A stretch of 62,962 nucleotides of DNA, filler included, from Trichosphaerium sp. ATCC 40318 (lineage: Eukaryota; Protista; Tubulinea): the NCBI GenBank assembly GCA_038496445.1. It is 3 parts of 3 records of this genome, joined end to end, with 100 filler letters (N's around TTAATTAATTAA, not from the genome) between each part and the next. Parts side by side here need not be neighbours in the genome. Positions count along the whole stretch, not along the records: positions 29,811 to 50,439 come from JALMLS010000533.1; 2 more parts are not named here. One strand, given 5' to 3'. The stretch's first letter is position 1. Each line of letters opens with the position of its first letter. Made by a program: the position numbers and the translations under genes. Shown here piece by piece: positions 1 to 62,962 of the stretch. Below the pieces are notes generated by a model, which did no database searches, was not told where the DNA came from, and saw only the letters and a program-made list of their open reading frames with translations.

Positions 1-934
1 TGCGCCACTTTAGCATTCAGAATCCTACATTGAGACAAACGACTTACTTTTAACTAGCTTATTGGGGAGAAGGACAACTCGCTAAAGCAGTTCAGGTACT
101 ACTCGTAGCTTAGTTGTTTTATGAGCGCTTACAGTAGTCCTTAGGATCTAACGAATGCACATCACAGCAAACCTGAGTCTAAGGATATCAAGAAAGCCTT
201 GGAAGATGTTTGCATGCAAGTAAAGTTTAGTGGCATACAGGTCATTGAGACTTTGATTGCTACAGCATCTAAAAAACTTGGAGATGGTGACACAGTTGGT
301 GCACAACAAGACCTGGTACTATTATCATCGGTTACGGTTTTCGTTAACTCTCTGTTGCAGGTGCAAGCCGGTATAATGGCAAAAACTGGAGGTCACAAAT
401 TATACGAAAGTCGATCTCTTTCACTACTGAGCATGATTGATAAGAAGGACGGCAACATAGATCTAGCAGAGAATAAACTCTTGTCTGCTATTCGTCTCGC
501 AAAAGAAGCGAATGAAGATATATTATACTTAAGTTGTAAAGCAGACCTAGGTAAGCACCCCTTTGCTCTTCTCAGTTTGCTTATTTTATTCTCAACAGGT
601 GAACTTTACTCGTCTCAAAAAGAGTACGACAAGGCTATAGAAGTGCTCACCGCGTGTATAAACGAAGGAGTTAAATCTAACAACGAATGGATTCTAGGTT
701 CGCCTTCAAGGACTACCGTCTAAATTATACTCACTATGAATAGGTGTGGCTTGCTTTACACTTGGAGACGCACTTGAAAAGAACGGTGATACAGTTGGAG
801 CGAAATTGAATTTTGAGCAGTCACTCAAGCTATCCACGCGTGTACAAGACGATGACATGATAAAAGCAGCGTCAGAGCGAGTAGAAGCTCTGCGTACACA
901 ACCTGTCATTACGCTAGACAATAAAAAAAAATAA
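1..934 (+). CDS. TPR-like helical repeat protein, 5'-truncated and multi-exon
   Basis: Spliced exons give TPR-like helices (ADL/GELYSSQKEYDKAIEVLTAC; VACFTLGDALEKNGDTVGAKLNFEQSLKL). Stop codon at 932-934. Confidence 0.6.
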
Positions 935-1046
935 ACGTGCTCTTTCGGCGTGTTGATAGATCACACTAAAGGTGTAGTTAAGCCCTACTTCGAGCGTGAC
1001 ATCACATTTTTTTTACAAAATAATACGGTTATAACAACGAACAAGC

Positions 1047-4000
1047 ATGTCGCCGCACGTACTTCTTGCGGTTGTGGCGTTACTGTCTGTTATTAGCGTG
1101 GTTGACGCCGATCAAAAAACGTTTGATTGTCCTATGCGCCAAATGGCTCTAAATTATGCCATGAAGGTACCACATATTTTATAGCGTTAAAACAACTGAC
1201 AAAATAAAGGTACAACCATTTCGTACAAAAGAAAACTTTCAAGAGATCGCAGACGCTCTAAACGGCGCTCAAGAGGCCCAAAACTGTAAAGTTCAAGTAC
1301 GCTGTTGGCCAACTTTCGCCTCAAACCGTTAACGACCTTAAACCGCTATTAACACCCACAACAGGTACCAAATGACTTTGTTGGCGGTTCCCGTATCCCC
1401 TCTTTTCCAATTCCAAACGCTGAAACTTACTATGTGGATGCTGCACGCGGTAAGTGGTTGTACTAAAGCGGAAAAACGGCTAAATCTGCCTAAAAACAGG
1501 TAGCGACTCTAACCCTGGAACTATCAGCAGACCTTTCCAAACGATTCACAAAGCTATTGAGGCTCCTTCTTCTTATTCAGGAGCAGTCATCGTGTTACGA
1601 AAGGGTACTTTCTATTTGAGTAGGTACGAAAAAGTAACATGAAATGTCATTTTGCTTTAAAAAGCAACGCGAAAACTCAACGTGTTATTCCTTCCTACAC
1701 ACGTGAATCGCTTTCCATTTGTTTTCTCCATTTATCCTGCTAACGAAGTTAAAGCACAATAACGTTGACACCAAAGTACAACGGATTGACGATACAAAAC
1801 TATCCTAACGAAGAAGTGAGTTTTTTATCACGTGATGGTTTATTTTTCTATAATTTACTCAATCGTTTAGGTATGGATTAGCGGTGCTAGGTTAATCAAA
1901 CCAGATTGGAAACCATACAAAGTGTCTGACAAGAAGACAGTTATGTTGGAAAACAATCAAAACAACGTATGGGACGAAGCTCACTCACAAACAAACACCT
2001 CCACCATCATGTACGGTTTTCACTTCTTTTTCTTGTTGACTGTCTTGTAGATACTTGGGAAGCTTTGACACGACGGAAGAATGTCAGGCAAAGTGCTTAG
2101 CATGGAGCGAGTACGTCTCAAAATCCTAAACCACTTAGTAAACATTTTAAAGATGTAAATCGTTCACATTCCATACACCATCCCTTACAAGCGAGTGGAG
2201 AAGACAGTGCTTCGGTAGAATTGATGGTGAGTGCTTAAACATTTTCAGCTTTAAACTTACGCTATGTTAGCTGCATGGAGCCCTCACGCTCAAACTGGTA
2301 TTAACAGCGGTCTTGTGAAAGGCACTGAAAATATTTACGTCACAGAGTTGAGGTACACAATTGGTAGTGTTATTGCGTTGCAACTAACTCGTATCAGTGA
2401 TGTCACGAATGTCCTAGGTTTAAGAATAAACACTCAAAGATCTATTCGCGCTCGGTACCCTAACGCCAATCCAGGTACGAATAACAGACTATGACGACGT
2501 GTCACTCACGTTTTTTTTGTTAGAATTCGGATTTGGCTCCAAGTTGACTGCTAACTCATGGCTAAAACCAAACTTGCCTTCAAACCCAAAGGAAGCCATC
2601 TACCCTAAAACACCTCTCCGTAACACTTCGTTCGAGTTCCAACGCTACCAGCTTGGTATCGGAGGCCCTTGCGAACATTTCACTCCTCCTGCAGGTTATT
2701 GGTGTGGTAACAACACCTCTGGCGGTGGAGCTTTCACTTACAAGTACCCACCTATATGACCTGTTTATAATGCTTTACGCACTGACCAAGACCGTAGGAT
2801 CCCAACTGGCATGGTTGCTGATAAATCAAAGTTACCTAATTCACCATACAAGAATGCTATTGGTGCAATAATCCAAGCATGGCGTCCGGGACATTGGGCA
2901 TCGTGGATGTTTGAAGTACCCTCAGTTTTGAACACGTATTAGCTATTAACATCTAATGCTCTAGGTTGGTAGTTATGTTGCATCCTCTGGCACATTTACC
3001 TTTTCAAAGGGTGGTTTCCAAGGCGCGAGAGGAAGTGATAAAGGCGATGAATTTTACATTGAAAACGTTTTCGAAGAGTTAGATAGCGAGAATGAGTGGT
3101 TCTTTGATACTCAAACGAAAATGTTGTATCTTTGGTACAACGGAACAGGCATGCCACCTGCAGATACATTATTCGAGGTCACCAACTTAAAGGTACTTCA
3201 GAACCACAAAAACATGGATATTAACCGCGTATAGACACTCTTCAACTACCAAGGAACACAATCCAGTCCTGTAAAGGATATTACCTTCAGAGGCGTTGGT
3301 TTCAAAGATAGCGCATATACTTACCTTGATCCTCATGGTATGCCATCTGGAGGTGATTGGGGTCTTCAACGCTTCGGTGCTCTCTTTTTTGAAGGCACTG
3401 AAAAGTGCGAGATTGATTCGTGCGTCTTCTCCAGGATTGATGGTAATGCTATCATGATATCTGGATATAACAGGAACACAACCATTCAACGCAACGAATT
3501 CAAATGGATTGGTGATACAGCTATAGCCTCTTGGGGTGATGCTAAAGGTAAGGCCTCGAATTCTTTCTTTTACCGAAACATAACTGATCGTGGAAAGGTA
3601 CCCTTTACAACATGGGTTGGGATGGTACAGGTGGCGAACAGCCTCGATTCAATACAATCAAGGACAATTTGGCGCACGAACTTGGTATCTGGGTGCGTCT
3701 TTCTGAGTTATCAGTGTTTTTTTGTACGCATTATTAACTTGATTTGTAATTAGGAAAAACAATCTTCATTCTACTTCCAAGCAAAGACATGTCAAACACT
3801 TTTGGAAGGAAATATCTTCTACAACGGACCACGTGCTGGTATTAACTTCAATGACGGATTCGGTGGAGGAAGTACACTTTCTACAAACATCCTTTTCAAC
3901 GCATGTCGCGAATCTGGAGATCACGTGCGCAAAACAATACAACTAATCTTGCTTTTTTGACTCACGTTTGATAGGGTCCATTTAACAGCTGGGATCGCCA

Positions 4001-4765
4001 AGTGAGTTCCTGAAGGACTCCCCTTTTTTTCTAAACTCATATCGTATTTTAGGTGTATGTCACAAAGGTTAGATCTGGTACAGCAAGCACAATAAAGCAG
4101 TGGGACGAGATTATGAAGAACTTTATCATCGCAAATTACAACAGGTATGCATCTTGGGATCCTTCAAACGTTTCATTTGTTAGCTAAGCTAACGACAATT
4201 TCTAGCCAAGAAGCTATTGATAACGATGACGGTTCATGCTACTACAAAACCCACGACAACTTTTTTGCATACAGCGGAAACGGCATGAAGGTACGTACAA
4301 AAAGAATAATGCCGTGTATTAAACCTCCACTTCAGAACGATTTTGGAGGACACGATAACCGCCATTACAACAACGTCTACGCTTATGTTGGCAAAGGTTT
4401 CAGTATCTCTAAGCAACTTGAAGGACATGAAGATTACTTCTACAACGTACCCTACGCCGGCTAATGCATTCAAACTTTCTAACCACAATCTCTAGAATTA
4501 CCTTGTGATGACAAGGGACGGTGATTATGGTAATCCTCAATGCTCTGCACCTAAGACTGTTGTTCATGACAACAAGGTCTTTACACCAAACGCTAAGGTA
4601 AAATCTGAGTAGAGTCATCCTCCGCTAACAAGGATGTAGGTAGAGGAATGTGGTATGTCCCTTGAAGACTATCAGAAAAAGGGAGGTGATCCAGGTACTA
4701 CGGCTGCAAAAACCCCTCCTGACGCCGACTTGTTGCAACAAATATCCAAGACTTTGGGCATCTGA
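1047..4765 (+). CDS. Secreted right-handed beta-helix protein with DUF1565-like and PAN/apple-like modules (putative carbohydrate-active), more than 20 short introns
   Basis: Signal peptide MSPHVLLAVVALLSVISVVDA. Motifs YYVDAARGSDSNPGTISRPFQTIHKA, RARYPNANP, FYIENVFEELDSENEWFFD, GPRAGINFNDGFGGG, CRESGDHGPFNSWDRQ and AIDNDDGSCYY. Stop TGA at 4763-4765. Confidence 0.75.
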
Positions 4766-4999
4766 ATGTTGAACAAAAGATCCTTAAATAAACATTCCTT
4801 CAACTCAATTGTTTGTAACTGGTTTTATGTGCACGTGTTGTACGAGAAACTAAAGAGAAGATACATGATAAAGGAATTACCCACCTCTTGATGTTGGTAC
4901 AACGTTTGAAGCAAGGGCGGCTTAAACAAATGTCTCGTTAAGCGTGAACGTGTCTGTAACGTTACAAACTGCCACCAGCGCCCAGTATTCATAACCCTA

Positions 5000-7792
5000 A
5001 TGCGCGTTAATGGTACAAAGACGGTTTTTATTGACTTAGTCGCGTGATAAAGGCCATGTGGCTAAAACAACAAAAACCAAGCTTATACGCACGCGATAGC
5101 AACAAAATTGATCTTTTTATGAATAGGGCGAGTGTTAAAGCACTCAAACACAGTTCGATTGAGATCGACGCAACCTAAAGCGAGAGCGAGTGTCAGTGAC
5201 TGGATTAAAAGGGTATTTGGTGTTTTTTATTTGGACTTAAATTAAACGGTACATTCCCATGTGACAATAACCGAGAAATAATTAGTTTGATAACTCCGCT
5301 GGTCCTACAACACCTGTACTCGCGCATAGTACAAAACCAAGAATAAAAAAATTGGAATTACTCGGGACTAAAACGAGACAACAGTTGAAGACGAGGAGTG
5401 TATCAAATAGGGAGTTAATTTCAAAAAAACCAGAAGAACCCAAAAAAAAACCAAATAACACAAAAACCAGAGTGTTATCGAAGTCCAAGTTCAAGAGCCT
5501 AGCAGCTTTTGGTACTAGTAATGTTGATTATGTCATAAAGGAGGAGCACTTGCTTGCTGCCGAAGGTAACAATTGACAAAAAGAAAATTCTTCAATGTTT
5601 TTCATTTGTTTTTTTTTCCTTCGAATTTTGACAAACTGTTTTAGATGTGGTTGGTTCTCGCTGTGTATTCGTAGATTACAATCAATTTAAACCATTTTAC
5701 TTAAATGAGAGCGTAAATATTATAATTCGATCACGTGATCTTTACCGTCGTGATATCAAAGTCGGTGGCGCCAAATTTTTCTGCACGTCAAAAGGCAAGC
5801 GCAAAAAGTAACTATGTTTTTATACCTAATGTCAAGTCAAGTTGATAACGCCCATGGAGGACATAAAAGTCAACACGCAGTGAAAGACAATGGCGATGGT
5901 ACTTACACTATAGGCTGGACCCCCAATAAAGTTGGAGCCCATACTATTAGCATACGAAAAGACAACGAGCCCATTGCCGATTCACCCTTTAAGGTCACAG
6001 TTAAAAAAGGTACATCACTAAAAACAAAACAAAGCATACTCACCTTCGCCTTTGTTTAGTGCCTGTTTCATTCAGTGATGCTTCTTCATTTGTCTGCACT
6101 GTCCAAGGTCAAGGTACAAAACACGGCACTCTTAATGTAAAGAGCCAGTTCCACGTGTACATCGAAACAAACAACGGAGAGCCTATTGACATGGACATGG
6201 AGGAATTCGACGTTGAAATACTGCCACCTACCAATGTTCCAATCAAACCACAAATTACTGTGAGTCCCTTATCACAACTACTGATTATTCACTCATAATC
6301 ATAGGGATCTAAGGGGTTTTACACAATAGAGTACATGCCCAAAATCATTGGTAGTCACACAGTTGATGTACTTTTGTTTGATTCCTCTGTTCTTCGGAAA
6401 AAGCTTAAAGTACCAATTTACTGGCCACCTGATGCAACCAAGTCCATGGCACATGGTTCAGGGCTTAAAAAAGGGGTTTGTGGTGATCCAGGTTAGGCTT
6501 TTTTGTTTTTTGTTTGTTGTTGGGTTGAAGAAATGCTCACGTGTATTTAGTGTCGTTTCATATAACGTCTTTTGACAAGCACGTTATTCAAAGACCTGTC
6601 GGTGGAGATAAATTTGATGTATCTGTGTCTGGTCCAGAGTCGCATATAAACGTTGACATTCAAGACAAGAGAGATGGTAGATACGTCGTAACGTATTACC
6701 CAATGAAGGTACACAACTTTAAATAAACATCAAGAGGTCTCATGTTTGCTTTCAGCCAGGTGATTACACAATCGACGTAAAACTGGGTGATGCTCACCTT
6801 TCAGGGTCTCCATTCACAAGTAAAGTAGAAAGTACGATTCCAGTTTCTCACCCTACAGCCAGCCTACCTACTAACCATCTTTTGAAGCCATGTTTCTTAA
6901 ATATAAGCTAGAAGGTACTGGGTTAAAAGGTGGTATCAAAAACACTATGGTATCATTTTTTGTACACATTGAAAACGACCAAGGTAAGAAAGGCTCAAAA
7001 CAATGAAAATTTACAATATTCATGTCTTGTTTTTAGGTGCTGTTAAGATCCCTGCAACTGTTTTTGACGTCACCATTACCGATGAAAAAGGTAATAACCA
7101 AGTCATATCCATTATTGTACTTATCTTTACTTTAGGGACAGAGGTGGACAACAGAGTAGTTGGAAGAGAAGGCATTTTTTTTTACCTTTTTTTTTCACAA
7201 TTCACATTTTATGTATAGGGTCATACCTTGTTGAGTATATTCCTCACGTGACTGGCATGCACACTATAGACATTGCTATTTTAGGGAATTCAATACTACA
7301 AGGTGATTTGATAAAGAGCTTTATAGACGTACCACCAGACGAAACAAAAACAACAGTAGATGGAATGGGCCTATTTGTTGCATTCGTAGGTCAGGAAGCA
7401 TCCTTCAAAATAATTGCTCGGGATTGTAATGGTAAACGAAGGTCCGTCTTGTAGATTTCGCATTTACATACTAAATACCACTCAGACGTGGTGGTGGAGA
7501 TCCATTTGTAGCTGAAGTGAATGGACCAGGCACAACATGTTTAGAAACGAGATTTGTTAACATTGGATGTTAGACGGGGCTGACACCTCCATGAAGATGA
7601 AGGATAACAACAATGGAACATACACTGTGACATACACACCAAGTAAGGCTGGTCCACATGATATAACTGTATCATTCTTCCATAAAGAGCCTCCTGTGCG
7701 TTGTTTTTAACTTGCTTTCAGAAAATTCACTTTTTTTTAAGGTACAAATTTTTAAGAACTCGACACTTGTGCTTGAGGCTTGCAATGAATAA
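5000..7792 (+). CDS. Filamin/ABP-120 (gelation factor)-type Ig-repeat protein; start approximate
   Basis: Several filamin repeats: VKDNGDGTYTIGWTPNKVGAHTISI..IADSPFKV, GGDKFDVSVSGP..IQDKRDGRYVVTYYP and KDNNNGTYTVTYTPSKAGPHDI. Stop TAA at 7790-7792. Confidence 0.85.
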
Positions 7793-7902
7793 ACGTACCT
7801 ACAGCCCAAGAACTATAAATAATGTACAGCAATCAAAAATTAAAATAAAAAAACCAATATGCTAAAATGCAAGAAAACAATAAGAAAACTATTCAACAAC
7901 AT

Positions 7903-9927
7903 TTATTCTTTGTGCATTTCAACCATTTTTTTTCCATCAAATTCTTTTAAGCAGCATGGGCATGACCCATACTGATCACAGACTTCACACCACACCCACG
8001 TAGATCCTCCCCTCCATATGCGCTTGCCACATATCTGACAGGTCTCACATTCATTTTTGTACTTCTTCTTAGCAGCGGCAAGTTTTTTTTCCTGTTTTTT
8101 TTTTTCTTTTTTCTGTCTTGTCTCCTCTCTACGAACATTCTCCTCCTCAATTTTTTTTTGTTTAGCATCTCTCTTGAGTTGCCTTAGCTCTGCCTTGTGT
8201 TTAATTTCTTGTTCTTTATCTATCTTTTTTTTTTTTGCTAATTCAACCATTTGGGTAGCAATATAAGCATCCCCTTTTGGTACTGTCATTGGACCGATTG
8301 TTAGGGCATTTACTTGATTTCTGTGGCTGTATAGCTCATCCATAGCGTTTTTGGCTTTTTTAGCAGTATCGGTGATGAAGGAAGGTGATTGTTTAGGTTG
8401 GACCCCTACATTTTTTGAAGCATGATTTAAGATCAACTTTCTGTTGTAGGGTATACAAATCGCTAATTTTTATCTAAATCGGGCGACTAAATCAATTTAT
8501 TTCCAAATTAAGCGCAAATGTGGATTATTTATCAAAACATTCTCACATGTATTTATTGAATTTTGGAGTATTGGCAACAAATAACTAATTTATATCTAAA
8601 TTAGGACTATGTATGTCTAAATTAGGAACAATTGGGTTATTAGTTATCACAACATTGTCGCATCTTTAGATTGATTTGGGTATTGGTGACAAAACACTAA
8701 TATTTACCCTTATTAGGACAAGGTGTATAAGGGTACAATGCCCACGGACTTCCATGCCGATTTTAAGATTTTGGGAGACAGTGCTTTGGTCTCTGCAGCT
8801 GCAACAGCCATTATGTCATAACGTCGTGTTTTATGTTTGATCTCTGTGCCACTTTCAATTGTAATTTTCCTGTTTAATTTATATGCCTGAGCTAGGGTAG
8901 CAAATGGCTTGTCATCTAAGGGTTGCGTGAAATGTGAGGTATGAGGCACCCATGTGATAGTGTGTACATGCTGTTCAAGGCATTTTTGTAACGATTCTGT
9001 TTTAATGTGGCTGGCCAATCTATCAAGGAATAAAAATGCAACCCTGTCCCCTTGAAAAATTTTCAAGTGCTTTAAGAACACATCAAGAATTTTTGGCCAA
9101 ATTTCGTTGGTCACATACCCTTTACCATGAAATATATAGTATCTAGGCCATGAAGAGCGGGTATTTGTTGGTCTGGGTACTGTCATTTGATGCACTTTTT
9201 GTTCATCACCTTTGTTTTTTGCTGCCATTATATAAATTGACACCAGTATGCGTCCAGAGGCTGAAACAAACGGAATCAATGTGAGAGGGCTGCTTGTGTT
9301 ATTGTTCAGCCACCCAGCAATTTTCATCGTTCTATCTTGAAAGGTAATGTGTTGATACTTGTCACTTGATGCTGTTATCAACTTTTCGTCACAATTGAAC
9401 ATCAAATCTGGGTTCATATAATACATCTCTGAGAATCGCTCAAAACCATCACACCAAGCTTCTACACGTGGCAGAGTGACAGGAGATACACGGCAGCGGC
9501 GAATTGTCTTCGAAACAGTGGCTTTGAGTTCAATATTGTGTCTTTCAGTGAAGCCATCACACCAAGCTTCCATACTTTTCGACTTCTTCTTCTTGTACAG
9601 ACTTTGTGCCATAGATATCAAGGCTGCACGTGATAGAGGCATATGACGCCCGCTAAAACTCAAACAGTAGCCAACCAACATTTCTTCTTCGAAATCCGTA
9701 AAAAGTTGGTTGCCATGAGATTTGAAATTCTCTGAATTCTCCTTTGCAAATGCCCTCTGAACACGCTTTCGTAGCGATTCTGATTTAACACAGTGTTTTT
9801 TAGCCACTGTGATGCAAATTTGACGAATTGAGAGTGTTTGTGAAGGTTTACGCTTCTTTAGTTTATAAAGTACTTCCTTTGTGGCCTCTGCCATGTTTTT
9901 AGCCTTTGCGGCACTTCTGCGAGGCAT
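7903..9927 (-). mobile_element. pogo/Fot-like (Tc1/mariner superfamily) DD35D transposase with CENP-B-type HTH and a C-terminal PHD-like Cys finger, interrupted by an insertion
   Basis: Catalytic triad FNCDE / LFLDRLASH / TQPLDD, with 35 residues between D2 and D3. C-terminal CQIC..WVWCEVCDQYGSCPCC. The ORF is intronless. ORFs 8713-9927 and 7903-8436 join as GIVPYNRK once 282 bp are removed. Confidence 0.85.
8448..8735. mobile_element. 282-bp AT-rich insertion inside the transposase, flanked by an AGGGTA direct repeat
   Basis: AGGGTA occurs at 8448-8453 and 8730-8735. The ends carry short inverted TATACA...TGTATA sequences. Internal imperfect direct repeats include TCTAAATTAGGA x2 and GTATTGG..ACAAA..ACTAAT..TTAGGAC x2. 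Confidence 0.6.
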
Positions 9928-10080
9928 TTTAAAAATTGAAAAGTGGGGACATTTTACCTAGAATTGGGACATTTTATACTTTTCACTAATTGCGCGTCCA
10001 CAAAAAAAAAATGTCAAAATCTGATTTTCTTTTGTTGAAATCCAATTTTTTTATCTTCGGTCAAACACCCGTCGAAAACA

Positions 10081-11521
10081 ATGTTGGGACATCTACAACG
10101 TACAAGGTGCTATGTACAACGACAGAGAACACCAACGAGGGGTGTTTCGTTTAACGAGCGCTGTCGACGTTACACTCAATCTGCTACGCCTCCATTTCAT
10201 GTTATTTCGCGTAACAACAACAAATTAGCGCCAAGTACGTTAAACTACTATTTTTTACCCAATCGCATGCCAAAACTCCTCAACTGCAGACGTTAAGACT
10301 TGTGTCGTACTTCACGGACTCCTTGGACAAGGCAGAAACTGGTTATCGTTTGTTAAAGCTATGCAGAAGCAACACGACAATGTGCAATACATTATACCGG
10401 ATCTCAGATGCCACGGAAAGAGCGCTGACAAGGTTCGTTTCACGAATTCAAAAAGCACGTGACAAGGAATAAGTGCGAACAATAGGTTATTGCTGGTCCC
10501 CACACCATCGACTCAGCAGCTGTGGATCTAATTCACTTATTTCGCGACTTGCCAACTAGCATCAAACCAAATTATGTGTGGTACTAATTCAAATTTTGCT
10601 TGCAAGCGTTACCACTTTTTTTTTCTAATGTCACTACACCAGCGGCCATTCCTTTGGCGGGAAAGTTGCTGCCAGATTTACAGAAATAGTTCCAGATACT
10701 ATGACACCTGAGCAGGCACGTGCCAGCTTTAATTTCACTGGTTTTTTTTGATTTTGAAAACAACGCGCTAACATTACTGTGTTAGACTTGGATTCTTGAC
10801 ACAATGCCTGGTAAAGCAACCAAATCACTCCAGGACAGTGGGGGCAATGCCTCATTTGTAGAGATATTGGGTGTCATCAAAAGCATGGCAAGACCATTCC
10901 CCTCTAGAAAACACGTAGAACAGAATCTTATTGGTCAAGGTTTCTCAAAGGGTCTAGCAATGTGGCTTACAACTAATCTAAAGTGCGTTGCTCACAATGA
11001 TACTAAGTACCTTGGTCTTTTGTGTCAACCAAACGTCAATGACTACTGTACTGACATTTAAAAAAATACAGACAAAGCAATACAAAAGAAAAGTGGGTGG
11101 AGTGGAGGTTAAACACAGACCACATCGAAGAGTTGTACCAGAGTTACTTAGGTATCCCAAAAGACACAACAAGTAATAGAGCACAGCTAACAAACCTATC
11201 AAGATACCGACATTTGGGACTATTTGGAAAACCCTCCTGCAGGAAACTCCGTTCAATACGTCATTGCTGACAAGTCTTCCAGATGGTACTAGTCCATACA
11301 CCAACTGCGCACCAGTCTTATTGTTTAATAGGACTGACGAACTGAAGCAGCGCATGGATGTTACTACACAAAAAAGCGAAAAGACAAATGCACATATTCT
11401 CAAAAATAGCGGCCATTGGGTGCACATAGATAATCCAAAGGGCTTGCTTAGCTTAGTTAGCCTATTCTTTGGCAATCAAGAATCTACAGACGATCAGTAC
11501 AGTGACGGAAAACTTATTTGA
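10081..11521 (+). CDS. ABHD11-like alpha/beta hydrolase, probably mitochondrial; start uncertain
   Basis: Motifs VVLHGLLGQGRNW, PDLRCHGKS, GHSFGGKVA (nucleophile) and SGHWVHIDNPKG. Arg-rich N-terminus. Confidence 0.85.
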
Positions 11522-11853
11522 AAACTAAAATTAATAAATAAATCTAAATGTCAATGTCACCATAACAACCAAAGCCAATAGCCAAAAAGACAAGTATTAT
11601 TATTATTTACAACGTTGAATAAATGTGACAGGTATTTCTGGAGGGGTGATTACGTAGTGAATTCCACGAGTTGGGTTTTTTTTTTGTTTGTTTTTTTTCG
11701 AATTGAAAAAAAGCCACTTTTTCCAAAAACGCGCACAAAACGCAGAGAGGTTTGCTTGTTTGCGACTAATAAAGAAATGTCGCACAACACAGTGTCTCAA
11801 AAAGTCACAAATGAATTCAGCCACTTGCACTCGTTTAGAGAGTGGTATTTTTT

Positions 11854-13805
11854 CTAGTTGTTTTGCAGCTTTGGACCGTCCGATTTAATAATAATCTCGG
11901 TTATATCACGTGTAGGTTCTGGTGCTCTTTCTGGTCTCAAGAGTGGGATCTTAAGCTCTGTGCTGGCATTATCAGTCCTTGCATCATCTACAAGGTGTAA
12001 GTAACGTTTGAACAACGCGCTAAAACGAGAGAACGACAATAATTATCAAGGTGAGCGTACGCTTGGCTTTTTGACCGAGAATGTTTATTACAGGAGCTGG
12101 AGTTGCAGAGTTACGTCGTGAGCGATTGCCCTCGCCCATCTTGGATTTGGCGAATGCAATGTGTAGTGGTTGCTTATTAACTGGGAAACCTTGCAAACGC
12201 TTCATGCTACTTGTAGAGCATTGGATGTCCTATTTCAAAAAACCAAGTAAACAAAAAATAAACATCGATTCTGCGAAGGCCAAGTTTGTAGCCACTCGCC
12301 CTGTAGTGGTAACGTACAGAAAATTCTACCCAAGCCAAAGCTTGATCTTCTTTTTGTACAACTCTAATGCGTTTGTAGCCTGGCATTCTAATGGAAGATA
12401 TTAGTACACACCAAGACACACGATTGAGTAGAAATACGCACAAACCAAACAAAGGTATCAAGTCTGCTTCTTGAGTCTCACGTGCAAGATTACGCACATA
12501 AAGTGTAGAGCAAGGAATGCTGTTGTGACGGGAATTAGCCTTAGGTAAATATTACACCACAGGAAAGAAGGTTACGCTACAAGAGTTTGGTCTTTGTACA
12601 CCAAACAAGAGAAAAAAATTAAATTAAAAAAAGACAACCACGCACTCTGCTACGTCTTCCAGGTGAAGTAGGAGCACTACATACTGCTCTTGGTGGTGGT
12701 ACAGAAAATCCTGGTGGTCCCTTTGTGCTCACAAAGAAGCTACTATGCGTCAGCACGCTCAGGTACAAAGAATGAGGTAAAAAAAATCTTTTCTTTTGAA
12801 GCGATCAAAAAACCAAAGATAAGGCTCACCTCGAGTTATAGACAGACGCTATCTTAGTTGACAAAGTTGCTATAGGTGAGGTTAGAATACTGGCTCAATG
12901 CAGCGTTGTTTTCTAGTGATACAAAGCTATAATCAAGACTTTAAACCGAAACATACCGTCTGACTGGTTCAAGTTTGTAATACGTGAGTTTGTGTTGGCG
13001 AACAGTACGCGAAGATTACCTAGTACTTGAGGGTCCATTTGGAGGCCCTAGAAAAGACAGTCAGTTCAAGTATTTCCAAAAGTATGATTGACCACCAAAT
13101 AATAACCCAAGAGCGATGAATAAGCGTTAAAACGCTTCTTTGTCAATATTTGAAAACTAAATTGCATGCTCGAATTGGTTCCAACACCCAACCAAACACC
13201 AACCGTTTTACAGTGCAACGTTGCATTTTTCGGGTAATTGTAGCAAAAAAAAAAAAGAAAAGGGAAAGATAAACTACCCACAAACTCATTTTTAGCTCTG
13301 ACGTACATCTAAAGTATCACGAGCCACCAGGGCGGATGTTCGGTCGCTATAGACTACGAACGCGGCAGGCTAGGCAAAAAACAGTGAGACCTTTAATTGT
13401 TGAAAGTTGGAATAAAAAGCGCAAAAAAATCAAAAAAACAAACAAAAAAACCTCTTGGCAAAACATGAAATGGGCCATTGGTGCGCTACACGTGCGAAAT
13501 TACGCGTTTCAGCACAAAAACAAGGGCAACCACCCATCTAGGTTAGTGTGCAAATAAAAATCTAGTTTTTACACTTCCGTGGCCGCCTCGAGGTTCGAAG
13601 GGCGCCTAATATAGGTACGTACTTGTTTGCCCTCCTTCAGCGAGCACCCTTGATAGCCCGGGTACACCCTGAAGAGATTATGCACCTCGCGCTCTTTTAC
13701 GTCAGCAGGGAGGCCTGATACGAATAACGTTCGTATTTCTTCCACTGTTTCAATATTTAGTGATGGAAGGGATGAAGCATCTTGAGAGAGTGGAATAGTA
13801 TCCAT
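11854..13805 (-). CDS. Two-RRM RNA-binding protein of RBPMS/couch-potato/U1A-like type
   Basis: RRM1 [26 protein letters not shown]2 STLYVRNL...[22 protein letters not shown]...[17 protein letters not shown]. Confidence 0.75.
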
Positions 13806-14493
13806 AACTGCCTTTCACTGTTCGTTATGTGTGGGTGTTACGTGTTTTGGGGTGCTGTATTTGATTCAAGGCTTAATACCCAAAAAAAAACCGAAAAAAC
13901 TCTGCAACCTTAACCTCGCCAGCAGTTCCAAAGGGGCACGCTCATTAAAAAAATAGCCAATCTAGTGATCATTGGCTTATTAAGCTGTATTTACCCTCAA
14001 CAACTTATTTTTAGTTAACCAACCATAAACGCCATGCTTCATACTTGAGTCAAGTTCAAGCATGTAGTAACAGCTCTGAATTTTCACGTACAAATTAAAA
14101 ACAAACAAAACACTAAGAGAAAACTGCGCAACTCCATACTAGTTCGAGACGTCAAAGTGATTGTTTACCATGCTTCACTTTGATACTGAAAACTGTAACT
14201 GGTTTAACTTCCGAACAACTGTTTAAAACCTACTTGACCTGAATTCCATTCGCAACAGACTAATAGACATTGCAAAATTGCGATCACGTGTCGCTATTCG
14301 CGTCACAATTTGAATTAACTAATGCCCCAATGTGATTTATTGAACTTGTGCAAGAATTTCTATTTCTATAATCGCAGGCCTATAAAAGGTAATTCGTAAT
14401 GACATATCTGCAAAGTAGCGTTTTTGAGTCGCGTGACAAACGTAGTAGCGTATAAAAGAAACCAAAGACACTTATTTCTTACAGTGAACAAAA

Positions 14494-16500
14494 ATGGAAG
14501 AGGTACAGCAAAAACGCCTATTATGTTCGATCATTTTCATATTGTGCGTTAACGCTCCTATATCGGGACATAGTACCAAGTCACATCAGAGGGAGGGAAG
14601 TACTTATTGGATCGGAACAACACCAAAAAAATTCAATAAGGGCAAGCAATTTAACTAATTTGGCAGTACAGTAAAAAGCAGTACTGTTGCACCCAGGCAC
14701 TGTTATCTTTTGGTATTTTGTGGTGAAGAAGACTTTTTTGGACGCCGTAATTTCTTTTTGTGAGAATAAATAAACAATTTACACATAAAGCAAAAATTCA
14801 CTCCCTTTAAAAGGTAATGACGTCGGATATTGGGAATCACACCCCCTAAATCAATTCAATCACTTATATCTTGTCGGAAACACCAGGAAACTAACAATTT
14901 GGTTTTAGATAACGAAAAAAAAAATATAATGGACGGACACACTAAAGTAGACGATGGTGCGTTGGAACTATTGGTATTTGCATTTACACTTGCACGCGAT
15001 GCGATTTGTTTTTTTGAGCTTAGAACGAAGCTGAAGCGAAAATAAGCATAACCGGTTAACATTACTTTCCGTTTCCAGTATAACGGTGTATGCAAGGAAA
15101 AACGTAGTTGGCGCTAAGAACTTGCTGTGCCCTTTTTTGATTTTCTCGTTTTCTCCTGTTACTTTTGCGTATTTCTTTGTCCCTGGGGCTGTTTCATTGG
15201 CGCTTGATACCTGACATAAGTTTTGATGTAGGTACAAAGAAGAAAAAGGGCAGGAGGAAGATAGAGATAGCCTTCATAGAAGAGAAATCGAGACGCCATA
15301 TCACTTTTTCAAAGCGTAAGGCTGGAATAATGAAAAAGGTAAGGTTTTGGTTTCGAAGCGTTTTAAAAACCGCGCGGGGTTTACGAAGTAAACTAAAGCA
15401 AGCTACCCAAGATATTATTATATTGAAAAGCCGCCATTCAGAAAAGTTACTAGAGCGTCTTTTTTTTTTTTTTATATTTGTCTATGTACACTTTCGCGTG
15501 GGCAGTTCACAAGCTAAAACGAACTGTGCCTGGCTATAAAAGGCTTGTAGTACATATCGAACGCACCAATTTTCTAAATACTCCTCCTTTTGCTTTTATT
15601 TGAAGCAGATGCGGACAAACTTTCCTTTTGCTCACTCTTTTGGCTTTTAAACTGCTTCTTATTTTAGTAGTGACGTTGTACTAATTACCTAAAAGGCTTA
15701 CGAGCTCGCAACCCTCACCGGAACTCAAGTATTGCTTCTCGTCGCATCAGAAACCGGACACGTTTACACCTTCGCTACACCCAAACTACAGCCTCTGATC
15801 ACCAAACCAGAGGGAAAGAATTTAATACAGGCCTGTTTGAACGCTCCAGACGCTCCAGCAGTGAATCCAGTCGGAACTGGTATGCCAAGTGCTGCCGATA
15901 ATTCCTTGGCTCGTCAGATGCCTTCCCCTGCTCAGTCGCGTGGCTCTGTCCCATTGGGTTCCAACTACCAACAACACGCGGCTGGAGATGACCTATACAC
16001 TCCACCTATAGAAGGTACGCGCCAAGGAGGCGCTAGAGTAAAGACAGAATCGGTACGCTAAACTTGACATGTTTTACTTTATTGTTTTTTTGGTTTGTTT
16101 TTTGTACAACTTGGTATCAGCCCTTTGCTAATCTATGTACGTAGAAGGATGTTAAACCAAGTCATTTACCTCATCCAAACATGCTACCAGCCATGCCACG
16201 AGGTACGTTGATATGTTTTTTGGCGCGTGTTTTTTTATTGACTTTTTTGTATTAGGACAAGGTTTGCAATACCCAAGGATGCCTGGTATAGCTCCATTCC
16301 CAGGACAAGCTCCAGGTTATCCTAGCTACCCACCAGGACAAGGCATGCCTCCAGCGTTCCTGGGTAGCCAAGGAGGTATGATGTTTGCACAAAACGGAGC
16401 AGCTCCTGCTTACAAGGTACCCAAACACTTACTGTTGGCTCAACTGACCCGTCCGTCATAGAATGAAGTTCACTCAGCTTTCCAAAGCAGCAAACACTGA
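14494..16500 (+). CDS. SRF: SRF/Mcm1-type (type I) MADS-box transcription factor; 5' micro-exons approximate
   Basis: GRRKIEIAFIEEKSRRHITFSKRKAGIMKK|AYELATLTGTQVLLLVASETGHVYTFATPKLQPLI..GKNLIQACLN, followed by a Pro/Gly/Gln-rich C-terminus. Confidence 0.92.
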
Positions 16501-16755
16501 GGATTTCTCACTATGTACAAAAAAAATAACCCATTTTAAAACGTGTGGAGTTGAAAAAAAAATAAAGACTATCCACCTCAACTCTTTGTGTATTTCGATC
16601 AAAAATAGTGATTTTAAATTGATTTTCGTTCACCTACATTGTTGTAGTATTGTTAGATGAAAATACTAAGGATAAGTTACATATGTCATAATTCTTCTTT
16701 TTTTTTTTATACACTCTTGGGTTGTACACGACGCACTTAGCAAATCAGGGCCAAG

Positions 16756-18585
16756 TTAGTTTCTAGCAGCGTTCAGTGCAGCAACAGTGTCATCTCCAAC
16801 AGCACCCCTTTTGGTTAAAAGCGTTAGTTGTCATTTTTTGTCACGTGATATTTGGAATAAAAACAACTATTGTACCTATCTTCTTTGAGTTCTTTTACAT
16901 AATTTTCCATTTTGCCAGCAATGTTTAGCGGTTTGTCAGATACGTCAGCAGTCTATTTAAGTCATTAATAATAAAACCAAGGTACACCTTGGTAGAAGAC
17001 GTACCAGCCAACCGTGCTTCATTGCCTGTTCAGCTGTCATACGGTCACTTGGATCTCTAACGAGTAATTTACTGATAAAGTCCTTTGCAGCTTCGGATAT
17101 CTCTTGCCAACATCTAATAGACGAACAATTAATTAAACCGTTTCCAACGAACAACATGAAAATATTAAAACAGTTCCTACAATAACTACACGTACTCATC
17201 ATCGTAATCAAAGTCTACAGCAATAATTTTGTCAAACAATTGAACATCATCTTCAGCATAGAATGGTGGCTAGTACTAACATTAGTTTACTTTCATCTAC
17301 AAAAGAATTTTTTGTAAAATAGAACTTACATAACCAGCGAGCCTAAATAGGAATTAGAATGATTGTTTTTATCAAAAAAAACAAAGACCACACGTACAGT
17401 ACGTATGTGATGATTCCAATACCCCATAAGTCCACCTGTTTTGTGTAGCCATCGGAAGTGATTACTTCAGGTGCGACGTATCCAGGCGTTCCACAAGATG
17501 TTCTAAGATCCTCTTCGTCGAATATTTTCGACAGGCCGAAATCAGCTAGTTTTACGACTTCTGTGTCTCCAGAGCCAGAACACAAAAGATTCTCAGGCCT
17601 TGAGTGCAAAGAGTTAGCTCTGTATATATATATATTTTTTATCGCCGTCAGGTACGCACTTGAGATCTCTGTGCGCTATGCCGTTGTCGTGTAAATATTT
17701 TACCGCCTAGAAAGGGCTTTAAGCAAAAACGCAGTAAAAAATAAGCAACAGATTATTGTAAAACAATCACGTGATTAGCGTATTTGGCGCGTTTCTTGAA
17801 AAGAAGATGATAATAAGTACCTCTAATAGCTGTTTTATTATAACGACAGCGTTCTTTTCAGAGTAGTACCCTCTGTCAACGATACGATCGAATAATTCAT
17901 CACCGTCGATCCTTTTGAACAAACCGTCAATGAGTTTTTTTTTTCACATCAAACAAAAAAAAAACGCAAAAAAAAAAGGCGTACAATTCCATGACGATGT
18001 ACACGGTGGTGTCGGATTCATAAATTTCGTGAAGCTTCAATATATTCTTGTGTTCCACGCGTTTCATAATATCAACTTCTCGTTTAAGTAACTTAATATC
18101 ATCCACGATAGCCTAAGAACAGTAAGAATACCACCAGCACTTTGAAAAAAAAAAAAAAAAGAAAAATTAATCCTGAGACTGTAGCATCCACCACTTTTCA
18201 CAGGCTACCAAAAATAGATTGCTCACTTGTTTATCGATAACTTTAACAGCAAAATCTTGCTTTGTCTTCTTGTTGGTGGCCTTTCGCACTGTCGAAAAAC
18301 CGCCTCTTAATAACAAGTTAATGACGAGGTAAAAAACATAAAATCGCACGTGGTCTATAAACTGTTTTGAGGGAAAAATAAGTAAATAAGACCCCGACGT
18401 ATCGTATTTAGCATTAGGCGAAAAGAAAAGAAAAAAAAAACCCATACAGTAGGAGAAAAACTGCAAAAAGCATTTGAAACTTTGCCCAAATGATAAATAA
18501 TAATAAATCAAAAAAAACAAACGTACCGGCCAATCTCTGGTCCAATATCATAATCTTGTTCTATCGGATAGTCGATCGCTGACAT
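16756..18585 (-). CDS. CaMK1/MLCK-A-like Ser/Thr kinase
   Basis: Motifs IGRGGFSTVRKA..FAVKVIDK, GDELFDRIV, HRDLKPENLL, VKLADFGLSK, TSCGTPGYVAPE and ISEAAKDFISKLLVRDP. Confidence 0.93.
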
Positions 18586-18934
18586 AAAAGCTAGCACTTA
18601 TTATTGTCATTGCCATGACCTTTTTTACATTGTATTTGATATGGGAGTGGGATAGAGCCGGAGGTCTCAAAAATGAAATTTACAAATAATTTTAACCAGC
18701 TGGTTACTCTTGAAGGTACCCCACGTGGGGTATTATCAAAATAACGAGCCGGTACTCTTTTTTGGGCAAATCCAAGTTAAAATGGAAGTGCGTGGAGGTA
18801 TGGTAGTACTTATTAGGGTGGTTTTGAGGCGCAGCACAGAGACTGGTACAAAAATACTTTTTAAATCAATTTAAAGTGTTGAAACCACCCCAAAGTGTAT
18901 TACAAAACGTGTTGGTTGTTTTGCTTCAAAAAAA

Positions 18935-19096
18935 ATACTTTTTTAAATATTGTTCTTTTGAAGGGTGATTCGCACTCTTTTTGTTTCCTCCGCTAGCACC
19001 GCCACCTGATGGCTCCGCTGCTTGCTCGACTGGCGCAGCTCCGGTTGAAGGACTTGGAGCGGCGGCTGGCTTTTTTTTACTTCCTGTACAGCCCAT
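18935..19096 (-). CDS. Probable N-terminal myristoylation/palmitoylation exon of the downstream kinase (or a small separate ORF)
   Basis: MGCTGSKKK followed by a low-complexity Ala/Pro/Gly linker, about 350 nt upstream of the kinase on the same strand. I could not resolve the splice join. Confidence 0.45.
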
Positions 19097-19733
19097 CGCA
19101 GTAGTTTTCAAAAAAACTGGCCGGCAATTTGTGTGATTTTAAAATCCACCAGAAATGATTCTGACCAGATGTGTGAAGATAATAGTACTGATACCACTCG
19201 TTGTGGTGGTTACCGTGCTGCTATGTTTACCTATTTGCTTATGACGCCATCAACCCAAGGAGAAATGAGGGGACAGAACGCAAATGATACCCGAAGAAAA
19301 AAAAAGATTGCAGTCGCTCAAACTGGGTGTTGGCAGTTTTCCTTTGGTTTTACCGGCGACGAGGTTTGGTACAGTATGTTTGTGAATAATTGTGACTTTG
19401 CACAGTATCGTAGAGGGCACGTGACCCAACCAGATCCCTAGTGCTCATAATTTAGTTCGCCCGCATTCAGTACGCTTAATACTACAAACGAGATGGCGAA
19501 AAAAGTGGTGTAGTTTAAAAGTATCACGTGATAGGTAAGAAAAACCTTAAAACGGTTTTCTGGAATTGCAAACACCTAGTACCACGCAGTATAATATAAA
19601 TGTACCACAGTAATTTTTGTAAATTTGGTACACGTTGTACAACGTCCAAAATAGATCTCGTGTTTTTAATGTTTTCTTTAAATAGATAAGTACATTAGGT
19701 AACTATTTGCTACCGCTTGATGTACAGTGCTAA

Positions 19734-20772
19734 TCATACTTTTTTGGACTGTACTTGTCCTTCTAAATCATCCTCTTCATCGTCACTATCCTGGCCGGAA
19801 CCCCATTTTACATCTTTTCCTGCTTTCAAGTAGTCTATCCATGTCTACATCAAGCTTAAATAAAAGAAAACAAAGGAAAAGCAAAGAATAGTATAAAATG
19901 GCATTGTAGCTATCAATAGTCTACAGATTGCGTACTCTGACTGTACCGCTCTTCTTAGAGAGCGGATCTTTGGAACCAGGTGTGATACCGACTACGTAGT
20001 AGTCTAAAGTGCCATTAAACTTTGACACATCAAAATTTCCATCCTCTAATTTGAAATATGAGTATTGGCGTATGGGTGTGTTAACATTGTACCATCTGGT
20101 AGTACAGCGTCAGCCTCACTACTTGAAAGGTATTGGACGCGTATAAAACAATCAGAGTAGTTCTCCTTTAAGTACGCCATTGTGATAGCTCCAATTGCAA
20201 TCTCCTCTTGTTTTGGTTCTTTTAGTGTACCTAGTGGACGTCAATGAGTTAAATGATGGACACCATGCAACGCAACGTTCGTAGCAAGCTTCACGAGAAC
20301 AATCACGAAAATGGTAATTTATGCAAATTTTTGTTAATTGTACCTAGCTCAACTATGGTCTCAGCTGTACATACTTTGCTTTTCTTTTGCTTAGAACGTT
20401 TCTTTTTGGAATCTACGCCAATTTTTTCTTTTTTTTTGTCTTTTTTGTGCTTCTTTTTCTTACTTTCTAACGGACTGTATTAGTATGGTATTGCCTCTAT
20501 CAGTGCTATGCCTTTCTCCTTGGGCTTCTCCTATGTTGTCAGTTAGTCAAGAAGACAAGCAAATCAAACAAAATAGCCGTGAGTAGTTGCAAACACGCAC
20601 CTCCTCTTCTTCGCTGTCGTCAATAGATACAGGCTTGTCCTACACGAAATTGTTACCCAATAGTTCTCAATACGCTAGTAATAGCTGTTTTGTGTCTAAC
20701 ACGCGTAATTACCTCGTTTTCTACGTCTCGTTGTGTTTTTATTGCTGCACCTGATTCTTCGTCCGACGACAT
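19734..20772 (-). CDS. Hypothetical charged protein, multi-exon
   Basis: Spliceable exons run from MSSDEESGAAIK through YSYFKLEDGNFDVSKFNGTLDYYVVG to an acidic tail SDDEEDDLEGQ. No family recognised. Confidence 0.5.
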
Positions 20773-21033
20773 CTATATTTGTGAGTTTTCAGCGTATGTA
20801 GCTTAATTATGTACTTTGGGTAATGTATTTGGTAAACTGTCATATTCGCACTTAGAAGCAAGCTAGGACAGACTTAACAAAGTCACTTGCAAAAACAAAT
20901 TGTAAAACCGATACTATGTACGTGATACTATCGTATGTGTTATTCAAATATGAGGTTGTGGTATTTTACAATTATGTACAAGAGCTTAAAAAAAAGCAGA
21001 AAGGCAAAAAAAAGGTACGTCACGTGTCTCGAA

Positions 21034-22845
21034 TTACAGAGCCATGAAGTACACTCGTTTTAGCGTATTGTTGCTCACTTCTTTTGTAACGTGTGCGTTT
21101 TTCTACGTAAGCTATCTGGTAAACACCCTACGAAAAGAACCAAGTCAGAGAAGGCGCCTTGTAAAAAAAAGAAAAAAACAAAAAAGCAGTTCCTACCCTT
21201 GTGAACGTTTTTAACATTTTACGGACTGACGCTAGATTATTATTTTGAATACGCTTCTTCAATGCTGTGCCATCATGCGCAGGGTCAAATATGAGTAAGG
21301 AAATTTTACCTCCTCGCTTCTCTGCACCAATAATAGTCCTGGAGTGACCTTCAGAAAAAAATAAATTAGCAAAGTTTTAGCTGACTTTAGCACACGACGG
21401 CAGGTACCTTGGTGCTGCAAGTATAGAGGTGGTACAAAAGTTTTACCATACTCCTTCTCTTTCTTGACAAAGTATTCCCATACCCAGTTCACAAGCGACT
21501 TGTTGGGGAAGTGAGTTGGTTTGAATTTATCACCATATTTACGAGAGTTGTTACTACTTTTATGAGAAACAAAAGACGTCATTGACGTTTGTTGTGGTTT
21601 TTTCTTGGAGTGAACGTCCAAAATCGAGATTCTGTTAGAAAAAACTGTAAGGTCACAGAGTTTTATTGACAAAAACTGGTTAATACCGTACCGCACACCA
21701 AAACTACGGAGCAATGCTGAACATTCTGTTGTACCAATCCACTTTCGGGTATCGTAAACTGTACCAAGTTTTGTTGCTTCTCCCTTGTCATAACCTGATT
21801 TCCAAGCACGCTCAAGCCACTCTGTACAAAACAAATCAGTTGTCACAACTAATCACATCAGATAATAGTATCGCGTACCTTGCAGGCAAGGAATGGTTGG
21901 AACATATCCGCTATCAGAGAATAGTGAGCGTCTGTGTTCTGGGAATTGCATGAGGTAACTACACAACATCTATTTGACACAATTAGAACTGACGCTGCCC
22001 TGGGATGTTGCAGGTGTAACGTACTTGTATATTACGGTATCCACAACCCCAACCGGAATCTCCAGGATCATTGGCGAAATGATCTAACAGATATTGGATT
22101 GAGAGTGAATGACAATAAACAAGTACCTGTTCCACTACATATAAAATACTTTTGTACTCCACGTGCCCTCTTTGTGTAGTACTCGACTAGCGCGTGAGTG
22201 ACTCCTACAAACAGAGTCAATGTTAACGCGTTCAATATTGAAATTTTGCAAAGCAAAGTATTACCACAAGTGCGAGAGAGTGTGTCAGGACCACGAATAC
22301 TTTCACGCACAACACTGACCATTGTGTCTTTCTGTTCACGTGTCATTCGCTTTTTGTAAACTTGGTAGTTTAGACTACGTTCATACTGTGCTATATAACC
22401 ACCAGAGTGCCGGCCGTGATTGGAGGTGCTCTGTTGATATGGAGTAAGAACAAAAGTATGCCAGGAAAAGAAGTAAAAGCATAACAGCATTACAAGAAAA
22501 TTACCTTGTGACTCGTATTTTGTGACTTTTCGATATCAGAGAGCCTGTGAAGAGATATATGCTCATCCAGCAATGCCATAGAGCTGAAAGTACAACGACA
22601 CGATTGAATTGGGCATACTTTAAAAAAAAATTAGTATTGGGCGGTTTAATGGTATTAATACGCTAATTGGTAGGAAGACAACGCGTACCAAATGATGCTG
22701 AACGATTGCATGTATTTGGGAAAGAGGAATGTGTTTTTTGCCGTTTTGACGCTGGCAAGCGGAAGCCACACGCGTCACAACACGTCGTACTGCTTTCATT
22801 TATCAGCGTACATGTAGGGCAACTCCAGCGCCGTTTTTCGCTCAT
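21034..22845 (-). CDS. ZUP1: ZUP1/ZUFSP/Mug105-like deubiquitinase (peptidase C78 fold) with N-terminal NZF and C2H2 fingers
   Basis: Catalytic motif DSGWGCGYRN; LERAWKSGYD; KWIGTTE; PPLYLQHQGHSRTIIG. N-terminal WSCPTCTLIN..CDACG. Confidence 0.88.
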
Positions 22846-23329
22846 CTATGGCCTGGCGCTGAGTCTAGGTATTGATGTACAGTCACGCGGGTTTTTTATG
22901 AATAAATGGCGGAAAATAACGGTATTTTCTTCGCGTAAGCACAAGGACTTGTACCTAAAACAGTAAAAAAAATAAACATGCTCCTTTTATTTTCACGTGT
23001 GTCTTATATCGTGAGTCACAGTACTAACGTACGCTGAGAAAGTCAGCTTTGATTTATGTCACCTGTACAGATCACATGTGATTGTACCCTTTTACTCATA
23101 ACCTAAAAAGAGTTCACAGGCTTTGCGAGTATCCACCTAAAAAATTGTACGCGTCTCGCGCGTCCAAGTCGTTTTTTTTTTCCGCTTTTTTTTTTTGTTA
23201 AGGTCCGCCTTCGTTGTTATGTCTTAGAAAACTCACCAAAACACAACAAGTAATAAACAACCAATTGGTACGTAAATACATTGCTTTCTTTGAGATTATT
23301 TTCATTTAAAGCGTAATTGTAACAATTAG

Positions 23330-24732
23330 ACACAATATCCCTCGAATAAAACGCCTATACCATGCAGAAGCAGCGTAAGAGAAAACGTACGTCATTTGGT
23401 GACTTTATAAAGTGGAATTCTACAATACGGCCCCATACTGTTGCCTACAGTGCTCACGAGTATGGGGTATTAAAATTTTGTATTAAATTTAAGAAAAAAC
23501 AAGTACAAAGATTGTTTGGGGCTACGAAAGTAAAAAAAAAATGTTAACATAACTCGGGTTAGGAACCCAACCTTTTCTCGTTACAGAAGACGTAGGCAAT
23601 GATCAACATATCGTAGACGCGATTCGTGAGAAAGGTGAGCAAGAGACCCCTCTTATGAACTTACGCATACCAAAACAGCTTTTTTTTATACCTGCACCTT
23701 AAAACACGAACCGCTACCTCTTTTTAATGCTGTATTTTTTTCGTTGTCGGTTCTTTTTTTCCGCGGCTTACCCACTGCAACCTAGTCCGCCTGCCTGCCT
23801 CTAAGACCCCAATTATCGATGCTACTGCAATGCTTGTAACAATGGAGCTCTCCTCACATCTGGCATCGGATGTGGGCACTTCTATTGTAGTTACGCACTG
23901 GGATAACTTTTTAAAGTATCTTCGTCTATTTTGTACCAAGCAAAGACAGACAGCGAGTGACGACTCAAGAGTAAAAGTACATAAACTTTTTTGCTTTTCT
24001 CTCCCATTTACTTATTTTTAAAACAAGGCTCTTGGTCGCTGGTTCTCTGGTATTCCTTATAAGAAGCAGCGCCGCAACGTTACAAGCATAACTATGCACG
24101 TGAAGGTACGTTGACGTTTATTTTTTTGTGTTGGGTTTTTTTTGAGTCCCCAAGGTGAAAGTTCTGGTTTATTTTTGGTTAACCTTGTGGATAGGACAGT
24201 CACAAGAAAAAATGGCTCGCTGCTCTTCAAAGAGTTGACGCGTATATCAAGGCGTCTGATGTAATGAGAGAGATAGAGAACAGGTCTGAAGTACCTCGCT
24301 TAGAATTTAGTCCACCACGGGAGTGTACTACTCTTTGTTCCGACGTTGAACATGCCAGAGTCCCAGGCATGCTTCGAGACACTTTTAAGAGCGAAATGGA
24401 TCAGGACCTACCTTACTTCCAGTACCACCACGACCAATCGTATCTGGAAAACACCAAGCGACAGCGTGATGCACTTATAGGGGATGTACCGCGAGCAATG
24501 TTTTATATACCTACACAACAAAGATCACAACAGTTTTCCAGCATGAGACAGGTTAGTGTTTGAAATTTTCCATTATTTTGTTTAAACGTCGCTTCACCCA
24601 CCATGACCTACTAAATTTGTTATAGGCTGAATCGTTTGACTATTTCAATTACGACTACAAAGGTTTAGAACATCCACCGCCTGCGGTAAATGCTCCCTCA
24701 TATACGGACCAATGGTGGGAGCATAAGTTGTA
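23330..24732 (+). CDS. Hypothetical protein, multi-exon; start uncertain
   Basis: Exon chain with GT-AG introns (IVVTHWDNFLKYLRLFC..|ALGRWFSGIP..|DSHKKKWLAALQRVDAYI). Stop at about 24732. No family recognised. Confidence 0.5.
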
Positions 24733-24934
24733 ACCAAGAGTCCATTGTACTGTTAATCCTGTAAATACTAATTACCATCTCTATATTTTAAAACTTTGAC
24801 TTCTTTGAAATCACGTGATATAAGAACATTACCCTTTCACTGTTATAGTGTATTTGTACCTTTCTTTCGAGAGAAAAAAGGCCTGATCAATCCAGATTTT
24901 TTAGTTCATTTTTTATTATGATTACAGCGTAATT

Positions 24935-26696
24935 TTAGTTCGTTTTTTTCGTTGACACGCGCCATTCAGTTTGTCCTAAACTAAAGTTTTTAATATTCCA
25001 TGAAGCCTGTTCAAGCTTGGTAATGAATTCTTTCCATTTGTGTTCTATTTCTGGTATTGTACAGTCCACCATTGCGTCTCTTTTTGTCACAATAAAGGCG
25101 TGATAGTAACTCTGAATAATATCCAAGGGAGTCACGGTGTCGAGATACAGGACGTTGATCATACCATCAGATTTTTTGAATAAGACATAGGCATGTGGAT
25201 GCACCTCAAGGAATTTATCATAATAGACACAGAACTGTTGATGTGTCTTGTCATCACACACCGAACTGATCGGCACACCCAAGGATATCTACAATCACCA
25301 CATTAACCTAACGTAATATATACTTGTCTTACCTTGGTAGGTGACGTATACCAAAGCCTTTCTTTATTCCTAACCTGTCGTGGACTTAGTATTTTTCCTA
25401 CAAAAAAAGTTAGCGCGAATAACATTTCCAGTGATTACCAGTGCTAACGTATTCCTCCAGAATAATGTCTGCGCGTTGCCTATTTTTAAATAGATGAGCA
25501 AAGGAGCCTTTGTATTCCAAACAAACCTGTTCAACTTGTCAAAGATTAGAGATTTCACAGCAAGGTAATTGAAGATGAGATGTGCAGCAGATAGCACCAA
25601 GAACAGTGTCCAAGTCACAAAGCTCGAATCTGATATTGAAGATGCAACAAATATGCCAATAAGCAATCCTAGACAGTGTGAATGTACGTAGCACCATGGT
25701 AGTTACCAACAAGATTAACGCATGTCTCTTGCGAACCGTCTTTTGCAGATACATCTAAGTTTGTCAAATAACAATCTATGTACCGGCGATAATTCCACGT
25801 GTACAAAAGACTTACCAGCCATGTTACCTCTCTTGGCTTGGTGCTCTGTAACAGCAGCACGAGTAGCAGCTTAAGGTAAAATTAGGTGATATAGCGGTCC
25901 AAACACTTACCACCAGCGACACCAACAATAGCTCTAAATAATGAGCCTACGTTTGAAGTTAAAATAATAATCTTGCTTTCTTATGTTCGTTGGCTTACCA
26001 GCACAGACAAGAGCAAGAAAATATTGAGGAAATACAGCGGATAACATATCTAGGAGCATTGCGAAGTCATTTAAGCCATCTGCAACCAACCGCCATGTCT
26101 TTGCATTTCTGTCCAAGTTGGAGCCTTGCCACCACGCAAAAACAATCCTACCAACGTGACCAGTACCATCTCTGATGAGCCAATTTATTGTGGCACTCGT
26201 GACATTCGCAGACGCTACAAGCTGTCAATTTCGAGTCACGTGACAAGTAGTATTTATGGAATTTTCTGTACTGCACCTTTGCCAACGCCTACGCCACTCA
26301 ATATTGCCTTATTGGAGTGTAAATAATATCAACGTTTCAATTGCAGCACTACCTTTGTAGCAAGAGTCCCTGTTGCGTAGCTACAAAAAGCTTGAAGTGT
26401 ATCGTAGATTTGGTACTCAAGATAGTCCTCTGACACTGAATCGGGGTACCTCAGGCAATTTGGTAAACATTTCTAAACGGTTACAAAAAAAACCAACAAA
26501 TGTGCGTACCCTTCTGGTAGAAAGGCTTCATAGAAGAATTGCTGTAAGGACACGCTAAAATACGAGCTTTTCGTTTTTTCTAGCCTAATTCTGGTTTAAA
26601 ACACTTACAGACGCTCTTTCCAACCTACCTTGTACTAGATATCGCGTATACATTCTTAAGCGTACCACACCGCTCTTCAAAGACTCGTGATTGCAT
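24935..26696 (-). CDS. RUS1 / DUF647 (root UVB sensitive) family membrane protein
   Basis: Motifs FLPEG|YPDSVSEDYL..QIYDTLQAF, WLIRDGTGHVGRIVFAWW, DRNAKTWRLVADGLND and SAKDGSQET. Confidence 0.9.
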
Positions 26697-26899
26697 ATTT
26701 AAACACGATTCGAAGCGAAACTGTTTTTGGCTTGTCACAAACACTTAAAATGAACCAAAACAAACTTAAGACAAATAAACCTTTTTTTTTTTGTGACTCA
26801 TTTTTTCTTTAAATAGTTTCTTTTTATTTTAAATTTACAATTCTTTAACGGCTTAGAACCGTTACGCTATGGTTTCATATATCAACAATGGATTGCAAG

Positions 26900-27509
26900 G
26901 TATTTTCTATCTATGGCGATGCAATTCCTTGTTCCTTACTTATCTGGTCCATGAGCGTGGAGTAAAGCCATTCGAGTTCATGTTTTGTTGTGTAACTCTC
27001 GAATTTTAGTAATACACGCGATTCAGCCAGTTGCTCAGGGCGATGATTTATCCAATAATCGATTAACGAAACAAGCCTCAAAATGCGCATTTTGCACGTT
27101 CTACAAACCGTTTAGAATTCGAAACGGTTTTTTTTATTTTGGAATTTTTTTTTTTGTTTCGAGCTTGAAAACTGCTTTAGTAAGTACCTTGGGGTCGAAT
27201 CCGCTCCCTCTGCCTTTCTCTTTTTAATAGCCTTTTCGATTTTGCGATATTCTGCAAAGATAACGCACAACTTGCTCCTTTAATAGACATGTGAGTTAAA
27301 TGCTGAAGGTGCAATTTGTTCGTTTTTTTTTAACTTACTGTGGTGATGGTACTGATTCTTCAAAGAGGTATTCCGCATCATCAGGGTTAATAGCGTAATG
27401 CCTATATACCTCACGTAGATCTTTCTTCCATACCATCTTGTTTATCTCCTTTAACTTGAGAGGAGGTACTTCAGAAGATGCTCGCCTTTCTCTTGTTCTT
27501 GATGCCATG
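26900..27509 (-). CDS. Small hypothetical protein; 3' end uncertain
   Basis: MASRTRERRASSEVPPLKLKEINKMVWKKDLREVYRHY.. with downstream spliceable exons. Confidence 0.35.
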
Positions 27510-28255
27510 TTGTTCACCTCAGCCACAATTAGATATTATGGTAAAAGTGCGCAGTTTTCATTGCAGAGTGTTGAAGTTTTTTGTCATTGCGTCATACACG
27601 CACTTTTATGGTACACTATTTAATCAGTGATACTGATGTAAATTGTTTTGTGCACGCATAAATGGCGAACCGTTTTTTTTTACAAAACAATGCAAAAAAA
27701 ATAGACACAACCAAAGCTACGAACTTCCCACTATATGTGTCGCTCGCTTTTAACTCCTGATAGCGTAATAGATGAAATGGGAGATTAGTTCTATAAGTAG
27801 AAACTTTTGAATACCAACTTCTAGATAAACCTCTTCTAAAAATACCAAAAAGGCAATTGACGCTATTCGTTACACAAATGCTTAAAACAAACACACAACG
27901 TTTTTTTTCAGAATTCACAAGGTCACGTTTGTCGGAAAATCGTAACGGAGCTTGATTGCAATACATTGTATCCAAGTTATTACGACATTTTTTAATGACT
28001 TAAATGACGTTTTGTACAAATTGTACTTACGCCATTATTAGCGAACATGGTCGGTTAGTTCATAGTGCTTCGTCATCACCAAGCTCATTATTTTTTTTCG
28101 CTAGTTAAGTGCGTGTGTAAAGATTTTAAGTAACACTTAAATTTTCAGTCAAGTGCCTTTCTCTTTGCTATTTTTTTGGTTTGTTAAAAGCTCGAATTCA
28201 TTTCGTTTAAATACCCTCTTATCTTAAAAAAACCGAAGCCAATAGCACGCCAGCA

Positions 28256-29710
28256 ATGTCGATTCGGTCATCATCGTCAAAACACCACCGTACACAGAGT
28301 AACTTTACAGACTATGAGCCCAATAGACGTAGAGGTAGTTCTGACTCTACTCACAGGTCCGACAGGCACTCTAGCTCAGATCGTTCATCAGGCTCAAAAC
28401 GCCGCCGGGACGACGATAGGTATCATGGGCATTCAAAGCGCAGGAGGCACTCAAAAGATAGGGACAGTAGAAGCAAAAGCGGTAGTAGAAGTGATAGACA
28501 TAGGTCAAAATCTCCACCCGCTGAACCTGTAGAGCAAGACGAAGAATACCGCCAAAGAATTGAAAAACAATTACAACTGGCCGTCACAGACGCCGAAACT
28601 GAAGAAGAAAAACGCGCACGCAAGCGTCGTGAGCGTATGGCAGCGATCAAGGCCAAACATGCGCAAAAGAAGGCCAAGGAAAGCGAAACGAAACCAGAGG
28701 AGAAAAACAACAATATAAAGAGCGAAGAGGCCACGAAAACACAGCCAGAACCCACTCCGATGGACACGGATGAACCTAAACCTTCAAAGAGGCTTCAAAA
28801 GGAGGAAGAAGACGAACCAAAACCAGAACCAGAAAAGAAAGCTGCCTCACCAAAAAAACCTGCTTTCGATCTGTTTTCTGACCAACCAGCTGACGATTTA
28901 TTTGGTGCGTGTCAAAATTTTTGTATCATTTTTTGTATTCTTTTCAGTTGTTCCTAATGTTTCTCTTGTGTAGCCTCTCAGTTATCCGATAAGACTAGAA
29001 GAAAGGGTCCTGATCCTGCAGCTGATAAAGAAGGTTACTATAAAGCACGGTACGTTCAAACAAACATCTCAGGAGAGGCGAGAAAAATGACCCTCTAAAC
29101 AACGTTTTTTTTTGAATGAAATTTTCTTTCTTTTACTTACTATGTGCTTAGTATTGGTGATATTATTGGTGGGAAATATAAAATCGTTGGGTTTCATGGT
29201 AAGGGGCAATTTGGTAATGTTTTAAAAGCTAATAACATACTTGAAAAGAACAAAGAAGTTGCTATAAAGGTATGTCTTGAATGATCTTTTTAGGCGGTTT
29301 GTGAATTTCACAAAAAGTTTTTTGCCTTTACTTTTCATTGATTAATCATTTACTTATAATTTTCTGTAGCTCCTGCGCTCGAACGATGTCATGAAGCGTT
29401 CAGGCTTTTCAGAAATTAAATTTCTAGAAGAGATCAAAAAGAAAGATCCCCACAACACCAGGAATTGTGTTTACCTTTATGAGCAGTTGCAAGAACGTGG
29501 TCACTTGTGTCTTGTGTTTGAGAACCTAGAAAAGGACTTGCGTCAATTCAGAAAGGGTTGGAAAGGAGCATTGCCATTACCTTATGTTCGTGCATACACC
29601 TTCAGACTCCTCAATGCTCTGACATTACTTGACACTCTTGGAATAATTCATGCTGACTTGAAGCCAGATAACATTTTAGTCACCAAAAAAGGAACATTAA
29701 GTTGACTTTG
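28256..29710 (+). CDS. PRP4: PRP4 (PRPF4B) spliceosomal kinase, truncated at the contig end
   Basis: RS/charged N-terminus; DKEGYYKARIGDII; GKGQFGNV; VAIK; HLCLVFENL; IIHADLKPDNILV. Confidence 0.88.
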
Positions 29711-29810
29711 NNNNNNNNNNNNNNNNNNNNNNNNNNNNNNNNNNNNNNNNNNNNTTAATTAATTAANNNNNNNNNNNNNNNNNNNNNNNNNNNNNNNNNN
29801 NNNNNNNNNN
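29711..29810. other. Artificial contig spacer (N-run with TTAATTAATTAA)
   Basis: N-run containing a linker with stop codons in all six frames. Sequences on either side are not necessarily adjacent. Confidence 0.95.
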
Positions 29811-31760
29811 AGTTTTTTGGGTACTTACATCTTGGTTGACAATCACCAGTATCAAGGAAGGCTACTTGAGCGCATGTGTCAAAATTGACTTTAAAGATAC
29901 CATTAGAATCAGTGAGGTATATGAAACCACCAACAATTTCGACTACATGCAATTAGTAAGAGATAGATTCGTTCAAAGGAAAAAAATAAGAAAACGTACA
30001 GTCAAAAGTATATTTAGGCAATAGGCATTTTTGAGTTAGTGAGCATTCATTTAAGTCAATCGCCATTAGCCTTTCCTGAAGTAAACCACCGTATAATTGT
30101 CCGGTGCTGTCATCAATACCAAAACCATATATTTCGTGAGGTACTTGACAACGTTTGTCCTTAACACATGGAGTTAAGGAAGATTTGGGTCACAGAAATC
30201 CAAAAACAAAAATTGCAAGTCGTAGTTAACGTACCACTTGGCAGGTAACTGGATCAATCGTAAAAATCTCAACAGTCTGTTCGCCAAAAGCCTTAATAGT
30301 AACCATCCTGTCTTCAAGAGGAGAATACACTAACGGACCAACAAATACTGATTCAAACTGTCGGCATGCTTAAAAACAAAGTTAGTACAGGGTCAAAAGT
30401 TGGTGCCGTACAGGTAAGTTCATTCGTAAGGTCGTTCCTATTGTATATTTCATAACTAGTGCCGCCTGAATTTAAAATAAAATCGCGGTTTGCTGGTCTT
30501 GATCCAGCAGGATTAGGTGCCAAAGTAGTAGGAGCTAATGTTGGAGGCAAAGGTGTAGGGTTGTAATTCATAGATGCTACAGATCCAGAGGCAGGCAGAG
30601 CTGTGCTGAAAACTCCCACTTCAGAAAAACTTGGAATATCAAACTCTACATAGCCACCCGTTGTACATGCTATAATTAGCGTATCACTAGAAATGGCCGT
30701 CATTCCTAAAGCACGTGTTAGAGAAAAAGTTTGGATGTTGGTTTCCATGTTGTTACCTGTAGGTCTGCAACTATCAAGAGGTGCTGTTCTTGTAGCATTA
30801 CAGTCTCCGTTTTGAAAGTTTGCAAGCTCGACTACGGTGTGCTTAAAACCATCGAAATTAAAGAATGTGTAGTAAGCAATGCCATTTACAATCTCAACTA
30901 GGGTTCAATTAGCACAATCCAAATAGAATTATACGGATAAAACAACTATTAACAAAGGAACGAAAAAAAAAAAAGACTGGGGCGCGAGCACTGTAAAACT
31001 AAAGTGTCCACTCAAAGGAAGGGGGATGTTCCGAAAAATTCTCCGAAAATTGTTTTTTCCGCATTTCTCAAAATTCTTGATTTCAAATACAGTATTCTCG
31101 AAATACAGGTATTTCCCAAATTTCGGAACATCTTCCCTCCTTTGTTTCTATTGACGTACAAGATTCTTCTACACGGCCTTGAACGCGACAGTATAATGAA
31201 TCTGTACAAGCAACTTCATCATGTGTATAAATTCCTGACGATAAAGCAAAATATGTTTGTCCGTTATCTGTTGCTAAAGAGCCAGTTCGAGTATTTCTGC
31301 TGCAGAAAGATTCCTAGGTGGAGTATTTAGATTAACAAGGCAATCAAGTCAAAAAGTCTGTTGCCAGCGGCGTACAATCTCACAAGTGTATGGATCAATA
31401 ACAAATATATTCTGCCGTAAAAAATCGGGGCTATTGTACTCTACTTTGTTCGTAATTGGATCGTACACCATTCCGTTTGTTTCATAGTGTAGAACAGGGT
31501 CTGTACAAGCTAAATACAACCGTTAGAGCGTACTACAGTAGTTGGAAAAACGGAGAAATATACTGAGGTTAGTGGCGCGCAATATGATGCGTACTTTGTA
31601 CTACAGTAGTTAGGTCGCTAAGCAGACGAATTTCAAAGCCAGGAGCGTTGTTTGTTGTATCGACTGTGCCTACAATCAATGCATTGTTTGTTTGTGCATT
31701 GATACAGATAGCAGCTATCGTAAGTAGAACGATTAAATACTTCGTAGCAGGTGCACTCAT
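29811..31760 (-). CDS. Secreted, probably beta-propeller-like repeat protein with a Pro/Thr linker, 3'-truncated
   Basis: Signal peptide MSAPATKYLIVLLTIAAICINA. A module recurs (GFEIRLLSDLT / SYEIYNRNDLT), with a PTPLPPTLAPTTLAP linker. Confidence 0.55.
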
Positions 31761-31930
31761 TGTGGTGTTTTTGAATGAATAAAGTCCTTTTACGGAACAA
31801 TTCTTGATGTACCGATTAGGCTTTGATCCAAGCATATTTAGGTCCATAGGCAGAAAGTGTAGAGTGAACATTAAGAAAGAAAGAAAGAAGCCAGTATAAC
31901 GGAGGCAGCGGACAAATTAAAAAAAGCAAT

Positions 31931-32650
31931 ATGGGTTTTCTCAGCAAGTGAGTAACCGCAGATACCGCGTACATTGGAAATTTAGTTTAAGGAGAGAATG
32001 CGCTTGACGGTTATGTCATTCCTTCTTTTGGTTATTCGCAATGCAAGGAGAGAAGAGAAAGCAACCCGACGATGGTCCGCTGAGTTCGGCGCGGTACGTG
32101 ATCGACTACCGGCGTCTTTCGTTAATAAAGTTAGGGATCAGATGATACGAGCGATACTAAAACCCCACAACCCAAAAAACGACGATTTCGAAAGGAGAGA
32201 AAGGTTTGTTGTTTTTATATCAAAAACCGCTAATTGGTGTTTTAGAGCAAGTAGGACCTTCGTTTAGCGAGTTATTGAGACCTGTAACTAAAAAACCAGA
32301 AGTAAAAAATACAGCAGCTGACTGGGCACGGCTTCGTGGTGATCCTAACGCGTCTCTTGTACGTATATTCAATGTTAAAAGAAAAATAATTGCTGTTTCA
32401 GAATGTCAAAAGATTCAGTAGGTCTGGTGTTAGTGAACGTGATGCTGAAGCATGGACAAAAACTCCAGGACAAAAAGAAACAACGTCTATTAGAGATGCA
32501 CAAAAAATGGTTGCAGAACGTATAGCTAGAGAGAAGAGAGAGCGTGAAGAAGCTGAAATTAAACAGTACAATGTACGAGCTTACAGAAATGTCATTTTTT
32601 TTTGAGTTTTATTTTATCCCGTGCAACGAATATATATGTTAACGCTAGTA
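31931..32650 (+). CDS. Small hypothetical protein, multi-exon
   Basis: ATG at 31931 and GT-AG introns link the ORF fragments at 31998, 32206 and 32390. No family recognised. Confidence 0.45.
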
Positions 32651-33226
32651 GTTCTATTGTATATATTCAATGTGGTAATAATTGTATTGCTAACAAAATT
32701 AGTCAAAACGAAAAAAAAGTGACACTTTGACACTTGAGATTCAATTTCGTGGATCTTTTTTTTTTTTGTCAATACATTATTGTGTAATACAGACCATTTG
32801 AATTCCTTTCTATTCCTCTCTTCCTCACAAAAATATGTTATGCTTTATTATTAGTGATAAAAACATTATTTTCATTCGAACTGTAAAGTTCTGTGAGGTG
32901 GAAAAAAAATCTCAATGATTTTTTGAAATTGACTGCCTGTTGGATTTTTTTCTCATATCTTAATTAGGCGTCAACGTGCAATGCAAGAGGCAGGGTTTTT
33001 GCAATCTTCATTTTCTACTGGAGGATCATAAAAATAGACCTAGTCGGCCTGTAATATAATAACTCTATTGCTTCTGTATCTGCTAAATTACGCCATAAGA
33101 GTGAATGTGAGTTTAAAATGCTTCAAATTTATGGTTGTTAAACCAAGATTAAGTGTATCAAACTGTGAACTTTCTGAATTGTTTTTCCCAATACACTTGC
33201 GTTGTTTTGTGACATAGTCAAAAAAA

Positions 33227-33313
33227 TGCAGAGAGTGGGACTCGAACCCACACGTGATTTTCATCACATTGTGTCTTGAACACAACCTCATTAACCAATT
33301 CGAGCACCTCTGC
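33227..33313 (-). tRNA. tRNA-Leu(CAA)
   Basis: Acceptor stem GCAGAGG/TCTCTGC-A, anticodon arm TTGTG-TTCAAGA-CACAA, long variable arm, T-arm GTGGG-TTCGAGT-CCCAC. It is followed directly by a T7 Pol III terminator (33220-33226). Confidence 0.92.
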
Positions 33314-33321
33314 AACGTATG

Positions 33322-33392
33322 TGGGACAACCAGGAATCGAACCTGAACTGCAGCACCTTCAATGCCATGTGCTTCCGTTACACCATTGTCCC
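33322..33392 (-). tRNA. tRNA with GAA anticodon (nominally Phe), atypical body
   Basis: GGGACAA TG GTGT AACGGAA GCAC A TGGCA TTGAAGG TGCTG CAGT TCAGG TTCGATT CCTGG TTGTCCC A. This is a complete 71-nt cloverleaf with a 4-nt variable loop. Confidence 0.8.
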
Positions 33393-33827
33393 ATTTGTTT
33401 ATATCTACTATTCAACGAGATTGCACCGGATCAAAAAGTCATGTTCCTTGACCTAGATTTTTCTACACGTTTCAAAAAGTCATGACATAATCTTGATAGA
33501 AAAACGCCTGCTTACTCAATTTGGTTAGTAGCTGAAGAGGCTGCGTCAATAGCATTTTATTTTTATACAAAGGAAAGACGTATTATCCAAGAGATAGTAT
33601 TGACAAGGAAAAATAAAGGCAAGTGTACCAACTGTAACTGTAAGGGCGACTTGTTAAATGACGTAGAACTAAGTGTACACTACGGTGTTTACTTTTTTTC
33701 GGGTGCTGGACTGTTTGTGGTGACTTTTTACCGGAGGACTAGTATGGAAAATACGTCGGGTCAGTGCACATTCCACTTAATAAAATAAAAAAGTTCCGAT
33801 AAACTAATTGGCATCACAGAATACGTA

Positions 33828-34606
33828 ATGAAGCTGCTCCTCATACTCGCTCTTTTCGCAACATTTTTGACTTATTCGTTATGTCACGTGGTAGTAAAAA
33901 GATTCTTCAACGACAATCAATGTAAAGACGCCTTACCTGGCTTCAACGAGCTTAGTAGTGACTGTTTTAATGGTGTCAGGTGGGTTTGCTTTGGTGTACG
34001 TTTCTTCTCATTACAACTTGAAACAAGCGCTAAACAGCCTATATAGCCTTTCTTCTTACGCTTCACGTTCGACGCTAGTGATTGTACTGGTAAACCAGTA
34101 GTTCGCAAGTTCTTAAAGTGGGATTGCTTTCGAGACGATTCGTTACCGGCTTCGCTTCCGCCGAGTTACATCAAGCTTACTTGTACTAGCGGTACGTAAA
34201 GTTTTTAAAGGTCTTCTTACGAAGTTTCCGGTTTGCTTATTCTTTGGTTTCAAGGCTTCACACCAATCCCAACTGACGGAAGTATGAATACCGTAGAGTT
34301 ATGGAATGGCCCTGGGTGCCAGGGAGCACCTTTTGCAACGTTCCCAACACCTTCGCTTACATGCGCAGGGCTGCCTGGTAAAAAGGAACAATCTGGATGC
34401 GATAGTTCGAAGGTATTGTGTCTGTTTGCCTACTTGCCTCTTTGATATTTTTACTTATCCACAACTTTAGTTTGTACTTGCTAGATACGCTCCAGGTGAT
34501 ACAACATGTTCTGCTACACCAATAAGTCAGATTGTAGAACCTCAAACAGGAGCATGTGTGGATCTTGACACTGGAGTCTCTATTAAGAATACTTGTACTT
34601 AGTGAA
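33828..34606 (+). CDS. Small secreted cysteine-rich repeat protein
   Basis: Signal peptide MKLLLILALFATFLTYSLC. Repeated modules FNDNQCKD / FDASDCTGKP / WNGPGCQGAP / YAPGDTTCSATP. Confidence 0.7.
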
Positions 34607-34825
34607 TATTCCCAATAAACAACTTTCACTATTAAAATGTGACTTGTTTTGATCCTGTCTTGTCGTACAACATCTCAATACTAGCCAATGTAATTTCGCA
34701 GTATCCTATACCAAAGTGCACTTGATTTTAGTCTTTAACGTCTTAAACGACAAGCAATAATATAGTCAAAACAACCAACAATTAATATGAAAATTGTCTT
34801 TTGTGTAATATATTTTTTTTTTTTC

Positions 34826-35062
34826 AAAAAAAGACACGTTGGGACTCACACAGCCGTACAGGCCTACCAGGAGTCCCCGCAGACTCTAAGTCCTGCGGCA
34901 CACCTTTACCAGACAACTGGTGGTTAGCGAAGCCAGTGTGCAGGACACCATGCCCGAGCGGCGTTAAATGTTCATATCGTTAGGCCGAACCCCCTGGCGT
35001 GGGTACCCTTCTGGGACCATATGGTACCAATATTGAACCGTGTACACTCAGCATACCTCCTT
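34826..35062 (-). ncRNA. Unassigned structured ncRNA, probably Pol III-transcribed (~235 nt)
   Basis: A GC-rich island in AT-rich DNA. On the minus strand, TATAAAAG lies about 25-30 nt upstream and a T7 run ends it. It has several strong helices: CCGCAG..CTGCGG, GGGACTC..GAGTCCC, GGTACC..GGTACC and GTTCA-ATAT..ATATGAAC. Confidence 0.65.
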
Positions 35063-35700
35063 AGTAATAACACAGGCGATTGTCCTTTTATACACCTACA
35101 AACATGGAAAAAATAAAGTATGGGATACACTTCACTGAAATATCCAGTGTACTACTCAAAATATGGATAATGCACATTTCAAAACGCTCATAGACCCTTG
35201 TAATTGCTAGTTTCATGCCTGAGATCGGTATCAGCGATATTTTTCTTTCTCAAAACGTGCTTGTAAGCGATTATTTCCTATTTTATGCTAAACGTAACTT
35301 ATGACAACGTGAAATCTCGAAAATTTTCATTTGCGTTACTTGTAAAATTACTGCTTTCGCACTTTGTTTGGAGGTACCGTTATGTACTTTAAGCCTTAAA
35401 TTAACATCTGTCGTGGTTTACAGACGTGCACGTCGCTTGTTACTTCTTAGAATCACTGTGTTTTAAGTAGCTGCCAACACACGACGTTGGAGGGGGATGG
35501 CTGTCTGTGAATCAAATAGTAGACGATAACTGTCAATTTTAGGACTTAGAAGCTTGGTTGTCGTTCTACAAAGCGCATCCCAAGGGCTAGGAGGCTCATT
35601 TTTAAACCCATGAACTCTTTTCATTGCCAGCAACTGGTGAAAAATCTGTGTGGTTTTCCTACTGACGTTTCAGGCTTAAATGTCATCCAAATTTATTATA

Positions 35701-35779
35701 CATTGCTTTTTTTTGTCATTGTAAATACGCCGTTTTTAGAGTACGGTTTGATGTTATACAAGTCATTTTAAAAGTAATG
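35701..35779 (-). promoter_or_regulatory. Eukaryotic SECIS element (form 2) in the deiodinase 3' UTR
   Basis: Minus strand reads cattactttt-aa-ATGA-cttgtataacatc-AAA-ccgt(actctaaaa)acgg-cgtatttacaa-TGA-c-aaaaaaaagcaatg. This gives helix I, the AUGA/GA core, helix II, unpaired AAA and an apical mini-stem, about 60 nt after the stop codon. Confidence 0.85.
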
Positions 35780-35838
35780 TATCATATTAAATCCTATTTT
35801 GGTTGGGTGGGTTACCTCCACTCCTTTTTTTTTTGCAT

Positions 35839-37126
35839 TTACTGGTATTTGTCTTTCAAAAAAGCTTCAAGCTCTTCAGGGTTATACCTAATCACGACAT
35901 GATTAAGAGTATGTTTTATAAGCTGTTTACTTACCCATAAGGACCTACACCAGTTTGAAAAACAATTTTTCCATCATCAACAACATACAAGCGCTGTAAA
36001 ATGTAGTCAGAGATTGTTAAGTTCATAAGAAAAAAAAATGCTTTAAGCGAACCTCTGGTCTTGCTTCCCATGCAATATCCGTCTCGTTTTCAATACAATC
36101 AATAACAATCTCGTCTTTAATACTCATCTCAGAAATCATATTCTTAAGAAGATAATGAGTACACGAATAGACGAAAAATGACTAAAAAATAAACTGTACC
36201 TTTGTTATTGCCATACGTGCTTCTAGAGTTTTAGGTTGAATATAGCATACTCCATCCGATTCATTAGAATCTAGTGACCATTCATCAGATGAATGTGCCT
36301 CCACTATATACACAACAAGGTAATCAACCTTATAGCCGAGTCAGTAAATGTTTCGAAAATGGTTTACAAAAAGTTATTATTTGGTAGACCTGGTACACAA
36401 ATCTTAACGTCATTTACCGCTCCTGAAAAAGGCTGTGTCCACACTTTTTAAGTTGACCAAAGAAGAAAACACAGACATTTCAAGGACACTGTTTGAAAGA
36501 CAAAAAAAATGTCCAAGATTTTTGATGAAATGTTTTACAAAACAAGTTATGTCAGTTTCTTAAGTATAGGCGAACCTTGTTTTTGTAAGATGCAGCAATT
36601 TTAGAAATATGCTGCAAGTGAAGGCGAAATGGTGGTCTAAAAAAATAAGAATTCTGTGAGTGACAACTTTGGTTTAAAGTAAAGTCGGAAAATAAATAAA
36701 ACGGAGTGTAAAATAATACCAGGTGTAGCTTCCAAAGTTGATCAATATAGGTCTATTACGCGTAATCACTGACAGAAAGTCCATTTCTTTACCGTTTAAA
36801 TCAAAAACTACACCGTTAAAAAAAGTCAGCTCAGTCGCTCTACAAAAACGGTACCTCTTCCTCCTGGTGCTTGATCACCTACTTTAACTGTAGGATTATG
36901 TAGATTTTTCATGTATGTAGTTTTTAAAGCACTTCCACGCTTTTCAAGCATTTCTATCATATTTTGCTTCTTTATGTGCTCCTTTAGGTATATTAGAGCT
37001 AACGGTTTACAACACAACAAAACGAACCTTTACTTGTTCGACTGTCATGCTATTTAAACGCTTTTGTAGGCCTCCACGCCATCTCTTACTTGCCGCAGCA
37101 CACTTAGGCGGAACGCTTGCCGCCAT
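35839..37126 (-). CDS. Iodothyronine deiodinase-like selenoprotein (thioredoxin fold)
   Basis: Spliced protein VKVGDQAPGGRVFDLNG..NRPILINFGSYT-U-PPF..DYLVVYIVEAHSSDEW..QPKTLEAR..WEARPERLYVVDDGKIVFQTGVGPYGYNPEELEAFL. The TGA is formed by TG (36721-36720) plus A (36636) across an 83-nt GT-AG intron. Confidence 0.92.
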
Positions 37127-37326
37127 AGTTTTCCCTGTTTGTTAGTTTAAGTGACTTTAAATGACTAGAACTTTAACCCTTTCCGGAATTCGTCCGCTTT
37201 ACGCTCGGAAAGAGTTCTACCGGTCTACGCGGCGGCTATAGAAACTAGTCATGCTTGAAAGGGATGTTGTACATTTTATTTTCGCGAGGAATAAAAAATT
37301 CGTCAAAAATGGAAGGTGAAATAATT

Positions 37327-40169
37327 TTATCGCTTTGGGCAAGACAGAGCGTGGTCTAGCTCTCCGCATAGTCTCTTTATCTCACATAAAGTGTTTCGGA
37401 GGCTATGACAATCTGCAGGGTTTGCTTCAAGGCACATTACACGTTGAACAAAGCCGCCGGAAATGTCGATTTGCGGTACTGCATCTCTACAAAAACAAAA
37501 TATGAGCTATTTAGTCGGTTAACAACTCTTACCTATCAGGGATGACGTTAACGGCGTATTTGTAAATATTCTACACATAAAGTTAATCATTGCAAACTAG
37601 AAAAACTACGCGTACTTCGAGGCGAATACCAAGTTTACGTCTTGTCAGCACGAGACCTGGTGCTGAAAATACTACGGCTGTTTTATTTCTCTTAGTTCCT
37701 GCAATCTTTGCAATAGCTCCACCGAGACTGTGACCAGTGAGCATCACGTGCCTTCATAAAAATTAGCAAATTCTTATTGCATTGACCTCGAAAATACCTG
37801 TCTTTAATCTTATCAATATATTCAATAACAGGCTTATAATAATGTCTCACAGGATTGTTTATCAAAGACTCTGGAAGTGCAGATATTTTCAAAAGTGAAG
37901 CAACTACAAAGTAGACACGTAAGTATTACTTTTTAAATTAAAATTCATACCAAGGCCTGTTGGAATCCAGTTTAGCATCGGAACAAAAGATGAAAAAAGT
38001 TGGAACATAGACACGTCCATGTAAATGTCAGCATCTATAGTTGATTAGCAATAATACTTTATCTTCTATGTATTGTGCCTTGCAAAACATCTAAGAGTCT
38101 AGCAGAAGTACCACGGATTGCTATTACAGAAAGTCCTCTTGACTGGTATAACGTTTAGAATTTGGTGTTAATCCAATAATCAAATACGAACCTTTGAATA
38201 AAAATCATAGAAGTGGACATTTACGTCGTCTGTCGTGTGTGCACGTATGACATCCCAATCATTCGTACTACAAATGCCTTAATTTTGATTGTTGTATTCT
38301 ATTACATACCCGCCATCTAGACCTTTTACTAATTCTTGTAACCGCAAAGCATGTTTGTCAAAGCATGTCCCTTCAAAATACGCCTAAAAAGAACATTAGA
38401 TAAATATAGTACACGGTAAACAATATACCATATCCGCTAAAATACCGATATCAATCACATCCAACCCGTGCCATCTTTGGCTACATATTTGGTAGCCACC
38501 ATCGCACTGAGAGACCTTAAAAATAAGTTAAAAACCAGCATGACTTATAACAAAAAGATTACATTTTCTCCAGGCATATAAAATCGATCAAAATCCGAAC
38601 AATGCATATCCATTTCCTCTTGTTCTTCTTGTAGAAATACACCAAAACTTAATGAGAAAATAACCTGTAGGAAGAGATAATATGAGCGAAGACAAATTTT
38701 TCTTCGGTTGTTTCATACCACAAGCATGAGAAGTGCGAATCCTGTGACCAATAATCTTTGTGACTCTACGTCCATATCATACTTAAACTTCTTTTCTTTC
38801 TTAGTTCTTGACATTCCAAAATTTGAAAGAAGTAGGATCCAAGATACAAAGCAAAACGCAGCTATAATAGACTTAGTACGGTCAGGTTTAAGTTATTTTT
38901 TACTAATACGTACGTAAGTAGTAATATCTTGTCTTGTATTCAGTGCCGAAGAATGACCCAAAGACGAAGAGTGCAATGAAAATGAAAAGACCGTTTATAA
39001 AAAAAGCTACTTTGTTAACTTTGTGGCTTGTAGACATGATAGGCTTCAACAAAGCGTTTATCAAATCTACTCCTGCTATTACGCCAAAATAAAAAAAGTA
39101 CACAAACGTTGTGTAGGAAATGGCCCATGCCACCACGTGCAAAACACCTGAAAAGCCGTCAAATCAAGAAAGTTGCTAAAGCAAAAATACTCCAACGGTA
39201 CAACTATACCACGTACCACGAATACCTGTTGCCATTGGTACGATAACTAGCGAATAGATGAGAATAATACTCCAAGTATTGAAAAGAGAACGCACCAGAT
39301 GCAACTATGACAGTGAATTGCATAATTGATATTTGAACAGGTAACACGTGAGTCACTGCATCTTTTATTGCTAAAACACAATCAGATTACAATTTTCGAC
39401 CTACTAAATACGTACTCACGCCACGATTATTTATGACGAGCCACTTTCTGTATAATGTGAAGAGCAACGCAATTACCAACAGCATCTCCAATATAAAGAG
39501 TGTTCCTTTATATGCACCGAGTGCTGAAGTATCTGAAGGTGTTGCAATGACATTAACAGCAAACTGAACAGCTACAGGAAGCCCTGCGATGACACTCACC
39601 AAGACAATAACTGATTCCAGGTTAGCGAATAAACTTAAACCGACTGATCGCACCTGCTGTCCATGATGAAAGGATTGTTGACGATTCAAGTTGAAGAATA
39701 CGCTTCGTAATAAATGGATGCCCTACAAGCTTAATAAGGATTTTTGATCTTGTGTCAAGATGTACCCTTGGATACAATATCTAACCAAGGCTTTAACAGT
39801 GACCGAAGAAGTGTAACGCTGGGTACTACAGTAAACAAAAATAATACCGCGTGTTCCATCGCCTCTACGCAGAGGCATGTCAGTGAGGTTATTTTAAAGT
39901 TGTTTTTTGTACCGGGTGTAATAAGTTCTTTAAAAGTTTCCCAGTCGCTTGAAGCGGACTGTAATGCTATAGTTTGATCTAGTTTAGGCTGTATCATAAA
40001 GAAAAAACTATTTATATTCACTTTAAGAATCATGATTAGAAATATTGTGATCACTGGTGCCGCAGACGTGAACGATATCTAAGACGATCAATATAAACGT
40101 GGATGGTTTCCTCATTTTTACCATACGGCCTATTAGGGCCAATGATCCCAGTGCAGCACTTTGAACCAT
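37327..40169 (-). CDS. Multi-pass membrane protein with a C-terminal class-3 lipase domain
   Basis: Several hydrophobic TM exons are followed by VIAIRGTS, HVMLTGHSLGGAIAKI (GxSxG), VVFSAPG, DAVPQID and CHS. Confidence 0.8.
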
Positions 40170-40333
40170 AGTGATGATGAGTTGTGTGAGTATTGGGTGA
40201 TGACTGTGCAGGCGTGGCGAATTGGTCAACGTTTTTGTTTTGTGAATTTTTTTAGCAAGTAATTTATCTAGATACCGTTTCGCGTTTGTTTGGACTAATC
40301 TGGCGGTATTACTAATTACAGTTCTGGTTGCCT

Positions 40334-42177
40334 ATGGCAAGCGCACCTGCAAGGTCTTGGCTTTCACGCGCGTTTACGAGAACTACTGAGGCGCCAACGG
40401 TTCAAATTGATGAAGAAGTTCCACAAGATCTTTGTCTCGAGGTTATTTATTCTTTTTTTTGTATCTACTGACAAAGATATAAAGGAACAACCAGAGTTGC
40501 TCGTAGCACAACTGGAGGACTGTAAAGCTACCATAGAGCATTATAAGCAATTACGAGCCCTTTTGAATAAAGAAAACAGAGAGTTGGAAGAAAACCTCAA
40601 AAAATCGCGTTTACGCGTAGCGGAGCTCAATGACGTACATTCTCAGCAAATTGAACAAATTGATGTCTTAAAGCAGATCATTATAAATGAAAATACAAAA
40701 GTGTCCTCTCTTGAGCTACGAAACAGCCGTTTAAAGGTAACCGCCGAAATTTGCCGAAGTCGACTACTTTTTTATTTGTTTGATTCTACAAAACTGATAA
40801 AAGTGTAAATTAATCAACAAAACATTGCTATCACGCGTAGGATATACCAACCGAGGCGAAAAAGGAAGCGATGCAGTTTTTCCGTTTGTAATTTCGCCCA
40901 AAAATAGTTTAGTTTTATTATGCTCACTCACTTTAGAAACGAGTAAAAGAACTACTCAAGATAGTCACAGAAGAAAAGCAGCTTCGTATTGAAGCACAAG
41001 AAAAATCAGAAAAGTCTCTTTACGAAGAACTAGCAAACATTACAGCTGAAGCCGTGAGCAGCGATGGAAGTGCCGGTGAAGGTGACGATTTGGACCTTCT
41101 TTCTTTTAGATCAGGTTCTTCAGCTTCAGGACCATCTACACATCGGTCTATTGATGAAGCACCACTTAAACCGAAAGCTTTTTCAGTGCCTAAAATACAA
41201 ACAAAAAAATGCGAAAGTTCTTCTCCTTTGGATACCAAACAGAGACCAAGAAGGTACATTTGTTTTTTATGTATGATTTTCCAACACTTCTTTTTTTAGT
41301 AAGTCCGCAAAGGAAATTAGTCGTTCTGCATTAAGGAGTGCCAGGGATTCTCCACAAACAATATTGGATATTTCAAGTGGATCTCTTCAAAGTATTGCGG
41401 AGGATTTTGGTGCTTCAAAGAGATGTAAATCTGCTCGTCAACGAGGTGGAGCATGTAGTTTCGATAAGAGGTTCCTTTCTTAAAACTTAAAGATGGCGTT
41501 CATACTAACCACGTGATTTAGCTCTTCAATATTCGATCCTTCTTTTATGAAAGAACCGGCAAGCGCTCGATCTGTGCGCAAGCGTCCAAAGCGCAAAAAG
41601 TCTCCACGATCTAAAAACTATGTAACTATAACTAGTCCTCCTGCAAACTATCAAATGGAGGTATGTAGAGGTTATGCACAAAAGTACTAAGTAGGTATCC
41701 TAGGAGTGGAACGAGTTCGTTAAAAGGGGTTGCCCAATCAAAGGAGGGATTGCAACTACGCCAAGGATTTTATCACGCGTGGAGCGTCATGAGGTTGCAA
41801 ATGTTCTTCGTTTCAACGTGTCCCGTTCTACTGTATTGCGTAGTGTTAAAGACCACACACTAGAGATAGAGCTTGCATCGTCAACGGCAGACAATGAGAC
41901 TCATTGCTCTTTATGCACACAGGTACTATTGTTGTGTGATTTCCTGATGTACTTACCTTACTAGGCTGGTTGCAAGTTTATTCTACGAGAAGGTAAGCAG
42001 CCGCCAACTCCTATTTGCAGTCTATGCCGTGATCGCGTTGTATCAGTATGCGATTTTTACGCGTTTATACGTGACGTGCAAAAAGGACTATTTTCGGAGT
42101 TGTCCGACAACGCTTTGTACAAAAAATTTCAACAAAAACGCTTGATTATGGCTGCGGCGAGTATCAGCGCGTCATGA
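40334..42177 (+). CDS. Coiled-coil protein with a Sec2/Rabin8-like C-terminal Cys-rich domain (putative Rab GEF)
   Basis: N-terminal coiled coil. The C-terminal CSLC..CKFILRE..ICSLCRDRVVSVCDFYAFIRDVQKGLF resembles the Rabin8/Sec2 C-terminus. Confidence 0.65.
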
Positions 42178-42519
42178 AACAAATTGTAAATAAAATAAAA
42201 TTCCAACGACCAAAAACGACTTCACGTGTTTTTGGCTCAACATCAAGTAAACCACTAAGCTGTAGTAACGGTTTTTTCTAATGGCGACTTCGCCTTTTTT
42301 AAAAACGTCCAGAGCAGCAGGCGTGGCTTGTAATTGGTGTTTCAGAACGGTTTCTACATTTGGTAATATCGAGCGCGTGGTACACCTTATGTAAAAGCTC
42401 GTGGAGAAAAAAGATTTTGCCAGCATAATCCCTTAAATGTTTGGTGAAGTTGTACTAAAATACTCACTTATAACAGCTAATATTAAGTTACCCTTTTAAC
42501 GTTCAAGCAACCGTGTCAT

Positions 42520-45500
42520 ATGGCAATGGAAATAGACACTTTCGAGAGCCTAGCAGGTGAGCCAGAGCAAATTCATCCCCCAGATGCTGTTTTCTACTGG
42601 GAGGACTCAAAACCAACTGGAGCGATTGGCTGGGTTGTGTTGGATCGCGTTATAAACAGAGTAGCAGGAGGAGGCATCTTTATGCATCCAAACGCAACGG
42701 AACAGGTGCGATACGTTGACTGTACCTCGTATGCGCTTTAAGCGCTTCATTGGTGTAAAAACTCCATACTGCACCAAAACGTTGGTGACCTAGCAATTTG
42801 CGTGCCATTCACATGCACACATGCACCAACGCCTAACGAAGTAGTATTATTATTTAACGAATCTGAAAACGCTAATCAAAATCGTGCAACTCAACTCTAA
42901 AACGCCATAGGAAGTAGCAGATATTGCTCGTAACATGTCTAGAAAGTTTACAGTATGCGATCCGCAAATCGGTGGCGCTAAAGCTGGTACGTATTATAAA
43001 AAACGTCAAGATACGTTTTTAATAGCGTAGAGCCGTTATTTTTTATCTCAAAGTGTCAAAATCTTTCATGTTAATTCTGTAAGTGGTAACACGTTAAAAA
43101 ATCGCTTATAAAAACGCACATTGCTGTTTTCGTATTTTTGGTAGCACATTTGGCGTTTCCCTTATGAAAATATGAAACGTCACCTCACCTCACATTGATT
43201 TTAAAGAAAGATAGGTATTCGATTTAATCATCGTGATGCCAGGGCAAAAGAAGTACGTCATTTTACGAGGTTTTACTTTTTTTTTTTCTTCTTTTTTTTT
43301 TTCGAAAGTAGACATTAATTGTCTATTAACAGGTTCTTCGCCGGTTCATTATTGATAATAAGACTCTTTTGAGTAATGTATGGGTTACAGCAGGAGATTT
43401 AAATACAGATGACAGGTTTATAGAACAAGTTATTCAAAATGACTTGGGATTACCAACAATGCAGTATGTGATTTGTAGTAATTCTTTCACAATTTAATTA
43501 CATCAATTGATTTTTTTTTCATTTAGACATGTACTAGCACAGACATTTTCACGCGCTACTGGACAACCAAATCGCGCTGGAAACTTATCCTCTATAATTA
43601 TACATCCAGCATGTAAAGAAAAGTTTTTCCCGCTCATTGAAGTACGATGTTGTATTTATTGTTTTAAAAGTTACCTTGTTATTCTTTTACGTTCTGCGCT
43701 TATGCTAACAACGTTACAAATAGGGTTCTGTAGGCTATGGTATATCAGAAGCTATACGCACAGCGATAACTCTTACAAACCCTGCTGGTCTTGGTACATA
43801 AAAGAACCTTTGTTGTTACACCATTTAACAGTACCTTTTATGGAATAGGTAAATTCCGTGTTATCATTCAAGGTTTTGGTGCTGTTGGTAGTTCGCTTGC
43901 TTATTATTTGGTCCATAGAAATATAGCTAAGGTCGTCGCCTTATGTGACAAGGATGGGTTAGTCTTTGAATAGGAATAGAACATCACCTTGTTACTTTTT
44001 TGCTAACCTTTTTCTCTAAGGTACATTTTTGATCATAATGGTTTAGACATCTATGATGTATTATGTGCACGTCAAGCGTGAGTTTAAATACAAAACAACA
44101 TGTATCATTACATGATGCTAATATGTCATTTTTACAGGCGTATACAAAAGCTGATGATGTCTAAAGGTTCTCCAAAACGAATAGCTGAAAGTGCTAAAAA
44201 CTTCTTCTGCAATTTGAGTCCCGCTCAAAAGAAAAAATTTAATGCTGTCACAAGAACACAAAATTTTTCAATTGTCGGTAACGCACAGTTTCTTGCACAG
44301 TTTTTAGCTTGTACAAAGGTAATCATCGAGCAAATCTTAAAATTTTCTTAGTTTTTGTTGACATTCTTTGTGCTTGCAGGCAGAAGTTTTTAGTCCCTGT
44401 GCATTGCGTTATCAAGTGAGTAACGATATTGTACAATCTATGATACACACAACATGGAGAGACGTCAAAGACAGGTAATAAGTTCGGTAGTCAAAGCATT
44501 GCTAACATGGTTGTAGATATCTCGTATGTGGAGCAAACAATCCTTATGGTACTGTCACATCAGCTGGTGCATTGGTGGGCGACGATTCTGGATCAGTACA
44601 GTGTGTACGTCAAAATGAAAAGCTTTTAACAACGTAGGTTGTACATCTGTTAATATTTATCTTAGACACTCCGTGATGCTAATGTATGTATTGTTCCTGA
44701 TTGGGTTGCAAATTCTGGAACTGCTCAGCTATTTCATCGTGCTATTTCACTTAACTTTAACATAAATGTACGCCTCCTTTATTTCCTTAATTCCCTGTTA
44801 CTAGCCTATGTAAACTACACGTTTTCAAACCAATTGTTTGGACGCTTACTGATATTTAATAATAGTATCCAAACCTTGCTGAGGAAGTACTAGAGGCTGT
44901 TGGAAACCCAATCAAGTAAGTTTTCTCTTTTTTTTCATTTTTATCAAATTCAAGTTGGTATCATTACTAACTCGTTTGGTATGTAGGACGTATATAGAAA
45001 AGTCTTACGCTCTCGTTGACAAAAAAAAACGGTTTTTAGAATATGGTTGCTGCAAAAGAGCTCTTGAGGTACATTACTTAGATTCGAGATAGTCCTCTTC
45101 GTGTTGATGTTTTTTTTTGACTTTACGTAGTTGCTTGATAAACCCGTATCTCTCTTTGAGAGCTTCAAGAATGTTACAAATCCTGCAAACTCTAGATATT
45201 CTTTGCCGCCACCGTACTCTACACTCACTGTCGATGACAGATTAAATAGATGTACACGATGGGCTGTCGAGTGCAGTGGTGTAGAAGAGTTTAAAGAACT
45301 ACTTCGTATTAGTAGAAATCCTGTTGCACTTGATGGTTGCGAACCTAGTGGGCGTATGACAATAGCACAGGTACAATAGATGATATTCAAATACTTGAAT
45401 GCAGTCACATCTGTTCTCAACGTGTTTTAACCTGTGTTGTTTTTTTAGATACTTACAAAGAAGTATATGGTTCAATTGCTTACGTCCTCTGGTTTTACAT

Positions 45501-47223
45501 ATTTATTTTTAATAGCCGATTGGTTCGCATATATGAATCATAAGGTAGGTGTACGATAGCAAAAAAAATAGTAACCCAAGGATCCCACTATAACCCAAAC
45601 AACTTTGTTTGATATTTTTTAAGTGAAAAATGGTTGACTTTTAGTTCGTTTTGGAGTTCGGTTGCTCACTGTTTTCTTTGTTAGTTGGGTGGAGATAAAT
45701 CAAAGATTAAGATTGTTGGACAATATTTTATTGAAGTTTTTAAAGCATCTGGACTAGATTTATCACGTGTTCAATTCTTATGGGCATCAGAAGAACAAAA
45801 AAAATATGCTGATAAATATTGGTCACAAGTCATTGATATTTCAACAAAGTACTTTTACAATCTATCTTCCTTGAGATTTCTGATTTTGTGCCTTCACCAC
45901 CATTCCTTACTTCTTATTAGATTCAATTTGGCTGATGTCAAAGACTGTTCTGTCATTATGGGAAGAGAACCAACGGATGAGTTATCTGCTTCTATGGCAA
46001 TGTATACTTGTATGCAAGCAGCAGATGCCTTATTTCTAGGCGCTGATGTATGTCAAATGGGAACAGATCAAACAAAAGTTATAAACATGGCTAGAGCATA
46101 CTGTGATAAGTCAGGAGGACAGTACAGAAAACCTATTGTACTAGCAAACCCAATTATAAGGTACGACTGACTTCAAAAAAAAAAACACCAGCACAGCTTT
46201 ATTTTCTTCAAGTTGCAGCGAATACAGCTCTATTCGTTCAAATTCTTCGCTTGTTCTGGGCGTTTTACCTTTTTTTTTAACTTGATCCTTTTTTTCCCTC
46301 TTCAAACATCATGTGTATCACTCCTTGTTAGCCGCTCTTTATCCTTGTAAATCAAGAAAAAAAAGCCACGTGATAGTCTAATAGTTTTTGTTTTGTAGTG
46401 ACCTGTATGGCAAGAGTAAGATGAGTAAAAGTAAAGCTGATGCAGCTATATTCGTTGATGATACACCCGCTGTTGTTAAGCAAAAAGTCATGAACGCTTA
46501 TTGCCCTGAGAAACAAGTACGGGTTTTGTCATTTTTTTTTACTTTTTTCAAAAGTCGGTCAGTTGCTCAAGTGTTTGTATAGGTAGTAGGAAATCCTTGT
46601 GCAGAAATGATGCAATATCTTGTGATTCCTAATGTACAAACAAGAAATGGCAACATCATAAACCTTCCAGTCGTTTTCGATACACAAAATGGAAAGAGAA
46701 TAGAAATTAGAGCAGTACAAGATTTCACTAAAGCTTACAGTGTACGTTTTCTTTTATAAAAAACCAACTATTATGTACTCTACACTACCGATGGATATAT
46801 ATTGCGGCCCCGTAACCATTCGGAGTGAAAATTATGGGACCTAGTACTAGCGACTGTCCTTTTTGTTTTGTTTTTTTTTACAAACTTATTTTTCTTTTAG
46901 GAAGGCTTTATCACTGCTTCAGACTTGAGACGAAATTTAATTCGTGAAATTAACAGATTACTTGAACCTATTAGAACACATTTTGCTACTGACGAAACAG
47001 CCAGAGAACTTCTTCTACAGGTACTAAAAAAAACCAAAACTTGGCAAAAAACAATCAACAAAAAACAGCTTTTTTTTCCATCTCTACGGGATGTCTCTTG
47101 TTTTTTGTATTTTCTGTAGTTTAAAACCTTTATATTAAACGTATGATATAGGTGCAATCATTTTCTGGGAGTCAAAATAAGACTGAAGCTCAAAATGGAG
47201 CTCCAAACGGATTGTACCACTAA
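42520..47223 (+). CDS. Fusion protein: Glu/Leu/Phe/Val amino-acid dehydrogenase plus a divergent tyrosyl-tRNA synthetase (~870 aa, ~22 exons)
   Basis: Dehydrogenase motifs AGGG, MSRKF, IGGAKAG, AGDLNT, QGFGAVG, SPCA, GANNP and VPDWVANSG. These run through GT-AG splices, with no stop codon, into TyrRS motifs DGCEPSGRMTIAQ, IADWFAYMNHKLGGD, FLWASE, IMGR, YTCMQAAD, CQMGTDQ, KMSKS and AYCP..GNPC. Stop TAA at 47221-47223. Confidence 0.88.
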
Positions 47224-47651
47224 ATTGTTTACAAAAATATCATTAGAAATAAGTTTCTGTCTTATCTTTAGAGTATGCCTAAAAAGTATACTCGTTAGAC
47301 TATAATATGAGAAGGAAATAAAAGGCACTGTTACGATGCTGAAGCATCGTCATGTGTCAAGTCTCCATCAAAGTTGAACGTGTCAAGTGTTGTGCCAAGT
47401 GATATCTAAATATAGACTAGGAATATTGAGAGACAAGATTTCATACTCCATTGAGGCTTTTACTAAAACACGTACAAGTTACCACTAGTAGCATAGGCAC
47501 CTCTTGTAGCGTACTACTACCAGACGACACTTGGTAGGTGGTCTTTTGTATTGAGCAATTAAGTGAGTGCTCTTAAGTGAGTACTCATTAAAAAAGTATT
47601 TTGACTGTTCGTAGAGACGTTTAAACCATTTGTGGGTGTAGCGTCAGAAAA

Positions 47652-49802
47652 ATGAGAGCGCTACAGACACTATTGTTGATATCTATTGGCGTTACAACCG
47701 TTTTAGTACGAATTAGTAATTTTGATTGCGAATGTCACTGTTATAGCATCAACAATAGTTAAATAACATTTTAGGCAACAGGGACTCCTATTCCATGTAT
47801 TTGTGACGACAAGAGCTTGTGTGCTCCACTGTCGACACCTATGGCATCAAAGGAGATATTTACCTTCACTGGCAGCTGGATGCTGTACTGCTACTAGAGA
47901 AAAACTTGTCAACTGACATTTTGTAGCCCAGGAGATAATTGGAAGTATTTCGACTACAACACTGTGAGTAAAACAGCGAAATACGCGTGTTAACTAACTG
48001 GAATTTGTAGATAACCACATTGGCTCGCGCTGGAACTATGGATCCTGGCATTATATGTAAAGCACATTCTACTAACACAAGGTACGGTTATATCACTAAT
48101 TGGGTTCTATGGGAGCTGACAACGATGCTATTAGAGTAGTACTTCTCAAATCAATACCTCCAGCAGATCTACCAAGCCCAACGTGCGTACAACCGCCAGT
48201 TTCTTTGTGACTGTCGAATCCATTCTTGGTTGATTATTAACGGTACTTAAAGTGCACGTCAGAAGTGGATTGCGGATACATTAGATGAAGTAAAGCAAAA
48301 CTATGCAGATGGTATAAATATTGACTACGAAAATCCTATTCCCAAAGGATCTCCTATGATGTATGCTCTCTTTTAGGAAGTATAGTATGTTATTTATTTT
48401 CTTGTATTTAGAGGATATATGGTCACGTGGATGCAAGAGTTACGCGCTGCAATGAAGAAAGAAATGCCTAACGCACAGGTAAGTGGTTTTTTTTTATTTT
48501 TATTTTTTCTTTTTCTTATTGATTTGCTCTTAGCTTTCAATCGATGTAGCTTGGTCTCCTGATTGTATTGATGTCCGTTGTTACGATTATGCTGCACTTG
48601 CCAAGTACGAATGCTTCACAACCAAATCCAAACACCAAAAAAACAAGGATCGACTTGATTTTTTTTCTTTTCGAATTTTGTGACAATTTATTGAGTCAAC
48701 ACGTGTTCTTTAATTTATAGTATTAAATTCATTTTATAGAACTGTTGACTTCGTATTTGTTATGGATTATGACATGCAGAGCCAGGTAATGAACTTCAAG
48801 AAAAACGAAATACTGTTTGACATCTTAACGTTTTCAATCAGATCTTTGGTCCATGTGTTGCTCTTCCTAACTCTCCAATACCTGGTGTACAAAAAGGTAC
48901 AAAACCAATAAGTTACATGCGTTCATAACGGACCTAGGTATGGAAGCATTCTTGAAGTTAGGGATCGAACCAAACAACATTGTTCTGTATGTACTGCCTT
49001 TTTTTTTGTTTGTGTTTGCTTTCTCATACCCAGTAACTCATTGTTCCGTATTTAGTGGCGTACCTTGGTATGGATACAGATACCCTTGCTTGAATCCTAC
49101 AAACGATACTGTATGCCCTATCAAAAAGGTACTAGCCGTGAACTCTTTCAGACAAAAACGAGTTTCAACCTTTAAAGGTGTCGTTTCTTTTATCAAACAT
49201 TTCTTTCAAGGTACCTTTCAGAGGAGTGAATTGTAGTGATGCTGCTGGTAAACAATTTCCAATATCTCAAATACTTGAGTGGCTTGCAAATAATAAAACA
49301 AATGGTCGTCAATGGGACGATAAAGATAAAGCACCTTGGTACTACCTTCTTTTTTTTTCTTTCCTTCCTTAATTGTTCTTCATGGTTATTTACGTAGTAT
49401 GTAGGTTTAATCTTTATGGTGATGATGGAATTACTTACCAAGTCCGTTATGACGACATACAGAGTTTAACAGCCAAAGTACGTTCAAACAACTAAAAGAG
49501 ACTTCAAAATTTCTTGCGTAAAATGCTTTGACATTCATTCGATTTAGTATGAGTATGCAAAGAAACTTGGACTAAGAGGTACATAAATGAGTAACATTAA
49601 ATATTCACAATCTAAAAACAATCGTTTACTCTGAACAGCGGAGAAAAGTTGACAAATTTTACAAAAATGAATCCTACTATTTTGAGCCAACACTTATTGT
49701 CCTATTTTAGGTACTGGCATGTGGATTTCTGAGGATCTTCCTCTCTATAAGGACCCAAAATTCTCCGAAGAAATGTGGAAGGCCATGCGTGTCGTGCTGT
49801 AA
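47652..49802 (+). CDS. CTBS: Di-N-acetylchitobiase (GH18)
   Basis: Signal peptide; catalytic motif DGINIDYE; SIDVAWSPDCID.RCYDY; FVMDYDMQSQ; GVPWYGYRYPC; VPFRGVNCSDAAG; GLRGTGMW. Confidence 0.93.
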
Positions 49803-50140
49803 AAGGACGTACTAATAAATACTCTTTCAGAGACAACCTTTTTGTTATCTTTGTTAAGTTAACAATTGTGTGAAATTCATCAGCGTTGAAAACAATTGAC
49901 GTTTAGTTTTTCTGGCTTTTACTCGTGTAGTAAACGTATTGCAATACAAAGTTAACCAAATACAATACTTCTTGCTACAGTATAGCTGGTACCTTAAATA
50001 CAACGTTTTATCACCATTTTACGGGTGGTAGTGTGTTATTCATCAACGTACCCTTGTCAAACGCAGTGCGAAATACCAAAGCTTTCAATCAAAAAAAAAA
50101 CTATTTTCTTGACACAGTGTACTAACTATTCCCCATAGTA

Positions 50141-50439
50141 ATGACAACATCTTTATTGAATAAGAAGCAATTTAGTAAGTTCACCATCAATGAGCTTACA
50201 GAGATTGCATCTGAGTGTAATCTTACAGTTACGGAGGGTGTGCGCAAGACAACGCTGGTTGATATCGTTTTTAACGCTTGTAACAGTACAGATAAGGCAT
50301 GGTTCGCTTGTTTTATTTTGAAGTAACTCTGATAGGATTCAAAGCTGACTGGGAATATGCCTTAAACTTCGAAACAATTGCACAAGTTCACTATCAATGA
50401 GCTCACTACAATGGCTGATCAATGTGATGTTGTTGTTAC
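50141..50439 (+). CDS. Protein with tandem Rho-N/HeH-like helical repeats, truncated by the gap
   Basis: Repeat 1 KQFSKFTINELTEIASECNLTVTEGVRKTTLVDIV. Repeat 2 KQLHKFTINELTTMADQCDVVVT. Confidence 0.5.
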
Positions 50440-50539
50440 NNNNNNNNNNNNNNNNNNNNNNNNNNNNNNNNNNNNNNNNNNNNTTAATTAATTAANNNNN
50501 NNNNNNNNNNNNNNNNNNNNNNNNNNNNNNNNNNNNNNN
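50440..50539. other. Artificial contig spacer (N-run with TTAATTAATTAA)
   Basis: Same linker as at 29711-29810. Confidence 0.95.
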
Positions 50540-53500
50540 CACCTAAAAACGCAAGTACATTTATATCACCTGATATAACAATTGGTATAGCTAATGCGAT
50601 CCCAGTTATTGCTTCTCCAGTGATTACACCGCACAAAAGAGGACACCCCTACCAGAAAAGAAAGATTAACATTTGAAGTGCAAAAATTGAAGTTTTTGGT
50701 CATCAGTTTTCCAGATGTTGGTTGACAACAAGGTGTCACTATTCATATTTTTGGTGTTTGATTTCAAAAGCTAAATAAACGAAGAACTTACTGTTGCATA
50801 GTCTCTTTCTCATCTTGTTTTGGCTTAAACTTTCTTAAAACTTTCTTACACAAGAACTCAACACAACCACCAAAAAATACACCATTGTAACGTTAATAGG
50901 AAGATACAATCCAATAGCAATAGCCTAAGTAAATGAGGTGTAAGAATAAAAAACAATGAAAAGGATTACAAGCTGTTAGTGCTTTTTTGTGCAAAGAGCT
51001 TACTAGTACTGAAATCTTGCTTTTAAACCCAAAAACTTTCCTCGAAATTATATCAATTACAATGAATTCAGCTGCAATCAAAGCGCCAATACCTAGAGAC
51101 AACCAGTATCAGATAGCGTTCAAGTGAGAAATAACAGTTAACTGTTTTTTCCAAAACAAAGGAATTTACCAACCGTCATATAAGGAATGCCGCCAAAGAA
51201 CATTGCTCTCGAAACAGCTGCCATTAGAACTGCTTGAGGCGCTGGTAATGGGTTGGGCTTATCCAGAGATGGCTCTCCAATACCCTACAAACATCAATTA
51301 AAGTCGAAAAAAATACCACTTCAGGATTCATTGCCAGCTTTGTTTCTGTTGCTCAATGGCTCAATGATTCACGTGATCCAAAATCATAATTTTTATAAAT
51401 TGATTCGTGAATACTTACATATGCCTCAATCAATACTGAAAGAACAGGCGCTATTATAAAGCTAGGTACAACAATCCCAATGAGTTGCATTATTTGTTGC
51501 TTTAAAGGTGTTGCTCCAATACAATGCCCAGTCTTCAAATCTTGCATATTATCACCTGCTAGAGCGCCAGCAACACATGCAACAGAACCAGCCTAAACAA
51601 TGCCTCAGTCTTGAAATGAACACATAGAGAAAAATAAGAGAAATACAAGTATTGCTGCTTGTGGTCCAAGGTCGTTCTGAGTACCAAGAAAAGCCAGTAG
51701 TATTAGGCTAGTAGTGAGTATCGTTATCAAAGCAACCTAATTTAGAGTTAGTGTATCAAAGTTATCTGTATAACAAACGTTACAATACTACAAGAAAAAA
51801 AAAACAAACAAAAAAGCACGTTTCAAAATGGAAAAGACGGATTTTGCAAAGTGTGTTTTTTCCTTGTGACGTACTCCTGACATTGGATTGTTGCTACTTC
51901 CAACAATACCCGCCATATACGCTCCAACTAGTATTGGAATAGGTAAGTTGATTTCAGCGACACCAAGGGTTATAGTTCTTACTTGCAGCAAAGATGAAAC
52001 CGCCAAGAAGTAGAAAGATTGAAACAGTTATTGCAATGTACCACTTATGTAAGAACACTAAGTACAATACAAACAATGGTATCCAACATAACACTAATCC
52101 GCCAAAAACGAAAGGTATTGGTATATCCCTAAGACAGCATAAGAATGAGAACGAACAACAAAAAAAAATTGTCATCACGATGTTGGCTGCATTTTAAATA
52201 AAGATTTTTACAATGTCATATTAAGGTGTACCTGTCTTTTCTTCTAATGACATTTATCTTCTTTCTGAAGACGAGCAAAAATGATATAACTGCTGATTTG
52301 ATACCTTTGTAAATACTTGTAGCTATCTCCAAAATAGTACCAATGCCGCCTATACGAATGGTGAGTTTGATGCAACGTTTCTTTTCATAGTAAAGGTTGT
52401 GTTACATACCTAAGAACATTGCACCAACTCCAAGGTATCTTAATTTACTATTCCATAAAGAATTTATATTTTCTATGGCACTCAACTTGTTATCCTTGCC
52501 ATACATTATTAAACCAACAGGAATAGCAACATAAAACTGGATGAAAGCTACCAATACATCAGTACAATAACACTTGATATAATGTGGATACAAGTGAATT
52601 CACCTTCAAAAACGAGTAGAGATTCAGAGCAAAACAAATCTGCAAGCACCACATGTGTGCGACAAAAACTGTAGGTTGAAAAAAGATACACTTACCACCG
52701 ATAATAAGCAAAGAGCTCGCCCATACGCCAACAATGTAACCGATAGCTAATAACGCAGGTGAAGTGTTCAATGAAAAATATAAGACCCAAGATCCAACAA
52801 AAGTTGCGCCTTCCACAGTGTTTCCCAAAGTCTAAATCCTGATTCACATAGTTTAGCCTTGACACGAATTAGAAAAACGATTTGAAGATACTCTATGACT
52901 TACAAGGCATCCAAGAACTGCACCAAGACAAATTACTAAAATTTGTACTTTTTGATTTGTGCTTTTTTTGTAAACTTTAAGTATTTCAGCAGTTGCTAGA
53001 CCTTCAGGATATCTAAGAGGATCTTCAACTATTAGAGCTCTCCTAAGTGGTATCGAGTAACATATACCAATCAATCCACCTTGAGTACAAACTTCAGAAC
53101 AAGTACAATAGGCAAAGCCGAAAAACCTTGGAAGGAAGTTTTTTTGTACCTAATAAAGCAACTACTGCAGTTTGCCAGTATACAATCGTGCTCCAAGAAT
53201 TAGCTAAAATTAGCGCAGGTAGAGTATATATAATTCCAGCGGAAATAGTCGCTCCAGCCGATGAACCTATTTAGGTCTTTTTTGGTATCAATCTTTACTT
53301 TTTTTTTTGATAGATTACCTGTTTGAATAGCGTTTATCTCATGTATTCCGGCGTGAAACGGCCTAAAAATTTCGTTAAAGTCACGTGACTAAATAACAAA
53401 AAAAATGGTATCTACTTTTCCATATAAAGGATAATGCGACTCTCTAGTGTACCTTAGAACAGTCATTGCTACAATAGAAGAAGGAATGGAAACTGATATA

Positions 53501-53761
53501 GAAATACCAGCGAAGAGACCCAAATACGTATTAGCAGCACAGAACACGCCGCTTAGTAGCGTTAGAAACGTATTATATAATGAATGAAGGTTACCTAAGT
53601 ATTAGCGCCATTATTACGCCTCGTATAGTTATTTCTACAGGCTGATCGGACTTGTAATCATCGGGAACGGTCACTACCTATTTTTTGGTAACAAACTTGT
53701 GTGACATGTCATTTGCTTTGTCAAGAATGTAATTACACACCGATTGAGTACTATGCTCCAT
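50540..53761 (-). CDS. OPT-family oligopeptide transporter (prokaryote-like subtype), 3'-truncated
   Basis: Motifs EITIRGVIMA, AANTYLGLFAG..SVSIPSSIVA, SIPLRRALIVEDPLRYPEGLATAEIL, SPALLAIGYIVG, YMAGIVGSSNNPMSG, AGDNMQDLKTG and LPAPQAVLMA. Confidence 0.92.
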
Positions 53762-53909
53762 AAAGAAGGTGTTATGTCTCAATCAAATTGCGCTTATTGT
53801 TTTTATTAAGTTCGAGCGATCACGTGATAGCCGAAAGTCACTTCAAGTGGTAAGAATTTTCGATGTTTTTTTATTTTGGCTCCAGTTTAGTGCATCTTTT
53901 TTTTTCTGT

Positions 53910-54991
53910 TTAAAGCACTCTTATGCGCTTTAAAAACAGCATTGCATGCGTCGTATGATTGCCATAAAAGAAGCAGTGGAACAATAACCCACAAACCGTT
54001 AAAGAAGACCAAATAAACCCACATGAACATTGGGTTTGAACAATCGAGATTTGGGCTGTCCTATAACATTTAAAGTAAGTAAATATATTTTAATTATGTA
54101 GTCAACATACCACTAACCACTCAGGCATAAATGTCATCCTATGAAGAAGTGTTAGAAAGCCGGAAAAAAATTAAAACTTTTTTCATGATTTATTTTCAAA
54201 AAATCGCCTACCATCCGCCATAGAGCTCACAAACGCAAAGAATAATCTGAGCATAGTGACGCCAATATGTGTTTTTAATAACCTATAATATTAAAAAGGT
54301 GTTTAGAGACCCTCAGAGCGTAAAAAAAATCAACTTTTAAACAACTTACAGCGTATATCATTAACAAAGCAAGAAAGCCATCAAAAACAGCAGTGAGTCT
54401 ATGAATACCGTTTTGAAAAATAAACAAAGCGATACGCATACGATTCGATGCTGATGATGACCTACAAACAGTTTAAGTGATAATTTATGTTAGTTTGCTC
54501 GTACTGGATCCATAACGCCCCATCTGGCGTCTGCTTGTGTATATTCCTGCCCTACGCATTTTTTTTAGCGAAATAATGGTTGCGAAGATATTTAAGCAAA
54601 ACATGTCAAAACGGCGTACAAAGCAAAGCAGACCAATGGTTTGTCTTATTGACAGTGTCTCCGTATAAATTCATGTACACTAATCGACCCTCCATGAAAA
54701 TATGCGTTAGCGCGTCACAAACATACCAAAACAGTATGAGCTTGTCTAGTGACGAATCAGCGTAACAAAATCACAAACCACCAGTCTTTGTGTACCATTG
54801 CCACGCAAACGCTTCCCAAACATGTACACTACGATATACGCTATCGCCATGTACAAAAACACCTCTCCAAAGCCGAAAACAGCAGCCTGCTCTTGTTCAA
54901 GGATAGTTTTGACGCTTTAACGTTTTAACTAGTGTTACAGTGATACTGAACTGTACCTTTCCAGCGTTGATACAACCAAAGGGTGATCCAT
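53910..54991 (-). CDS. Emopamil-binding protein-like (EBP/EBPL sterol isomerase family)
   Basis: Motifs WYVCDALTHIFMEG, EYTQADARW, CELYGGW|MTFMPEW and WVYLVFFNGLWVIVPLLLLWQS. Confidence 0.88.
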
Positions 54992-55761
54992 TGTGGGTGT
55001 CAAACTTGATGATTTGTCTTTTTTACAAGGTCAACACATTTCGAATTAACAGCTTTCTTCCGTTAACCACCAACGTTTTAAAAGCCAACGGAGTGCTTAT
55101 TTCCTTTGTTCTACCAGAATTTAACAACAACTATTGTTTGATTGCTGGTAATGATCCTTTGCAACGTCATTTTTTAGAGTCAACAAAAATGTGCAAACGG
55201 ACTTTAGGATATCGCTCTATTTGTATACCAAAGTAAGGTTTATTGAACATATATCGCACTATGTCGAGCTACAGAGACAGTTTCCGTGATTGCGTAAAGT
55301 TTCTCCCAAAAAGGGTGTGAGAAGAAGTCATGAAATAGTGTCTTCTTCCTTTTCTTCTCGTTATTTCCGTAATCGTGATTCTAGCAGCCTAGTTTAAACT
55401 TTAAAATTAATGTAGTGTAGAGATTTTCCGTGGCAATTCTGTAAAACTACAAAGTTAGTGGTGAAATGCATTCTTGTTTCTCGGCTGAAAAGGTTGATAG
55501 TGTAGGCGTATTCTTGCTATCGCATGTATAGTTTCAAGTGCTATCTCTAATTACTACTGACCAACCTAATTAAACGTTTCAAACACGTGATTCTGAGTGA
55601 ATAAACCCACGCTCTCATTTCACATGAAAATATGGTTCTCATTCAACAATCCGTTTTTTGCGTCACCACTGTCTGACTTTGAGTCTACTTCTCGTGAAAT
55701 ACTGCTACGTTGCTTTATATTCATTACCCGATAGAAAGCGGGTAAAATTACTACCCAATGA

Positions 55762-56300
55762 GGAATTTCGACTCGTAAAAAGTTGAGCGTAAAAATAATA
55801 TGTTTCAGAGATTTGGTCTTTATTTGGTTTATTTTTACGCTCAAAACTTTTCACTCGTAATCGTAATTTACATGTAAATGTTGTTAGTGAACTACTGAGG
55901 CTTAAACTGTGTTTTATTAAGTTTACAAGGTTGTTAATAATGACAGTGCTGTCACAGTGATTGAAAAAAAAACCAATTGATTCACTTCTATTGATGAGAG
56001 CCTACTGAGCACTTTCTAATGACTTTAAAGTATAACGTTGCAAAAGCAGCGTTAAACAACGTTTCAATGTATCCGAAGAGCTTGTATAAGGACCAATAAC
56101 AAGTGGTGGTCTTTTTTTGTATTAATGACTGTATTGTGCAACCAATAAATAAAGTGTTTTTGAATGAGTTACGATTTACGAGTGAAAAGCATTGAGCGTA
56201 AAAAAAACGTAAAAAAACTAAACCCAAAACTGTCGTAAAACTAAGTCCATTCTTTGAAACCAGAAATTTTTACGCTCAGCTTTTTACGAGTCGAAATTCC
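55762..56300. mobile_element. MITE with ~34-bp TIRs, PIF/Harbinger-like
   Basis: The left end GGAATTTCGACTCGTAAAAAGTTGAGCGTAAAAA matches the reverse complement of the right end with one mismatch. Flanks are TGA and TTA. A second, inner inverted pair lies at about 55832-55860 and 56176-56205. Confidence 0.8.
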
Positions 56301-56420
56301 TTAATCCTTTTAGGTTAAATCTTTCATGTGAATTCAATGAAAAAGTCAAACTTCATGCTTTCGGTTTCAGTGACTTTTTACGTTCATTTCGCAAGAATGA
56401 TACAACGTCAACATCAAATC

Positions 56421-57528
56421 ATGCGTGCCCTCTTGCTATTTGTAGCGTTCGCCACAATCTCAGCTCAGTACTGGAACACGGACGCCCAATCGAACCACAT
56501 CGTAGCTAAGAGATACACCCAAAATTACTTCTCTGGAACCGGCCCTTTTACGACAGTACAATGGGACATCGAGGAAACCGATAGGTTTATCCCTCTAGAA
56601 TATATCTCGGTAAACCACGGACAATTTACCCTTTTCATAAAGCCTGGACAACGGTGGATGCTAGCCTTCGTTGACGATACTTCGAAAGAATGGCATGTTG
56701 CTGAAACCGGTGGAGCCTTCATTGGACCTTGGCCAACTCAAACGAACGATAAATACGTTTCTGGTTACTACAACAGCTGGGAGAGAAATCTCTTCTCGCT
56801 GCTAACCCAGATGGACGATATGCTACTCTAAAGGTTCAGTACCAAGGAAACAACCCTGTCACATTCGCATGGCAACAGATTCAATACGCAACAAACGGTG
56901 ACATTGGTGCTGAAGATAGACTCATCTCAGGCGATTTTGCAGCTCACAATACCAACCCTTCAGACTACGTCGTTTTGATTAAACCAAATGAATACCATGT
57001 TATGAACTATAACAGGAACACTAACAACTGGGATATTCTTTCAAGTACAACAACAGGATCAATCGGTTTTTGGCAAATATCAACAAACTCTGATGAGTAT
57101 ATTGTTGGTGCTTTCATGCAAGTCCGTAAATGTGACCTTCTCGCTTTAAATAAGAACAACAAGTGGCACCATACTATGAGATTTGATACAAACACTAACA
57201 CTTTTGTGTATGTCTTCGGTGGATACACAGGAGGCAAGATTGCGAGTTGGCCAATTAGCACACAAGATTATTATATCGGAGGTAACTTTGCTCTCTCTGG
57301 TACCGCACCAGAAGCCTCGTTGCTATGAACCCTAACGGTGCTTCTCATACTATGAGAGTAGTTAATAACCAGTGGACAATGTCAAGTAATAACGGTAATA
57401 TTGGTACAATCGGTCAATGGTATATTGGAGCTGATAATCACTTTACCAAAGTATCAGCTGGTTACACTAACCACAAATTGATTTGTTTCAGTGATATAAA
57501 CCCTTGGGCTAGTGTTTATGAATCCTAA
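56421..57528 (+). CDS. Intronless secreted Trp-rich repeat protein (FG-GAP/beta-propeller-like) with two -1 frameshifts
   Basis: Signal peptide MRALLLFVAFATISA. Repeats IGPW..DKYVSG / DRLISGDF / IGFW..DEYIVGAF / IASW..DYYIGGNF / IGQW. The frame changes near 56780 and 57315. Confidence 0.65.
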
Positions 57529-58334
57529 GTGTATGTAGAAAACAGAATAAAAATGCATTTGCGCTTTACGTAATCTTCATTTTTTCCGCCTTTTTTTTTT
57601 TTGGTGATTGCGTTGTATTTACGTTTGAGGTTTGGAAACTAGCAATGTAAACATTTGTATATTGAATTACAAGTACAAACGTTTAAACCGACAAACATAC
57701 CCATGGTAGTTAATGACACTTATTCACTTAAATAACTTCCCAAAAAACAAGTGCTATTTATTGATTGGCAGGCAGGGTTTGCTTCCTCACATCCTGTTCT
57801 TCCAATATTCGCCCATGTAATCTACCAAAGTAGTCTTTTTCAGTACGTGACATCTTCCAACTATATCATTGACCTTAGCCAACAAGTGTGTTGTACTTCC
57901 TGAGTGTTGATGGATTCTTACTCTCAACTGTCCCGTTGTCTCATACCTTAGCTATCTCCTTTGAGTTATCTTTGAAAACAAGAACTATGGTTTGCTTTGG
58001 TTATTAAACTCGTTGTGTTGCCCGTCACGTGTCCGTTTTCAAGTACAGTTCTAGATTTACCTTTACGAAGCGTATTCAACGTCTTTGATGAAACTATTAT
58101 TCTGCTATTGAGATGCGCAAAAGAAAAGTATGTTTGAGAGCTGTAAATAAAGGAAATGAAAAGCCAGCTTAATAGGCGACTTAACAAGCAACATTATTGC
58201 TACGCATAGCACAACAGACTCAAAAGAGCGAAGTTAATTACAAACGTACTGTACAATGATTTGCTATCGCTCAAGCTCATTTGGTGTTATTTAGTACCAG
58301 TAAGGGCCTAACAGTTTAATACAAGCTATACGTT

Positions 58335-59299
58335 ATGGTACATTAAACGCATCACCCAACTTAGCTTTTGTTTAAATACAATCAATGTCCAACGCCTAAA
58401 TTTTTCTTCTTTAGAGCGGTCTGTTGAAAAAAACACTACTCAAATCAGAAACACGTGATTGTTTTTGTCTATTGGATCTCCCACGTGAACTTCAAAAGTA
58501 TATTTGCACATTCAATGTCGAAGCCTTCACAAAATTCCATACACTGTCAAAGAGAGCAGCACTCAATACACATTTTGATGAACAACTGCAGCGAAAAGGA
58601 AAATGGATACAATGGTATAAAAGTGGAAAGGTACTAAAGCACGTCCATGTAAAGAAAGGACCAGGCAAAGTATGGTACGACAATGGAAACCTTAAGGTAC
58701 AATTTACAACAGTTGATGGTAAACATCATGGTGAACAAAGTGAGTGGTACGAAAACGGACAACTTGAGGCACAAAGCATGTGGGTTGATGACAAGCTTCA
58801 TGGTGAAAGCAAAGAATGGTATAAAAGTGGGCAACTTAAGAAACAAAGTATGTTTATTAATGACAAACTAAACGGCGAGAATAAAGATTGGTATGAAAGC
58901 GGCCAGCTCAATGTACAACAGTTTATGGTTAATGATAAGCTTCATGGTGAAAGAAAAACATGGTATGAAAATGGGCAGCTACAGCATCAATCTAATTGGA
59001 TTGAAGGTAAACACCATGGTGAATGTAAAGAGTGGTATGCCAATGGACAAATTATACTCCAAAGCATGTGGGTTGATGATAAGCTTCATGGTGAAAGAAA
59101 AACATGGTATAAAAATGGGCAGCTACAGCATCAATCTAATTGGATTGATGGTAAATACCATGGTGAAACTAAAAAGTGGTTCAATAATGGCCTCCAAAAA
59201 GAATACAACATGTGGAATAATGGTAGATTAATTGAAATAAAATTATGGGATGATAATGGAATACTCTTATCAAGTGCTAGTGTGCAAATGATGACATGA
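58335..59299 (+). CDS. F-box-like plus MORN2 (YwqK-type) repeat protein
   Basis: F-box-like LLDLPRELQKYIC and about ten 24-aa HGE.KEWYENGQL repeats. The likely first exon is a lone ATG (58335-58337), followed by a GT..AG intron at 58338-58414. Confidence 0.8.
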
Positions 59300-59749
59300 A
59301 CAAAGCTGGTGGAGAACCGCCTGGGCGCATCGCTTCAAATTCTGTAGGTGCTACCAAACACGTGTTAGATAATAAAAATAGGTTCATCTTTGCTTACTCG
59401 ATCAAGTTTGTTTTGCAACATACAACAAACTGGAAGCTCTTTTAACAAAGCAACAAATCACATCACATAAAAAAAAAGGCAGTTGTCAACTTGGTTACAT
59501 TTTCTTTCTTTTAAAGAGCAATACCTTCAAGAACACAAGTACTTACATAAATCTGTACCTAACCTTTCGTACATAGAAGCTTTCATCACGCAAGAACTCT
59601 CAGGTGGTTGACATTGCACAAAAAACTCCTACACAAGTTCAAGTTTATTGGTTTTACTACTCGCTGTTTGTTCTTACAGTAGTACATAATTGCTTCGTAT
59701 TAGTTCAGTGCCTAATGTAAAATTATGTTACAAGTGTAAAGCCCTAGAA

Positions 59750-60380
59750 CTAAAAATCAGGCCAAAAGCCTTCTTCATCAAACACATCTTCTGCTACTAG
59801 ATAGTCAACCATCTTCTGTGTAATTTGGGTACACCGATGATTAATACGATATAGGCTTGTTAGACTAGCAACACCACTATCTGTGATTTGAAAACAGCCT
59901 TCTAAGGATAGCTTCTTAACACCAACAAGACGATTTACACCTTTATCAGTGATGTACTTACAATCATCAAGGTTGATGATTTTAACGCCTATCAAGTAAC
60001 CAAGGCCTTTATCTGTTATTTTTGTATCCGTGAGAATAATAGTTTGGACACCTGCAAGTGATTCTAAAGTACTATCATCAACACAATCAAGCTTTGAAAT
60101 GTCAATCACTTTTACTCCTGATAACTTTTGTATTCCATCACTTGTTATAGACTTACAACGATACAAATCAATATGCTGTATACCTACTAAACAAGACAGT
60201 GTATCATCATGTAGTTGAGTGCAATTAACAAGCTCTGCACACGGTACTCCAGCCAATAGCTTCAATGTGTTGTTCGATATTTGCACACAATTGTCTAGTA
60301 CTATTTTGTTTATAGTAAGTGTTTTTTGATTGTGTGTTAATAAGTACTTAATGCCCTCATCTGATATATTCTTACAAACT
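59750..60380 (-). CDS. Leucine-rich repeat domain (FBXL/AMN1-type LRR), probably the C-terminal part of the adjacent degenerate MORN2 gene
   Basis: Repeats IDLYRCKSITSDGIQKL, INLDDCKYITDKGVNRL and LSLEGCFQITDSGVASL. The reading frame extends upstream to CKNISDEGIKYL. Intronless. Confidence 0.75.
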
Positions 60381-60419
60381 CACCATTGATATACAATGGC
60401 ATCGTAATTGCCATTCAAA

Positions 60420-61380
60420 TGCATCTTTAATATTTCCTTTAACTCACTTGATGTAGTAACATTGGACCTTTAACTTGGAATAAAAATTTTACCGTCTTTA
60501 AACCACTTCTTGTATTCTCCATGTTCTTTACCATTGAAGGCACATTGATCTTAATGCCCACTTTCATACCACTCGCTATATCTCCTTCAAACTCCCATTG
60601 ATGTAGCACAGTGGATCTTTGATTGTCCACTTTCATACCACTCTTATATTCTCCTTCATTTACCTTTGACATATGACAATGGATCTTTGATTTGCCATTT
60701 TGTACCACTCGATATTCTCCTTCAAACTCACCATTGATGTAATTAGCTTGTGCCGCAGCCTTTCATTTTCATACCACTTCTTATATTCTCCTTCAAACTC
60801 ACCATATGTAATGACATGGATCTCTAATTATTTTCAAACCACTCTTAGATTCTCCTTCTTGCTTGTCATTGATATAGTCCCAATGTCTCTGTTTTCCATT
60901 TTTATGCCATTCCTATATTCTCCTTCCTTAACCCTTGACATAAGTACCTTGGTACAGCAATTCCCCAGTTCTGTACCATCCCTTGTAGAAAGTTTCTCGC
61001 CATTAACATAATACTTTGACTCTTCAATTCACTAATTCCCTTGTTTTTTTTCTCTTGATTATATTCTTCTTGTAAAAAGATGTCATACTCTTTATACCAA
61101 TCCTTAGATTCACCTTCTTTTTTACCGTTTAGAACAATAAACTGATTCTGCAATTGTCCATTATCATACCACTCCTTATATTCAGCATCTTTTTTACCCT
61201 ATGTAATACACTATACACAATTGGCTTTCAGAGGTTTTCTTTCTCTTGTTCATTGAATCCAAAAACCACGTGCGTTATTGAAACTTGGGTAAAAGCCTTC
61301 GTCGAAGGATTAAACTGTCTTTCACTTAATCATACCACTCTTTATATTCTCCTTCTATCTCACCATCAACAAAGTGAACT
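60420..61380 (-). pseudogene. Frameshifted MORN2-repeat gene (pseudogene or error-rich consensus)
   Basis: Fragments such as EGEYKEWY.NG / NGKKEGESKDWY appear in shifting frames with many indels and stop codons. Confidence 0.65.
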
Positions 61381-61464
61381 TGCGTTTTTTGTGAAAATTC
61401 CAGAGCAGTTCTCAAGCTTTTTTTCGTTCAGAAAAAAGTCTTAACTTTGTTTGTTTTTTTCCAG

Positions 61465-62643
61465 ATCCTGAGGATGTTCAGTCGTATGATAAGAGGGAGA
61501 AAACTTTTTGGGATAAGTTTTGGGGTAGAGAAGAACCAAAAGAAAAGACTAGCTTGGTTGATAAAGATAGTGTAGCGTTAATGCGGAGTGATGCTGATGT
61601 TGTTTCTTTGGAAACAAATACACCTGTTGAAACACTTAGAAGACAACGTATACATGCTCAAGCTGAAGTTTTTGATGAAGATGCTGAGCAGTTGTTTGGA
61701 TTTTTACAGATTTTCACTGCGACTCTAGACTCATTCTCTCATGGAGCAAACGATGTACATACATTTGTTTGTAAAGTTGTTTTCGGCCTTCAAAATCTAG
61801 CCTATCAACTTCTCCTTCAAATTCTGGATGTAAACTACATATACTGAGAAATGAGTTCTTTGAGGTTATTCTTCTATTTTAAGATGTTAAAAAAAATAGC
61901 GCAAGTCATTGTGATAACGTTTTTTGAAAACTTTAATCGATTGACTGAGTTTTGTTAATGTTTTTTTAATAGGTTGCAAACTCTATTGCTCCTTTCGCTG
62001 CTATTTACGGTATTTATTTATCTGGAGAGGTTAGTGAAAAAGCTGATATTGATTGGTGGATTTTAGCTCTAGGCGGGCTTGGAATTGTAATAGGGCTAGC
62101 TTGTCTCGGCTACAAATTTATATCAGGTACAGAATTTTACGAAAAATATCTAGCACCTTTAACAACTGTTTCCTGAAATTACTGCCATGCGTTATTGCTT
62201 TTTGAAGTCATTTCTAAGCTCTTAATCGTTATGTTGCAAGGTTTTGCTTAATGGTTCTTTCGTACTAACTGTTTTGTTGTAAAAAAGCTGTTGGTGAAGA
62301 CTTGGCTAAAATTACGCCTTCTAGAGGTTTTACAATGGAAATAGGACCTAGTATTACTGTTATTGTAGCTTCAAGAATAGGCATGCCAGTCTCTACAACA
62401 CATTGTCAAGTACGTCTACCACTAAACCTCTTGTGTTTCTTACTTTATTTTTATCATCATTTTTTTTTTCTTCAGGTTGGTGCTGTTACTGCTGTTGGGT
62501 TGCTTGAAGGCGCTAGAGGTATTGATTGGAGAATTCTTGGTAAAATCTTGTTTTCTTGGATTGTGACATTGCCTGTATCAGGAGGTATTGCAGCAGCATT
62601 ATTTGCCATTATGAGCTATGCACGTCAATTCACTTCATACTAA
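61465..62643 (+). CDS. PiT/PHO4 inorganic phosphate transporter, C-terminal half only
   Basis: Motifs EQLFGFLQIFTA..SFSHGAND|VANSIAP and KITPSRGFTMEIG..GMPVSTTHCQ|VGAV..SWIVTLP. I found no N-terminal PHO4 repeat upstream. Confidence 0.88.
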
Positions 62644-62962
62644 ACTGAAAAGGAAAACAGTATCCATCTTGTAACATAGTTTTTGTTCGAAATAAAAAAC
62701 AAAATGCAGTGTAATGACACTACAACCAGTTTTGCCTTTTTGATTACAAAACAATAATTATTACTTTTTCGAGAGAAAAATATTGTGCTCGAAAAAATAC
62801 CCTACCAAACAGCCTCATATCCGAGATGTTGGTTCTGAATACAATGCAAAAATATCGTTCGTTAGGCGCAATAAGTTGTAATGCTCAAAGCCTGTTAGTA
62901 CTCTCATTCAATGACTGTTATTAACTACATCGTTAATCAAAGGTTATTAATACGTGTTCTCT

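Follow-up and report, generated by a model that had tools for sequence, protein, structure and literature searches.

The window, by which we mean the whole 62,962-nt stretch of Trichosphaerium sp. ATCC 40318 DNA that was analysed, carries on its + strand a gene (coding span 42520..47223) in which an ELFV-type amino-acid dehydrogenase is joined to a tyrosyl-tRNA synthetase (TyrRS)-like domain. Splicing of 42520-47223 gave 22 exons separated by 21 GT..AG introns of 42-238 nt, and the spliced coding sequence of 2589 nt encodes 862 amino acids with no in-frame stop. The frame starts at the ATG at 42520, the earliest in-frame ATG past the stop at 42484-86, and ends with the TAA at 47221-23. All exons are on the + strand, at 42520-42705, 42911-42986, 43215-43252, 43333-43463, 43527-43641 and 43724-43793 (exons 1-6), 43849-43957, 44021-44077, 44138-44318, 44380-44474, 44517-44604 and 44666-44767 (exons 7-12), 44866-44915, 44987-45068, 45131-45370, 45449-45544, 45685-45848 and 45921-46160 (exons 13-18), and 46399-46516, 46583-46741, 46901-47020 and 47152-47223 (exons 19-22). 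A preliminary description of this DNA had proposed about 21 GT-AG introns and one open frame; our own splicing reproduced both, and all the motifs that it quoted were found in their places in the spliced frame.

Spliced contigs from public runs, belonging to two studies, contain 12 of the 21 junctions, with exons 12, 13 and 14 together on one contig, and extend upstream to 42494 and downstream to 47328. Alignment with intron-less homologues is collinear across each of the 21 junctions, with no indel at any of them. Furthermore, P0001, a transcript-derived sequence of the same strain (MMETSP0405), corresponds to aa 569-862 of the model. The DNA also agrees with the genome paper (PMC10521059) in its GC content and intron statistics. 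Related contigs differ from the gene at 23 letters, all of them synonymous third positions, and 8 of these letters fall in the linker and TyrRS part; the neutral probability of such all-synonymous variation is ~1e-14 for the 23 letters and ~1e-5 for the 8. Collectively, these data indicate a single, expressed nuclear gene. Because the junctions seen and the collinearity of all 21 are joined by a single HSP of E = 0 to a fused relative, the observation of a fused frame is confirmed at the sequence level, far beyond chance.

The two domains are joined through exon 14 (44987..45068, +; TYIEKSY..KRALE), a bridge exon that encodes the final helix of the dehydrogenase fold and whose upstream joint, 44915/44987, is present in a spliced 188-nt contig from run X1. 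Inside this exon, a run of nine A's (45021-45029, encoding KKK) had been named as a risk to the frame; the frame on either side of it aligns gap-free with P0010, a fragment of a transcript of a second eukaryote in EukProt, and with the fused relatives, and it stands. Downstream lie intron 14, the 62-nt domain-joining intron (45069..45130, +; GTACAT..TAG), and, at the start of exon 15, the linker (aa 461-500; 45131..45250, +). The joint 45068/45131 is spanned by none of the contigs from the public runs that show the 12 other junctions, and because of this a single mRNA is something that we infer rather than see. The splicing of intron 14 is deduced from collinear, uninterrupted homologues (ALE/LLDKP versus AAERLKQP and similar) and from the lack of a usable ATG: exon 14, and exon 15 ahead of aa 535, hold no in-frame Met, and in the frame of exon 15 a stop codon lies directly upstream of the exon. 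Intron 14, if retained, would bring a stop after 11 extra codons (..RALEVHYLDSR). The junction peptide read previously, ..LEAVGNPIK, TYIEKSY..KRALE and LLDKPVSLFE.., agrees exactly with our splicing.

The linker carries the motif NPANSRYSLPPP (45179-45214), which aligns with the NPxxSxYxLPP motif conserved throughout the fused relatives, and four of the variant letters fall in it (45199, 45205, 45208 and 45232), each a synonymous third position. In an AF2 model of the closest relative, P0016, the linker is coil, yet with a pLDDT of 76-87. P0010 runs from the equivalent of the bridge exon through the linker into the TyrRS, and is the sister of the Trichosphaerium TyrRS half with 99% support in an unrooted tree. 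The 45068/45131 joint is thus supported by the want of an ATG for the TyrRS half, by more than 40 uninterrupted ORFs, by P0010 and by the 23 synonymous letters.

We found about 45 fused proteins in public data (JGI, ENA, Logan, NCBI), answering the call for a search for the same architecture; they are unnamed or merely tagged 'tyrosyl-tRNA synthetase' by JGI. We define the ELFV-TyrRS fusion family as an ELFV half, an NPxxSxYxLPP linker and a TyrRS half, collinear and in one frame, and the Trichosphaerium gene has all of these parts. Its model aligns with P0016 in one BLASTP HSP (E = 0, 49% identity over 826 aa), matches more than 35 uninterrupted fused members in one HSP each over aa 19-843, and can be aligned end to end with the more than 40 uninterrupted fused ORFs. 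The Pfam domains ELFV_dehydrog_N, ELFV_dehydrog and tRNA-synt_1b, whose presence was to be checked, occur together in six relatives (P0016, P0057, P0100, P0105, P0107 and P0124). In unrooted trees, in which the contigs have no taxonomic assignment, both Trichosphaerium halves group with fused members. Members of the family lie on numerous environmental contigs, some with a giant-virus-like appearance, and turn up in the transcriptome of at least one further eukaryote.

Because more than 40 uninterrupted fused ORFs and a transcript fragment of a second eukaryote carry it, the fusion is a conserved family that has no informative name, and not a one-off. In the literature searched we found no description of an ELFV dehydrogenase-TyrRS architecture, and the words dehydrogenase, fused, fusion and decarboxylase are all absent from a 2024 survey that covers 84 TyrRSs of giant viruses (PMC11304981). 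The fusion had been put forward as new: this holds for the literature searched, but at least 40 fused relatives were already in public data. In the family at large, the TyrRS half has all canonical motifs; it is probably catalytically active, as a synthetase tethered to the dehydrogenase. Separately, we observed a second, independent TyrRS fusion, P0032, in which the partner is a PLP-dependent decarboxylase.

The dehydrogenase half (exons 1-14, aa 1-460; 42520..45068, +) is supported by the Pfam matches of the relatives, profile alignment and AF2. Single Trichosphaerium exons reach only 20.4 bits against the ELFV Pfam models, below threshold, and statements on domains and folds of the Trichosphaerium protein are made via exon pieces, P0001 and relatives that are 49-57% identical. 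P0016 scores 42.4 bits for PF02812 and 61.6 bits for PF00208 (cut-offs 25.3 and 23.4), and five further fused relatives exceed these cut-offs. On the + strand, the half contains AGGGIFMH (42664-87), MSRKF (42935-49), GGAKAG (42971-43216, split by intron 2), AGDLN (43390-404), QGFGAVG (43869-89) and NSGTAQLFH (44711-37). Aligning the family profile with Thermotoga GDH pairs MSKKF with MTWKT, GGAKAG with GGGKGG, TAGDLN with PAPDVN and QGFGAVG with QGFGNVG, and the equivalents of K113, K125 and D165 are kept; the catalytic Lys, catalytic Asp and Rossmann motif previously read in this half are thus all in place. Residues 1-463 of P0016, used as a proxy, were modelled by AF2 with a pLDDT of 93.3 and a pTM of 0.90, and the best 50 PDB matches of this model in Foldseek are GDHs and one phosphinothricin dehydrogenase (TM 0.54-0.71). 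Together, these data identify the N-terminal half, at the level of sequence and predicted fold, as a divergent NAD(P)-dependent amino-acid dehydrogenase of the ELFV superfamily.

In the same alignment (~19% identity), GPAKGGIR of Thermotoga GDH pairs with GvaGGGiF and GGVTVS with GTAQLF, so that the glutamate-specific residues K89 and S380 are replaced by G and F, respectively. We take K89 and S380 (Clostridium symbiosum numbering) to be the binders of the glutamate gamma-carboxylate in GDH. Both are missing, and the half is therefore not a glutamate dehydrogenase proper (EC 1.4.1.2-4), a candidate that we rejected. With these binders gone and the catalytic Lys and Asp kept, the family enzyme would most likely use a non-acidic amino acid/2-oxo acid pair, judging from two aligned positions at ~19% identity, and its substrate is possibly aromatic. 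This agrees with the earlier guess of a non-glutamate, possibly aromatic substrate.

The TyrRS-like half (aa 501-862; 45251..47223, +) is identified by Pfam and PDB matches. Exon 18 scores 41.7 bits against tRNA-synt_1b (PF00579; cut-off 21.1) and P0001 scores 106 bits; exon 18 also matches PDB TyrRS chains down to 1e-17, the matches of this half being the TyrRSs of Plasmodium, Leishmania and mimivirus. The half contains, on the + strand, the tyrosine-pocket motifs MYTCMQAAD (46000-26) and CQMGTDQTKVI (46051-83), which align with YPCMQCAD and CQLGxDQRKVN of the family, and KMSKS (46418-32); the Trichosphaerium copy has Ile in place of the Asn that follows DQ.K(V). These features indicate a full-length TyrRS fold of the archaeal/plant/apicomplexan/giant-virus type.

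The HIGH region (ALDGCEPSGRMTIAQ; 45326-45370, +) is degenerate. In this TyrRS subtype, found in archaea, plants and protists, the HIGH signature reads HIAQ. The family has AYDGFEPSGRMHIAQG and Plasmodium TyrRS 3vgj has CYDGFEPSGRMHIAQ, versus ALDGCEPSGRMTIAQI in Trichosphaerium: ALDGC stands where the family and 3vgj have (A/C)YDGF, and GRMTIAQ where 35/35 aligned fused relatives, P0010 and 3vgj have GRMHIA. The replaced residues thus include Y527L (L527 at 45329-31), F530C, H537T (the HIGH histidine; T537 at 45359-61) and N681I. The Y, F and H positions are retained in all 35 aligned fused relatives and in P0010. Y527 is the equivalent of M. jannaschii Tyr32, which hydrogen-bonds the substrate hydroxyl. 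Beyond Y527L, F530C and H537T, 12 more conserved TyrRS sites are changed in this copy, which departs from the family at 15 of 88 conserved columns in the TyrRS half and at only 4 of the 105 conserved dehydrogenase columns. A full-length TyrRS of the plant/protist/mimivirus type had been claimed for this half; length and type stand, but the enzyme is not canonical, with Thr for the HIGH His and Leu for the Tyr-OH-binding Tyr.

A separate TyrRS, whose existence in the genome was to be checked, is annotated there: a table row in the supplement of the genome paper lists TRSP33704.t1, a 534-aa tyrosine-tRNA ligase with its best match in Acanthamoeba (E 2e-164) (PMC10521059).

We hypothesize that this single, expressed fusion gene encodes a working dehydrogenase with a TyrRS-like domain as an accessory or regulatory module, a reading that we consider probable. 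Under this hypothesis, the dehydrogenase half would be functional, the TyrRS-like domain would no longer charge tRNA efficiently, and its role would be to dimerise and/or to bind a ligand (tyrosine, ATP or tRNA). The reading draws on the loss of the HIGH His, the Tyr and 13 other family-conserved residues, and on the separate 534-aa TyrRS in that table row. The TyrRS half nevertheless remains under purifying selection and keeps KMSKS and the Y/Q/D/Q pocket; because these four pocket residues and KMSKS are intact and selection is purifying, it may retain a residual or altered adenylation activity.

The preliminary description had suggested, as one possibility, an enzyme that makes and activates its amino acid: 4-hydroxyphenylpyruvate or another aromatic 2-oxo acid would be reductively aminated, and the product adenylated for tRNA charging or amide formation. 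That more than 40 relatives keep both halves together, that the glutamate-specific residues are now G and F, that KMSKS and the pocket are retained under exclusively synonymous variation, and that P0032 is a second independent fusion of a TyrRS to an amino-acid enzyme all speak for it, and for the family it is plausible. For the Trichosphaerium copy, however, it is weakened because active-site residues invariant in the family are replaced; the separately annotated TyrRS also speaks against it, and the AF2 model of P0016 has no confident inter-domain geometry (pTM 0.61 though pLDDT 92) that would point to channelling. We consider it unlikely here; the alternative raised at the same time, an amino-acid sensor, fits this copy better.

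A broader reading, which we advance tentatively and think has a modest chance of being right, is that the ELFV-TyrRS and PLP-decarboxylase-TyrRS fusions form an undescribed class, a translation enzyme hard-wired to tyrosine/aromatic amino-acid metabolism, of which the Trichosphaerium copy is a derived member, purely a sensor or scaffold. If so, tRNA charging would be tied directly to the synthesis, breakdown or sensing of the amino acid, such fusions would let giant viruses and some protists control the supply of Tyr-tRNA, and the Trichosphaerium synthetase would have become, for the dehydrogenase, no more than a sensor or scaffold.

Another reading is that the gene is a decaying relic, captured fused from a nucleocytovirus and now losing its function. 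The contigs of some fused relatives look giant-virus-like: they lack introns, are densely coding (76-89%) and rich in ORFans, and carry genes for TopoII, FNIP, collagen, BTB proteins and kinases; TyrRSs from giant-virus MAGs share ~50% identity with the fused TyrRS half, the Trichosphaerium TyrRS half is degenerate, and the genome paper counts 1581 gene models of giant-virus origin (PMC10521059). However, 22-kb pieces of fused-relative contigs contain no viral hallmark gene, the relatives of a TopoII from such a contig are all unnamed metagenomic sequences with no named viral match, and a search of IMG/VR with the invariant NSGTAQLF pattern gave no fused copy. In addition, the 21 spliceosomal introns exceed the genome mean of 8.7 (PMC10521059), spliced contigs come from two studies, the 862-codon frame is intact and 23/23 differences are synonymous, and we regard a relic as improbable.

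Finally, that hand splicing merged two neighbouring genes, the dehydrogenase ending in or just past exon 14 and the TyrRS beginning downstream, has a very slight probability: the uncrossed 45068/45131 joint, the 471-aa product of intron 14 retention (near the length of ELFV-like homologues that stand alone, 456-469 aa) and the start of ORF P0001 at Met569 (on a 5′-incomplete contig, though) would suit it, but the frame has no ATG from the stop upstream of exon 15 to aa 535, within the Rossmann fold, purifying selection acts on the Met-less linker in the fused frame, the junction is unbroken in the fused ORFs and P0010, and RNA-derived contigs have exon 14 spliced to exon 13.

The favoured reading, a dehydrogenase with an accessory TyrRS-like module, can be set beside known systems. 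Like the ELFV dehydrogenases (Thermotoga GDH 1b26/2tmg; PheDH 1c1d), the N-terminal half has the common two-domain fold (TM 0.6-0.7 to GDH structures for the P0016 model), the catalytic Lys in GGxKxG, the substrate Lys, the catalytic Asp and the GxGxxG Rossmann motif. It differs from them in its low identity (~19-21%, profile E 1e-24), in the Arg of GG(I/L)R, which is Phe within the invariant GGGIFMH, in an additional helical insert in the NAD domain, and in the G and F at K89 and S380. Solved TyrRSs (Plasmodium 3vgj, Leishmania 3p0h, mimivirus 2j5b) are matched by the family profile over their full length (~350 residues, E near 1e-160) and have KMSKS, the pocket motifs YxxxQxxD and DQxK, and a C-terminal domain in common with the fusion. 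Unlike them, the fused TyrRS half is preceded by a 460-aa dehydrogenase and a conserved linker, and the Trichosphaerium copy has the His-to-Thr and Tyr-to-Leu changes and 13 other altered conserved positions.

Eukaryotes are known to join an aminoacyl-tRNA synthetase (aaRS) body to another domain in one polypeptide, as in EPRS (Glu-Pro), human YARS1 with its EMAPII domain and the double-length pseudo-dimeric TyrRS of Leishmania; the partners in these proteins are aaRSs, tRNA-binding or cytokine-like domains, and never an NAD(P)-dependent amino-acid dehydrogenase. HisZ, a class II HisRS paralogue, is a separate subunit that serves ATP-phosphoribosyltransferase. As in HisZ and other degenerate aaRS paralogues, which regulate metabolic enzymes or act as their scaffolds, the Trichosphaerium domain has lost signature catalytic residues, has kept the amino-acid pocket and is tied to an amino-acid enzyme. 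It differs from HisZ in being class I and covalently fused, and the other members of its family seem to have kept full catalytic capacity. We therefore offer HisZ as a working analogy for what the Trichosphaerium module may be.

We built our own model of the gene at 42520-47223 on the plus strand, using stop maps of the three frames together with GT/AG sites. The resulting model comprises 22 exons, and its 21 introns, all GT..AG, are 42-238 nt long, with donors that are mainly GTACGT- or GTAAGT-like and acceptors that are mainly TAG. Its coding sequence of 2589 nt (862 codons) runs from the ATG at 42520, the first ATG downstream of an in-frame stop at 42484-42486, to the TAA at 47221-47223. 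The preliminary description had about 21 introns yielding one open frame; independent splicing reproduces this frame, and the junction peptide and every motif cited there are found where it had placed them. The observation of a dehydrogenase-TyrRS fusion gene is confirmed. The GC content (~37% in the piece 29811-50439) and the intron figures agree with the values published for the Trichosphaerium genome (37.69% GC, 8.7 introns per gene, mean intron 75 nt; PMC10521059). The same piece carries adjacent genes for tRNA-Leu(CAA) (33226-33314) and tRNA-Phe(GAA) (33321-33392), both on the minus strand with 6 nt between them. An antisense ORF of 156 aa at 44950-45420 was dismissed as purely mechanical: it overlaps sense-strand sequence whose synonymous-only variation and homology identify it as coding.

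Both halves of the gene are expressed. An exon 18 query retrieved the transcript ORF P0001 from transcriptome MMETSP0405 (Trichosphaerium sp. ATCC 40318, amoebozoan), which matches residues 569-862 of the model at 100% identity. Furthermore, contigs of two public runs are spliced and therefore RNA-derived, and 12 of the 21 modelled junctions appear in them without deviation: exons 12, 13 and 14 are joined on a single 188-nt contig, and exons 15 to 21 are joined on a 1105-nt contig, which supports the exon 21|22 joint as well. Contig ends at 42494 and 47328 bound the UTRs. The joint 45068|45131, which connects the bridge exon (exon 14, 44987-45068) to the first TyrRS exon, is not covered by the contigs of these two runs; four independent lines, namely the start codon, selection, collinearity and a second eukaryote, close most of this gap.

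With regard to the start codon, the stop maps place a stop directly upstream of exon 15 in its own frame, and an in-frame scan found no Met in exon 14, nor in exon 15 before residue 535, a position inside the Rossmann fold. A TyrRS start at the out-of-frame ATG 45043 was rejected, as this frame meets stops with intron 14 (45069-45130) either spliced or retained. With regard to selection, all 23 letters that differ between contigs and window are synonymous third positions in the modelled frame (neutral chance ~1e-14); the Met-less linker (aa 483-494) accounts for four of these letters and the TyrRS part for another four (~1e-5 for these eight). The gene, including the linker and the TyrRS part, is under purifying selection.

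The spliced protein also aligns as one HSP that covers residues 19-843 when compared with each of more than 35 ORFs that run uninterrupted for 750-920 aa; the best match, at 49% identity, is P0016, the closest fused relative. Against these uninterrupted homologues, indels at the 21 junctions never exceed one column, and the junction ALE|LLDKP lies opposite contiguous AAERLKQP-type sequence. The 9-A run at 45021-45029 (KKK), a point at which a wrong length could have broken the frame, is flanked by gap-free alignment on both sides and its length is therefore consistent. Finally, the TyrRS half has its nearest relative in P0010 (50% identity, with a branch support of 99%), a Trinity transcript fragment from EukProt that begins at the equivalent of the bridge exon and continues through the linker into the TyrRS. 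Collectively, it is very likely that we are dealing with a single fused gene, and we infer one mRNA across intron 14.

An additional product that carries the dehydrogenase only is conceivable. Retention of intron 14 is predicted to end the frame 11 codons on and to give a 471-aa protein, and such an isoform is worth considering because the stand-alone homologues P0199-P0205 have a similar length (456-469 aa). Spliced contigs from the public runs X2 and X4, which are labelled with another organism code (B), are 90-97% identical to the gene over 43869-45300, and because they differ solely at synonymous sites, these samples contain either a second strain of the amoeba or a species closely related to it.

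The fused protein belongs to a family. Domain and fold statements were obtained with exon pieces, P0001 and close relatives as proxies for the 862-aa protein, and whole-protein comparisons with our own scripts. Among single exons of the window gene, exon 18 alone scored above the Pfam threshold and exon 7 was sub-threshold; ELFV_dehydrog_N, ELFV_dehydrog and tRNA-synt_1b are found together in six relatives, all cluster representatives, in keeping with the domains first proposed. A homology search with P0016 across JGI, ENA, Logan and NCBI assemblies returned about 45 fused proteins. It also recovered ELFV-like proteins that stand alone and measure 456-506 aa, including one in the EukProt set of Oscarella pearsei; nothing usable for P0016 came from the ESM Atlas. 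That Oscarella entry (P0202, EP00118) is a complete stand-alone protein of 456 aa that belongs to the same divergent ELFV-like subfamily and shares 46% identity with the window N-half; it is filed under a sponge transcriptome and could originate from the sponge or from an associated microbe or virus. Within the fused family the linker contains a conserved NPxxSxYxLPP motif. The AF2 model of P0016 has a mean pLDDT of 91.9, with both halves confident and the linker a coil (pLDDT 76-87); its pTM is only 0.61, and the relative placement of the two halves is therefore not predicted.

Aminoacyl-tRNA synthetases are known to gain extra domains. In the literature searched, we found no report of a covalent fusion between a synthetase and an NAD(P)-dependent amino-acid dehydrogenase and no description of the ELFV-TyrRS architecture, and the words dehydrogenase, fused, fusion and decarboxylase are absent from a phylogenetic study of 2024 that surveys 84 TyrRSs of giant viruses (PMC11304981). 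The claim of novelty thus holds for the literature searched but not for public data, where the fusions already sit without a label or as 'tyrosyl-tRNA synthetase' (JGI). The fusion is no artefact of annotation, being conserved in dozens of sequences and at least two eukaryotes; it is apparently an undescribed conserved domain architecture built from two well-known enzyme families, and it is probably present in giant viruses.

The profile of the family N-halves matches solved GDHs weakly (E 1e-24, ~19% identity), yet the match spans the diagnostic motifs, and the N-halves keep the substrate Lys (MSKKF), the Lys and Asp of catalysis (GGAKAG and TAGDLN, respectively) and GxGxxG. An AF2 model of P0016 residues 1-463 (pLDDT 93.3) is matched over its whole length by GDH structures (TM 0.54-0.71). 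All dehydrogenase motifs are present in the window protein, whose dehydrogenase half departs from the family at just 4 of 105 conserved columns. Of the two residues that grip the glutamate side chain in GDH, one is a Gly in the fused family, within the invariant GGGIFMH, and the other is a Phe, within NSGTAQLF. Judging from these motifs, the dehydrogenase half would be an active NAD(P)-dependent amino-acid dehydrogenase other than glutamate dehydrogenase, whose substrate may reasonably be guessed to be hydrophobic or aromatic.

The family TyrRS profile matches Leishmania, Plasmodium, Toxoplasma-type and mimivirus structures over the full chain (E 1e-116 to 1e-166), and the family consensus has every canonical TyrRS element (AYDGFEPSGRMHIAQG, YPCMQCAD, CQLGxDQRKVN and KMSKS). 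The window TyrRS half differs at 15 of 88 family-conserved columns; the same count is 0-7 for 33 of 35 relatives, and only P0194 (19) and P0195 (12) lie higher, so that the window protein is an outlier. The changes include Y527L, F530C, H537T, W561L, W591F, N681I, H703N, G708D and Q712K. By alignment to Plasmodium TyrRS and by M. jannaschii numbering, T537 stands in place of the sole His of the HIGH motif in this TyrRS subtype, and L527 in place of the Tyr that contacts the hydroxyl of the substrate. The description of this half as a full-length TyrRS of the plant/protist/mimivirus type therefore stands for the fold type, KMSKS and the Y/Q/D/Q pocket residues, all still present, but not for the HIGH His and the hydroxyl-binding Tyr. 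The sister fragment P0010 retains Y, F and H, and the degeneration is therefore specific to the Trichosphaerium lineage. Despite the degenerate active site, the differences in the TyrRS part and linker are synonymous in 8 of 8 cases.

An extract of the annotation table of the genome paper (PMC10521059) lists a separate gene model, TRSP33704.t1 on scaffold 00202, a 534-aa 'tyrosine-tRNA ligase' with its best match in Acanthamoeba castellanii (E 2e-164). A second plant-type TyrRS of MMETSP0405 was not found among the best 120 relatives of P0001. As 534 aa is the size of a YARS1-type enzyme, the fused paralogue would be freed from a housekeeping role.

Giant-virus TyrRS genes are central to the debate on viral translation genes. 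We read the genomic contexts of four fused relatives. L005, a JGI contig of 108 kb, and L006, an ENA contig of 98 kb, lack introns and have a coding share of 83-89%, with abundant ORFs without a Pfam match, besides a 1162-aa topoisomerase II, kinases, BTB, LRR, DUF5754 and DUF4379; dense, intron-less, ORFan-rich contigs have the look of nucleocytovirus genomes. L002 (98 kb, GCA_040384025.1) carries FNIP, collagen, ATG8 and XPG genes, and L026 is a compact DNA contig. The fused gene of L002 (10001-12768) is called as three ORFs of 737, 72 and 98 aa, the TyrRS match picking up after a gap of ~41 nt (12193-12235), which represents a short intron or else a broken frame in that copy.

No nucleocytovirus hallmark gene was found in the examined pieces of the fused-gene contigs. 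Giant-virus TyrRSs that are ~50% identical to the fused C-half are numerous in IMG/VR; a scan with P0016 alone gave a Megavirus TyrRS as sole match, and one with the family alignment gave 19 giant-virus TyrRS loci, none with a dehydrogenase half. A topoisomerase II pattern scan of IMG/VR found nothing, and a homology search gave unnamed short, metagenomic relatives only. L005 is enriched in the early-promoter octamer of mimivirus, yet the copies do not sit in front of genes, and the ORFs common to fused-gene contigs and giant-virus MAG pieces are the TyrRS and two weak matches only. The fused-gene contigs are probably viral; we keep the assignment at this level because of the missing hallmark genes, the lack of a fused IMG/VR copy and the unnamed topoisomerase II relatives. 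The ORF that surrounds the TyrRS match on the Megavirus chilensis contig (L004, 8001-8999) is 424 aa as extracted, ~70 aa longer than other giant-virus TyrRS ORFs (343-389 aa). For the amoeba genome, 1581 gene models of giant-virus origin have been reported (PMC10521059), and gene transfer between virus and amoeba, in either direction, is plausible. The 21 introns mean that the gene has long been nuclear or is native to the amoeba.

A second fusion, P0032 (763 aa), joins a Pyridoxal_deC domain (PLP-dependent amino-acid decarboxylase) to a full TyrRS and occurs in two independent ENA assemblies (L028:6236-8527 and L029:1216-3507), where its neighbours are ORFans and F-box/ankyrin genes. The TyrRS of P0032 and that of Megavirus chilensis are sisters (99% support). 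This fusion supports a link of TyrRS to amino-acid metabolism in general.

The simplest reading of the family sequences is that of a bifunctional protein, in which a working TyrRS would be tethered to a non-glutamate amino-acid dehydrogenase. The earlier interpretation is partly supported: the fusion architecture stands, and the TyrRS half of the Trichosphaerium copy is a degenerate outlier. The fusion is a concrete, testable case of metabolic-translational coupling. Canonical family members and the Trichosphaerium copy, with its degenerate synthetase site still under selection, form a natural comparison that could show the transition from an aminoacyl-tRNA synthetase to a regulatory pseudo-enzyme. 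The fusion also matters for genome annotation, in which ELFV-TyrRS genes are currently unnamed or named after the synthetase alone. For the amoeba we favour a dehydrogenase that would stay functional and a TyrRS-like domain that may have become a regulatory, accessory module for dimerisation, or for ligand or tRNA sensing. Such an accessory role would have its analogy in the HisZ-type aminoacyl-tRNA synthetase paralogues.

Follow-up and report, generated by a model that had tools for sequence, protein, structure and literature searches.

A TyrRS domain with altered tyrosine-pocket, ATP-motif and tRNA-reading residues, fused to a dehydrogenase-like domain in Trichosphaerium

A spliced, expressed gene of Trichosphaerium sp. 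ATCC 40318 encodes a Glu/Leu/Phe/Val (ELFV)-dehydrogenase-like domain fused to a TyrRS domain in which the tyrosine pocket, the ATP motif and the tRNA-reading arginines have all been rebuilt, so that the TyrRS part is probably not the housekeeping enzyme but a synthetase put to another use. Judged from the residues kept and lost, it may well be a synthetase that is still active and has a wider ring pocket, a reading we hold tentatively. In textbook accounts TyrRS owes its specificity to a Tyr/Asp pair that recognises the phenol hydroxyl, and synthetases for non-canonical amino acids have been engineered by replacing the hydroxyl-reading Tyr. If the reading is right, a natural enzyme under purifying selection in which this Tyr and other pocket residues have been replaced and the catalytic core left intact would illustrate how a synthetase is re-tuned in evolution, and it would provide a new scaffold for genetic-code expansion.

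The features of the gene are collected in Table 1, with positions counted along the window, that is, the whole 62,962-nucleotide stretch of DNA that was analysed. In our manual gene model the 21 introns are all GT-AG and 42 to 238 nt long, and the translated reading frame is free of stops across all exons. The transcript evidence consists of spliced contigs from four public runs belonging to four studies (X1, X2, X3 and X5); joints in these contigs match 13 of the 21 introns, and the model's last 294 aa agree in every residue with P0001, a Trichosphaerium peptide from MMETSP0405. The frame runs on from exon 14 into exon 15, placing both domains in one polypeptide; no bridging contig of Trichosphaerium was seen among the run contigs at the 45068/45131 junction, and the transcript of the sister protein P0153 spans the equivalent junction.

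Table 1. Features of the fusion gene, in window positions
Feature	Position	Strand	Remark
Whole gene, ELFV-dehydrogenase-like::TyrRS fusion	42520..47223	+	22 exons, 859 aa; manual gene model
Exons 1-14, aa 1-457, Glu/Leu/Phe/Val-dehydrogenase-like domain	42520..45068	+	Pfam PF00208, one exon
GGGIFMH	42667-42687	+	dehydrogenase-like domain
GGAKAG, catalytic-Lys motif	starts 42971	+	dehydrogenase-like domain
TAGDLNTD	43387-43410	+	dehydrogenase-like domain
GFGAVG dinucleotide-binding motif	near 43872-43889	+	dehydrogenase-like domain
Exons 15-22, aa 458-859, linker, TyrRS catalytic and C-terminal domains	45131..47223	+	Pfam PF00579
ALDGCEPSGRMTIAQ	45326..45370	+	Leu524, Cys527, Thr534; transcript contigs identical
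LFLIADWF	45503..45526	+	Leu558 replaces family Trp; ADW Asp kept
Asp629 and Asp632 in FNLADVKDC	45936..45947	+	family Arg at 629, Arg/Lys at 632
YTCMQAADALFL	46003..46038	+	Tyr652, Gln656, Asp659 kept; Ala660 replaces Ile/Val
QMGTDQTKVI	46054..46083	+	Asp673, Gln674, Lys676 kept; Thr675, Ile678 changed
LANPII	46141..46158	+	family LSHHML; Ser in 297/332, His in 302/332, Met in 296/333 domains
KMSKS	46418..46432	+	intact (gene model)
GNPC motif, C-terminal domain	46589..46600	+	kept in Trichosphaerium; KNGL in sister P0153

The codons of the three altered motif residues, Leu524 (CTT, 45329-31), Cys527 (TGC, 45338-40) and Thr534 (ACA, 45359-61), are borne out, together with the splicing, by the run contigs and the MMETSP0405 peptide. 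A spliced contig of 1105 nt from run X1 has no differences from the window over 45261-45368, and a contig from run X3, likewise free of differences, spans the 45370/45449 junction and reaches 41 letters upstream of it. Ile538, at 45449-45451, follows ALDGCEPSGRMTIAQ beyond a 78-nt GT-AG intron, and the 16-residue motif quoted in the original prediction therefore spans an intron; all of the motifs quoted there, YTCMQAADAL among them, are present, in frame, in this one gene. Between the window and the run contigs there are 24 synonymous differences, at third positions, 8 of which fall in the linker and TyrRS part, and no nonsynonymous ones. The fusion gene is under purifying selection and, since every difference is synonymous, is not a pseudogene.

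In a profile search the TyrRS exons match PF00579 over the gathering score (E = 1e-10 and 1e-6), and the best solved structure for this part is P. falciparum TyrRS (3vgj, E = 3e-31), the best PDB matches standing at about 3e-31 over two exons. The domain belongs to the same fold family as the plant/alveolate/kinetoplastid cytosolic TyrRSs, nests within their tree, and has in common with them the motif set xYDGFEPSGRMHIAQG, ADWF, YPCMQCAD, QLGMDQRKVN and KMSKS. It differs from them in having Leu, Cys and Thr for a near-invariant Tyr, Phe and His, in further changes at Leu558, Ala660, Thr675, Ile678, Asp629 and Asp632, and in the added 457-aa N-terminal dehydrogenase-like domain. Column frequencies were taken from about 300 aligned homologous TyrRS domains. 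Leu524 stands at the position of Mj Tyr32 and yeast Tyr43, a column with Tyr in 291 of 302 domains, Cys527 replaces a Phe (299 of 302), and the first His of HIGH (296 of 309) has given way to Thr534, which turns the HIAQ of the subfamily into TIAQ; the family consensus given in the original prediction was thus correct. No other sampled domain combines Leu, Cys and Thr with an intact KMSKS.

The pair that binds the phenol hydroxyl (yeast Tyr43/Asp177; Mj Tyr32/Asp158) is incomplete, with Leu524 in place of the Tyr and Asp659 kept in a column that is Asp in 331 of 335 domains. The Mj pocket is lined by Tyr32, Leu65 and Asp158 (PMC9499402). At the column of Mj Leu65, which has Trp in 272 of 327 domains and in the sister P0153, Trichosphaerium has Leu558; Ala660 occupies the position of Mj Ile159 (Ile/Val in 317 of 335 domains, Ala in 8), and Ile678 replaces an Asn found in 317 of 335. 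We take the equivalents of Mj residues 65, 132 and 159 to be those given by a motif-anchored alignment with the Mj sequence, not by a tool alignment. KMSKS, PSG, Asp561 of the ADW motif (Asp in 327 of 327 domains), Tyr652, Gln656, Asp659, Asp673, Gln674 and Lys676 are all as in the family, confirming the earlier statement that KMSKS, ADW and the YxxMQxxD Asp are retained. The amino-group anchors Tyr652, Gln656 and Gln674 have the same spacing as yeast Tyr170, Gln174 and Gln192, and the Tyr, Gln and Asp anchors in the YTCMQAADALFL region hold the substrate amino group and hydroxyl (PMC1934993).

The positions that read the tRNA have changed as well. Mj Arg174 (yeast Arg193) reads tRNA base C1 and A73, with assistance from Arg132 (PMC1934993). 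Trichosphaerium has Thr675 in place of this Arg, which is present in 288 of 335 domains, and the Asp-to-Gln spacing of 15 residues agrees with the yeast and Mj numbering in the same source. Position 632, anchored on the conserved IMGR, is probably the equivalent of the acceptor-stem reader Mj Arg132/yeast Arg151, and here it is Asp where 298 of 335 domains have Arg or Lys; Asp629 likewise stands where 298 of 335 have Arg. The arginines expected to read C1-G72/A73 are absent (Thr675, Asp632), and the equivalent of Lys175, Lys676, is kept. The changes at the equivalents of Mj Leu65, Ile159, Arg174 and Arg132 had been missed in the original prediction.

About 45 related fusion proteins (sequence clusters) were found in metagenomes and transcriptomes, none of them from UniRef or nr, and we found no paper describing a dehydrogenase-like::TyrRS fusion; the family, which was not known when the motifs were first noticed, appears to be undescribed. 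Its members have the architecture PF02812 + PF00208 + PF00579, and P0008, P0171, P0155 and others share with Trichosphaerium this architecture and the placement of both domains in fusion clades. Nearly all of them retain AYDGFEPSGRMHIAQG, and about 40 carry fully canonical TyrRS motifs and are annotated by JGI as TyrRS; divergence of the TyrRS is confined to the Trichosphaerium protein, to P0153 as its sister and to a few long-branch proteins (P0133, P0183, P0184). The proposed alignment of orthologous fusions, which was to show whether the Leu, Cys and Thr are conserved, finds them in no member but Trichosphaerium, in a widespread family whose motifs are canonical nearly throughout. The fusion family also raises possible roles for the dehydrogenase-like domain in substrate supply, sensing or the regulation of charging.

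In the trees each Trichosphaerium domain falls among its counterparts from other fusions, the dehydrogenase-like domain as sister to P0171 (support 97) and the TyrRS domain as sister to P0153 (support 99), inside the fusion clade (SH-aLRT 93). The TyrRS stem (0.74) and tip (0.99) add up to about 1.7 substitutions per site, whereas the dehydrogenase tip, at 0.46, is shorter than the median of 0.59. By the two domain trees the TyrRS branch is about three times the dehydrogenase branch, and the TyrRS/dehydrogenase distance ratio is the highest among 42 proteins. Sixteen of 92 family-conserved TyrRS positions (17%) are broken, where most relatives have 0 to 5, as against 4 of 107 in the dehydrogenase-like domain, where every change is conservative and the consensus is matched at the other 103. 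The acceleration is confined to the TyrRS domain of the fusion. P0153, the only close relative, drifts at other motifs (HIAQ to HIAT, GNPC to KNGL), and this independent drift fits the loss of a housekeeping role in a common ancestor. The original prediction read the motifs correctly, and its conclusion that this is not a housekeeping TyrRS gains partial, indirect support from the contrast between the domains, the drift in P0153 and the lost arginines.

Under the reading we prefer, the TyrRS domain would lie outside the canonical TyrRS constraint regime and yet be a working class-I adenylate-forming enzyme. Binding of ATP and of the amino-acid backbone would be kept through PSG, TIAQ (corresponding to HIGH/TIGN), GxDQ, KMSKS, Tyr652, Gln656 and Gln674. 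The ring hydroxyl would be paired by Asp659, its second ligand having gone with the change of Tyr to Leu524, and the wall of the ring pocket would be thinner and more hydrophobic through Trp to Leu558, Ile to Ala660, Phe to Cys527 and Asn to Ile678. The readers of the tRNATyr C1-G72/A73 end would have been exchanged as well (Arg to Thr675, Arg/Lys to Asp632, Arg to Asp629). On this reading the most likely substrate would be an aromatic amino acid resembling tyrosine, accepted with a specificity that has been relaxed or shifted and that leaves room at ring position 3, and housekeeping charging of tRNATyr would fall to another TyrRS. A small residue at the Tyr position, as in yeast Y43G and E. 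coli TyrRS variants, makes room for 3-substituted tyrosines (PMC1934993). The retention of Asp659, the phenol-hydroxyl partner, speaks against Phe itself and against Phe analogues substituted at the para position, and a hydroxyl-bearing ring with room at position 3 would fit better, as in yeast Y43G (PMC1934993). Engineered TyrRSs (MjTyrRS libraries at Tyr32/Leu65/Asp158/Ile159/Leu162, yeast Y43G, E. coli Y37V/Q195C) share these altered positions and also the trend of the changes: at the Tyr32, Leu65-column and Ile159 equivalents, residues have become smaller or hydrophobic. Unlike them, the Trichosphaerium enzyme has changed naturally and not by laboratory selection, its acceptor-stem readers have changed too, and it keeps the equivalent of Asp158, which is altered in most engineered variants for para-substituents.

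Rather unlikely, in our estimate, is a pseudo-synthetase that no longer aminoacylates and instead plays a structural part, dimerising or scaffolding the dehydrogenase-like domain, or binds tRNA or a ligand. Leu, Phe or Val at the Tyr32 equivalent is otherwise found almost only in degenerate halves, in double-length plant TyrRSs, three basic acceptor-stem positions have been replaced, two of them with reversal of charge, and the better conserved half of the protein is the dehydrogenase-like one. There is also precedent in the same TyrRS subfamily, in the pseudo-dimers of L. major and T. brucei (PMC8319005). In these, and in the N-terminal halves of grass cytosolic TyrRS, one copy lacks the hydroxyl-binding Tyr and the first His, but it has also lost KMSKS (ARAVL in L. 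major, PMC8319005) and has an intact copy in the same chain, whereas Trichosphaerium has an intact KMSKS and a single TyrRS module; we therefore reject a degenerate half of a pseudo-dimeric TyrRS. KMSKS, PSG, GxDQ, Asp561 and all but one of the amino-group and hydroxyl anchors have survived about 1.7 substitutions per site, which favours retained catalysis, and they would be needless for a purely structural role. The loss of the first His, which counts towards a pseudo-synthetase and had been taken as possible weakening, need not weaken catalysis, because TIGN is the normal state of the active class-Ic E. coli TrpRS (PMC10201369), a different synthetase with Thr at the first signature position like the TIAQ here, and single-domain TyrRS relatives with TFAQ, again Thr at that position, retain KMSKS. 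Between the re-specified and the weakened enzyme that the original prediction left side by side, the intact motifs and anchors, the 24 synonymous differences and the tolerance of Thr lean towards an active, re-specified one. Should the domain turn out to be a dead scaffold, it would join the degenerate halves of the double-length trypanosomatid and plant TyrRSs as another non-catalytic TyrRS-derived module.

Also unlikely is a working TyrRS, possibly the sole cytosolic one, in which the substitutions are tolerated or compensated; Asp659 would then hold Tyr on its own, and recognition of tRNATyr would fall to Lys676 and the anticodon-binding domain. The canonical fused TyrRS of about 40 relatives makes the fusion a plausible housekeeping enzyme ancestrally, and the purifying selection and the conserved Asp, Tyr, Gln, Gln and KMSKS would suit such a role today. 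No second plant-type TyrRS from MMETSP0405 occurs among the 120 matches listed, a search that a human/yeast-type enzyme would escape. T. thermophilus TyrRS has Lys (Lys41) instead of the hydroxyl-binding Tyr, and Trp stands in for Arg174 in bacterial TyrRSs such as those of B. stearothermophilus and E. coli (PMC1934993), so changes at these sites are no proof of lost Tyr or tRNATyr use. This explanation has to accommodate, however, a roughly threefold acceleration in the TyrRS domain only, the loss of residues that 96-99% of some 300 homologues have kept, several pocket changes occurring together with three acceptor-stem changes, and the independent alteration of HIAQ and GNPC in the sister lineage.

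A more specific proposal, a natural eukaryotic synthetase derivative whose specificity has moved to a non-canonical aromatic amino acid and which shares its polypeptide with a non-glutamate amino-acid dehydrogenase, seems to us quite improbable; its substrate would be a ring-3-substituted tyrosine such as DOPA or halotyrosine, and its product would go to a dedicated tRNA or to non-ribosomal use. The dehydrogenase-like domain has GGAKAG, AGDLNT, MSRKF and GFGAVG, which align, via the relative P0008, to the glutamate dehydrogenase 4xgi and represent the catalytic Lys and Asp, the alpha-carboxyl Lys and the GxGxxG motif. In glutamate dehydrogenase the Lys of GPxKGG binds the gamma-carboxylate of glutamate. 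Here AGGGIFMH (GVSGGGIFMH in P0008) aligns to GPGKGGVRYH, with Gly for this Lys and Phe for the Arg, and we therefore reject a glutamate dehydrogenase in the strict sense (EC 1.4.1.2-4). DOPA or a halotyrosine might be encountered in the diet of Trichosphaerium, an alga-grazing marine amoeba. Our preferred reading, too, has to allow for a dehydrogenase-like domain that has stayed as it was, which tells against the two domains having turned together to a new amino acid.

Mis-assembly, sequencing errors or a decaying, untranscribed relic, for which nothing speaks but the unusual residues themselves, would be an extremely improbable source of the pattern and is rejected in view of the intact 22-exon frame, the spliced transcripts with identical motif codons from four runs in four studies, the change of only 17% of the family-conserved TyrRS columns, and the 24 synonymous against 0 nonsynonymous differences.

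The fusion gene lies in DNA of eukaryotic character (approximately 37% G+C, with short introns), and our manual model resolves it into 22 exons whose stop-free translation of 859 amino acids carries a dehydrogenase-like domain of the Glu/Leu/Phe/Val (ELFV) type ahead of a tyrosyl-tRNA synthetase (TyrRS) domain. All 21 introns, 42 to 238 nt long, are GT-AG; at their 5' splice sites GTAC or GTAA is strongly favoured, the majority of 3' ends are TAG, and a yeast-like TACTAAC box precedes one of them. An exhaustive protein search recovered a 294-aa peptide, P0001, from the MMETSP0405 transcriptome of Trichosphaerium sp. ATCC 40318 (Amoebozoa). It lacks the motif exon but matches the spliced model exactly between MNHK and the stop, which places the window in Trichosphaerium or a closely allied strain. 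With a two-exon query, the top solved structures were the TyrRSs of P. falciparum, other apicomplexans and Leishmania (E ~3e-31). In the PDB search M. jannaschii (Mj) TyrRS took rank 14.

Contigs from four public sequencing runs, belonging to four studies, contain the exact GT..AG joints of 13 of the 21 introns, including 45370/45449. Selection was gauged from synonymous and nonsynonymous differences between the window and these contigs, because the sole near relative is only about 50% identical and its synonymous sites are saturated. All 24 differences are synonymous third-position changes (16 in the dehydrogenase-like part, 8 in the linker and TyrRS), and the codons for Leu524, Cys527 and Thr534 show none in the covering contigs of runs X1 and X3. 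The intron joints and the purely synonymous differences together show that the fusion gene is transcribed, spliced and under purifying selection, and they rule out an assembly artefact or a pseudogene, to which we give a negligible probability. No contig among those compared bridges the exon 14/15 junction (45068/45131); the reading frame is unbroken across it, and the homologous junction is spanned by the transcript of the sister protein, P0153. Run X2 contains contigs 99% identical to the window and others, at 43869-43983, 44146-44316 and 45145-45300, that differ from it by 3-6%, with every change at a synonymous third position. This points to another version of the fusion gene (an allele, a paralogue or a strain copy) on which purifying selection also acts.

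Features of the fusion gene and other elements in the window
Feature	Position	Strand	Remarks
Fusion gene	42520-47223	+	22 exons
ELFV-dehydrogenase-like domain	aa 1-457	+	Pfam PF00208 match in one exon
Linker and TyrRS	aa 458-859	+	PF00579 matches in two exons, above gathering score
AGGGIFMH	42667-42687		dehydrogenase-like domain
ALDGCEPSGRMTIAQ	45326-45370	+	spliced gene model
Ile538	45449-45451	+	after the 78-nt intron that follows ALDGCEPSGRMTIAQ
LFLIADWF	45503-45526	+	spliced gene model
YTCMQAADALFL	46003-46038	+	spliced gene model
QMGTDQTKVI	46054-46083	+	spliced gene model
KMSKS	46418-46432	+	spliced gene model
TACTAAC box	44966-44972		upstream of 3' splice site 44986
ORF, 156 aa	44950-45420	-	read as spurious
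tRNA-Leu(CAA)	33226-33314	-	
tRNA-Phe(GAA)	33321-33392	-	6 nt from tRNA-Leu

The altered TyrRS motifs of the original prediction were all located in frame in the spliced model, and the family consensus that it had assumed, (A/C)YDGFEPSGRMHIAQG, is present in nearly all fusion relatives. Of the aligned fusions, P0153 (a EukProt transcript, approximately 50% identical) keeps Tyr, Phe and His at the columns of Leu, Cys and Thr, together with Trp558. Residues other than Tyr at column 524 are otherwise almost confined to double-length TyrRSs of grasses, in their N-terminal halves, and these halves have also lost KMSKS.

Residue states at altered TyrRS columns (335 domains aligned from all fetched proteins; ~300-335 residues per column)
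Column	Family	Trichosphaerium
524	Tyr 291/302	Leu
527	Phe 299/302	Cys
534	His 296/309	Thr
558	Trp 272/327	Leu
660	Ile or Val 317/335	Ala
675	Arg 288/335	Thr
678	Asn 317/335	Ile
700	His 302/332	Asn

Divergence in this protein is limited to the TyrRS half. Aligned with its sister and 41 fusion proteins, the Trichosphaerium protein departs from the family at 4 of the 107 columns with at least 90% conservation in the dehydrogenase-like domain, each time conservatively, versus 16 of 92 in the TyrRS domain, where most members depart at 0 to 5; among 42 proteins it shows the greatest TyrRS distance in proportion to dehydrogenase distance. Fusion TyrRS domains form one group in the maximum-likelihood tree (SH-aLRT 93), within which Trichosphaerium and P0153 are sisters (support 99) on a stem of length 0.74; the Trichosphaerium tip measures 0.99, where the median tip is 0.59. 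In the dehydrogenase tree, the Trichosphaerium tip is 0.46 and its sister is another fusion protein, P0171 (support 97). These departures and branch lengths show that the TyrRS half has evolved at roughly three times the rate of the domain to which it is fused, an acceleration that predates the split from P0153. The sister shares nine other departures with Trichosphaerium and has functional-motif changes of its own (HIAQ to HIAT, GNPC to KNGL). Three further proteins (P0133, P0183 and P0184) are changed at 11 to 17 of the 92 TyrRS columns, for example YNGFENSG, with ordinary-looking dehydrogenase-like domains, and release of the TyrRS half may be recurrent among fusion lineages. With P0153 and P0001 as queries, no orthologue closer than P0004/P0153 (approximately 50% identity) was found among the matches listed.

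The substitutions fall on residues whose roles are known from homologous TyrRSs. Tyrosine is bound in a mode conserved in all three domains of life: in the yeast enzyme, Tyr43 and Asp177 form hydrogen bonds with the ring hydroxyl, and Tyr170, Gln174 and Gln192 hold the amino group (PMC1934993). The same Tyr-x3-Gln-x2-Asp-x14-Gln spacing is found in Trichosphaerium (Tyr652, Gln656, Asp659 and Gln674), and the first hydroxyl ligand, replaced by Leu524, is the only one of these contacts lost. Leu558 presumably occupies the column of Mj Leu65 and Ala660 that of Mj Ile159, by a motif-anchored alignment. The Mj equivalences combine published motif spacing (PMC1934993) with the Mj sequence, and the assignments to positions 65, 132 and 159 are putative. 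A smaller residue in place of yeast Tyr43 opens space at ring position 3 for a substituent, which is the case in yeast Y43G and in variants of the E. coli enzyme (PMC1934993), and in the Mj pocket, lined by Tyr32, Leu65, Phe108, Asp158 and Leu162, changes at Tyr32 and Asp158 let in larger substrates (PMC9499402). Thr at the first HIGH position, as at Thr534, is normal in active bacterial TrpRS, which reads TIGN (PMC10201369). Three single-domain TyrRSs (P0020, P0393 and P0042) read TFAQ or NIAN instead of HIAQ with KMSKS intact; they are naturally occurring versions of the TyrRS family's class-I signature.

A second set of changes touches recognition of the tRNA. The strongest identity elements of tRNATyr are C1-G72 and A73; C1 is read directly by Arg174 in Mj and Arg193 in yeast, the latter also reading A73, while Mj Arg132 touches C1 via a water molecule, its yeast counterpart Arg151 reads G72, and the G72 reader in Mj is Lys175 (PMC1934993). 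The residue after the conserved Gln is Thr675 in Trichosphaerium and Ile in P0153, Asp632 occupies what we assign as the Arg132 column, both proteins have Asp629 where the family has Arg, and Lys676 is retained in Trichosphaerium.

All elements for ATP binding, amino-acid-backbone binding and adenylate formation are retained in the TyrRS domain, along a branch of approximately 1.7 substitutions per site, long enough for most residues free of constraint to have changed. Because this core was kept over so long a branch, and because the known dead TyrRS modules lack KMSKS, we tentatively rank first an active, repurposed TyrRS, which would have a larger and more hydrophobic ring pocket, an Asp for the ring hydroxyl and an altered acceptor-stem readout. 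A pseudo-synthetase retained as a scaffold or binder seems rather unlikely against the survival of these elements: the dead module of L. major, in which the motif reads ARAVL (PMC8319005), and the grass N-terminal halves have lost KMSKS, whereas in Trichosphaerium it is intact. We also regard as improbable a tolerant enzyme that still does the housekeeping, even with the Tyr or Arg missing in some natural TyrRSs (PMC1934993) and, among the 120 matches listed, no further TyrRS from MMETSP0405, a result that bears on plant-type enzymes and not on a human/yeast-type one. The unchanged state of the dehydrogenase-like domain argues against the two domains having switched jointly to a new amino acid.

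The dehydrogenase-like domain matches solved glutamate dehydrogenases weakly (E ~1e-13) and retains the catalytic Lys (GGAKAG) and Asp (AGDLNT), the alpha-carboxyl Lys and the GFGAVG motif. The GPxKGG Lys of glutamate dehydrogenases binds the gamma-carboxylate of glutamate. At AGGGIFMH, and in the relatives, Gly replaces this Lys and Phe the Arg that follows it, which suggests that the domain is probably an amino-acid dehydrogenase with a substrate other than glutamate; an aromatic 2-oxo acid would be speculation.

The fusion of dehydrogenase-like and TyrRS domains is not unique to Trichosphaerium. A search with a relative, P0008, returned approximately 45 clusters with the PF02812, PF00208 and PF00579 architecture, drawn from JGI, ENA, Logan and unannotated NCBI assemblies, with none of UniRef or nr source; no description of such a fusion or of Trichosphaerium synthetases was found in the literature searched. 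Many of the fusions (P0008, P0154-P0185) are encoded without interruption, as one ORF on a metagenome or assembly contig; loci L001-L004 belong to two of them. Stand-alone dehydrogenase-like homologues of approximately 460 aa (P0186-P0193) are nested among the fusions in the tree, so either the fusion has a history of repeated gain or loss, or some of the gene calls are incomplete.

ORFs adjoining the fusion gene gave no informative Pfam match, and the 156-aa minus-strand ORF is read as spurious because it overlaps coding exons of the plus-strand gene. Elsewhere in the window, the adjacent tRNA-Leu(CAA) and tRNA-Phe(GAA) genes may form a dicistronic tRNA pair.
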